Assembly (NCBI GenBank): GCA_047495785.1
Contig: JBLDXI010000003.1
Location: forward strand, 1,054,001 to 1,118,000
From: Lepidodermella squamata
Lineage: Eukaryota; Animalia; Gastrotricha
Reading direction: 5' to 3'
DNA length: 64,000 nucleotides
Part shown: positions 1 through 64,000 of the stretch, piece by piece
Numbering within the stretch: position 1 is the stretch's first letter
How the letters are laid out: each line of letters begins with the position of its first letter
The notes under the pieces: model-generated
Told to the model about the DNA's origin: nothing
Database searches by the model: none
The model's input: only the letters and a program-made list of their open reading frames with translations
Translations under genes and position numbers: made by a program

Positions 1-2848
1 AACTTCCTTGGCGCGAACTTCGTCGAATACTGCCTGCAGCGTACTCACATCGCCGTCATACGCAGCTTCCAGCACTTTTTTCTTGTATCGATTGAATTCC
101 TAAAAATATAGGAAAGCTTTTAGAACTGCCCAGTCACAAATATAGTTATAATTGTCCAAGTTTAAAACTATTTCAAGAAATCTCAAGCCGGCTATGATCA
201 TCGATTCAACAGAAGATTCCCTCGGTGAATCCGCAAAAGCTACTCGGGTTATCAACACTCAACTGAGCAGCCATCAAGCTGGCTTCAACGTAACCCCGTA
301 ATCGCACTACCTGCTAGGCCGAACATACACGTTCCCGAAGATTGCCTACACTTCCTTGTTGGTTTGGGAAGAACAAGGAATGAAGAATAATAAACATTCC
401 GGTTTTAAACAAACTTGGTTTTTGGCGAGTACTTTACAAAAACGGCACCGTCTAATTTGGTAAAAGACATGGCTAACATTGTACCTCATATCTGTCTCTC
501 GTCCTGACACTGGACTGGATGCGAATGGTGATTATACATTTTGCATAGAACGCTGTCACTACAACATGTGTACTGTTTCCGCGCCAGTTTTTCAAACGCA
601 TCCAAGCAGGATCACGACTTGGCGCAATCATTACCCACGAGCACCGCCCAACTGTCAGCTTGGCTAACGCAACATTGAACAATTTCGTCTTTCCGCCGTT
701 CACTTTTGATTTCGGAGACCCCGAGTTGATCAAGGTAACTTCCTCAGACTGCATGCTTAGAATTCGGAGTGCCCTAGGGTTCCGTCTTGGGACCTATATT
801 ATTTACGATCTACGTGAATGAACTGCCTCAGACATCACTCAAGTCTACTGTTATTCAATATGCAGATGACAACACCATTTATTTCTCGGCTGAAATCGAT
901 GTTTCTGAAATCGAAAGACCTTGAAAATCGTGTAAACTATAGCTAATAGGTTCTAACTGTCTCAAAAAATCCTTGCTAATGATTGTTACACTGAAATCAA
1001 TTGGCAAGTACCAATATTACTATAAACGGGGTCTCAATTGAAAAAACACATTCGATTTGTTTGTTGGGTTTCACTCAAGACGAAAAACTGCTCTACAGGG
1101 AACTAATCGGGTCCCCCACAGAGTAGCAGGCTTCAAATAAAGCAGAGAGCAACAAATGGTGCACACTTCAGACCAAATGGCTTCAGAGCACTCTCATAAA
1201 AAAATAAAAAAGTAAAAAAAGTATTAAGCTATGATCACCATATGTTTTGGAATTAATGCTATTATTTTACTTTGAAGCCATTTTTTAATTTTGCTTTGAG
1301 GTCATGGTGCTTTGAAGCTTTTGCTTTGAAGCCTGTTACTAAATTTTCCCTACTTTGTAGGGGACCCAACTAAGCGAGAAAGCTTGCTCGAAAGGCTCGA
1401 AAAGGTATTAATGCTCTTCAATTAGCGGCAAAAATGGCTTGATAGGGACTGCCTGAAATCAATGGCAAATGGCTTGGTTTTTTTGCTTTGATATTATCCT
1501 AAATGAAACCTTTCCGACTTCTCTACAAAAACTAACAAATTACTGTCAAGCTACTAGAAACGTAGGTATACTTCGGAAATATTAATTCTGAGAAAAATAA
1601 CGGAAAAAATCAGAGTTTTGGTCTGGTCTTTCTAAAGTATACCAAACCTATACCAATACCAATACCAATACCGGTCCGAGACCGGTTTGGCCGTAATAAA
1701 GGTGATGGTATGGTCTACGGTATAGCTTAAGGCGGTCTGGTATGGTCTTCCGATGTCGGTATTTGCAAAAAATTCGAAAAGCGCTTCAGCAAGCGATATA
1801 ATCCACCTGGCACAACGTGGCGTCTTTGCACTACACGCTACTAGTCAGGTTAAAACGCACATATGTATATTCGCAACAACTTGTACATTATTCCAAAGAT
1901 AAAAAGTATTCTGATCATACCGCGCTGTACCAAATAATTGCGCGCGCGTTGAAACATCAACTTTTTAACGCTGAGGAATTTTGAAAAACAAATTAGATAT
2001 TCTGAATCAGCGCAAAAAGTTGGTCTAGTGTGCTTGATTGCGCATGCTTATATTCCAAATTAGGAAAGATATAGAGGAAAGAAAAATGCTACTTTTGTGA
2101 GCGCAGGCGCGCGTGCACGTCGAAATCAACGCTCACCCGCAAGTGCGCGCGACATCCTTTCAGTACAAGGTGCGCAGTTGTGAGCGGCAAGGCCGCGCGC
2201 GGTCAGTCACAAGCACACACTCACACACACGCACACACACACACGCGCGCGCCGCGCTCCGTTCATATTTGCCTCTCAATTTCTTGCTCATTTTGAAAGA
2301 TAATTGTGCGCAAATTTGCAACTTTTTGCGCTGATTCAGAATATCTAATTTGTTTTTCAAAATTCCTCAGCGTTAAAAAGTTGATGTTTCAACGCGCGCG
2401 CAATTATTTGGTATAGGTTTTTGGTATTGGTATTGGTATTGGTATTGGTATTTGCCCTTCGAAACGTAACGACAGCGGTAGTTGGTATAGCACACATTTT
2501 TATCTGGTATGGTAGTGTTTGGTCTTCACTTTCAAATTTGAAAAGACCAAAACTCTGGAAAAAATGATGGCGAATGAATGCACTAACCAATTTCTTGCGC
2601 CGCTCTTCTTCGAGTCGCCTATTCTTCTTATCCTCGATAACACGTTGCCGCCTCACCATTTCGGCATAGGCTTGCTTCAGCTGCAAACACAAGGCGAATT
2701 TTACGGCTTCAATTCTTAATAAATAGAAACATACCGCTAAATCCAGCATCTTCTCCTGCTTTCTCTTCTTCGCCTTCCTCTTGGCTAAAAATCTTCTCAA
2801 ATGCTGCTGAATCAGCAATATCGACTCGTTGCTACTAATCGCCGACAT
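1..2848 (-). CDS. IQANK1: IQ motif and ankyrin repeat domain protein 1, 5' part (exons 2848-2735, 2680-2588, 99-<1); continues out of window
   Basis: GT-AG splicing gives MSAISSNESILLIQQHLRRFLAKRK...LKQAYAEMVRRQR...RRKKL|EFNRYKKKVLEAAYDGDVSTLQAVFDEV. IQ motif, charged helix and LEAAxxGD match the remembered IQANK1 layout. Confidence 0.75.
180..1560 (+). mobile_element. Degenerate non-LTR retrotransposon (CR1/L2-like LINE) reverse transcriptase relic in IQANK1 intron 2; boundaries approximate
   Basis: 766-876 reads GVP*GSVLGPILFTIYVNELPQTSLKSTVIQYADDNT (GVPQGS and YADD motifs, stop at 775-777). Downstream LLGFTQDEKL resembles the LGVxxDxKL motif. Confidence 0.85.
1109..1367. mobile_element. 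259-bp MITE with GG termini and 8-bp TSD (Merlin- or hAT-like) inserted in the LINE relic
   Basis: Left end GGGTCCCCCACAGAGTAG vs reverse complement of right end GGGTCCCCTACAAAGTAG. Flanks AACTAATC (1101-1108) and AACTAAGC (1368-1375). Confidence 0.8.
1611..2557. mobile_element. hAT-type non-autonomous element with (TACCAA)n subterminal repeats
   Basis: Perfect 14-bp TIR CAGAGTTTTGGTCT (1611-1624 / 2544-2557). Perfect 8-bp TSD GAAAAAAT (1603-1610 / 2558-2565). Confidence 0.85.
1930..2411. mobile_element. 482-bp MITE with 93-bp TIRs and TA flanks (Tc1/mariner-like), nested in the hAT element
   Basis: 1930-2022 is the reverse complement of 2319-2411. TA at 1928-1929 and 2412-2413. Internal (CA)n tract. 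Confidence 0.85.
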
Positions 2849-3825
2849 TTTCTCTTCGAAAATTAATACAGCTATGAATAAATTATAATATAATAATAAT
2901 TAATTTGGCTCGATGTTATTTTTTTATTCTCAAAAAACACGCGCCTCTTCAAACAGTATTCAATAATTTCGAACGATATCACGCAATTTTTCAAGTTTCT
3001 CCGTATATGAGCTCTTGTGTTAACTTTTCTTATACACATACAGTAGACACATTCAATGAAGTGTTCGATTCGATGTAATAATTATTATTATTATAGTCGA
3101 GTTGGATTTTTCTCTACAAAAATTCTCGCAACTCACAGCCATTTTTTTTTGAAACAAACAAAAAACACAACTCGGACAAATTTCATTCCATCACGACGCA
3201 ATTACTGTATATAGGCACATGGGAGGAAGACGAGAAAAATAAAGCAGTGCATGTATTTTTTGGTCACCGGAAGTCGTCATTTTTGAAGGCATATTTTTGT
3301 TGATGTAGAAAAACGGGAGTATGCATAAGTGTCGATTTTTTTAATTCAATTGCATTTTTTCAACTTCGAAGCAAATATTAAGCGAAAGATTTTCATATAT
3401 TGAAAGTGCGTCTTTTTACTCTCGACAAAAAAGACCGGAGACGTGAATATATGGATGGCTTGTTTGATCAATGAAGAAGCAGTTATGATTAATTGTGCGG
3501 CTAGACATATTATTTTCTATATACAAAGATATTAAAGTGGTCACGCTATACAGAGAGCACAAAAAATAGCGATGATTTTTTTCAGCAAAAAAGTGCCTGT
3601 TTTCATTTTTATTGTCGCGTGTGCGTGTGACGAAAAAAAGACTATAATAATGATAATAAATTTATTTATACCAAGGTAGCAGTCGAGAAATACAAGTCGA
3701 TGGTGAATTCGTTGCATTGCGCCAAAGCGTCGACTTTAAAGGTGCTAATTATCATTGGATTTTTGTTGTTGTTGTTGCTGCTACTGAACGGCGCAGCGGC
3801 TACGACAGCTAACTTTACTATTGCT

Positions 3826-5809
3826 TCAGTGATGATGGGCCGCGCCTTCTGAAGTCGGCGACGCCGGTGGCGCGTTGAGCAACCGCGTGTGATATTCGAT
3901 GTGGTCGCCGATGAACGTCGACACGAAGAAGTAACCGTGATCGTAGCCCTCCTAAATTTAGAAAATATTCAAATTCAAGCAAAAAAGAAAGATTAAATAA
4001 TGTAATCGAAAATTTAAATCCTTGTGAGCTTGAATTTTCAAAGATGATGAGCAGATTGAGAGATGAAACACGAAATAGTGATTTTTTTTTAATTTTCAAA
4101 TTCAATTTCATTTTTTCAAATATTCCGAAAAACGCAACTTCAATCCCGATAAAACCATGTCAAATTATTCCTGACGCGCCAGATGATTCACCATTATAAA
4201 AATTTGAGTGTCTCCAAAAAATAAATTTAGGTCCTAATTTTCCAATTTTTTCTAAACGGGTCTGATTCACTAAAATAGCCCCACTGAAAATTATATATAA
4301 CATCAAAATATAATTCCGCAAGATCCAATTCTAACGAAAGCGTGGGGCCAAATTTGAAGAAAAATTGAATTAAAACAATAATTTTATGGGGATTTGCGAG
4401 TTTTCCACGAAAGTCAGGTAAACTTCGCTGAGAAAGCGCGCAATATCTCATTCCTTTTCACTTTTCAATCACTTTAAAAAAATGGCTAGATGTAAGTTTT
4501 TCTTCCATAAAATAACGCCGCAAAAAATTGATGTCAAATTTTTTGTTACGCAAAAAATCCACGAAAAAAATATAGAAAAAAATGAGCGAATCCTAGAAAA
4601 CCCCACTAACCCTGAGGCAAAAAATTGGATAAAAAATCGAGTAGCCGTGTCTAGGAGGCATCAATATGCAGAATGAACATAAAAAAAAACCAGAGGAAAA
4701 AAACCTCGTCTAATTTCAACAAATTTTTAAACCCAGCATTTTTCCACCTGAGAAGTCTTAGTTTTTAAAGATGGTGGAAATCTTCTTGATTAAATGACAG
4801 GAAAAAAGCCCATATTTTTTGAAGCTGCCAAATGAAAAAGGGAAGTAGCAAAATGTTGAGCAAGCGCGCTGTTTCGTTTAAAAAATGCATAATAATAAAA
4901 CTCTAAATCGGCCAATATATTCTACTTTGCTAATGTCGGTCTCTATTTTCAATTGGATTCGATAGTAGGTATTATAGGAACACTCACCTGAAGACGAAGT
5001 GAAACGTCAAGAGTACCAGTGGAGCCGCACGCCGATACAAAATTGAACGGCTTCAGCTCATCATGCAAAAACTGATCCGCATCGCCCTGGTCGATCAAAA
5101 TCGACATCGGCCCGCCGTTGTACTTGCGCACCAACTGACACGCGTCCCAGTCCTTCCAAACCTCCGTATCCTCCGTGCCAAAATACCCGGTAAACGCACG
5201 CTTGCCCCACCCGCCCTCGGACGGGTTTGAAATGGGCGCAAACGCCGACACGCTTCGGTACATGCCCGGGTTTTTCAACGAGCAAATCAGCGCACCATGG
5301 CCGCCCATACTGTGGCCGGAAATCGACTGGCGGCTCGGGCCCTGGGTTGGGAAATTCGCGTGAATCAACTCGGGCAGCTCCTTCGTGATGTAGCTGTACA
5401 TGCGCCAGTTTTTCGACCACGGTTCCGCCGTCGCATCGACGTAGAACCCGGCGCCAACGCCGAAGTCCCACCGCTCCGACTCGCCGGGCACGTTGCAGCC
5501 GCGCGGGCTCGTATCCGGCGCGACCACGATCAAGCCATGCCGGGCCGCGTATCGCTGGAAGCCGGATTTTATGATAAAATTCTGCTCGGTGCATGTTAGA
5601 CCCGACAGCCAGAAGAGCACTGGGAATCGTTGCCCCTTCGCCTGGGCGCTGTGCGAGGGCGACTCGACAGCGGCGGGCGGCAGGTAGATGGCAAAGTTCA
5701 TTTTGCACTGCGTCGATGTCGATTCATGGCTGTAGACCTTCTGCAAGCCGGAGAAGCATTTCGCCGACGAAACTTCCGTCAAACCACCGCCTGTAGTCGG
5801 AGAGGCCAT
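3826..5809 (-). CDS. ESD: S-formylglutathione hydrolase / esterase D (exons 5809-4988, 3951-3826)
   Basis: [29 protein letters not shown], nucleophile motif GHSMGG. The last exon [21 protein letters not shown] supplies the catalytic His. Phase-0 GT-AG intron. Confidence 0.95.
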
Positions 5810-6837
5810 ATACAGATAATATAAATCTAAAAATAAATATTCAAAAATAATTAACAAATTGCGCAAATGAAATTTTCATGTTTTCCTTCCTCAATACAAT
5901 AGTAGTTTCTCTCAAATAAAGACAAGTATTTTAAAGTAAACCCAGCAGGTGTCACCAAATCACGTGCTTCGAGCGCACGCGATTTCATTTCGCACACCCT
6001 GCTCAAGATTAAACGCAACTACATAGAAAAATGGGGCATTGACCCACTTTAACCCCATCATATGGCACTAACGACTAAGCAAAAGGTGAGCAGAAAGCAA
6101 GGCAACTGGAAATTTGTGAAAAATTCCTCAGAGATTCGCACCAAAACCATTGATATTAGATTCGTTGGGTTTTTTTGTTAAGTTTGAGTTTCGATAATTT
6201 TGCGTATCATACGGCACAACAATGTAAATATTTAGCGAAAAAGCTGTAAATAGTAAATAAAATCACAACTTTGAAGAGAATTTCGATATTACTGTGTGCA
6301 CATCAAAAGCATGAAGCCACATCAAATAACATTTGTTCAGGTCCATTGTTATGATATTTCTTGTTATCAGATCACATGATAATATATAGTTATATAAATT
6401 TTGCAAAATGGAATTATGATAATTATTACAATTATATGAGCGATTTATATATACGAAAAAGCGATCTCTTATATTATAAATTCATTGTATAGGTAGAATA
6501 TTTTTGTTTCACGGGTTCCGCACAACCAACAATTCGTTATATATTATATCAATTACAATATTTTACAATATAGGAATTTCTTTGTGGAATATTTCTTTTC
6601 AACAACATCACTGAAAAAAGCGCACAACTGACAAAAACATAGAACGGAAATTTGAGGAGAAAAAACTAAATATATATCTGGGGACATATTTTTTTATAAT
6701 ATACGTGGAAAGTGATGCTATGCATTGATTTGGACGCCAAGAACCAGCAGTTCGTGAACGGGATTCGGAAAAAAAACGAAGCATCAACAAAAATCTCATC
6801 GTGAATAGAACGCGTAGGTTACAAAGTGGAGCAGGCT

Positions 6838-9800
6838 TCAGCGACTAAGCCGGTTCGAGAGGTTCAGGTTGAAGAAAGGCGATATTCTACTGACTAGTAC
6901 GTAATCAGCCGAGGGCGTCGAAAATCTAAAATTACAAGAGAAATATTTATGAAAATTTCAGAATTACATCAGGTAATTTTTTCCAATTTTAAATTTTTTT
7001 AATTTAAAAAATTCCGCAAAAAATCAAAAAGAAAAATAAATTTTAAATAATTGGTAGAATTTTATTCGATTTTTTTTCATAAAAATTTAATGAATTCAAA
7101 TACAAATTAAAAATTGATTTTTCTGAATTTTTTGCTGAAAATAAGGAGAAATTGAAAAAAATTTAAATAAAAAAAACTATACCTGAAAGTTTTCTTGTAC
7201 AACCCAATAGGCTTCTGGCCATTTTTCAAAAATTCCGGCAACGAACTGTACGTCAGCGCGTGTAGGCCAAAACACTCGGCAATTTGATGCAATTCCGTCC
7301 AATCTGTTTCATTCTTTTGCCTGAATAATACCACATATCTCGGCCTCAAATCAGGCACGGAACCAGTCGCAGCGGTTTCCGGCCGCTTTTTCGCCACCGT
7401 TTTCGCCATCGAACACTTATCTTCATCCTCCAGCTCGATTTGCAGGACAATAGAATCGTTCAAAATCGCAGATAGCCGATTATCGTAACTTGCATAATTC
7501 AAATGGCCGTACACAGCATCTCGAGATTTTTTGCCCATGAAAGGTTCGCTGAGCCTCATGTAGGTCTTCCTAGGATGGTGGAATAGAGTTTCAATCAGCT
7601 TGGCCTCATCTCTATCGCCCTTGGCTACGGCGAGATTGGGCGGGATTTTGAACACTCGACTCATTTCTGGCACAATGAATGGCGTTAGATTTGACAATTT
7701 CCAAGGTGAAAATCGGCTCGATTTGAAGCGGCAACATTTGTCGTAACTTGGCTGGATAACATCCGTGAAGTAGGACCGTCGCATGAGGAAAGCCGGAGAG
7801 GGTAGGGCTGTATCGCTGAGGTAGGTCGCATTTTCGTTGTTTGAGAAATACTCGTAACCTAAAAATCGAGACTCGAAATTAGATCAACGAAAAATGAACT
7901 ATGCAATGAGAACATTTTTTCCACGGCTATTTTTGGCTCGGACGTGTGGGGGCAAAGAACGCGTGTGATAAAGCGATATTTTTTTACGCCCACTTTAAAA
8001 AAATTGATAAGCGCGAATTGTTCATTGATGAAACGCATGGAAAAAATCTAAAATAGTAACGTTATCTTATCAGCAGTCGATGTGAACTCTACCACATAAA
8101 AAAACCATTCAGGCAAAAAATGATTCAGATCATTTTCTTTTTATGTAAAGGTTAAGGTAAAATAGAAGAAACAAGGAAGAAATTCGATTTAATGTAAAAC
8201 TTGCAATGGAATTTCAAAATGATTAAAATATAAATTGATGCAAATTTTTTCATCGAGTGGTTTGCTTTACTGAGTTTCGACACCGCTGTGGGCTGGAAAT
8301 AAGTAAAGTTTGCCTTGAAATTGTGGCTATCTTTATTAAGTTACTATAATTTTGAATCCAATGAGTGGCTATCTTTATTAAGTTACTATAATTTTGAATC
8401 CAATGACCTCATTTTAATATAATTTTCTAATTATCGTATTTTCGAAATTTGAGCCCTTGAGGCCCTCATTTGTTACCATTCGGAAACGCTATGCGAGCTA
8501 ATGATGGAGATATATAATACCCGGGCGATGCCAATTGCGATCTCAAATCGCCTCAATTTCTAGCGGACAGGCAAAGTGCGCCATAAAAAATATAACAAAA
8601 AATTGACACACGAGGCTCTAAATTCGGACAAGGTCCTTTGTCCGAAATCAGAGCAATTTCCGGGATATAAGTCCCCACTCTAAATTGGGAATAATAAAGG
8701 ACAAAAATAAAATAAAATTTTCAATATTTTCAGGAACTATATTCGAAAATCAAGTTCAACTGCTTACCATTCGGATTCCAAGCCGAAATACCGCCATAAG
8801 ACGACGCGTCTTGTTTGAAAATCGCATAGACATTGGCTAAAAACGCGAAAAAGTCCGGGCTCAACTGCACATCGGGTTCGATGAATAGAAACGCGTCGGT
8901 TTTGCGCCGAGCCGCTATGCTAGACGCATTTTCCAACGCTGCATAATACAAATCTTCGTAATTTTCCGCAGCAACTTCCGTCAGGCGAAATTGATACGTT
9001 TCCTGAACTAGCGCCCGCAATTCATCGGTGGCAATAACACTAGGCGCTACGATAGTGACCAATCGCCGCCGAATCCCGGGTTGATTGACCAGTGTAGCCA
9101 TTGTTAAATGCAGGGCATTGTAATCCAACCCGCTCATAATGACAATAGGAACGCGGTCGATATCGGTTTCTTCGATCACGTGCCACTGGTCGACGAAAAG
9201 GGGCGAGGAAACGTCAGGGGTCATGTGCCGTACGGCGTTTGCGTGGAAGCACAGCTCGGGATAGCCGGCGTGCTGGCCGCATAGCTTATTGCGCCGATCT
9301 TCGGCATCTGTCGCAACTTCGGCGTTCATCAACGGGTGCGACTGGTTGGCATTCAACGGCTCACCAGGCCGGCGTAGACCAAGAACTGGAAAAAACAGAG
9401 ATGCACAGTTACAAATCAGTTCGGCGAAAATTTGAAGACAATATTCCAGAGGAAAAATTATTTTAGTCGACATTTAAAGATAAAAAATTAAGAAATTATC
9501 TAATTCTCGCATATTTGCCCAGATTTCCCAAGAAAGGCATTTCAACTGAAAATAATACAAATAATAAACGAAAATTAAAGGCTATCGAGTAACTCAATGG
9601 ATTAGAGTTTGTTAATAAGGTAAAGTATAGTGCATGCTATATAAAATTAAACGATTATTACATGAACTAATTATCGATATATCAACCAAAAATGAACATA
9701 ATAAATAGCCAACTTCAACTAGATTTACGTTATTCTAAAGGTAGACGATACAAGGTAATTTTTTTCTCACATCATCAAAATTGCTGGTAATAGGATCTGA

Positions 9801-12659
9801 ATAAAACCAACCGAAATATGTTCAAAATTGCAAGCAAATCGTTAACGGAATAATGCAAGGGAAATTATTATGCATAATATTATAGCGAAATAAAAATAGA
9901 ATAATTCAAAATTCGTTTATCGGGTGTTCAAAAATATTTAAATAAAATAAAAAAAATATACCAGAATTAATTTGTAAATCTCAAAAAGTACTTGAAACTT
10001 AATTACAGCCCAACTCAAAGCCCCGGATGATAAAAAAACATCGCCAATGAATTTTAGTAAAATTTAGTTTAAAAATATTCAAATTTGCAAAATCAGAAAA
10101 TTGCCCGATTTTCTGTTAAACAAATTTTTTGCACTCTTTTTAGGTTATTTTTTACCTTGTACTGGAATACAGGCGCGATAGCTGACGGCCGGTGCAAAGT
10201 CTTTCTGATTCGGCGAATGCGAAATCTCCTGAAACGCATCATTCGCACCCCGCTGGCCGACAAACCACGCAACAGACCGATATTTCACCTCCTTGATCAC
10301 ATTAATACCGAATTTCGCAAAAAAGTACGCCAATTGCCGTACAGACGCATCGTCATGAATCACGCCAAGCAGCAAATTGCCGTCGGCAATTTGATCGAGA
10401 AAAATTATCAACCGCGTCGGCTCTTCCGTATACCCGTCAAACGCGTCTCTCGTCACAATTTCCTGGTTAACTGGGTCGTATTCGGCCAAATTATAGCCTC
10501 GTTTGCCGATTTTCATAATAGGATGGAAGACTAAATGCGAATTGACGCACATTTGCGGGTCGTTTTTATTGCCATGCCCTGATGATATGAAAATCGGTAT
10601 CGTACTAGGCCCAGGGCAAGAATTATCGATATTGCAATGCGACATTGACCCGATTCTCACATTCGACCCCATCGCGCGTAATTGATCGGCAGGGGGTAGA
10701 TTTTGGAGGGTCGCGATCGGAAATCGGGCGCAAATCGAAAGCGAAACGGGTTGAGCAAAGTCTTCATCGATGCGTTTATGCCGCATAGCCTCAAACGCGC
10801 CGCCCTTATCAATACCCTTCTGGCCAACCATGACAAAAGTGTCGCGAAATTTGATATTTTGAACGTATTGACTGCCGAAATAGCCGAGAATTGTCCGCGA
10901 ATTCTCCTGCAGCATGGTTGACGATTCGTCAAAAGTCGCGGCTAATATCACATCGCCATTTGCGACTTGGTCGCCCAGCAGAAAATCGATGAGATCTTCA
11001 TCCCGCGAGTAAGTGTCAAACACCTTTTTCGCCTTAATTTTCGGCGGCGACCCGCCGATGATAACCACGTGCAGGCCTCGCATAGATTCCGGGCATTTTT
11101 TCGAGTAATCATGCTCGACTACATTGACGGATGCCCAGCATATAATAGGGCACGACTGCATTTTGAACCCGGATTGCAGGTATAACGGGTACTGGCCGCT
11201 TTGGCAGTCCTGTTCAGGGCACCGGCCGTCTTGGATGTAGCTAGGATGTTCGCTGTCTTCAACTTTCAACTTGTTCTTCGTTTGCTTCGATGAATCATCC
11301 GCACCGGCTGCTGTCACGCGTTGAGCCGCTTCTTTCAACTTCTCCTGCAGCTTTTCAATGTCCTTTTCGCCCGTGTTTTTAGGAGTTTCTGAAATTTGAA
11401 AAAAATCTTGATTAAATTCATGGTTGAAGGAATAATTTCTCAAAATAAAAGCATCCAATCACCAAATAAAACCAAATAATAAAAAGACGATAGTAAGGAG
11501 TATCAATTTCATGATGACTATCCAGCCTAAAAAATTCACCAATGCCCAAATTTTCGACACATTCTGAGCAAAAACAGGCAAAATTAGATTTTTGAGTAAT
11601 TTTAACAGAATCAGTTTAAATTTTTCCAATAATTACGATAAATCTCGATAAAACGCCGAATGAAGCGCGAATTTAGTTCCTTTAAAAATGAGTTTTAAAG
11701 CAGTTCCGAATCTTTAAACCATTTTTCTTTAAAATTATCTTTCACCAAAAATTGATACTCCTTTTTCATTTTTAAATTAAGAATGTTAGATAAAAGTGAA
11801 ATAAACTAATAAATTAAGGTGCCCATTATTATCCATTATTAAAATTAAAATTGTTAGTAGCTGTGTGATAAAAAATTAGCATAATATTCAAAATGACGCA
11901 TTCGCGAACTGAAATGAACTGAATGTGTGGCGTGCAGTGCGGGAGTTAAAATTATGATGCGGGTCAATCGAAAAACAAACGACCACAGCTTCTTTGTTTT
12001 ACGAACCAGTTTTAACAGCGGCTTTATCATCTTCACCGCCCTCAGCCATAGTTATCGTCGAATTTTCCTCTTCTACATCAGGCGGCGGGGTAGTTTTGAC
12101 TTTTGTCGGTTCAACATCGGCCACTCGATTTCTCGAAGATCGAAGCCGAGCAACAGGTAGGCTTTTATTTGGGATCGGCTCTCGCCGGTCGGTGAGTTCC
12201 GACTCGCCAACAGCCTGGCGAATTCCCGCTATCCGAGCCTCAAGATTCACCTGTTGCGTCGGCACGGCAACTCCAATACTTTTCAGCTCGTTTTCAAGAC
12301 TGCGAACTGTCTCCTTGAGCGCGTCTGAATTGGTCAAATTTCCGAGAAAAATGTATTATACGATTAATATTTTAGCACATCACGACATAGTTAGAATTAT
12401 ACTATCGATTATATTTGAGGTGGAAAATTTAGGAAAAATTACCGATTTTATGCGCGCTTTCCACATCAGGAGCTCGTCCAACGAAATAGAAATTGACCAA
12501 ATAGAACAGACTGGAAATTCCGATTAGGAAGTAGAAAGCAGTCCATATGCCTATTAAAAAATAGCAAAAAACGTCTTTGAATTGTTGTGAATTTTTGAAA
12601 AATTCAAACTTACAAGAAAGCACTTTTCGTAATGGTAGAAAGCGCGCAACTCCCAACAT
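6838..12659 (-). CDS. POMGNT1-like GT13 glycosyltransferase, type II membrane protein with two ILEI/PANDER-like domains (about 7 exons)
   Basis: N-terminal TM segment (FCYFLIGIWTAFYFLIGISSLFYLV). ILEI motifs (FDTY...ATFDE...IKFRDTFVMVGQKG; YRSVAWFVGQRG). GT13 motifs FIEPDVQLSPDFF and ISAWNPNGY, IVPEMSRVF. Last exon ends RLSR* at 6838. Confidence 0.8.
8323..8406. repeat. Exact 42-bp tandem duplication (intronic)
   Basis: GTGGCTATCTTTATTAAGTTACTATAATTTTGAATCCAATGA occurs at 8323-8364 and 8365-8406. Confidence 0.9.
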
Positions 12660-13131
12660 TTCGGCATGCCCCGAGAAGCGAAATGCTCCAAATTATCTTG
12701 CCATCAATCACTCGATATAAATCATTCCCTAAAAAATAAAATTAAAAAATTAAAATTTTCATCATCACACGTTTGTTTTCTTTCTTTCCTTCGTAGAATT
12801 CACATAGGGGTAGTAAGTAGTATATCATCATCTCGCTACGCAATTTGATTTCAGTCACAAGAGTCGGGCTAGACATAACATAACATCGAGGCTCTAAAAA
12901 GTATTTTAGCAGCTGAAATGATCATCATTTGTGTCACCTATATATCAAGTGTTCATAACAACTTTTCAAGCCACAGGGATTCAGGCAGTATAATTCAACG
13001 TTATATAGAGAGTTTTCCGCTACAAGACAATTCGTGCGACTCATCATGTTTATATTCATCCGGTTTCTTTTTTCAGCTGATTTTTTCTTTGTATATATAG
13101 GAGAGGAGTGTTTTTGGTGATTGGTGGATTT

Positions 13132-14504
13132 CTAATTGCCGCCCAGGGCCTTGTTGATGGCTTCGAAGGCCTCGACGGCGATCTGCGCCTCGGCCTTGGC
13201 CTTTTCACTGCTCGCCGAGGCGAGTTCACGCTGCGCCTTCGCGAGACCGTCCTTCGCCGCGCTCGCATCCAACTGCTCCAGGGTGAACGCCTCCTCGGCC
13301 AACATCTGGACGGAAGAGTCGGGATTGACAGCTACAGTGCCGCTGCTCACTGCAAAAAAAAACAATTTTTTTTATAAATTACCAAAAATAAAGTTCATTT
13401 TTAAATTTCTAAAAAGTTTCCAAAAATTTCTAAAAATTCGAAACAAATTAAGATCTTCGGATCAACCTGAAAGATTTTTCAGAGGCGGGCTTTCAACACT
13501 TCAAGGTGGGTAGAAGCCTCATTTACGAGTAAAGCCTGAAATTGCGAATTATACAAGAAAAAATTGGCTGATGGCATAGTGAAGCTATAAATCGCTCGTT
13601 TCACTTTCAACTTTATTAAACTAAAATAGAAGCCGATTTCCTAAATTGGAGCAGATTTTCTCATGCCCGGAAATATTATGAAAGTATAATAGCAAAATTA
13701 TATAAATGTGGGTTGAGTAAAAATATTTAGCCTATCAATGATTGCCTTTGCATTTGGGCGTAATTTTAAAAGAATGGTCCAAAACAGTGGATGTGTAATT
13801 AATGATGACTTACCGAAATATTTCTTGCTGGAGCCTTCATTTTCGTGAATGGTAACAACGCCTGGGCGGAGCGCGGCAATGGTGGGCACATGCTCGGGCA
13901 GAATGCCAAAATCACCGCCGAGCGTGGGCACGTCGACTTGGCGCACTTTCGACTTGTTGTAGAACACCTTGCGCAAACAAACACAGCAATTAATATATCA
14001 CAGGTGCATACAAGGTATATGATATCAGTATAATACTTATTATGATCCATCCACCTAACCGTCATTACTTGGCATAGCTTACGCATTAGTAAGTAATTCA
14101 GTAGCAATGACGGGCCGTGTTGCAAACACGACGGCAAGGTAAACAAAATGAAAAAATGACACGTGACAGTTGCAAAAAATTATCAATTTTTTCATTTCAA
14201 AATGTCAAAACGTTGAAAATTCATGAATTAGACTGATCTAGCCGCCAATTGAAACTCAAAATTGCAATAGAATTAAAACAGTTTATGAGCTTTCTAGCTA
14301 ATTAATCCGAATTATATTTGTTTTAATAAATATGATAGTGATAATTATTTATCAATGGAAAATATCTACCTGTTGAGGAGAAGCGAAGGTGAACGCCAAT
14401 TCGGCCATGTTGCGTTTCTGGCTGGCGTTGTTTGCGCTGCCGGCGAGGAACGGCGACGAGCGGCTGGCGATACGGCGGCACGAAACAGCGAGCAGGCGGT
14501 TCAT
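13132..14504 (-). CDS. ATP5F1D: Mitochondrial ATP synthase F1 subunit delta (exons 14504-14370, 13967-13814, 13349-13132)
   Basis: Arg/Ser-rich transit peptide, FTFASPQQ|VFY, QVDVPTLGGDFGILPEHVPTIAALRPGVV, YFVSSGTVAVNPDSSVQMLAEEA. Confidence 0.95.
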
Positions 14505-15489
14505 TATTATAATACTATTACAATTATTATTAATCAGCAATTATATGCCGGCCTTTCTAAACCACAAAAAATATATACAATTTATATTCAGATATTACGA
14601 ACATATAAGGTATAGGAAAAATCATGAGATCTTGATATTTCGAGTTGAAAAAAATCAACAAGGTAAACAAATTGTATCGAAAATAAGAAAATATTAGAAC
14701 TCTTCAATTATTAGAGGTGGGAAATTCAAGTCAAGTATAAAAATGGAAATGAGAATATCAAACTTTTTGGTTGATTCTTACAATTTCCTGATAGTTTTCG
14801 ATAATTATTACCACCACGGTTATAATAAAATCAAAGAAAGACTTGTAAAATCGGCCAATCGGAGCTGTCAATGCAATATTAAAATGCTTATTAATGACGG
14901 CTCTTGGTCGCAATAAATTCGTGTATTCGTTTTGCTGAATTACGATTACTATAAATAAAGGTATAAGGAAACGACGGGCAAGAGTTGTAAACAATAATGG
15001 GGCGAGAGAGAAAATCTATAAAACTCATGCTCAAATAGCAGTTGCTGTGGCTGCTAAACGCCGGCAAACAACGCCGCATAAGCAAGCATTAACGACAGGG
15101 CAAGGTGTGCTCAGCGCCTCTCGCCAGGAAATAAATATAAAATCTATCTATACACAACTGCTATCAAACAGCGGTCAAATGTATATCTATCGTTTCAATA
15201 ATTCTAATAAAACTAATTTTGCAACCAATAAATATCGCCCCATATTTAATCTGAATAATTGCAAAAATGACATTTTACAATAAATTTAAGAAAAATCTAA
15301 AGCATTTATTTAAAATATCAAGTGAAAAATTATCCAAAAAATTGCCAATTTCAAAAATATTATAAAAAAAATATCGCAAGCGGGAAATCACAAATCGAGA
15401 TAATTTTTGGCAAAATCACAATTTTTCGCCTCAATTCATCGCAAGCAATTTTCAACTGCAAATTTCTCCGAATAATTTTGGGCCATAGT

Positions 15490-16534
15490 TTAATAATTAA
15501 GTTTGACGTGATTAGGCGCGAAACCTTTCGCCTGCAGGCCATCGACGCGATACAAATTTCCGCCATCCGCATAGCCGTGGATGGCCCCAATTGTTGTCAC
15601 ATACAACTGATTCAAATGCGGCCCGCCGAAACAGCAAGAAGTCGTAGGCTTGCATGGAATTTCAACACGATCGATCAAATCACCAGTTTCAGAATCGAAA
15701 CTAACAACGTGACCGGCCCCGTAACACGCAACCCACAGCTTACCACTCTGATCAATGGTCATACCATCGGGAACACCCATGAAATAATCAGTTTTCAATT
15801 TCTGAAAATCAACCGCAACTCTACGATTGCCTAGAATAAAATTATTATTCTGAAATTATTTCTAGGATTTTTCATCAAACTCAAGTCTCCAGTCTTTTCA
15901 TCGTAGTTGTAAGCGTAGATAACTCTAGGACCAGTATCGGCAAAATACATGGTGCGATTATCTGGGGACCAATCGATTCCGTTCGCTAAATCAATATTTC
16001 CATCCATTTTTCGAACTTTCGCTGGATTCGCGCCTTGAAATTCGGCGCTATACAACGACCCCGCGCCCAACGGGTCGGGGCATAACTTTTCGGCATTCCA
16101 ACCTAGTGGCATAGTTCCAAACCAGAGCCGGCCTGATCTATCAGCCTTAGCATCGTTCGACCTGGTTTGGACGGGATGGTCTGTCTCATACGTGCCTAGA
16201 ACAGCCTCCTCTTTAAACGTTTCGCCATCCCAGAAAATCTTATTCAAAGTACGGCCGCATGTTAGGATGAACACATCATTTTCATCCGTAGGAATAGCTG
16301 CGGTACAAAACTCTCGATCTTCATGTAAAAATGAAGTTAAAAATTTATGTATTTCAAGATAAAAATACCAGTGAAAGTATGGCTCTTCAACGTGTTGGTT
16401 TTTTCGTCGTATTGATGCAGACCAGCTGGCCCAGCGATGTCAACAAATGTCAATTTGCCTGATTCTGGGTGATAAATAGGCCCTTCGCCTATGTTTGTCA
16501 GGCGACTAAATAATTTCTCAACCTTAACTTCCAT
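15490..16534 (-). CDS. Regucalcin/SMP-30/gluconolactonase family protein, copy 1 (3 exons)
   Basis: GEGP, RSNDAKADRSGRLWFGTM, ANGIDWSPD, PDGMTIDQSGKLWVA, TSCCFGGP. Canonical introns. Confidence 0.92.
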
Positions 16535-16878
16535 GAAAGATATATTTCTAAGAGATGCTAAGAATGCATTTTAAATGAAATTTGTATAAGCCTGCAAGCT
16601 CTACTAAATTTTACCATATAATATCACCTAAAATTCATCTGAAAATTTGAAAAATTCGAAATTTTAGAAATTTCTTAGGATGACCATAATTTTGAAATAA
16701 ACATTACTTTGAAAATTTCGATTAAATATCTCTGGTTCCAACAATATCGAAAATTCAACAATAAATCAACTATGAAAAAAGGATTAATATAGATTAATTA
16801 TTTTTAAAAGCAATAGGAATAAATTGATTTGGCTGCAAGCTTATAATTTAAAATAAAGTTGTCCGATTGGGATTGTCT

Positions 16879-17916
16879 TTAAATATCTAGTTTCACGTGG
16901 TTAGGCGCAAAACCTTTAGCCTGAAGGCCATCAACTCGGTACAACTGCCCACCATCAGGATTTCCGACAGCAGGCCCGATAGTTGTAACATACAACTGAT
17001 TCATATTCGGCCCACCGAATACTAAAGATGTCGTAGTATGGCACGGGATTTCAATTCGATCCAGCAAATCCCCAGTTTCTGGGTCGAAACACGCCACCAA
17101 ACCGGCACCGAGACATGCCACCCACAATTTGCCAGTGGTATCAACCGCCATACCGTCCGGCTTTCCCATATTGATACGAATTTTGACGTCATCAAAATTA
17201 ACGGCAATTCTGCGATTTTCTAAATATTTCGCAAGAATATAGGGAAAATAAATTAAGATAGAAATTACTAATATCCCCAGTCCTTTCGTCGTAATCATAA
17301 GCATAGACCACCCTGGGTACCGAGTCTACGAAATACATGGTCCTGTTGTCTGGGGACCAGTCTAGGCCATTCGAACATTCAAAATTTCGATCCATTTCTC
17401 GAACTACGGCCTGATTTTTGGCGTGAAACTCGGCGCAAAACAACGATCCAGCGCCTTTAGGTTCAGGGCGTGATTCTTCGTCATTCCAAAGCGCCCCAAT
17501 CGTGCCAATCCACAACCGGCCATTTCTATCGGCCTTTGTATCGTTAGTTTTGGCTGGCGACTTCGGATCCAAAGACCATAAAATACCCTCGTCTCTAGCC
17601 TCGGAGCCGTCCCAGTAGAATCGATGCAAATTTTGGCCACAAGTTATGACATAGGTATCCTTAACATCAGTAGGAATAGCCGAGGAACATGCATCGCGAT
17701 CTAGAATTATTGATATTCAAATATACCGAATTTTTTAATGAAATTCTAACCGGTAAATTTGTGACTCTTCAATTCGTTTGTTTTCGCGTCCAATTGGTGT
17801 AAATAGGGCGGACCTCTTATGTCGACGAAAGTCAATTTTCCAGTCTCAGGGTGGTAAATCGGACCTTCTCCCAGATTCGTCAAGCCAGTGAATAAAGTCT
17901 CAACTTTGCAACTCAT
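16879..17916 (-). CDS. Regucalcin/SMP-30 family protein, copy 2 (3 exons)
   Basis: MSCKVETLFTGLTNLGEGP, NDTKADRNGRLW, SNGLDWSPD, PDGMAVD. Same intron positions as copy 1. Confidence 0.9.
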
Positions 17917-18086
17917 TTCTTCTAATAAAAACTATAAATTTTCGAAGTCGAAAAATTCAGATCTTAATACGAATTTCAACTTCATACGAATCCGGCGCTG
18001 CAGTATTCTCGGTAGGATTCAAAAACTTAGGTGGAATTCATCGAAACATATTGAGCAACAAATTGATAGCTTTTGCATACGTTCGA

Positions 18087-18221
18087 TTATTCGTTGAATT
18101 GGTGAAAACAAGGCGGCCCAGTGCAGTCCACGAAAGTCAGTTTCCCCAATTCAGGGTGGTAAATAAGACCCTCCCCAGCATTTGTCAAGAGAGAAAATAA
18201 ATTCTCAACTTTATAATACAT
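18087..18221 (-). pseudogene. Orphan regucalcin exon-1 fragment with premature stop
   Basis: MYYKVENLFSLLTNAGEGLIYHPELGKLTFVDCTGPPCFHQFNE* parallels exon 1 of copies 1 and 2. No downstream exons of its own. Confidence 0.8.
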
Positions 18222-18329
18222 CTGTTTTCCAAGAAAGTGAGTAATTTTTTTAAATAAATTTCAATACTTTTTCAAAATAAATTAAACCAAAATAATTAAA
18301 AAAAAATACGAAAAAGAGATTCGCGTTAA

Positions 18330-19622
18330 TTAAAACTTGAATCGATTTGTGAGTAGGCCATGAACATTCAAACCATCAACCCGGTAGATTGATCCGCCAT
18401 TTACATAACCCTTATTCATTGTGGTCACGAACAGCTGATTGAGATGAGGCCCACCGAAAATGCACGAAGTTATGCCGGTCGTAGGGAAGGTGATTCGGTG
18501 GAGGAGCTGGCCGGTTTCGACATCGAAGCGGCAAATGCTCGACGCAAAATGATAAGCGACCCATAGTTTGTTGTCTGCATCCATCGTGCAACCGTCTGGT
18601 AACCCAAAAGCTACTTGAGAGTCCAATGTCCCGAAATCAATCGCAACTTTTTGATTTTCTGTAAAAAATTGAGGCAATTTTAGAGGGTGTTATTCAAAAA
18701 TTACAAAAATATTCGATTAATTCAAAACAGAGCTTTTCTAGATCAATTATAGCAGCAATTTCCAAGCCAAACAAAAGCTGATGAGACGGTAAATTGTATT
18801 TCTTTTTCTTTCAAGCTGAATCCCAAGACATGAGTGTCCAAAATTACCTCATCTAAAAACTTTGTTTGGAAGTAAAAAATGTTCATAATTTTTTTTAAAT
18901 TTTCGATAATCATTTTTTATCCTGGCTTTTTCCAACTAGCCTAAAACTACTGCAAAATGAGATGGAAATCGCAGAAAAGAATTTTACCAATATTTCCACT
19001 AGATTCGTCATAATTAGCCGTATAAACAACTCGTTTCAACGAATCGACATAAAAAATCGTGCGATTATCGACCGAAAAGTCGATACCATTCGCCATTTCC
19101 AACGGGCCACTAGCCGCGATCTCGGCTAACAAACTGGTCGAATTCATCGAGTAAAGCTTGCCAAAGACTGCGACAGGAGCATTCGGCATAGTCATATCGC
19201 CAACTGAGCCGGCCCACAAGCGGCCCGATCGGTCAGCAGTTCCGTCGTTGAATCTCGAGCCGAGATTTGGATCCAACGAAACTAGGACTTGGAAATTCGA
19301 CGGATTCGAAAAATTAAAGTCAATCACGTCTTTCCCAGCCAAAACAATGAAACGGTTCTTCTCTGAGGCAGGGTGCGCCAAAGAAATTAGAGATCGCCCT
19401 AAAAAAAAATCAGTACAAAAATTTCGAAAAAATACAGTAGTATTTCAACTCACCAGGAACAATAGCTGAGCATGATTCGCCAGTAATAACGTTGAATTTA
19501 CAGATTCGAGACTCGAGACAGTCTACAAATGCGAGTTCGTTCGAGTCTTCAAGCCAAACCGGACCTTCCCCCATCGAATTAACGGCGTCTTTAATCAGAA
19601 CCGAAACTTTAGCTGCAGTCAT
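18330..19622 (-). CDS. Regucalcin/SMP-30 family protein, copy 3 (3 exons)
   Basis: GEGPVW, RFNDGTADRSGRLWAG, ANGIDFS, PDGCTMD, TSCIFGGP. Confidence 0.9.
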
Positions 19623-19847
19623 TTTTAATTAATAAAATCAACTATATTACAAATGATCAAAATTATAGAAATAAATTATTGGCACATCGTGATTGAGAGA
19701 AATTGAAGTAGATACGCTAACTGCTCAAAGCTCAGTTTTAGCAAGCACCAATTGTTGAAAAATCGCTGATTAAAATCGCGTTGAAAAGCTGGAAGCCAAT
19801 TTTCGAAATATCAGCTGAGTCATAATTGTTAGAAATATCCATTTCGT

Positions 19848-21130
19848 TTAGATTTTAGGGGCTTTCGCGCGATTCGTCAACAGGCCTTTAGTGTTAAGGC
19901 CATCAACACGGTAAATCGAGCCGCCATTTTCGTAGCCACGATTAGCGGCCGTGACAAACAGCTGATTTAGATGTGGCCCACCGAAAACGCAAGAAGTAGT
20001 ACCCTGCGAGTCGAAAGTGATGCGCTCAATGATTTGGCCAGTTTCAACGTCGAAACTGCACACGCAAGAGCCGAAATAGCACGCGACCCATAGCTTATTG
20101 TTAGCATCCATCGTGCAACCATCTGGGATGCCAATGTCGACCTTAGCGCCACATTTCGTAAAATCAACTGCCACTCTTTGCTTACCTAGTGAGATTTTTC
20201 AAATTAGCCGAGGCATCAAAAGACGATTGAAAGTTTGAAAAAAATACGACCAAAAATAGTAAAATTAATGAAAATCAGTAAAAACTAAAATTCAAGGTAG
20301 CTTTGGCATGAGAAGCCGATGCGTTTCGAAAAATGTTTAAAAATGTCTCAAATCTCAAATTCTAAGCAAAGGAATTCCTTAGCGAAAAATTAAAGTTTTC
20401 AGAAAATTTCAAAAATCAATTTAGAAAAAATTGATTTGATAATCCATTTTCGCGTAGAAATTTGTAAGCTAAAATTACTGATATCTCCAGTTGCCTCGTC
20501 GTAATTAAAGGCAAAGACCGATTTCTTGACCGAATCAATGAAAAACATGGTGCGATTATCGACCGACCAATCGATGCCATTGCCCAAATCAACCGGGGCC
20601 GAATTAGCCTTACGATTCGAAATAACCTCGCCATCGCTGCCGATATCCATTGTGTAGATAGCAGCAAGCCCAGATGGGACGACACCCGGCGACGATTCTT
20701 CACCCATCGAGTCGGACCAAATACGACCAGATCGGTCGGCGGTGCCGTCGTTCAGCCGCGTATCAACGCCAGCTTCAACCGAAGCTAGCACTTTGAACCC
20801 GGATGGGTTGTCCCAATCGAATGCGATAATATCCTTGCTACACAGACCGATAAATCGCTCCTTTTTCGTAGTAGGGTGGCCCAAACTCAAACATTTCACA
20901 CCTTATTGAGGGGAAAACCACATTTTTCTCAAATTTTAGGAATTTTTTTAAATTGAACCTGGAATGACGATTTCGCGCCATTCGTTGGTTTCATGGTGGA
21001 CACGGACGAATTTCGACTCGGAAATGTCGATAAAGCCCCACTCGTTGGTGTCATCTAACCAAACTGGACCCTCGCCGACCGATTTTACGCGACCCTTGTG
21101 CAAAATGTGAACATTGATCCCACTCGACAT
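19848..21130 (-). CDS. Regucalcin/SMP-30 family protein, copy 4 (3 exons)
   Basis: GEGPVW, RLNDGTADRSGRIW, GNGIDWS, PDGCTMD, TSCVFGGP. Confidence 0.9.
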
Positions 21131-21248
21131 CTTTATATAATTTTCTATACAATAAAATCAATCAATTTTAAGATGCTGAAATCATATGTAATATCTCAAT
21201 TAATTCGAAAATCAAAAATAATTTACTCAATCACGATGAAAAAATTAT

Positions 21249-22240
21249 TCAAAATAAAGCTTTGTAGCTGGGAAAACCATTAACTTGCAAGCCCTGGACG
21301 CGAAACAAACTTCCGCCGAGTTCATTACCCGAAATTCCGTTTTCACAAGCACTTGTGACGTACAACTCATTCAAGTCCGGGCCGCCAAAGCAGCAAGACG
21401 TGACGCAAGCGGTCGGCAGAGGGATTCTTTCAATCAACCGCCCAGTTTCAATGTCAAAACACGCAACGCATGAGCCGTAGTAGCAAGTCGACCACAAATG
21501 GCCTCGATTGTCAATGCAACACCCATCTGGCACCGAATTATCTCGAAAAACTGACTCGCAATCACGCGGTAACTTGTTAAAATCGATACAAACGCGTTGG
21601 TTTTCAATAGTTCCAGTCGAATTATCGAAATCAAATGCGTAAATGACTCGTTTAATACTGTCGGTGAAAAACATGGTTCGATCATCCCGGGTCCATTCGA
21701 GACCATTCGACAAATCAACAGGTATAGTTGGCATTTTGTCCAATTTTTCGCCGTCTAATCGGAATAAAGAACCCATTCCAGGTGTAACTTGGCCCTCGGA
21801 GTTGACTTCACCCCGAGATCCGAACCAAAAACGACCCTTGCTATCGGCTTTCGCGTCATTTGCCCTCGATCCTGTGTCTAAATCGAATTCGGCCACAATT
21901 TTGTAATTTTCAGTCGACCAATTGTAACGCAAAATTTGCTGGCCGCTAGGTATTAAGAATTCATCCGGGTTGCTCGTAGGAAACGTGACAGTTATACCAG
22001 GTCGGTCTATTCAATATAAATTGAGTTATTTTTTTCAGCGCAAAACCGCAAAAATTAACCAGCGACGACTTTCTTCTTCAGAATACCAGTATCGCGTTGA
22101 AAACGGTAGAAAGATGAAGTCAAGAAGTCGATGAAGGCCAACTCGCTGCATTCAGGCAACCAAACTGGGCCTTCGCCGCAAGTTGTCGTAAGGCATGAGA
22201 ATAAGATTTCACTTTTTACCCCAGGGATATCGTAAGGCAT
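21249..22240 (-). CDS. Regucalcin/SMP-30 family protein, copy 5 (2 exons, lacks intron 2)
   Basis: CGEGPVW, RANDAKADSKGRFWFG, SNGLEWT, PDGCCID, TSCCFGGPDLNELYVTSA. Confidence 0.92.
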
Positions 22241-25082
22241 TATATGGCTAAATTAATTAATATTCAAAATTAAGCAGTTGTAAACAAATTCTTTAAGTCT
22301 TCTTCGACTTTTTGGTGTGGTACTTGATAATAAAGCGGCGCGGTTTTCGCGCATTATCTAATCAGTAACACAAGCAAATGATATAAAAGCGTCACGCAGT
22401 CTCTCGCTGTCTTCTCTCAACAACTGAGCGCGCTTACACTGAATAGCAATTTATAACTGGGACAATGTGATGATGGAAACATGTGGCGTGTTGTCGGGTC
22501 TGAAGAGTAAAAGAAACTTCACCGACATATAAACAAGCGTGCGCTTGCTTTCCTAGTGAGAGGTTAACTTGAGCGGCTTTGTTAGCCAGACTCTACGAGT
22601 GTGTTTACCGTAAAATTTGAGGGTTAACCCGGCCAAATTGACGTCATACTTGTACAACAATGTACATGAGGATATAATTACAGTTAGAAGCAATAAATAC
22701 TTTTTGGGTAATATAAAAGTTACTAAGGCGTGATGATTGCTCTAACTATAATTTTCGAATTACATTTGAGCATAATTTTCAGAGCGGACCTAGATAGCTG
22801 GATGCCAATCTCGCAGCAACCGATGTTAACCTAACAACATGAATATTACCCAAAAGTCGCAAGGTAAACGCTAGACACGTCTCCTCAAAGATTTAACAAG
22901 AAATTGACTATAATGTATCCGTAATCGGCAGTCGGTAATGACTAATTCGTTTCATCTAGTGAAATAATTGCCAAGTGGTAGAACTATTTTCTCTCTCAAC
23001 AAGATGCAATCAACTGATTCAACTAGAAAATATCGTTTCAGCTATCACGTAACAGACTCAGAGGCGAAGAGTGAAGATAACTGTGACAATTAGATCATCA
23101 AAGCAAAGAATGATTTGTTATTTGTTGATTTACCACATTTAACATCAAACAGAGATAGCCATTGAAGCAGCTATGACAGTCGACACCCATTACTATCATT
23201 TTTTAAATAGGAATGGTGAGTATCAATGCAGAGGGGAGTTCTCTGCCACAAAAAACAGGATCAATGAAATTCATTCGTGGCGAATGGGCCCTCTAATATT
23301 GAAAGGCGGTTGATTACTATCAATTGCTAGCTTACAAGAGGCTTCATGAACTAAATCACGACCAGCATAGGTTGTTCATGATTTACAAACCCTAGCAGAG
23401 AACACCGATATGGATTATCACGGATTATGGGATGACGATTATCATCAAAGACGAAGAACAACTAAGACAAATAAATAAATGGAGAATTTCCAAAATTAAT
23501 TACATTTCGGTTACTTTCAAGAGGCATCGCGTCAAGAGAAAACACGGAAGGGCGGAAACAGAATAGTCGAAAAGCAATCGACATTGGAGTTAGGTTACTG
23601 TGAATATCAGAATGCAAATTGCCATCCAAAATGATCATAACTACATTAAAAGACAGCCATGGGTCCTGGGTCCCAAGCCTGAAAGGCCAAAAAGATCAGC
23701 CCTTCTGAGAAATTAGGCCAGCAACAGAACTTGGTGGCGTGATATTGTTTGTGCTTCTTGCATCTTTTGTGGAAGCGATGAAACCCTGTAAGTATTCGGT
23801 GGAAATATGTTATTATCAGCATCATCATCATCATGTGAAAATACAACCAATGACGTATGTAGGAAAAGCATTGCAGGCAGTCTTTCACTCGGCGCGTGAT
23901 AAAGCCAAGAATACGCCTAGATAATCGTAAAGTTTAACCTAAACTTCAGGCTTTATCCGAAGTTTCTCAAATTGGGTCATAGGTCTTATTGCGAGTTAAC
24001 TGCGAGTCGAAAATTACTTAGGGAGTTTTAAGCGTGCTATTCTTGGTTTTGGAAGGCATGCAAACAACAAGTATGAGCCACCAGCGTCAATAACCAATAA
24101 CCGCGCACAGCCAAGATTTAAAACGTTTTAAATGCACAAAAAAGTGAGACGTTACGCTATCAGTCAGCAGCCCCACCGACAGCGAAAGACGACCAACTTC
24201 CTACTCCGGAAGCTGACCAACATCATCTTCATGTGATTTCTTAGATTGTGGCGTGGGTTCAATCGAATTTTAGCAGCAGGCCATTCAATCTCTCGCGTAA
24301 AAATGTCGGCGACCGACTTGATAGTAAGCTGCCAGATGAGGGGTCGCGAGTTGCGATCACATCCACCCAGGTTTCACGAGACGCCGCCGAACATCACAAG
24401 ATTTGCGCGCACAATCTGTAATTGTTTGTTTTTCAACTTTGTAAAATTTTAAAATTACATTAATCTTTATTTTGTAATAAAATAATAACGCACAATAATA
24501 ACAATTTAAATTTGAATTTAAAAAATGCCCGCGAAGTCTTTCATTTGCAGAAGCGAACGATGCCGCTGGTTTCGTCACCTGAACCTTTGATGCTTAGGTT
24601 GGTTTGCTGGAAGATGATAGAATTCTAGATTCTAGGTACATTGCCGATTGCTCGCCATTACATTGCTGATGATGTCTTGTTTTCCTCGGCCATTGCTTCA
24701 AGAAATTTTCGACGTACTTATTTATATTCTGTAGCGATTTCAATGATATTGATTTCATATCTTTTGATACAGGTAACATCCTCTTAGTCATCAGCAACAA
24801 TTCTATTGGTGCTACAGGAACTTGGATTTTACTCGAGTGTCACCTGCATTTGAATAGCTGTTAGGAATTAGTATTAGCATCAATTCGTCTCTTGCAGTGA
24901 AATAATCTGTGCTATTCTGTGCATTGTTTAACCAATCCCAGTCATTAGTTGCATTCAAATCTGTGCAACTTATATACAGCTTTGACATTTAATTTTTCAG
25001 AGGTTTATTTTTGTTATTACTATAAACCTAATCAAGACTGCAACCTTCACGTTTCGTCATCACCCCGCGGTCGCTCAAGCCT

Positions 25083-25460
25083 ATGCCTAATTCGTCGGTC
25101 GAGACTCAAACCGAAGACTTGAAGGCATTTGAGCGACGTTTAATCGACATTCAGTCGCATTTCAATCGAGTTGCAGGTTATTGGCGCCTCATTTTCACGT
25201 TGGTGTGCTGTCTAACTGCGTTTGCCGCCTACTTTTTCGTCACCGACACTTCGATCACGGAATATGGGTTCTTTGCTACCCTCTTCTCTCATAAGGTTTT
25301 CCTCCTCCTGGTAACGTCGTTCATCGTTCTTCTGTCTAGCGGAGCGCATAAGAAAATGTTCGCCCCGCAAATAGTAGCGGCCAGATCACGCCAGGCTCTT
25401 ATTGACTTCAGCATGTCATGTGATGACGAGGGCCGACTGTTACTTCACCCTAGGATGTAG
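25083..25460 (+). CDS. CNEP1R1: CTD nuclear envelope phosphatase 1 regulatory subunit 1 (TMEM188), intronless CDS
   Basis: EDLKAFERRL, two TM segments, HKKMFAPQIVAARSR, MSCDDEGRL. 125 aa. Confidence 0.9.
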   Translation: MPNSSVETQTEDLKAFERRLIDIQSHFNRVAGYWRLIFTLVCCLTAFAAYFFVTDTSITEYGFFATLFSHKVFLLLVTSFIVLLSSGAHKKMFAPQIVAARSRQALIDFSMSCDDEGRLLLHPRM

Positions 25461-25684
25461 TGGGAACCGTTGTTAGTTGTTCCACCGTTTTAATCCCGGT
25501 TTAATCACTGTAATATCATTGCGTCTCAGCTGTTTTTCAAATTGAATGGATGAATAAAGCAAAACTTTTGTACAAATGCTAGTCAGTTGCTCGTCTTATT
25601 ATGACTAGAATTTCTTTCATGTGAAATGGCTGTTTTCAATAAGTAATTGACTGACAATGTTAATCTTTTTCTCGATTTTAGATT

Positions 25685-26892
25685 TTGATACAAATCCTGG
25701 CGGCCAACGATCTTCCTTCAGATTTGCATCATACTTCTCGTGACGTGGAAGGTACTGACGGAGAAGACACTTTTGAAGTCGTTGAAATGCCGTCTCAAAA
25801 TGAGAAACATGAAGTTGTAAGCATGTCGGTGTTAGGAGTCGATCTCTCTCATCAATCTCAAACGATTCGATTTGCATTTCTCTGCGTAATTGTCTTCTTT
25901 TTCTTCCTGGGCTACGGCTATTTACAGGTAATTGCTTAGACTTATTGAATTTTTGATTAACTTTCGCGCTGTTTCAGGAGTTGTTCTTCAGTTATCCTGC
26001 TTTTCGACCTCATGGCTGGTACCTAACTTTGGTCATGTTCTTGTTTTACACCCTTTTCGGATTAGTCGATTGCATTTTATTCTCTGGCAATCCTTTGAAG
26101 AAAATGCACATTCCTTTGAGAAGTTACTGCATTTTCGCCTTACTTCAAGTCGCAACAATGGGTTTGAGCAATCAATCAGTCGGTTATTTGAACTACCCGA
26201 CCCAAGTCATGTTCAAATCTGCAAAGCTGCTCCCTGTTCTCGTTGGATCTGTAATAATTCAGCAGAAGAAGCCGCCAGTTGCTGAATGGATTGCGGCTGT
26301 TTTTATGTCAATCGGAATCGCGTTATTTCTGCTAGCAGATGTTCAATTAGCCCTGCCAATTTTTCACCCTATCGGTGTTTTGCTAATATGCTCGGCTCTA
26401 TGCGCTGACGCCATTATTGGAAATGTCCAAGAAAAAGCAATGAAGAAATATGCAGCGCCCCCGGCTGAAATTTTGCTATTCACCTATGGCATCGGAAGTA
26501 TTTTGCTGATTTTTGAGCAAATCGCCACTTTTTCGTTGTTTGATAGCCTTACATTTGCGAAGGAAAATTTCTTCGAAGCTCATTCTATCGCATTTGGACT
26601 CGCAACTTGCGGTTTCTTGGGTCAACTAGCTGTGCTAGGCCTTGTGAGATTTTTCGGCGCGTATATCGCCGCAACTGTTACCACAGCGAGGAAAGCTGTA
26701 ACTATTGGGTTGTCATTTTTGCTCTTCACAAAGCCGTTTTCCTTCCAATACGTTGTCGGCTTTCTCGTGTTTTCTTTCGGAGCTTACATCCAAACGAATG
26801 CTAAATCGATTTCTGAACAAATTATGAGATATATTGCGGTCTTGTTGAGGCCTAAACGATCTTACGATAAGGGAGAAATTTCCGCTGTCTGA
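25685..26892 (+). CDS. SLC35B3: PAPS transporter 2 (nucleotide-sugar transporter family); start codon uncertain
   Basis: GYGYLQ|ELFFS, GWYLTLV, MGLSNQSVGYLNYPTQVMFKSAKLLPVL, DAIIGNVQEKAMK, TVTTARKAVT, FTKPF. Confidence 0.9.
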
Positions 26893-27034
26893 TATTATTG
26901 AATTATTTTATTTATTGGTTTCGGTTTTTCTGGAACTGGAAAAATTGATGACGTGAAATAAATTATTTACTGCCTAGTTTTTCTTAAACAATTTATCCTG
27001 TGGTATTTTGGTTGGAAGCTGGCACAAATCGATA

Positions 27035-27554
27035 ATGGGTAAGATAATTTTACTAAGCTAAATAACTAAATTTTGAAATAAATTGTGAAAATACGCTTAT
27101 TTAATCTGCCAATTTCACGAAAAATTATTTGAAAATAGTTGCAGAACAATTTTTGCTGAGGGAATATTTTTTACATTTATTTATAAATTTGATTTTTTCA
27201 GATGGTGACAAGCAGAGAATTTTGGAGGAATTGGAGCAGCAGAAGCGTTCGATGCTCCAAGGCATGGATTCGCTGCCCATTGCATCTAAACCTCGGCCGA
27301 CAATAGGCATGCCGAATATGCCAATGTCGGTGCCTCCATCGAATCAACCACCTGTTGCGCCTCGAATTTCGTCATCAGGCCGGGCAGTTATGATTCAACC
27401 GTTCGACTTGCAGCCTAATATGAAACCGTCTGATAAAGCTCAATTGCAGCAGGTTCTTCAAGGCTCGCCAGCGTATTTCATCGCGACAGATTCAACGGCC
27501 GGGAACAATTGCCTGCCTGTTGCGCCGCGTTTCAATGTCAAGACTGATCTTTAA
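27035..27554 (+). CDS. INIP: SOSS complex subunit C (exons 27035-27038, 27202-27554)
   Basis: ATG-G micro-exon, then KQRILEELEQQKR and C-terminal AYFIATDSTAGNNCLPVAPRF, matching the remembered SOSS-C motif YFITQDSxFGNLILPVLPR. Confidence 0.8.
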
Positions 27555-28190
27555 TTGAAAAATGTATAGTATTATTTGGATCAATTAATTGATTTATTGT
27601 GATTGCTCATCTTTGCGGACAACTATCGATAACAATCGTCATTGACATGGCGATTTTCGTGATATATGAATTATGTTTCTCGTTGTTTTACACGCGCAAT
27701 GAATGACTTGTTTTTCTATGAGAGGAAATTTGAAAATAAAACGAGGTAATATAAGTCTGAAAATAAAATAACACAATTGAATTTTTTGTTTCTTGTTTTA
27801 GAAGCTTTAGCATGGAATTTCGGAGACTTTAAGCAGCAAGTCATCAGAATGCATTGCAGCCAGAAAATAAATTCTCATTTTAATTTCAAAATCAAGCAGG
27901 AAAGGAAATTTGAAGAACGAATTTGATAAATTCGAAAAAATTCGAAGTATCTTTGCGAAGCCAATTATGGTGCGGAAAAGCTTTTCGGAAATTTGAGGCA
28001 TTAGAGATTACAGTTCCTTATCTCTCTGTGATGTCCCACAAATAACGCGTTATTTGGGTTTTTGAGTCCTACAAAGGATCCAAATTTCCAATATTTTATG
28101 ACTTCTTGAATTATTGTTAAGAATTTAGCGATTGCAGTCGGTAATGTTATTATTTTTCTAATTTGATAGGGTGGGTTGAAAATAGTAGAT

Positions 28191-29503
28191 ATGGCAGCTC
28201 CCGGTTCCGCACAAGATCGGCGGCAACTTATGGCAGCCATAGAGGCGATAGTCATGCAAATAATTCACGAAATCTCCAGAAAAGAACGACCTGTTTTATC
28301 GATTCGAAGCATTGAAAGAAACGACCCGCGCCAGGAACACGTTGAAAAAATCCAGATGTGCCATTTAAAATCTCGCAGAAAATTTGGTACAATTTTTCAC
28401 AATTATTTTCCCAAATATTTCTGAAATTTAAAATTTCCAGCTGTGGTCTTGAAATTACTGGATGAAATTCACGGTTTATTGGAGACGAATACCATTGCAA
28501 CAAAGCGTGACTTGTTTTATCGAGACGTGAATTTCTATGAGACTCAGGAGACTGTAGATCGAAATCTCGACACAATAACCAGACTGCTGGAAGTTCCACG
28601 GTGGCGCCTTAACGTTACAGCTACTGCGAAAGGCCTCATTGTTGGCGATCTGACGTTTCTGGAGGGTGAAAATGGAACTTTTGTCGATTGCTCGGCATCG
28701 GGTCGAACTGGAGTGGCTATTCCGAGTCGCGTTCACGAACTTCGAGACCTTCGAACTCGAGCTAATTTCGTTCTACTTGTCGAAAAGGTCAGCAAACTAA
28801 TTTTCGAAAATTTCACGAATTTTTTAATTTAATCAAATTATTAATTTTTTATTCAAAATTTAAAATTAAAATTTCGGATGTCATCATTTTGTTTATTTTT
28901 TATTATCAGGATGCGATTTTTCAAAGGCTGATTGATGAGAATTTTGTGGAGAAATTTGACCGGAAAGGTCTTCTGGTGACCGGTAAAGGGTATGCCGATT
29001 ATGGGACTCGGCAGTTGCTGCGACGGCTTCGCTACGACCTTGATCTACCCATTTTTGCGCTCATGGATGCGGATCCTCATGGCCTGGATATCTACGTTAC
29101 ATACAGATTCGGAACTTCGGTAATTTTTCAAATTTTCACTTCAATTCTAGTGAATTTTTCCCCAATTGTTTAGTCGACTTTGTTCAACGAGCAGCTGATA
29201 GTTCCTGATTTGAAGCTGATCGGCGTTCTACCCCACGAAGTTTCATCGCTTCCCGTCGCAGCTGATCAGTTGATCCCGTTGACAGCAACAGAGCGTAACC
29301 TCTTAGCGAATCTAAGCCAAAGAGTTGGAAACGACCCGCAGTTGCTGCGCCAAATCGAATTTTTGCAACAGGGCGGTGTGAAGATGGAAATTCAAGGGCT
29401 GTACACGCTGGGCGACCGGTATCTGATTGACAAGTATCTGGCTAATAAAATTGTCCAAAGCTTGCAAGATCACAAGATTAACAAAAACAGACGACTTGTG
29501 TGA
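28191..29503 (+). CDS. SPO11: Meiotic recombination protein SPO11 (4 coding exons)
   Basis: TKRDLFY (catalytic Tyr), ATAKGLIVGDL, TOPRIM LLVEK|DAIFQRL, TGKGYAD, DADPHG, KMEIQ. Confidence 0.93.
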
Positions 29504-30579
29504 TTTTTTAAGACAAAATGTTGATTTTTCATTGATTTTGTTACGATTCGATACTATTTACTCGAAATAAATAATCTGGCAACTATGAAACGTACTTAAC
29601 ATGAGGATGATGGTGAGGATATAGGATTTCAAGATAGGATTCGTCCTAAGATCCTTGACCCAGGAAGCGCTTGAATTCGAGCGGTCATTCGTGCAGGAAA
29701 AGTGTTTCTGCATTCTGTGAGCCATCCAAGATTCCTTATATGTTGCCGCCCTAACTCGAGCGCAGGATCGACTTTCTTCAGCTCTAATACTCTCTGGTTA
29801 GACGTCATCAGCAGGTCAGATCAACTATCTTGAAGATTGCCCATACCTCGAAATAATCTTTCTAATCGTTTTCTAGTAGAATAGCTTGTGTATTTCTTAG
29901 TAACCATCACTTTTAAGTTGGTCAACGCGGTTTTTCATTTTTGGTGGCTTGGCATGCATTTTTCGGGTTTTTTCGGGTTTTTTCGGGTTTTTCGGCTAAA
30001 GTAAGGGAATTTGCGAAGAGACTACTGTATATACATCAGTTAGACGATAAAGCAGGAAAAAGCTGGTGTTGCCGCCCTATCTCGAGCATATCGGTCGGCT
30101 TTCTGATGCCATACTTCGACGTTTCAACCCGTTGTAGTCGCATTCCTTCGTGAGCCGTCATATGAGGTCCATGCATGAATTTTAGGCATTGTTTAAATAT
30201 GCATATAGCTTTAATCGTGTTGAAACACACTCCGTTAGGCGCATTCAGGTTTCAGCCGCTGCTACTCGTTTCCAGCGGCCGCGTTAGGGCAGAAGTTTGA
30301 AATCTCATGTTTTTGCTATGGATGCTTATTCTTCGATTTCTCCGGGACGCGTTATATTATTGTGATTCATTGCGTCGTACATCAATCGAATAGTTTTACC
30401 ACTAGAAAGATATACAAGAACGTAAAATCTATGCGAGCAGTCTTTTAGTACTACTAGTGTTTTAGGATTTATTACATATTGAAACAAATAATTCCAACTT
30501 GCAGGTTGCTAAATAGTACAGTCTTAAGATGTAGCATACTAATGTTGCTTGCCGCAAAAATTCAACAGCAATGCTCATT

Positions 30580-31485
30580 TCAACAGCAGTCCCTAAGTAT
30601 GTTGACAACATCCCTGTAACCGTACTGTGCAGCATACCCTATTGGAATAGTCGCATTCTCATCATAGACCCAATTTTGTGCATGCGCTTCCACATAAAGC
30701 AACTTCGCCATTTCGAAATTGCCGTTTCTTGCAGCTGCATGCAAAGCCGTCTCCTTCCTTTTATTAATCGCATTTTTATCGACACCAGACTTCAGCAGGA
30801 TCCTCGCTATATCAACGTAATTGCCCCTGGCCGCCAGAATCAAAGCAGTATTTCCGTTGGCATCTCGAGCAGTGGCATTGGCTCCCATATCAATCAGAAG
30901 ACGAACAACGTCTGTGAAACCACGTTCGGCTGCGCTAAGCAACGCCGTAGATCCTAGCGCATTCCTCGCATTCAAATTCGCACCCCGTTGCAACAGAAGC
31001 CTGACACTTATGATATTTCCGTTGCCCGCAGCGAGAATGAGCGCTGTTGAATTATCTGAGCTCAAGTCTTCTAAACTGGCATTGCAGGCAAGCAATCGCC
31101 TCACACAATGCCGTTGACCGTTGTGGGCAGCCCACATCAGGGCGGTCCAGTTGTTGCTGAAATACCGGCTGTTCGGGTCGGCGCAGTCATTTAGCTGCTG
31201 TATCACAACGGATTCGTCGCCAACTCTTGCAGCTTCGATCAATTGTGACGAAAACCGCTTGACCGTCTTATTGCATCGGCAGGAAAGCGGCTCCTGCAAG
31301 CCTTCAGAAATCTGATGCGGGGAAATCAACAATATTTATCTTCACCATATTAATCAACTCACCCAATCCATTGCCGCATCGTTAGTATTGTTTGACAGGC
31401 CTGAATTTCCCTGATCTGAATTCAGATAATCTGCTGCTGAGATGCTAAAACCGCAAGCTAGCAAAATACACAGTTTGAAGAACAT
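30580..31485 (-). CDS. Ankyrin-repeat protein with predicted signal peptide (exons 31485-31363, 31311-30580)
   Basis: About 7 ankyrin repeats (TALMWAA, TALILAA, TALLSAA, TALHAAA). Exon 1 MFFKLCILLACGFSISA... joins in frame via GTGAGT...CAG. Confidence 0.8.
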
Positions 31486-32078
31486 TCTGGACGGCTAAGC
31501 CTTTTTAAGATGCAGAACTTGAACGAATTCCCTGATGTTTAAATACAGGTTGATGGAATTTAAATATGCGAAAAGTATTTTGACGTGAAGGCTCTGTGTT
31601 TATTGAAACTCCGCATAATTACATTATTTTCGTGATTCAATTTGACGCCGCTGTTAATTAGTAAAAAATTCTTTAGTCTTCAAGAAAAACTCGTCAGTTA
31701 TGTAAAAGGTTGCAGCAAAAATGTTCAGCTTTATGTGTTACGGAGAACGCTCGGGAATTTCAGCTAGCTGAAAAAAATGTGAGCAGCTCCTACGATTCCA
31801 AGAATGGGTCGAATGGGCGCCTGCCCCAATATTCAACATTTTCGGAAAATTGAGTTAGGACTATTTTTATTCATCAATATTTGACAAGCACTGGGCCCAA
31901 ATTGTTTTTGTCTGAAGCACGTTAAAGCTGATAAAGTTGATTATGTGGTTAAGCTTGAAAATGTTTTCCACTTCCCAGAATACGAATGAGTCGAATTCAA
32001 AATATGCAGAGGTTTAATACGAGTTAGGAAGCGGCCATATCGATTCATCGGGAAATCATCCTAAGCGCCTCAAAAGCG

Positions 32079-33236
32079 TCAAATTTCTTTGCCGTCAATA
32101 AACCAATATTCTTGACTAAGAGCGAATTTCTCCATTTCAGCAGCATGTTCGACGTCTTTGTGGAGGCTCTTCGCCAACACGGTGAGGCCAACGCCGCGGA
32201 ACAATGTTGGGGATAACAGTGACGATTTCTCAACCACAGAATCAAAAAAGCTCTTCGGCGCTCCAGAAATAACAGGGTCAGAATAGAAAAACAACACCTC
32301 GGCTTTGCCGTGAAGGTCATTGACTACTGCAGCTATGAGAGCATCAAAAAGAGCTGAAACGTCCGTAATATCAGCTTCAGACGAAGATTTAGTCTCGAAT
32401 ATCACGGGTAAAACATTTCGAGTCCTCATTGGTTGGCCGTATGATACTGGTTTTTCGAAAATTCTCGGCAGAATGTAGTTCAAAGCTGTGAACAACATTT
32501 CTGTGGCTTTGTAGACCATAGGTACGGAGACAACTGTCAAAGTTGTTGGGGCATTGGCTATCACAACTTGGAGAGATAATCCATTCTTCGAGACCCCATA
32601 GATCGTACTATCAAACTGGTAATCGTCACTTGGAAACAAGAAGCTGGTGGAGAAACGTGATTTGATGAAATTATTCGCTTCAGGCGGTTCCATTCGAGTA
32701 ATTTTGTAACCGTCACGCTCCAGTTCCTCGTCACTTGGTACCAACGCCTTGAGGTGGCCGATATTCAAAGCAGGAGATTTCATCGTCGCAATGTGCTTGA
32801 AGCTGAATTTGTTGATCCAAAGCCGCTGAGCAGGCACGTTGTCACTTGTTGTGACCAGATAGGCAAATGTAACCCCTTGATCTTGCAGTATCGACTCGAC
32901 TTTGTATTGCAGTTGCATGGCTACTTTTGCGCGACGGTACTCAGGTAGAACGCGCATGGTGTGTATGTAAGCCACTTTCTCCAGCTGGTTCTGTCGCCAG
33001 AAAGACGCCTCCTTCACACTAGTACTCACTGCACCAACGACCGCGCCATTTTTCTCAGTGTCTTCCACAAGTAGTACTGTTGTGTTTGGGAATTTTTCGT
33101 GTCGTGGAGGGTGAGTGGGGTAGCAAAATTGCACGCCTGTTCCTTGTGCACAGTCGCGTTCAAGGCGGGCAAGTGCCTCCAAATCAGTGGCATTTTGCTT
33201 TCCCAGAAGCCGAATGATAAATCTTGTTGAGGACAT
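32079..33236 (-). CDS. Intronless GNAT N-acetyltransferase, HOOKLESS1(HLS1)-like, 385 aa
   Basis: AYIHTMRVLPEYRRAKVAMQL (motif A), AYLVTTSDNVPAQRLW (motif B), N-terminal LERDC, long C-terminal extension ending FIDGKEI. Confidence 0.75.
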   Translation of the reverse strand: MSSTRFIIRLLGKQNATDLEALARLERDCAQGTGVQFCYPTHPPRHEKFPNTTVLLVEDTEKNGAVVGAVSTSVKEASFWRQNQLEKVAYIHTMRVLPEYRRAKVAMQLQYKVESILQDQGVTFAYLVTTSDNVPAQRLWINKFSFKHIATMKSPALNIGHLKALVPSDEELERDGYKITRMEPPEANNFIKSRFSTSFLFPSDDYQFDSTIYGVSKNGLSLQVVIANAPTTLTVVSVPMVYKATEMLFTALNYILPRIFEKPVSYGQPMRTRNVLPVIFETKSSSEADITDVSALFDALIAAVVNDLHGKAEVLFFYSDPVISGAPKSFFDSVVEKSSLLSPTLFRGVGLTVLAKSLHKDVEHAAEMEKFALSQEYWFIDGKEI

Positions 33237-33585
33237 GTCATGTGGTTTTCCGGTTTGATAATCTTTAGAGTGGAGGGTGTAAAGCTCACTGCTGCATTCT
33301 CTCGCCCTTTTTATCTACCCACTATTTGATAAGCGAACTTTCGCAGCTTGCTTTAGCTTATTCATTAAAGAGCAGCGTTCTGTGGTTTAGTTCATCGCAC
33401 GCTGAATCAACAAGGCTAAGTTTGGAGTAGACCCGTCTTGATGGGTTTGCAAAGGACAATGCAGTCGTTGTTAGTTTGTTATTGGCAATTTTATTAATTT
33501 GAACCGATCTAACTTGCTTGACGGTTCGCTAATGAGCTTTTACTAATGATGGTGACAGTTACGCCTTCAAAATTCCAATGTGGGG

Positions 33586-33592
33586 TATAAAA
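33586..33592 (+). promoter_or_regulatory. TATA box of the secreted cationic protein gene
   Basis: GGGGTATAAAA about 90 bp upstream of ATG 33679. AATAAA at 34204-34209 after the stop. Confidence 0.55.
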
Positions 33593-33678
33593 CAGCAAGC
33601 GACTACAGTTGAAATTCATCCGCAATCAATTCTACCATTGTAATAAGCTCTTTTCCAATTGAATCCTCTACCATCAAA

Positions 33679-34164
33679 ATGCGTGCTATCCTCGCAATCG
33701 CAGCTATTGTTCTACTCGGACTCGGTAGGTTGCTCAATCGATTCCAGAAAACTCTGTAATCCAATGAATATCACACCGTTTTAGCCTACACCGAAGCTAA
33801 GGTCTGGAATGTCGAGTCGAAGGAGATGCACCGCAACTACCACAAGAGCGTCACTGCTTCGGTGAGCCGATCCTTCGAGAATAAGAAGGCTTTCGCCAAG
33901 GGACGTGCCTTCCCGATGAAGAAGCGCCACGGCAAGAAGTTCGGCCGCAAGATGAACAAGCGCCGTGGCTCCTACTCGAAATCAGTCTCTGTTTCTGTAT
34001 CGGTCTCCGGTAACAAGCGCAACTATGGCCGCAAGTTCGGCCACGGCAAGAACAAGAAGGCTGGTTTCAAGTTCGGCAACAAGTTCGGCTACAACTTCGG
34101 AAAGGGCAAGGGCAACAAGAAGGGTTCGTACTCCTACAGCAAGTCGGTCAGTGGCTCATACTAA
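33679..34164 (+). CDS. Secreted Lys/Gly/Ser-rich cationic repeat protein, 141 aa (exons 33679-33724, 33785-34164)
   Basis: Signal peptide MRAILAIAAIVLLGL|AYTEA spliced in frame. Strong C/G third-position codon bias, TATA box and polyA signal. Confidence 0.85.
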
Positions 34165-34356
34165 AAACTTTCATTCTGATGTATTTTCCATTCAAATGTG
34201 ACGAATAAAATAATAATCAGTTAGATCCAGGTTTTTTGGAAATAATACGGTCTTCCTGTTCCAAAATACTAGAAATCAGAGGGTCAACTTTAGCTGAATA
34301 CCAACATAGAATGACTTTTGATCACGGCTCTTTATTCTAACTCAAGTTAATTCACG

Positions 34357-35423
34357 TCATGCTATCGAGGCTCGTTGCATGAAAGCAGGCATGTCTTGGT
34401 CTAATCTTGCATCGGGTAATTCGGCGTTTTCGAACCTAGCAGGCGCAGGTAATTGACTACCGGGTGGGAAATCGTCCTTATAGCCATGCTCTTTTTGAAG
34501 CCGTTGGATCTCCTGTTTGTAACGCACAAGATGAACATCGATGTAATCCTGGGCCTCCCTTAGTTGCTCTTCGAGAATGGCGTTTCGAGCAACCAATTTC
34601 GCACGCTCTTCCTCAAGTTTCTGCTGCGTATTCATCGTAAATTCATGAAGCTTTTTCTGCAAAACTGCCATTTGGCCGCCGTCACCAGCAGCCCCAGCCT
34701 CGACAGCTCGCAGATGCATTCGAGTTTTCTCCAAATCGGCTTTAGCAAGAGCTAACTCATCACCAAGTCGAACATTTTCCCTAGCCAACCTCGTTTGCAG
34801 CTCGCGGTCGGAGATGATCATAGTGCTTTCATCAGGTCCCAATTCGATATCAGCGATTTCCAGTTCAGCAACTTGCTGCCTAAGGTTCCGATAAGCAATC
34901 AATAGACCTTCATGTTGCCTTGCAATGTTGACAGTTCGATTTTTGAAGTCTTGAGCCGCTTTGCTGAGCTGTTCTTCACGCTTTCGATGCGAGTCATGCA
35001 AGTCGTTAAGCATTCTTTTCACATATCTACGCAAGATTCTCTCATTCTTCTCGCGGTTGTGCGAACCCTGGTTGCCGTCGACGTAGCCAGCGATGTCGTC
35101 AATATATTGCGTTAAACGATCTTGGTATTCGGTGTTCAGGTCTTTGAATTTGTGCTGCAAATGGTTAAACTGGCCTTCGAAGGAATCCCGTTCAGTTTTA
35201 CAGGCGGCAAGTTCCTAGCTGGGTATACATTTTAAATACGGGAAAGTCAATACTGTCAACCTACGGCGTTGATGGTAGAAACTTCTTGCCGCTTGTCTCG
35301 CAGCTTTTTCCGAGTAGAGGTTAGTTCATCTCGAAGCTTTGTGATAGCTTCCTCCCATTTCTTTTGCTGCTCGCTCCACTCTCGCCTTAGCGTCTCTATT
35401 TCTTGCTTGTAAGACCTGCTCAT
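34357..35423 (-). CDS. Short CCDC78-like paralogue, C-terminal portion only, about 338 aa (exons 35423-35265, 35214-34357)
   Basis: Clear paralogy with the neighbouring gene (LQHKxKDLNxEYQxRL, HExLLxAYRNLRQQ, EFTxNTQxxLEEERAxLVAR). Shared intron position after NA. Open frame. Confidence 0.75.
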
Positions 35424-35641
35424 TTTCCAACTATTAGGAATGCACCAGAAAATCTCAGTGCTTCGAATGCGGACCTCAATGGCTATTCATCATCATTGAC
35501 AACGCATTGAAAAACGAACACCTTTTCATGCAACGAAAACTTTATTCAAAGTAGACTTGTAAAATTTTCAGCAGTGCCATAAAGTTAAAGTAATGGAAGC
35601 TCATTTTGAAGCTAAAGGAATTCGGAAGATCACATATTTTA

Positions 35642-38600
35642 TCACAAATAAAAGGAAGGTCTGTTTGCAGTTGCACCATGGTAGGCACGATCTTGACGAT
35701 CAGCTGAATCCAGCCGAGCTGGTACTGGAATTCCAGGTATACTAGCTCCGGGCGGATTGTTCTCCTCAGGGTAGCCGAGAATGCGTCTCAAACGCAGTAT
35801 TTCGTCCTTATACTTGGCCAAATGACTATCGATGTACATCTGAGCTTCGCGAAGTTGCTCCTCCAGGACGGCGCATCTTGCAACCAACCTCGCGCGCTCT
35901 TCTTCCAACTCCTTTTGGGTGTTCAAGGTGAATTCTCGCAATTGACGCTGTAACGTAGGCCAGGATTGATACGGAACTCCACCTTCGCCGCTACTAAATC
36001 ATAAGCTATAAAACTGGCTTGGAATGATAGTGAAACTTACCCTAACATCCTTCCATCGATCTCCCCTCCTGCATCTACGATTTTCATCTTGAGGCGAATC
36101 TTTTCTAATTCAGCTTTGGTCCTCGCCAGCTCATCAGACATCCGTGCATTATCTCTCGCATGTTGCGACTGCAACTCAGCGTCCGAGATTATCATAGACG
36201 TCTCATCTGGACCTAGGTCCAGCCCATCGATGTTCTTATCAGCTAACTGCTGCCTCAAGTTGCGATAGGCAACCAGAAGAGCTTCGTGTTGCCTAACCAT
36301 GTTAATCGTACGCTGTTTGAACTCCTGAGCAGCTCTGCTCAGCTGATCTTCCCTTGTTAAATGTGATTGCTGTAGGTCATGAAGCATTCCCTTAACGTAA
36401 CGGCGAAGTTCAGCCGCAGCTCTTTGTCGATCGGCTAAAGGTAGCCCCGAACCTTTGTCTACGTAAGCTGAGATGTCATTTATGTAAGAAACTAGACGCT
36501 GTTGGTACTCGGCATTCAAATCTTTGAGCTTATGCTGCAAACGATTGAATTGCTGTTGTAGGGAATCGCGCTCTGACCTGCAGCTGATGTATTGCTAAAA
36601 GAAATATGATTTGAATTTGATAACATTAGAGACTAGCTTGTCATACCGCATTTAGAACGGAAAGCTCGTGTTGTTTGTCGCGGAGCATTTTCCTAGCATC
36701 CATTACTTCTTTTCGAAGTTGGCCTAAACGATCTTCCCATTTCAGTTGCTGTTCGCTCCATTCTTTACGAATAGTTTCAACCTCCATCTTGTATCTTTGA
36801 TGGCCAGTGAAAATGATCTGTTCAAGCGCAATTCGATCCTCCTTCGCGTTAGAAAGCTGCTCAGGTTTGACCTTGTTACCGGAAAGTGCCGCAATAAGGT
36901 CTGATGTTCGCTTCAGATCCGCTGAGATCTTACCAGCCCCGCCATCAACCTCGCCTATCGATAGGAAATACTCACGTGTTATCGCTGCTTTAGCCTGGGC
37001 AGCGTTGTAGAATTCAACGCAAAGCTGCTCGTTATTTTTCGCCAGCCGCTCGACATCTTTACTCAGCTGAACGTAGTTTTGCTTCAGATTCACGTATTCA
37101 TCGGCTAATTCTTTCTTGTCAACCTCGAGATGTCGCGCTAGTTCTTTGTAATGGTCAACTTCTTTACGCAGAAGTTCCATTTTCGCCTCGTTTTCGACGG
37201 CTTGATTTTCCAGCGTCAGAATTTTGTTCATAAGCTGGAACCTGACGCCCTCCAATTTCTCCTCAAGCTTGTTATTCTCCATCTGCATATCAACCAAAGC
37301 CTGGGAAGCTTTCAATTTCTCCTCCTCAAGTAGCAGAAGTTGCGTTGACATGTCAGTCTTGGCTGTCGATAGGTAGCCATACGTGTTTTGAAGCTCTTCC
37401 ATTCGATTAAATAAGAACTCGTTTCGATCGCGAAGCTCAACGTTTTCTGCTTGAAATCGCTTCAAATCCGAAATCACGTCTCGCGTTGGATCGCCTATAC
37501 CACCTATTCCATCAACGCCCATGCCAGTGCCGGCTTTAGGTCCTGAAATGAATTGCCGAAATTGCTGATGAATCGATCGCCAAACGCATTGAAGATTCTA
37601 CATCAAAAATTATAGGGAACCAAGTTTAAGATTGATGCAAGCTTACATATGCGTTATCTGTATTGCAGATCGGGAAAGTTCTTAGCCCACCAAATCTCTG
37701 AGCAGCTTCGATTTCAACATCCAACACTTTGCTGTCGATATTTCTCGGAAAGCAGAATACGCTAACATTGCGACAGTTGGCCGAAATCTCATCTCGCAAA
37801 ACGCTTGTCAAATGATTTGCTGAATAGTCAAGTGATACGTTTGCAGGGTGGTTTCCGGCGAGTTCAGCCACACATCTGACCAATTGGGGCAGTGGGCTTG
37901 AGACACTGGTTCGCACTCCTGGGACCAGCAACTCGACCCCGGGTAGATAGATCAATCTGAGCCGACTTCGGTGAAGTCTGATTTGGCTTTCGCTGTCTCC
38001 GGCTTCAGGGCCAGGCTGCCTCCTGAGGCGATTGAGTTCAAACTGGATCATAACAGCTCCAGTATCAGGCATGGAAGCTGCTTGCGCAGGAGGAACGCTA
38101 TGGCGAGTTCGAGCTTTCCAGCCGTTTCGCAGCTCTCGCAATGCATCGCTAGCACTCTGAACTTGGCAATCTTTCAATCCAAGAACGAATGGACCTTTAT
38201 CAACCGCCTCGGACATCTCTGGTCGATTGTTAGTCTCCAACAGATCTCTGATAGTATCATTTGTGAACTCAGTCATCTCGAGAAATATTTCCGCTCTGGT
38301 GCTCTGATTTGTGTACGAAACTGCCTCTTTGACTTCTTTACCGATTTTGTCGAATATTTTTTCCGCCATTAAAGACAAGAAAGACGTCTTTTGGGCATCT
38401 GTTCCCGCAATCAATTCGTCAGAAACTGGGTTTGAGGGTGTGAAGAAAAATAGCACGCCGTTGTATCCATCGATAAAGTCGTCGATCATCGGCAACAGCG
38501 ATACATTGAATACATCTTTCACAGTGTTTTGAAATAGTTTGGCGAACCTAAGCGACAGATATGGTAGATAGTTACGAAGATAGTTTCACGCCTATTAATG

Positions 38601-38729
38601 TCCAACTTACTTGAAATAAGAATTGCTCGAATAAATTGTATTTTGTTCAACGCGCATCGCTGTTCGCTCTTGTGGATTTCCAACAACAACTGCGAACACA
38701 TCGCTGTTTGTACCTGATGGTAACATCAT
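35642..38729 (-). CDS. CCDC78: Degenerate kinesin-like domain fused to CCDC78/DUF4472 coiled coil, about 958 aa (exons 38729-38611, 38547-37647, 37597-36647, 36594-36041, 35993-35642)
   Basis: Kinesin remnants (PMIDDFIDGYNG, IRDLL, GPFVLGL, HLTSVLRDEI) spliced in frame to EEEKLKASQALVDMQMENNKLEE and REFTLNTQKELEEERARL, both characteristic of CCDC78. Confidence 0.75.
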
Positions 38730-38942
38730 CTAAAAGAAAAAAATTGTTGGTTTTAGTGCATGGATTATTAACTTTATTCGTTGAATCCATCGAACATCAC
38801 ATAACCGATTGCGAAATGGCAACAAAAATAATCATTTTTGAACAAGTGGATCGATCGAAAATATGTTTATTGGTTTCTGGTTAGGCCTAGAACAAATTTA
38901 CAGGCAATCAGGTGCAATTAATCTCCCCGCTGAATATTATGA

Positions 38943-39728
38943 TCATTTGCTGCCGCCTTTCTTATCATTTTGAACCGTGGTCCATTTCTTGGCTTGCTGC
39001 TCACGGATAAAGAAAGACTCGCGCCATCTGGTGAACTCATCGGCCTTGTATTTGTAGCGTTCCAGGTTCTTAGCCTCTTGCGAGTCTGGCCGTGGTGCCG
39101 TTTCGGCGGCCTTCTTGAACACCTCATTGGTGTAAGTGCTCTTTTCAGTACCAAAGGTTTGGTCCCATGCGTATCCGGGAAAAGTGTTCGATCGCAGCGC
39201 GCTGCTCAGCTCGTAGTAAATAGCGTCTCCGTGCGGTATTTTGACAAGATCGGTAGCTTTAACTTTAGTCACGAGTTCAGTTTTCCTTTGCTTCTGACGT
39301 TCCATCTCATTTTCGGCCGCAGATAATTTGACTTTCTCGGCATCTGACATTAAATCTTTGATTTGATTCGTCCTGAAAGCATGCTCAATATTTTTTGGCA
39401 CTTCAATGCCGCCAAATGAGTCAGGTTGTGGGCATTCGCATGTAGCGTGCTTATTTTTTAAGCGATGATGAATTTCCTGCGGAAAGCTTGCATAGCAATC
39501 ATGATCCTTAGCGTCTTTGATTTGATTCAACTGCTGCTTCAATTCGCCAAGGCGCTCATCGATGGCTTCCCGTTCTTCTGCAGCTCTGTTAGAGAAAGTG
39601 TCGACAGCTTCTCCGGTCGCATTGGCGTACGCTGCTCGATTTTGCGAGTTTTTTATCTGCTCATCCATGTCAGCTACTTTTTGCCTCTGCTTCTGAAGCC
39701 TCGATTCCGTCTTTTTCATAGCAGACAT
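38943..39728 (-). CDS. TEX33 (CIMIP4)-like ciliary protein, intronless, 261 aa
   Basis: VPKNIEHAFRTNQIKDLMS and YYELSSALRSNTFPG...KSTYTNEV...KADEFTRW resemble the remembered TEX33 domain (LRSNLFPG, SYTPEV, KTDDLGRW). Confidence 0.6.
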   Translation of the reverse strand: MSAMKKTESRLQKQRQKVADMDEQIKNSQNRAAYANATGEAVDTFSNRAAEEREAIDERLGELKQQLNQIKDAKDHDCYASFPQEIHHRLKNKHATCECPQPDSFGGIEVPKNIEHAFRTNQIKDLMSDAEKVKLSAAENEMERQKQRKTELVTKVKATDLVKIPHGDAIYYELSSALRSNTFPGYAWDQTFGTEKSTYTNEVFKKAAETAPRPDSQEAKNLERYKYKADEFTRWRESFFIREQQAKKWTTVQNDKKGGSK

Positions 39729-40343
39729 TATTGGTCAATCGTCAAGCGGATTAATTATAAAAGAAAGTAACAATAGACTGTCGATTTCACGAAGCTTCAC
39801 GTTTTAGCAGGAACAGAGAGGACAAGCATGCATTATTGTCATGACAACAAAAAATTATGAACTGCTAAAATAAATTAAATTAATAACAGGTTTTGATAAT
39901 AAGATGTAACATATGTCATGTTTTGTTAGCATGCAAAAAGTAGGCGGCGAATCCGTCATCTGTTCAGAATCGGTTGCTCGACATTTTCTGGTACACCTTT
40001 CTCGCAACGCAATGTCTAGGCTTGAGGCTCATGTCAAAACCGTTCGGCAGGGTGTTGGTGAAACGATAACTTTGAACCTTCGAGGCAGATCATGGATCTA
40101 ATTTCATGCGATCCGTATGGCGCCAGAATAGCGCCGAACTTGTCTTTGGCAATCATGTTAGATCTTCCTACACTCACGCTTCAGAGCGACTTATAACTTA
40201 TAAACTTGATGCTTGATGCGTAAAACCGTGTTACTTTCCTCAGAGATGCCTGGCTCTATGCTCTACGCCGTGCTTATTTTTATTAAATTTAGGATTCTTA
40301 AAGCAATGGATTGAGCTAAAATATTCGCCGTTTAACTTCCAAA

Positions 40344-43300
40344 ATGAATCCAGCACCTGAAGATATTGTCCATCAAACCGAGAACTTCTTGAAGCATCTC
40401 CTGGAAAGTCGCAATGGTCTGTTGAGTTAATGAGGGCTCAGTAATTTTTATTTTTTCTGTGTTTTAGAGAATCAGGAGAATCTCGGCGAGGAATCGTTCG
40501 CTATTTTGAGGGGCGTTAAGCAGTTGGCTGAAAACTGCATGACAGAGAAACAGCATGCTGCCGCTGTTCAGCTACACGTCGAACAACTAGAGAAAATAAT
40601 TGTTCGTTTACGCAACGAGCGAGAGTCTCCTGCTCGCTCGCCCGGTACTAATGGCCGCGGAAAAGTTACGGTGCTGGAGGCTGAGATGGAAACGCTGCAA
40701 ATGCAGCTCGATGAAGCCAACGAAAAAGTATTTCCATCTAAACGATAAACTCAGCGTTTCTTATTTTATCATATTCAAGATTTTAATTCTGTCTGGTGCT
40801 CTTGAAGAGAAAGATGGCGTTATAATTCAACTCCAGGAAGAATTGGAAAAGCGTACTTCTGAACTCGATACCTCATGCCAAGCTTTACTTGCGCTTCAAG
40901 AAAATCTTACTGCTGCTGATTCTGCTGTAACTGGTCTCGATGCTCAACTAAGAGACGCTCTCCAAGCAAATGAGTCACTTGTCGAGCAGATTCAATTTCT
41001 ACAGTCCTCTCATGAGAACGTTGACGTTAGGATCGAAGAACTTCAACAGGAAATCGCTCAAAAACAGGCGACCATTGAAGAACTTTCTCAAAATATTACT
41101 AGCGAGAATGCGTCTTTCCGCGACTTGTTGGAGCAATTCGATACTCACATGACCAGGTAATCTTCTGCCTTCAAACCTTTAAACTTTTGTTATTAATGCT
41201 TAATTTTAGTGGTTTCTCGATGTTTGGTGCCCATGTTTCTGATTCTATGACCAGTTTATCTAAGACCAACCTTCGCATTCTTAAATTAGAGGATTCTCTG
41301 CGATTCATTCGGCTTGGTCTTGCCAAGCGTGATGAAAAGATATCGCATTTGGTCTCCGAACTTGGAGAAAAAGAACACGCTCTGGAAACCGCGGTCAATG
41401 AAGCTAAATTATCTCAGCAATACCTGCTAGCGAGAACTGACGAATTGACCGAATTGAAGCATCGCGCTCAAGATCTAGAGGCTTCTTTATCTAAGCTGAA
41501 CATTCAAAAAGCCGAAGCTGATCTTGCTTTGATTGCGAAAGATGAAGAACTAGCGAAAACGTTAGCTATTTTAGAGGACGCTCAATCGAAATCGGTCATG
41601 TTATCTGAAGGATTCGAGACATTGAGTGAACAAGTTGAACGCTACAAAGATTTGAGCGACAAAATTCGCCATGAATTGGTCGCTGAACAGGCGAAGTCCA
41701 CTGAAAAAGCCGAGGAAATTGAGAAATTGCGTGCTAATCTTGCGGAATTCGGCGAAAGGTTACAAGATTACGAGCGGAAAATCGGCGAGGCAACGATGAA
41801 TGTCGATAACGAGTTGTCGGCCCGTGTTTCCGAGCTCGAGAAATCTCTCGATGAGAAAAATCGCGAGCTATCCCAGGTCAAGGTGGAATTCGAGTCTCAA
41901 GAAAGCAAGTATCGGAGTGAGATGGAGGTTCTGCAGCGAGAACTGGATACTTTCCAACAGCGTATCGTGGAAATGGACGAATTACTACCGAAATTACACT
42001 TCCAGTTAACCGAGGCTCATAACAGCAAAGTCGCTGCTGCCGAAAAGAGCGAAGAGTTGCAGAAATCGTTATCAGATAGTGAGGCTAAAATCGAGCAATT
42101 GCAATCTGACCTCGCGGAAAAATTGCGTAAGCTAACCGAAGCTGAGCACCAAATCGAAAAAACTCGACTCCTAACGCAGCAGTTAGTCGAAAGAGATGGT
42201 GAAATTGATGAATTGGGCGTAAAAATCGCCGCTCTCGAGAAAGACCTTGAAATCGCGAGAAATCAACTTAATAGTTCGCAATCCGACACTTCCGAGTTGA
42301 TTTCGGGTCTCGAAAAGTCGAAGCGTGATTTGGAGGTGCAATTGAATGAGGCTTTGGATAATATCCGGTCAAAGAATGCCGAAGTCGAGGAGATGACTTG
42401 GAAATTGGGCCGGGCTACTGATGAAGTCGAACGGCTTGAATTTGAGCTGGATAATTCGCGGAAATTTTCGGAAAGTGTGAGTGGGGAAGTCGAACGTCTT
42501 AAGAGTTCTTTGAATCAAACCGGTGAACTCGCTGTTTTGAACAATCAACTAAACGAGCAGCTTCACCAGTTGTCGCAACAAATTTCCGCTAATCAACAGG
42601 AAAAGGCCGCATTGGTTGAAAGGAGTAATTTCTTTGAGGCTGAATTATCGAAATCGCAGCAATTTGCTGAGGAATTGCGTCAAAAGCTCGAATATGAGTC
42701 GGAAAATTCGCGAAAATCCAAGGCGAAATTTGACCAGATGACTGAGGAGATTCTTACCTTGAATGACAAGATATCGGCTTTCGACGAGGAGAAATCTGCC
42801 ATGGTTGAAAGAGCTAATTATTTCGAAGCTGAGTTGTTGAAGTCGCGAAATTTCTGCGAGAAACTAGAATCAGATCTTCAAAATTCAGCGGCTGAAATCG
42901 ATCGCTTGAAGAGTTCTTTGAACCAGAGCGGGGATCTGAGCGTGCTGAATAATCAGTTGAATGGCAGAATTGCCGATCTAACGCAACAAATTTCCCATCT
43001 TCAGGAAGAAAAGTCGGCGTTGAGCAGCTTTTTCGAGCAAGACTTAGCGAAATCTCGGGGTGAAATCGAAAATTTGAATCGTAAACTCTCGGAATTATCG
43101 CAAAATCTAGAAAGTTCTCATCAGAGAAATCAATGGCTGGAAAATGAAGCTTCAAGTCTGCGGACTAGTTGCGAAGATTTGAGTCGCCGCCTTTCGGAAT
43201 CTTTCAACGAACATGTGAATTTGAAGCAATTTGTTGATCAAAATTCGAGAGAAATTACGGAAAATCGCCAGAAAATTGAATATTACGAGCGTGAGCGTAC

Positions 43301-45352
43301 TACGCTGTACGAGCAAAATCAATTTTTGACCGCTGAATTGTCGAAAATGGCGACTTTGATCTCGGCTTTTGGCCAATTCGTCGATTTGAAATTCTCTAAA
43401 ATTTGGGCAAAACTCGACGCGTTGGTTCAGCAGTTTTTCAGCCTGCAACAAAACGCCTCTGTTTTGATCGAATCACATCGATTTGTGGCTGTTACCCTCC
43501 AAGATGTGAAAGAGTTGGTAAGGAAGTGCCCTCTTTTGTTCCAAGATCTACTATCAACGATCCAACCAGCTATCGATAACCTTGAAAGCCGAGTTTCCAA
43601 CTGCCAGGGAGCTTTCACGAAACTCAGTGGTCGAATCAACTCGATACGGTCTGAAATTCGAAGTTTAGAGGTTGAAAGCCCGGCTGAGTTATCGAGCATT
43701 TCCAGCCAAACTTCTGGCGTTTTGGTCGAGATTTCCGAACTCGAATCGCTGCAAGATATTCTCGAGAAAAGAGATTCGGAAATTAACGATTTATCGGCGA
43801 AAATCAAGCAATTATCCCAGCGTCCGAAACGATTTGAGGCCGACTGCCAAACTGAACCAGTTTTTGATACACTTGAGCAAGAAATCAAAAGTCGCGACGA
43901 GCAACTCGAATATTTCGCCCAGGAAATTAGGCGGTTGCAGGAAAATGAGCAAAAGATCAGAATTGAGAGTGAAAATCTAGTGAAATCGAGCCAAAAATCG
44001 AAAAAAGCTGAGAAGGAAATTGACAAATTGAAACTCGCGGTATCCGAGGCTGAAAATCGGTCCGCCTATTTCGAGCAGCAGTTTCAAAGCGCAAGTCAGC
44101 AGCTATTGGAGCTGAATGAGGAGGTGCGATCGCATCGAGAAGCGGCGAAACGGGCTGAAAGGCGGTTCCAGGAAGCCGATCAAGCTGCGAAATCGATGGC
44201 GCAAGATTCGCAAAACATGGCGGCGATTGTTGCGCAGTTACGCGAGAAATTGAAGTTGAGTGATGAGAAATTCGCCGCGGCTGAGCTGGCGAAGGCGCAA
44301 TTAGCGACGCAGTTACAGGCTGTTCAAGCGACTTTTGCGAATTTGCCTAGCCCGGAGCAAAGTGCTGAAATTGCGGCCGAGTGCGATCGGTTGAAAAATA
44401 AGGTAATACCAATTTTTGAAAAATTAATTCATGATTCATGATTTAAAAAATTGAGATAGAATGCATTTTATCCATTTTCAGACAAAATCTTAATCCGAAT
44501 TTGTATTGATTTTACGAAAAAAATCTGAAAAAATGATTTTTCGTGGGAATTTTTATAATATTCAAATTGAATGCTTTGCTGTACAATTTCTTTGTAATTT
44601 TTGTATTTTTTTCAGGTAAAATTCATGACCGATCAATTTGAGCTGGCCGTAAGTCGTTCGGCGCTACTCGAGCGTAACTTGAACGAAAAAGAGGCGCAAT
44701 GTGAGCGGCTGACCCGCGAACTAGGCTCCGAACGTCAGCGGCTATTGGTTTTCGAAAAGGAATCAACCCCGCCGTCGAGTGGCATGCAAACACCAACTCG
44801 CGAGTCGTCGCCCTTCAATTCATCGAGTCACACTCGGGTGGATTTGCGAAATGTTCTCGAGGCCTTGCCTGCTCCGGTTAAGCGAGCCGTCGAACGCGTG
44901 AAACGATCTCGAGCCGCTGCTGTCACTATGTCGGCTAGTCAGCGGTTTCAAAATATTGTCGAGCAATCTCCGGTTGGAAGTGCCGTTAAAAGAGTAATTT
45001 TTAGAATGAATTTTCAGAATTTATTGAATATTTCGATTCTTTTTATTTTCAAATTTGTTTGGTCTATTTTATCGGCTAAATTCGATTTTTCAAAAATTAT
45101 TTGCTTTTTTTACTTTATTATTAATTTTTTGAATTTTAGATATCGATTCGGGCTCGTCATGGTATAATGAATCGAATGTCTCCCGGCAATTTGCAGTTCA
45201 TCGTTACCGCCTACGTGCTATTCCTGCATTTGTTGACGCTTTTCTACATGATGACGTGCTACGGCCCGCCTCTACACGTCCCGATGGCCGCCCCATCTGT
45301 CGATAATAACGCTCCACCGCCTCACCTCAATAACGACCCTCAAGACATGTAG
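40344..45352 (+). CDS. Large coiled-coil, C-terminally membrane-anchored golgin-like protein (about 6 exons)
   Basis: More than 1000 aa of heptad-rich sequence. Single C-terminal TM FIVTAYVLFLHLLTLFYMM with the YxxxLH motif of golgin-84/giantin/CASP anchors. Confidence 0.7.
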
Positions 45353-45943
45353 CGTTTCTAAATTAATTAATTAAATTTATTCAATAACTAATAATTATGA
45401 AAAATGGTATTATTTACCCGGCGATATGATGATGATACCCTGTTGTGTCTTTCTTTTCTCTTTCCCTTCGCGAAATATTGGAAACAAACGCAGTGTGACT
45501 TTGACCACCAACCTGGTGCTGTTAGATCGCTCTCAAACGATGGCGAGCTAAAACCTGTGAGAATATGTTTTTTTTGCTTTGTGAAAAGGGCCGACGCACG
45601 CTTTTTTCATGAGAGATGCTGAAATTCAAAATATTTACTAATAATTATAATAATAACTACTAACCGGTTTGCTCACGCTATTAAAGGCTGCCATAAGAGA
45701 AAAGTCATTATTGGGAAGAAGAGGAGATTTAAGGGGAAATTCAAATTTTTGAGTTTTCTCTTATGGTGGCTGAAGAATTTACTGGTGAAAAGGTCTCTCA
45801 TATCTTGGTTCAAAGGGCTTCTATTCGCACTGAGAAACATTGAAAAAAAAACATAATTTAAAATGTTTGGAATTTTTCGTGAATTTTTAGATTTTCTTGC
45901 CACTATTTGATACAACGAAAATTGGCTACCGCAAATCAATCGC

Positions 45944-48900
45944 ATGTCGTCGGAGCACAGCCGTTTCGCGTTCAAGCGCAACGTGACTGCCCTGCTGACG
46001 TTCGAGAAGCTAGATGTCGGCAAATCAGCGGTTGGCGAGGGTGATAATGTGTTTCAGAATCTATGGCTAGGCTGTACGATCGCCGCATTCAGCAACATTG
46101 TCATCGCAGCGGGGCTGAACGTTCAGAAATACACGCATATGAAGCTGACGGCTCAGCAAAATGCGACGATGATTTCAGCCGCGGAACAGCAGAACAGGAC
46201 CCCTGTTGGTGCTAGTGCCAGTGCGTGTGCCGAGAACGCTAACACGAGTGCGGTTTCATTGAAGTACTACCGATTTCCGCTGTGGTGGTTCGGCATTTTG
46301 CTGTTGGTTATGGGCGAAATGGGCAATTTTGTGGCGTATGGCGTTGCGCCAGCGTCGGCTATCGCACCGCTCGGTATCACGTGCGTCATAGCGAATGTTG
46401 GCATTGCGAAGATTTTCCTCAAAGAAACGCTCCGAGTTTCTACTCTTGTCGGTTAGTTTTTTGCTGTGCATTTTAGTGGAGTAAAGTATCAAGAATTATT
46501 CAAAACTTTGCTTTACAAACTTCAAAATTGAATTGATTGCATTTTGGGCTTGAAAATATTTCAAGGGGTCTTAGCGGAAACCAAATATTGGAATTTTCAA
46601 CGGGCGTAAAACCATTTTTCGAAACTTTCAAGGATTCCATGATTGATTCAATTGAAAATTCAAAATAGGTACATCATATCTAAATTCAGCGTGAAATTCG
46701 TTGTAAGACGCATTCTTCACTTTAGAATTCAGCATTGCCTTAATTTCTTTGAGTCAATAGATAATATGAGGCATGTTTTTTTTAGGGGTTTCATCCGACT
46801 TGTTTCATCCGACAACCAAAAATGAGACTTGCCGACATGCTTTCTCATATTTTCAAAAACTCACAGTAAAAAAATCGGATCGTCATAAATCTTTCACCAT
46901 GAAATTCTACCGGTTCAGGGGCCAAAATAGGGTGCATTAAAGGGAAAATCGAACTCGAAAAAAATGACTTTCGTCGCATTTTTGGTTGTCGGATGAAATA
47001 AGACATTGGTCGGATAAAAAAGGCACTGTTCGGATGAAAAAAGTCACACCCTATTTTTAGGACTGTGAGTACGAGATGTCTTCAAATTAGGAAATTTTAA
47101 AATATTAGCTAAAAAATTTCACGAAGAAATGAGCCGTATGCATAAGAAAATGAACTAAAATTAAGGAATTTTGTTATGCAAATGGCATATTCCCCATTTT
47201 ATCGTAAATTCAATATCTGACCGAATTTTTCTTTATTTGTTAATCATTTAATTTTCATTTTAGGAAGCTTTATCGGAGTGTGCGGTGCTGTTCTACTGGT
47301 ACTTTTCATCGCGAAAGAGAACGATACGATTCTTGATCCGCGAGGCGTCCAAGACGCCGTCACCCAACCTTATTTTGTGCTTTATTTGGTATGAAATGCC
47401 ACTTATCGATTACCAATAGTCAACTCTCTTTGTTTAATTTGCTCACAGACCGGCCTAGCCGTCGCAATGGTTGTGCTTTTCCTGCTCTACTACGTGCAAC
47501 GAAACAAGTCTCTACTGGTTATCCTATTCATTGCCAATATTTTAGGTAATAAAAATGAAATTTATACAGCTTTTTATATGAATTTATTGTGTTCAATTTT
47601 CAGCCGCTATTACCGTCATTTCGGCGAAGGCTGTTTCCGGATTCGCGGTTCTGTTCCTACGCGGCTCGCTTTCCCTCCTGGGCCTACTCACTCAGCCCGT
47701 TTTATTCTTCCTGATTTCATGTGTTATCCTGACCGGCATCACTCAAGTCAAGTAAGTTTCGCAATTTACTGGAAAAGTTTGATAATATTCAATGGAGTCG
47801 TGTGGCGCAGGTTCTTATTTTTTTAACGAAAATTGCCACCACCTATAATCTTCTGGTTGTTTTCACTTGATGTCCAATGAAAATAAACATGAATAGCTTT
47901 GTAAGGGTTTCAGTCAGCGCTTGGGGTAGATTGACACTTTGGTTGGCTATCAAAATTTTCGCGTAGGAGTAGTAGAAATAAGGTACATAGCCAGCATAAG
48001 AATCGACCTAATGTTGTGTTTAATAAATTTCGCGTTTAGCTTATGAATAGCACCTGCTCTCAGTCGATTCCGCTTCTTTATTCGCGCATGCATAAATTGA
48101 CAGTTGATCAGCTGCCTTGAATTACCACCAATGTTTTAGGTATAGTTTTAGTTATAGCTTTGATGAATGCTGTTCATTCGAATAGTAAGCAATTTAGATA
48201 ACGACAGAGCAGAAGAACAGAGGAAGGAAAAGAGAAGTCTGCACTTACCTGGGTTTACTAATTAATCGATATAAGGAGAAAAGAATGATCCATTTGAACT
48301 ACCTGATTCTGGTTTTTCATTTGGATTGAATATTTGATCGTGAATGAGCGCCATTGTCTAATCTTGTGTGAACTAGCTTGCGTTTTCTACCATTGTTACT
48401 GGAAACTGGAAATAATTGACATGTGCTTCTGGGTAAGACTCACACCTCACCGGTGTGATAGCGGACTTGGGTCTTATTGTGCTGACTACGCTCGCTCGAC
48501 TTTAACGAAAGATCTGAATCATAGGCTTCCTGATCTTGAAAGGTTCCACTTATTGCAGAAACGCAAGTCTCAAATGCGTTAAATTCACTCAATATGTAAT
48601 TCCATCACTCTCATCAATCATTTCATTTCTCTGCATGACTGTTACCTATAGATGATGGTTAATGCTTGGTTAGGAATGGGTCTATCTCTGTCACGATTTC
48701 TCAATCTGAAGCAAGTCAAAGCTTGAAATTTCGTCCCAGTCAAATTAGATTTAGGCTTCTTTAGTTGTCGATGACTTTTGGGTCGGTGAATACATTTGCA
48801 GGGTTACTGGCGTTACCAACTAAAACCCCTTTCAAATTCGAATAGTGCTGCAAATGTACCGAACAGTTTCGGCAGTGGATCCAGAGTTGAAAGAAACAGT

Positions 48901-51900
48901 TAGTGAAGCCAGTGACTCAATTTTTATTTCGCAATAGTCAGATTTATCTCTTCTATTTTTCACTGGTTAATGGTTACTGGCATATAATACCGCGGCTTTA
49001 TCGATCTGTTGAAATTTACTCAGATAATGCGCGACCTTGACCGTTTTCGATAGCATTGCTGATCTCATTCGCTTTGTCTTTGATGGCGTCTTTTATGCTT
49101 GAACCAGCAGCGTGGGGCTTTCTAGAAATAGTGCGAGCCTCAGCATTCAGCGACTCGAGCTCGCTAACGACTAGGCCAACCTAAATGGAAAAAATTGCTG
49201 ACAACATCTGTCAAAAATGATAAATTCAACCCTACCAGAACAGCGAAAATTACGAAGCGGATCATGGCTTTTGAAAAATAAAACCGTTAAAACCGTGATG
49301 ATAATTAAGTAATTTTTAAAAGAAATACTGAAAATAATTCAATTGCCCGGTGTGTTTTATAAGGTTTCGCGTCATAATCACGTGCTCGATCTTGGACATC
49401 ACGCGCATCAATTTTATTTATTCTTGCTAGCTCGTTGTTAAGAAAAATGCTTGAAAGTTTGCTTAGCTGCGTTGTCACCTGAGGTGCTTTTGAAAAAAAT
49501 ATTTTTTATCTATGGATTGGCCGCACAACAAGATGCTCTGAAATTTCGAAATTGAATGAATTGAATGGTTTCCAGATTGACGCGTTTCATGTTCGCAAAA
49601 AATGCATTTCATTCCACCCAAAACGTATTGCAAACGTATTTATAATGTTACTGGAAATAAAGGATAAGTATTTTGCATGAATTTTTGCTAAGGAGACTGA
49701 GGTCTTATTCTGTTAACTACGCCCGCCAGCCTGACCAGATCTAATTGATTCCACTTATTTAAACGCAAATATTTCAATGCGCTGAATTCACTCAACATGT
49801 AATTCCATCATCAATCTATCGGATTCACCGCATTTATTTGTCTGCTGCTTCTATATCACAATTTCTTAATCCGAAGCAAAGCTTCAAATGTCGTCCAAAT
49901 CAAATTAGAATTAGGCTTCCTTAGTTGTCGATGACTTTTGGGTCGGTGAATACATTTCAATTCTGAGCAACTGGAACCCTTTCAAATTCGGATAGTTGAA
50001 AACCCGTGCTGCGAAGGTACAGAACCTTATTTTCGGCAGTGTATCCAGAGTTGTGAAAACAATTCGTGAAACTAATTACTCCAATTTTATTTCGCAATTT
50101 TTCTTTTCACAATCGCCAGCTTCATCTCATCTCATCTATTTCTCTCGCAACTGGGTAATGATTACTGTTATATCATACCGCGGCTTTCTCGACTTGTTTA
50201 AATGTACTCGGATAGTGCGCGACCTTTACCTGCTTTTCGCGATGGCTTTGCTAACCGCATTCACCGGGTTGGAAATTTTGATTTTTCCAATAAAAGCGCC
50301 AATGTCTTTGTTGAAAGCTGCGTTAGGATGTTTAAGTCCCTTGGTATTAGCTTGACCTTTCCCATTTCCGGCGGCGTTGTGAGCCGCATTCGCCTGGTTG
50401 GCAATGTTGTTTTTGATGTTTGCAATAACAGCGCCAATGTCTTTTTTGATCGCAATTTTCGAATTAGCGCGAGCCTCAGCATTCAGCGACTCGAACTCGC
50501 TAACAGCTAGACCAACCTGAATTGAAAAAATTAGTAGCTGTGAAAAACTGACAAAATTCAACCCTACCAAAACAGCGAAAATTACAAAGCGGATCATGGC
50601 TTTTGAAAATTGAGACCGGAAAATGATGATGAAAATTGAAGTAATGAAAATTAGCGAACTCTCCGGTATGTTTTATAGGTTTGGCATTGCTAAAATATGC
50701 ACCTGCTTAACGTACTCATCGATTTTTTTCATTCTTACTGGCTCGTTGTCAAGAAATATCAGTTTGCTTAGCTGCATCGGCAATTAAGGCTTTATTAAAT
50801 TTTTTTTTCTATGAAATAAAATTCGAATAGCGGGAATAAATAATGAAGAATTGCAGTTTTTCAAGTTGAGAAATTCGAAATGAAAGTCGATTTTTATTTT
50901 TTTGGGGTTCTAAGTGACTGAAATAGTTCAATTTATTTGATGTTTTACTTGAATTTCGCATGAAAATTCTCTTTTTTGCAGATTCGTCCAAGATGCTCTG
51001 TCCATTTACCCGGCGACTTTTGTCGTACCCGTCAACTACATTCTATTCACGCTGAGCGCAATCACCGCCGGCATCATTTTCTACGGCGAACTGCTCGGCC
51101 TAGGCGAGGTGAACATCATCATCTTCATCATCGGCTGCGTGCTGTGTTTCGCCGGCGTGTTTCTAATCACGGACGACGGCCGGGCGTGTGCGATGATGGC
51201 CCAGGCGCGTCACGGTCTGTCGAACAGCGGCACCCAGATCGGCGAGGTGACGTCGTACGGCGCCGGCGGGGTGACTGCAACGTCTTCGCTGGCGAACGGT
51301 GCTCAGTCTGGGCCGAATACAGCGGCGGCGCCGGCGAATCAGAACCGCGTGATGACGCTTCTGAGGGATTGCGTTAAAATTACGCAGACTAAATTTGAAC
51401 TACAGCCGCTGTTGCATTCCTCGCCGGCTCAGCAAACGCAACAGCAGCAACTGGCCGCTGCGGCTGCGAAGCAAGCGGAAATTCAACAGCAGAAATCGAT
51501 TGATGCTCAACAGGTGGGTTATATATTGTAACTAAATCGGACGGGTCCTAATATTGTATGCTGCTGAAATTGAAGTTCTATCGGCCTTATTCGAGCGTAC
51601 TAGTTCTTAATTACTTCGATTCCTTGCGGTTTCGGCCTTTTTTGATTGATTCTCTTCATGGCCCTGGGATCTTCAATTGTATTTTACTGGTACCATCAGC
51701 TTTGTTCAGTTATTCTGCTGATATCGGAAAAAATCATCGAGTTTTAAAATCGATACTTGGAATCGATATCGTCTTCAAATCAGTTAGTCCCGAATCTGAA
51801 AGAGACAATCGATGATTCTCAATCGATTTAATTTATGCTAGCAGGAATAAGGTTTTTTGCCTGCGATTTCTGAGATTGTATTCAGATTCTCAATGCAGTT

Positions 51901-53666
51901 AGATGCAATTAAATCAGATCAAAAGGTTCTGTCAGAAACTATTTCCTTTTACTACCGCACGCTGATTCCGAAACAATCATTGATGAGCTGAGTTATGAGT
52001 TACTGGTGTGTAAGGTATGAACAGTTCACTGGTAGACCTAGATCTGGCATTTCCTTGGTCACGACATCAAAATTACCGTCATGTTTTTGGGGAAGAATCA
52101 GACATGGCCCATTTCAGCTGGATAGTGGCTGCTTGTGCAGCTGGAGATCAATCTCCTCAAATGCAGATCGACTGTCAAATTTCCCATACCACCGAGACTC
52201 GTGTAGAAATAATTTGTAAATATATCTTTATACCTACGAGCATTATAACGGTGACTGATTTCGTCGAATCAACGCCGAAACGCTGACCTTCCAGCTGAGT
52301 TATGCGAAAATTAGCGAGGAAATCCTGCATTTGCAACGTGCACTTGAGAGTCCGTCTTTTTCCGCGCTTGAAGTCCTTCTTCATCTGTTCGTTCCAGTGC
52401 ACGATTCCATCAGATTGCTCCTCTGAAGAAATGGCTGTGAGTTCGACAAATGGGTTATCGGACAAACGGTGTTGGTTTAGCTCCTCGGTCAGTTGCCGCT
52501 GAACAAAATCGTGAATATCGTATACGGATATCATTTGCTCTGGTAGATTGTGAAAAGTTTCAATTAGGAAATTGCCTTGATTAGAATCTGATTCTTCCAA
52601 TGCATGAATGTTCTTGCGCAAGGCGAGAGGGCCACTCGATTTTAGAAGGGAGATGAGCTGCGGTAGTAACGCGGCTTCTTCAAGCATGAGTGTACTTCCG
52701 AGCGGAAGATCCATTTCGGCGCTGTACGAAAATGCTGCCAGCGTCGTACGAAAACGATGACATGGGATTTTATTTAAATGAGTTTTATTAGCCTATGAGA
52801 ATCTTTAGAATGACAAGCTCCACCAACTCGTAGGTTAAATGTGGAAGGATTCGAATCGAGTAGTATCCACATCACAAATACAGGAATTCATAGGGCCTTG
52901 AGTTTTCACTTGCACAGAAGAAAATTGGCTGGGTTTTGGGGAGGTGAAGAGTCGAGACGCAGTCGGGAGTAAAATTGCCAAATTTTAGATGGAAACATTC
53001 AGTCATAAGTTGGAACAGGACGATCCTGATGTTGTCGTTATGCTTGTGAAAGAGCCTAATCACCTCGGCGAGGTTCATTTTCTTCGAGAGTTCAAGATTC
53101 ATTGCCAGCACAGCTCAATCTAACATTTTTGCTCTGCGCATTCCATGATTCTCCGCCTCACTTTACCTGTTAGCTCGTCGAGCTATGAGCGGAGTTTCTC
53201 GTAACGAGCTGAGGGGGACGCAGACTCATTTTTCAACTTCGGACAAAAAGTCTAGAGTTTAATTTGTTGTCCGGCCATTTTTTGTCAATTACTAAAATTT
53301 TGTCAATTTTTCTAGGTGTCAATGAATGACGAAAAAATGACAACTACACTACGAATGTCGGAGCCGTCGCCAATCTCCAAGCACTTGACTTCCATGAACA
53401 GCGATATTATTGGCAAATCGAGTTCATTCGCAACTCTGAGCCCTGCCCCGCGCGGCGAGCCGTTGAAACTTCACATCGAAAAGCCGGAAGATCCTAAAGA
53501 GCTGTCTCTAACCGTGATTGTTGAAGGCGGCGATCACAAGAAAACAACACCGCCGCCGTCTGACTTGCCCACGGTTGATGCGATGCGGCCGATTGCCTCG
53601 TATCTAACGCCTGAACATGACCATACGTTGACAAATCCTGATGAAGTGAACAACAATGAAAAATGA
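45944..53666 (+). CDS. NIPA-like magnesium transporter (NIPAL2/3-like); exons 45944-46451, 47264-47388, 47449-47505, 47604-47751, 50982-51513, 53316-53666
   Basis: GLNVQKYTH, LWWFGILLLVMGEMGNFVAYGVAPASAIAPLG, TVISAKAVSG, VVPVNYILFTLSAITAGIIFYGE. All junctions GT-AG and in phase. Confidence 0.88.
46782..47052. mobile_element. Decayed MITE-like inverted-repeat element in NIPA intron 1
   Basis: TTTCATCCGACAACCAAAAATG (about 46803-46824) is inverted at about 46977-46998, with repeated TCGGATGAAA motifs. No clean TSD. Confidence 0.45.
49016..49265 (-). CDS. Nested secreted peptide precursor A, 64 aa (exons 49265-49236, 49180-49016), inside NIPA intron 4
   Basis: MIRFVIFAVL|VGLVVSELESLNAEAR-TISRKPHAAGSSIKDAIKDKANEISNAIENGQGRALSE*. 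TATAAAA at 49361-49355. Confidence 0.75.
50226..50597 (-). CDS. Nested secreted cationic peptide precursor B, 106 aa (exons 50597-50568, 50516-50226), inside NIPA intron 4
   Basis: MIRFVIFAVL|VGLAVSEFESLNAEAR-ANSKIAIKKDIGAVIANIK...NKDIGAFIGKIKISNPVNAVSKAIAKSR*. TATAAAA at 50677-50671. Paralogous to precursor A. Confidence 0.78.
   Translation of the reverse strand: MIRFVIFAVLVGLNFVSFSQLLIFSIQVGLAVSEFESLNAEARANSKIAIKKDIGAVIANIKNNIANQANAAHNAAGNGKGQANTKGLKHPNAAFNKDIGAFIGKIKISNPVNAVSKAIAKSR
51600..53280 (-). pseudogene. Stop-interrupted coding-like relic of unknown family in NIPA intron 5; boundaries approximate
   Basis: Same-strand ORF fragments 52175-52714 (179 aa) and 52872-53111 (79 aa) with protein-like composition, flanked by stop-ridden continuations. 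Confidence 0.35.
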
Positions 53667-54307
53667 TCGCCAAAATTTTTTCCATGAGAAATTGCAATAT
53701 TTTTCGTTTTTTTTGAGAGAGCTATTATTATTATAATTATTTATTCATCGAGTCTCGTTTTACGTTTTGCTCAAACAGTCGTCTTTTTCGTGATGATTAT
53801 TTTGTCAGTTTTTACTATGAACGGACCAAAAACAAGTTTTTTCACCTTGTGATGTGTGACGAGCCATTTGCTAGAAATGAGTCATCGATATTTTGCTGCG
53901 TGATGATTTTTTTATTATTCCCCTTCGCTATATATCTAGCCAGACCCAGTATTTATTCCTCGCAGAGCTAATTGATCTTTCATGCTAAGTTACCAAATAA
54001 TTTTGAATTCATTGAAGACGTGAAAAATTCTATTTTATTTTGGGTCGTGAATCTGTTGTCTGGAAAATGTCTATTTATTAGTTTTCTCGGCTATTCAATA
54101 ATAGTTTCCCATCAATTTCTGAAAATTCTTTCTTCAGCCGAAAATTCCGAATAATTTATATGAGAGAGCTCAGCCATATCTTCAATTCCTTGATTGATAA
54201 AATCGAGAGTAATTAACAAGAATTTTTCTTAATTTTTAGGGATTTTTATTTATTGCAAATCGGAACGTTCGTCTACAATCCTATACAAATCTTTTCACGG
54301 CATTCGA

Positions 54308-57300
54308 ATGGTAAGTGGAAACTTAAAAAAAATATTTCATATAATTTTATTTATTTTTAAAATTTTCAAAATAATTTGTGAATTTTTTAAAGTTGAGAAT
54401 ATATTTCACCTTATTTTTTTCAGGCCGACGAATTGAATGAAGATGTATTACTCGGCGGTGATTTGAATTACGAAGATAATTTGCTCGACTACGACGAGGA
54501 CAATATATTGAGTGACAATTTCGAAAACAACAACGCCCCATCCCAACCTTTCCTGTCATCCGGAGGAAACGACTTACGCACCAGTTTATCCCGAACCATC
54601 AGCAACGACGTGGCGATAGATCACGGCGAGGAGAATATTTTCGAAGACGAAGAGCCTGTCGACGATTTGTTGGATGGAACCGGCGGTGATGTTCATGGCA
54701 ACCAGGAGGACGATTTGTTAGAGCCTAGTCCCGTTGAAAAACGGCGCGAATCCGTCAACACGGGAGACTCGCCCGATCGAGAGCGGGTCGGCCGTTTCGA
54801 GGCAGAGCGGGAGGATGTTCGGGCTCAGTTGAGTTATCGCGAGGACACTAGGGCGTCGATGCGGGGCAGCGGCAGAGGCGGCCGGGGTGGTTTCTACGAA
54901 AATCGAGGTCGCGGCAATTACCACGAGAATAAATTTCAGCGCGGTAGAGGGAACGGCAATTTCGGGCCTCAGCGCGGCTCTTTTCGCGGGCACGGGCAAA
55001 ACCCAAATTTTCAGCCTCGAATTTCTCCGCAAATGCCGTTTCAACCCGCTGTTTTGCAAATGTCGGTCCAACCCCAGCCGGATCCTCAGCAGTTGTTGCT
55101 GGCGAATATTCGACTGACAGGCATGCAGCCTCAAGTTTTGTTGGATCAATCTCAACAGCAGCGGCCTATGTTTCCGGTTAATGTGTTCAACCCTGTTGCG
55201 GGGTTGCAAATGGTGCAGGCTCAACAGCAGCAGCAACAACAACAACAACGGCCGGTTATGATCGCAACGGCTCAGCCTCAGCGGCCAGCAATCGACCCAG
55301 CTCAACAACAGGCCGAATTATTTCAGGTAATTCAGCTGGAATTAAATGTTAATGTTGAAGTAAAAAATTAGAGGGCTTATATATAAATTATTAAATGTTG
55401 ATAATTTTTATGGAATGGAATTGGATGTGTCAAGTGGATCCGTTAAAATTAAGGTTCCAGCGCTAAATTTGAGTTGAAGCTTTAGATTTTCCGAAATGGA
55501 TGTATTTTGGGTTTGAAGTTTTATTATGAAATATAACTTTTTAAACCTAACCGATATCGATTTCCTATATTGATTTTCAGTGATTTTCCGATATCAGTAG
55601 TCCATGAGAATTTCACTCAATAAGCAGTCCATAAGAATTCCTCATGACCGAGTGGATCAGGCTGCTTAACCTTCATTTTCGCGCGGCAAATGCTTAGACT
55701 TTTTCGATATATTTCGATAAATTTTGCCAATCTAGTAATTCTAGTGGCGAAAAATAGCTTGGAAATGAGAATTTTAGCTTTCTCTCTTTGGTATAACGAA
55801 AATATCCATTTTATCGAGCGTCAAAATGGGCTGTAGATTTCTTTACCTCTCGTCTGAACATCAGGAACTTCACAGATTTGAAGATTTTTTTTTAAAGCTA
55901 TTCGATGTTTTTTCGTTCACTGATATTTAAATTGGATTCGCTTCAGCTGGTTTGCTAATTGGGTATTAAATTGGCTCATTTTTCTCAAACAAAAATTCCT
56001 TGGTCAATCGTGGGCAAATACCTAATCCTTATGATTTTAAAATCTATAATTTTGATATTTTAGGCACTGTTGATGGAACGTGAGCGGCAAATGGTTGAGC
56101 AGCAGGCTCATCAGCACGATTTCCTACTGCAAAAACAGCAAGAACTGGCGCAGCAACAAGCTCAAGCTCTTCTAGCCACCCAAGTCCTGTTACAGCAGCA
56201 GCATCAACAAAATAACCTGCATCGATCAGCCGAGGAAGAGAAGCTTCGGCAACAACAGGACGCTTTTCTCGCGAGTTTGGCCGCTAAACCCGTTCGAAAT
56301 GTTGCTCCGACCCCGCAACAGCAGCAACCGCAACAACATCAACCGCAGTCTCAGACTGTTTTTCCGCAAATGCAATCTCAAAGTAAGCCGCAAAATTTGG
56401 AACCCCAACTCCAGGCTTTGAGCGGCGAGCCGAGGCGGAAAATTTTGCTGAATCCGCAATTCCAGCAGAAAATGATGGCCCAACAAGGTGCTACTGCTGC
56501 TGCCCAGGCTCCTGGGCCTGAAACAGCGGCGTCGAATCGTAGAATAGTCCTAGCCCCATCGAAACGCGACTCATCTGGCCAAGCGTTGCCGGATGAAATC
56601 AGCCCGGCGAAAATACCGAAACCAACCACAAATCCGACCCCGGAAAAACCAGTTTCGACCTCGAAGCCGGTTCCGGCTAAAACCTCGTCAAGTATCGACA
56701 ATAACGGGCCGGCTAAAACTGAGCAACCGGTGAGCAAAAAGGATGCCGAGCCCGTTAAACCACCTGTTGCTTCCTCCACCGCCGCCGCGCCCACTTCGTA
56801 TGAAAGTGAGTATGAGCGGGCGGAACGTGAGCGGGAAGTAGCGCGCACCCGGGTGCGTATCAAGCGAGAGGCGTCGCGGTTTCAAATGTCGGCCGAGCAG
56901 ATTTCGGAGGTTGAGAAAATGGTTTTCGACCAGGGCGTCGATGTTTCAGCGGCTGTGGCTGCTGTCAAACAAGGTCTGCGAGCGCCGAGTAGTGCGCCGA
57001 AAAAACCCGCACCGCAAGTACCCGTATCAAAAGTGAGTTGAAATTCGAAATATATTTCATGCGGAAAAATGTGTTGAAATAAAATTTTGAAAAATTTCAA
57101 TTAAAAATAAATAAAAAAATAAATTTGAAATTAAAATTAAAATTTAATTTTGTTAGGCCGTTGCTCCTGTATCCCGCCGTACCTGCGTTTTGATCGAGAA
57201 TGTATCGAGCGCAACGTCATCTGAGAAAATCGCCAAATGGTGCCGAAATGTTGGCGAAGTCTTGGTATGCTTCAAAAACTCGGAAAACTTGTATTTTTTC

Positions 57301-57791
57301 ATTTTCATTTTTCATTTCAGTCTTGTGTGCGAAAATCGTCAAACAGCATTCTGGTCAAGTTCCGCGATTCGAAAGCCGCGGCCGAAATGGCGTCGAAATA
57401 TTCAAGGTGGAGTGTTGATGAGATGCGGTTGCCGCCTCCTCACCTATCTCTTTATAATATAATATTAAAAATAGGCCTTAAAGTAGCAATTAATCATAGA
57501 ATATACAAAAATATAAGAGTAATATATCATGATAATCTGGGCCTATTTTCTCCATCTTTCACGTTTTTCTAATTTTCAGTGAATTCTTTGAGATGTGATA
57601 TCCGTGTCTTTCGGCTAATAGAACGGTGCCTATGCTAAGCTTACCCTTTCAAAATATGAGAAATTTGATGACGGCTCTTCATCGTCTGCTTTTGCACAAT
57701 CACTTATGATATCAGCGTAAAATTCGATCAGACTTGGGAAATTTCTATTATTTAGGGAGAGGGGAGGGGGCAAATCAATTTTGTAGTCTGA
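54308..57791 (+). CDS. RBM33: RBM33-like RNA-binding protein (exons 54308-54310, 54424-55326, 56064-57032, 57157-57264, 57321-~57431, probable tail 57771-57791)
   Basis: Acidic N-terminus, RGG region, Q/P-rich middle. C-terminal RRM-like CVLIENVSSATSSEKI...VGEV...VKFRDSKAA...KYSRWSVD resembles the remembered RBM33 C-terminus. Confidence 0.65.
57432..57770. mobile_element. 339-bp element with imperfect terminal inverted repeats interrupting the last coding exon of RBM33-like
   Basis: Left TTGCCGCCTCC vs right reverse complement TTGCCCCCTCC (10/11, including flanks). Removal restores TTG CAA ATC AAT TTT GTA GTC TGA. Confidence 0.55.
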
Positions 57792-58414
57792 TCTCCAATT
57801 TAATTTTTCTTATGTAGCTTTTTTTCTTTTTTTGTGAATATTTTTCTTGAACTGGTTTTGCTAGAGCTGGTAGAGTTTTTTCAACAACCTCGAATTTTAC
57901 GCTGAAATCATCCTACGTCTAATTCGGTCCCAGTTCCAATTGAAGAGTTTACTAAGCAAACTGTTTGCTTGATATAATCTCGCATGTATAATTGGTGAAT
58001 ATTCGAATATTTTTTATCAAAATTGTATGGGGCTATTCCTGTAAACCTAATTCTAAAGAATATATATAAATTTCCATTCGAATTGATTTCTCAGTTCCGT
58101 TCTTGGCGGAATATCCTGTGATTTGCCTCGCGTTCTACTTCGTCTTCTCACCTTTGCGCCGTAGAGTTATTCGATTGTCTTTCGCTCTAGCACTCAACTA
58201 TATGCAATACACCGCGCGTAAAATTGGTCCATTTTTAAGGCGGCGCCGCGCTCAGCAAAACAAAAACAATAGCTATATAATGGTAGAATGTCCCTAGTGC
58301 GTACAAACAAGTTGTTGTCATTAATTAGCAATTCCACGCTCAATTAGCCGCGAAATCAGGCGATCGATTCTCTTTTTGTGCTGTATGCTAGCTTGTCACA
58401 GCGGTTTTAGGTAT

Positions 58415-61400
58415 ATGCATGACGGTGAGTGTGTGATGGCATGCGCGCTAAAGGTCATAAAAGTGTGATTCATCGCTACATTATAATTCGATTATGTGTG
58501 TGTGTACTCAACACACTTGATAGTATCTTCTTATTAGAATGCATTACCGGCGTTTGAGTCACGCGTCTCGCTCGAGTTGGCTTTCTCTCACCTGTGAAAT
58601 AGCGTTTTATTTATTCGAGCGGCTTTAGATCGTTTCGCTCAAGCTTAATCGCTCAAATTAATTAGAATCGGTCCTTTCTCACCTTTTTCTATTATTAATT
58701 ACTTTCAAGCATGCTTTTATACCTGGATTAGATTTTTCTAAACCCCCAACTCGGCTGGTCTTTCAATTCTTTGCACTCTTTCATAAGGAAATGGTTTTGA
58801 GGTTCCAAATCTCTGTGTTATATTTGAGCAGCTTCAAGAAATGCGCCATAAAATGAAATATTCTACTTAATTTAAATTTTGTTGAAATGATTAGCCGTAA
58901 AAAAATGTGGTATACAATTTGGCCTTTCTAGCAAATTTGAATTTATGAGGGATAGTTTCCATCATTTCAACAAAATTGGTCTTGCTGAGATTTCTGTTTT
59001 ATTATACACTTGTGATGGCTGTTAACGCATAATTTTTTCATTTACAAAATTGATGATTATTGCTATATATGTGTGATACCTGTTTTTGACCGACTTTTCG
59101 TGATTGTTCTATATTTGGAAAAATTGTGCGTTAACGGACTGGTATGACCGCATTCTATGTTGAGTTGTATGTGCCTAAATTTACCTGTTTTCGTGTGATT
59201 TTTCATTTCATGGCGGAAATATTTCTTGAAATTGCTTGAATTTTTGTGGTCCATGTTAATTTTATACAGAGGAAATATAAATTATTTTTATTGATCATGT
59301 GAGTGTTCCTTAAAGCCATTTCATACGTATATAATTTTCTGTAATTATATACTTATGCAATTAATTAATTAATTGTTGTGCTTTGGATTAATTGATGCTC
59401 AACGCTGAAATCTTAATTAATTTATCTACCTTAATGAGAACAAGTGAGATATATAATTATATCATAGCTATACCTGTATGGCTTATTGCAACTGTGTTTT
59501 TGCTAATTCGTACCTTCAGATATAACATGGATATGTCGATATTGACTCTGAAACTGGTTGATGAAGATAACGCCAAGGACAGCGCCTGATGCAAGCTATG
59601 ATTGGACTTCATTCATCTCGACTCGAAAGCTGAAAAAGACTATCCAACGTTTAACTGCCGATTGTTGTATAAAAAGTGATGATGAAAAGCGAAAGCTGAA
59701 TCGTCATTTTGCGAACTCTGATTTTCGAGACTGATGAAAATTATCAGAGAATTTTCACGCGATTGTTTATTTGAACGTTATTTCAAGTGCTATTCAACGT
59801 TTTTTGTCGCGTGTGTCGTTTCAACGTTATATATAACCCTCGAAAAATATTATCGTTGATGGAACACTTTTATGTATAAAAGTTGGAAAAAATACTTTGA
59901 AAAAATATTGGAAATATTCCAATTTCATCTGAAAAGTAAAAATTTTTTACCTTGAATTTAATTTTTTATCTATTTTTAGATTACTTTTATCTATGCACAA
60001 GTGATGATATTAAGGAGGAATTAAGCAAGGGAGATTATATGGCAACACCTGGTTTTACTCAGTGGGCGTGCGGGACGTGCACGTTTCACAATTCGAGATT
60101 GGCTACGAAATGCGAAATGTGCAATGAACCACGCGGTAAAAAGACTTCCAGCGATCGAACGATCTCTTCCAAGCTCAATGGTGAGTTTTTTTCGATTTTC
60201 TCGATTTTTCAATGATAAATATCGATTTTTGACTTGGATTTTAATTAGTTCAGTTAGACCGGGATCTAATGCGGAGTCAAATTTTAATTCAATTTTCTTG
60301 AATTTTTGAAATATTTTGAATTTTTCCTTTGAAATTCTAGGACATTGCAATAAAATCGGGCTCAATTTTAAGTATTAGTGCATTAAATTTTGAGAAAATC
60401 TATTTTTATTCAATAAAACACTTCTCAAATAATTGTAAAATGTTTTTTTTTAGAAATCGGTCAATCAGTGGGAGATTTTATTGACAAAGTTGCGTCGAAA
60501 ATGCAGAAAGAATCTGATCGTGAAAATAACAGCCAGAATATCAATAGCAAGCATCACCCGGTGAAATCTAGTGCCAGTTCGTCGCAGCTCAGTCGACAAG
60601 CAGAGGTTTGGACGTGCCCGAGTTGCACGTACAGCCAGAACCCGATGTGGTCTCGAACTTGCGACTCGTGCCGCTACGACCCAGCTGATGTTTACGGTAT
60701 GTTTTCATACTAACAAGTATTTTTAGTTCACCGGAGTTCAAAAAGCCTTCTTTCGGAACAATTATCTCGAAAAATGATTCTATTTTTTCTCAATACTTGA
60801 GCGTTTATTGAGAATTGAGAATTGAAAATTCGGAATCTGAGGGAGAAAACTCAACTGCCAATTTGGTGATTCGGCTGAATTTTCGGGATTTTTTGTTCTC
60901 GTTGTAAGGTGTAGGGTGTAGTTAAAAACTTGACTGGCAATTCCAATACCGGAGACCATGAAACTCAAGTTCGAGACTGGTGGTGGTGTTGGATTATGTC
61001 GCATATTCTAATTCCGCCCTATTCTAAACAGTTAGCCTCTCTCGTGGCCCTGCAGGTTGAATGCATTAAAGCGTAGATTCTCGAATTTGATATACCCACC
61101 CATGGTATGTGTATTGCGATTAAATGGTATGCTATTGGCGTGGCGCATGTCTAGTGTTACCAATTCGAACATAGACTTGCTTTTTCGGGCGTTTTCATTC
61201 TTTGGGCCATGACGTTTTGAATATTTCTCTCGAAAAAAGTTGGTAGCGTAGAAAGTTTTTGCGAAAGTTCGTGAGAATCGACGATTACTCGGGGTTTCAC
61301 TGTGATTTTGCTTTTGGCGACTGACAAATCCTGTGCTGATAAATGCTGATGCAATTTCCACTTAATTCGAAATCGAATAAATCAATAGCGAAATCGCATC

Positions 61401-64000
61401 GAGAATTGATCAATCAATAGAGGACATCATTATAAATATTTGTGGTTAACGTTATTTTGATTCTGTTATTCAACTTGTTTTCTATTTCTTCCATTTTCTT
61501 CCTTATTTTAGAGCCGCAACTCGGTCCTCCTCAGGTTGTGCCTGCGCCTACTCCACCCCCCGCGCCTATGCGGAAATCAGTATCTCGCCCGTCAAATCTA
61601 GCCTCAACCTCCGTGAATCTCCCGAGTGAGCCGCTCGTGAAGAAAGAACCGCTCGACTCGCCAACTATCGACTCAACTTCGTATTTAATCGAAGACTACG
61701 ATTCGCAATTACACGCAGCCTTAGACGACTGGCAGTCGATAGTCACAGTGAACGCGTTGCAACGGAAGCGTTACAGCGACCCGAGTTTTCCGCCAACCCT
61801 CGACTCCATTCTGTACGACCCGAAAAGACCGGTTTCCGAGAGCGAACTGCTCGACCGTGGCCAAAGCAATATCAATTTCGACATTTCCCGCATCAAATGG
61901 ATCCGGCCGTATGACGGGCGCGACTTCAGCAGCGATTCGGCGTGGACTGTTTTCCGATCTCCGATGCCGAGTGACATTCACCAGGGTGTGTTGGGCGACT
62001 GCTGGCTGGTCTCAGCGCTGTCTCTCATCGCTTGTGAACCGTTGTTGCTGCATAAAATTTTCATTACGCCCGATTTTCAAGTCACTGGTGCCTATGCGCT
62101 GCGGCTATGCATCGACGGCCGATGGCGCGTCATCATTATAGGTGAGCCATATTTGGGTACCCCGAATCATTTGGATTTTGCGCCAAATTAACACCAAATA
62201 CCTTGAAAAAAATGAATATTTTGTTATCTTTATACCGCTCGATATATCGCCATTTTCCAACTTTTTATTACTTTTTCTGTGCTCCCGCGCACTCACACAT
62301 CAAACTTCGAGAGTAAATGTCGTAATTTAGGTCAATTTTTTAAGAATTCTCAAATGATCATGAAAAAAAATTAGTCTTTCCGCCTGCTCGGGATCCAACC
62401 TGCTTCGTTTTTCGGTAATAATGTTCCCAGACAGAGCTTTTCGCTTGTAACGCTGCCGTTCGGCGCACCCAGATATTTTCGGGCCACCTTACTTATGTTC
62501 TCGTAACGTTGTTCGTTAAACTTCCATTTATCATTTATTTAATTGCCCAGACGACCGAATTGATTTAATTCAATTTTCCCATTTCCTTCTAGACGATGTT
62601 TTGCCGTGCTATGGCAGCCAAGGCCGTTTGCTGTTCTCGAAAGCGACCCGAAACCAACTCTGGGTACCTCTCATCGAAAAAGCAATGGCAAAATCCTACG
62701 GCTGTTACGAATCTCTCGCAGGCGGGCATACGTACGAAGGGCTGAGCGCGTTAACCGGCGAAGCGGTCGAAACTTTCATTCTACCCGAACCGGACGGCGG
62801 CGACTCGAAAGAATCGCACGACCCTGAAGATATTTGGATTAAACTCGTCTCTTACCTCGAAGCTCGTTATCTGATAGGTGCAAGTTGCGGCAGACGGTCG
62901 ACCTCGGAAGAAATTTACAACTCAGTCGGGCTGATAAACAACCACGCCTATGCAATTCTAGCCGTTCACTCCTCGATAAATCCAGTTGATGGCACGCCGT
63001 TGCGGCTAGTTAAACTACGCAATCCCTGGGGTACGTCAGACTGGAAGGGCGACTGGTGCGATGCGTCGCCACTATGGAAAACCAACTGCCCAAATGACGT
63101 CAAAAACCAACTGGCGCCTTACGGCCAACCCGAGGGCGTATTCTGGATGTCATACCGCGATTTTCTGTTCTATTTCGAGAATGTCGATGTCTGCAAGGTT
63201 CGGCCTGATTGGCGCGAGTACCGCATTTCAGCCGCGTTCCTCCGCCCCCCGTCCGAGTCGGTTGTAGTCGCACTGATTACAGTGGTTGAGACTACGCAGA
63301 TCGAACTGATGCTGCACCAGCACGGCCTGAGGCAAAAGTCGAAATTGAACCGTAGCCCCGTGGATTTGTTCGTTTTGCTATGCTCAGTCCGCCGTGTCGG
63401 GTCGCTGATGCTGCCGGATCGTATTATCGGCACGTCTGGGGCGAGGCGGTTGGATGCGTTTTCGCAGGCTGGCGAGTTCCTCGTGCAGCCGGGGGAGTAT
63501 GCGGTTGTGGTTTTCAGCGCCCATGCTGCGTGTCTGCCGGACTGTGTCAATCGGCTGTACACGTTGTCGGTGCATAGTGCTAAGCCGTTGGTTGTCGACC
63601 CTATCGTTCTGCCGCGCGTCTTCCTCGTCGATGCTATGATCAGCTATGTGCGCAATTTTGGCAAAAAGTATTACGGACCGGGCGATATTGTCGTATCCTA
63701 TGGTGAGTTTTTCTTTTTTTTCCCGAATTTTCCGGCAATGAATACTCTTCTATTCTTTTCCAGTAACATCGCATTTCAGCGGTCTAGCTCTGCTCGTTGA
63801 TAATGGATCTTCTCAGTGGCAAGTCAAGGTCGATTGCGACTGTGAAGGCTCAGAAAACGTTGTTTCAAGCCGGTACACGCTGAAGTCGGTCGATCACATA
63901 CCGCCTGGCCACTGCCAGCTTGTTCAACTGTTAGTTCAACAACCGCTCTTCACATAATTTGTAGGATTTTACGATGTTTTTCTTTAGATTGACGCCTCTT
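58415..64000 (+). CDS. CAPN15: Calpain-15 / small optic lobes (SOL); 3' end outside or at window edge, first exon 58415-58424 tentative
   Basis: Two RanBP2 zinc fingers (WACGTCTFHN...CEMC; WTCPSCTYSQN...CDSC). Catalytic QGVLGDCW, NNHAY and LRNPWG. C-terminal SOH-type region. Confidence 0.92.

Follow-up and report, generated by a model that had tools for sequence, protein, structure and literature searches.

A stretch with inverted ends in the last exon of a probable RRM-protein gene of Lepidodermella squamata: a likely exonic insertion that is not an introner

In the gastrotrich Lepidodermella squamata, the last exon of a gene with a probable C-terminal RRM is interrupted by a stretch of 339 nt (57432–57770, with no strand assigned), or of 345 nt (57429–57773) if the TTG and CAA at its edges are counted as parts of its inverted ends. 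Coordinates here and below are positions in the window, the 64,000 nucleotides of DNA that we analysed. The reading that we favour, and to which we give somewhat better than even chances, is that a non-coding piece of 339 or 345 nt with inverted ends was inserted into the last exon, that it is not an introner, and that by default it would be retained in the mRNA. An earlier note on this DNA had proposed both an insertion into the last exon and an introner-type gain of an intron; the first part of that proposal is supported, and the second is not. As it now lies in the gene, the stretch would be an ordinary exonic insertion, probably altering the final few residues of a single protein. It also carries a more general lesson: a frame-keeping GT...AG pair that can be drawn across an insertion is no evidence of intron gain unless its two sites score as real ones do and there is also a family of such introns or a transcript.

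The window is eukaryotic in character, with short, AT-rich GT...AG introns and a GC content of about 41%. The upstream part of the host gene, on the forward strand from 54308 to 57032, was read directly from its open frames and GT...AG boundaries. Its start ATG (54308–54310) is followed directly by GTAAGT, and exons 2 (54424–55326, 301 codons) and 3 (56064–57032, 323 codons) are open throughout; outside the interruption, the gene is intact. Exon 4 (57157–57264) encodes AVAPVSRRTCVLIENVSSATSSEKIAKWCRNVGEVL, 36 codons that probably supply the first strand and first helix of the RRM. Exon 5, preceded by TTTCAG, runs from 57321 to 57431 before the interruption (SCVRKSSNSILVKFRDSKAAAEMASKYSRWSVDEMRL) and closes on ...KYSRWSVDEMRL, the last base being 57431. 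All of these exons lie on the forward strand. The four introns of the gene have the donors GTAAGT, GTAATT, GTGAGT and GTATGC and T-rich tracts ahead of CAG or TAG acceptors, and their GC content is 0.15–0.32, against 0.50–0.55 in the exons. Downstream, also on the forward strand (59952–63800), lies a neighbour that by eye resembles a calpain-type cysteine protease, with a GVLGDCWLVSALSLIA motif; its preceding exons carry CxxC...CxxC motifs that look, again by eye, like RanBP2-type zinc fingers.

The host protein would be about 700 residues long, passing from an acidic N-terminus through an RGG-rich to a Q/P-rich region, a layout that we take to resemble that of RBM33. Its sequence appears to be of low complexity and to evolve fast, and the C-terminus is probably an RRM. 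In the assembly that we searched (121 Mb, 151 contigs) the gene is single-copy: its upstream part and exon 5 were each found once, and no second allele or paralogue was seen. Several RRM_1 loci elsewhere in the genome are paired at identical scores on different contigs (C32:397580 with C7:1951350, C63:129551 with C35:11061, and C84:72474 with C99:27174), which implies that the assembly holds duplicated blocks or uncollapsed haplotypes; the host gene is still present in one copy.

Relatives of the protein were sought by several routes. Pfam returned no family for any exon piece, including exons 2 and 3, searched singly, and word searches were blank for exon 3, for its 213 non-repetitive residues and for the 111-residue frame across exon 5. 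Exon 2 had no homologue among 1.84 billion representative proteins, its sole match being a spurious LCCL-repeat protein. No transcript-derived protein of the host gene was present in the protein collections. Metagenome scans, from which near-identical records may be left out, were blank both for peptide patterns and for a 30-mer of exon 5 matched exactly, as were PDB searches with both RRM halves (the exon 4 and exon 5 pieces). Neither exon 4 nor exon 5, searched alone, matched PF00076 RRM_1 above its curated cut-off, and the host locus is absent from the 155 RRM_1 matches in the genome. The assignment of the C-terminus, which is probably an RRM, draws on one weak lead. The nearest named Atlas clusters of exon 4 carry PF00076 RRM_1 (0.90 with 183 shared features, and 0.89 with 178), exon 5 alone giving no RRM lead in the Atlas. 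By eye, CVLIENV could be an RNP2-like motif and SILVKFRD an RNP1-like motif, and there are two helical stretches, as a candidate RRM layout.

The interruption falls between a codon for L (57429–57431) and a codon for Q (57771–57773). As the earlier note had described, and as direct reading bears out, the frame of exon 5 is open to 57431, and after a gap of 339 nt QINFVV and a TGA (57771–57791, forward strand) resume in that frame. QINFVV* begins 450 nt (3 x 150) past the start of exon 5, so the frame is kept, and six codons and the stop remain after the stretch; six codons are too few to serve as proof of the old C-terminus. Left unspliced, the frame of exon 5 continues as PPPHLSLYNIIL...SPSFTFF and then meets a TAA at 57570–57572 on the forward strand, which gives a foreign tail of 46 residues after ...DEMRL. 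The composition changes together with the frame. GC is 0.35 across the whole stretch, against 0.50–0.55 in the exons; exon 5 itself has 0.50 and the left half of the stretch 0.28, with an abrupt shift at 57440. No long open frame was found in the stretch under either the standard or the invertebrate mitochondrial code (code 5). On the minus strand, its right, GC-richer half contains an open frame of 46 codons (57633–57770), for which the genome gave no relative and Pfam no family.

The two ends of the stretch are inverted with respect to each other. The left end (57429–57439) reads TTGCCGCCTCC and the right end (57763–57773) reads GGAGGGGGCAA, both on the forward strand; the complement of the latter, TTGCCCCCTCC, matches the left end at 10 of 11 positions. 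In the register TTGCCSCCTCC...GGAGGSGGCAA, this 10/11 inverted repeat takes in the TTG and the CAA. Extended inwards, the terminal inverted match covers 21–22 of 28–30 nt, and repeat finding delimited arms of 29 nt with 76% complementarity. The ends are of low complexity, with pyrimidines running together on the left and purines on the right. Only 12 of 20,000 random 351-nt segments of the window equalled the terminal match, so that the terminal inverted repeats (TIRs) claimed for the boundaries of the stretch are confirmed and exceed what chance would give. The 264 kb sampled contain nine occurrences of CCSCCTCC or its complement; within the window it is confined to 57432 and 57763–57770, the two frame boundaries. 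No target-site duplication accompanies the ends: whichever register is taken, the flanks ...GATGCGG(TTG) and (CAA)ATCAATT have no direct repeat in common. The inverted ends themselves point to what may be a non-autonomous cut-and-paste element.

A DNA search of the genome with the stretch (E ≤ 10) found no other copy and returned only the locus itself, and 57690–57925 and 57772–58400, used as queries at the same threshold, also found only their own locus. This search skips very common words and scores the best candidates only. A genome search for the two 11-mer ends spaced 250–420 nt apart recovered this locus alone, with a control count of 0. Short-word blastn against the window and twenty 10-kb samples gave no relative of the stretch, a sample of 264 kb that excludes only families of more than about 1000 copies. 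A related family is unlikely, whatever its size. The earlier note had suggested looking for copies at other exon junctions; none appeared, the genome searches having found the locus itself and nothing else, and no autonomous partner with the same ends was found in them. Three other origins for the stretch were tried and rejected: an RNA gene or SINE (Rfam and tRNA searches both blank), a mitochondrial fragment (no long open frame under code 5) and a diverged duplicate of intron 4 and exon 5 (a similarity no better than that of shuffles, 20 of 200).

A single-copy stretch could also be a native part of the gene. On this account, which we consider unlikely although it is the likeliest of the alternatives, the AT-rich sequence past 57431 would be a read-through tail or, if some other splice precedes it, an ordinary 3′ untranslated region. 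QINFVV* in frame and the inverted ends would then be coincidences or part of an RNA structure. Native sequence would be expected to be unique in the genome, as the stretch is; a given frame will not rarely stay open for six codons; and the DNA fold of the region only moderately beats that of shuffles (z = -3.1). The homologue searches were blank, so there is no reference C-terminus. The same account, however, must set down to accident a rare 8-mer and its complement that sit exactly on both frame boundaries, a length divisible by three and an abrupt change of composition at 57440. It also fits the presumed fold poorly. The last strand of an RRM has an alternating hydrophobic pattern, and by eye the join L|QINFVV has such alternating hydrophobics, whereas the unspliced, read-through frame places three prolines (PPP) at the position expected of the last strand. 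QINFVV is presumed to be this fourth and last strand, and the original end of the gene. From the sequence, then, we infer an insertion rather than a native 3′ end.

If foreign DNA entered the exon, it need not have come as an element. Within the stretch, 57706–57727 is the reverse complement, at 21 of 22 positions, of 57890–57911, a segment of the 3′ untranslated region about 100 nt past the stop codon. None of 300 shuffles reached the 16-nt exact core of this match. A 9-nt inverted match (57726–57734 with 57785–57793) adjoins it and spans the stop codon, and the 22-nt pair as a whole brackets QINFVV*. No further copy of the pair was found in the genome, nor any target-site duplication, and a second element of 206 nt, bounded by the 57706/57911 pair, was rejected on those two grounds. 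The pair may be the trace of templated break repair, or it may be an RNA hairpin. Were repair responsible for the whole stretch, a double-strand break at TTG|CAA would have been sealed with captured or templated DNA, for part of which the nearby 3′ untranslated region would have served as an inverted template; the lack of a target-site duplication and of any related copy would follow, as would the 22-nt inverted copy of 57890–57911 and the adjoining 9-nt copy of 57785–57793. Local templates, however, cover only about 30 of the 339 nt (about 9%), the other short flank matches are at chance level, and repair alone would not lead one to expect matching inverted ends placed right at the junctions. 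We regard such a filler as doubtful, placing it behind a native end of the gene, and as less likely than the insertion of an element with inverted ends.

The remaining question is whether the stretch could be removed as an intron. Splice signals were scored with position weight matrices built on 69 putative introns (one per locus) from the 264 kb, each of 42–80 nt, AT-rich and bounded by GT...AG, with 55 open codons to either side once joined and with read-through blocked; the model is crude. In this set the donor consensus is GT[A/T]A[G/T]T, and the acceptor has a T-rich tract and T or C at -3, with G there in about 9%. The four introns of the host gene, which were not chosen for the purposes of the splice model, lie between the 26th and 91st percentiles of the set for their donors and between the 38th and 91st for their acceptors.

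The earlier note had pointed to a GT at 57428–57429 and an AG at 57765–57766, and on the sequence this pair behaves as described: removal of 57428–57766, exactly 339 nt, restores the frame as ...EMRGQINFVV* with an L-to-G change. The donor at 57428 (GCG|GTTGCC) scores 0.6 bits, which puts it in the 1st percentile among the putative introns and in the 26th among all GT. The acceptor at 57766 (GGGGAG|G) scores -3.4 bits, below all 69 putative introns and in the 36th percentile of all AG; its base at -3 is G, and purines follow one another where the putative introns carry T. Both are under the median of random GT and AG in the genome, and under this model it is clear that the splice signals of the proposed intron are no better than random dinucleotides. 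Other pairs also keep the frame (57407 with 57766, 57414 with 57755, and 57412 with 57759). Their donors, like every donor within 25 nt, fall at or below the 7th percentile of the set. Exact canonical removal of the stretch is impossible, since its boundaries can slide by one base only, giving GC...GG. The stronger acceptors that had been noted at 57579 and 57755 do look better than 57766. The best acceptor-like site in the stretch (57558–57579, forward strand, TTCACGTTTTTCTAATTTTCAG|T) scores 5.6 bits, in the 20th percentile of the putative introns and the 93rd of all AG, and is the only fair one; splicing to it would give ...EFFEM* or an immediate stop.

These scores bear on the idea of a nascent intron, in which the element is spliced out, for example as 57428–57766 to give ...EMRGQINFVV*, and an intron is gained from a single insertion. 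The existence of a GT...AG pair that spans exactly 339 nt and keeps the frame, and of further in-frame pairs, speaks for this idea. Set against the poor scores of the donor and acceptor and of every donor nearby, the lack of an exact canonical removal and the lack of a family of such introns in the genome, it appears very improbable. Its most specific form, in which a one-off element without a target-site duplication in the last RRM strand is removed at weak, non-consensus sites and the C-terminus is restored, is the least probable reading that we weighed; were it true, it would show, as is rarely possible, a single insertion in the act of becoming an intron, with no introner family behind it.

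The broader claim of an introner can be put aside. Introners are families of similar introns whose similarity extends up to both splice boundaries, and in the survey of Gozashti et al. (2022, PMC9860276) only families of at least four were kept. Searches of its own genome place the stretch in no such family, and the crude splice model finds no usable splice sites at 57428 (0.6 bits) and 57766 (-3.4 bits). Having neither a family nor usable splice sites, the stretch is not an introner. The introner-type gain of an intron that had been suggested is not supported: the stretch has no relative in the genome, no target-site duplication, and splice sites in the 26th and 36th percentiles of all GT and AG.

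An insertion that stays in the mRNA remains the reading that best joins these observations. It is favoured by a discrete stretch with inverted ends, by its multiple-of-three length and by the sharp change of composition at the frame break, and further by the otherwise intact gene and the pattern of the L|QINFVV join. For a transposon, an insertion with neither a target-site duplication nor a related copy would be unusual. We envisage that a non-autonomous cut-and-paste element, now single-copy, landed between the L and Q codons of an allele that would have read ...GATGAGATGCGGTTGCAAATCAATTTT... and whose protein would have ended in ...DEMRLQINFVV*. With the stretch retained in the mRNA, the last six residues would be replaced by the 46-residue tail that ends at the TAA at 57570. 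Retention is taken as the default because the signals for removal in frame do not outscore random GT and AG. The acceptor at 57579 could draw some cryptic splicing as well, and this too would alter the C-terminus.

Set beside known systems, the stretch shares several features with introners: it is short, AT-richer than the exons, placed in coding sequence and bounded by inverted ends, three divides its length, and it can be spanned by a GT...AG pair. Some introner families likewise have inverted ends and no target-site duplication, and families range from 5 to more than 2000 copies (PMC9860276). Unlike introners, the stretch is without a relative in 121 Mb, and its candidate splice sites are no stronger than dinucleotides taken at random.

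Exonic insertions that are spliced away offer a second comparison. In C. elegans, cryptic splicing often removes Tc1 insertions, which speaks for a nascent intron here. Like those insertions, and like Ds and dSpm in maize, the stretch lies in an exon and has cryptic sites in or near its ends that could remove most of it; unlike them, where removal is proven by transcripts, it is known here from sequence, with poorly scoring sites.

New introns in Daphnia have been ascribed to break repair, and end joining by polymerase theta leaves templated inserts. The stretch resembles both in being a unique insert that belongs to no transposon family and includes a short inverted copy of its flank. We know of no such repair event with matching inverted ends at its junctions, and the stretch differs from them in having such ends and in drawing only about 9% of its length from local templates.

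Unlike MITEs, the stretch lacks a target-site duplication, further copies and an autonomous partner, and its ends fit no nameable superfamily. With MITEs and other non-autonomous DNA transposons it nonetheless shares its size of 339–345 nt, its want of coding capacity, an AT-rich interior and, as their defining terminal feature, inverted repeats that match at 10 of 11 positions.
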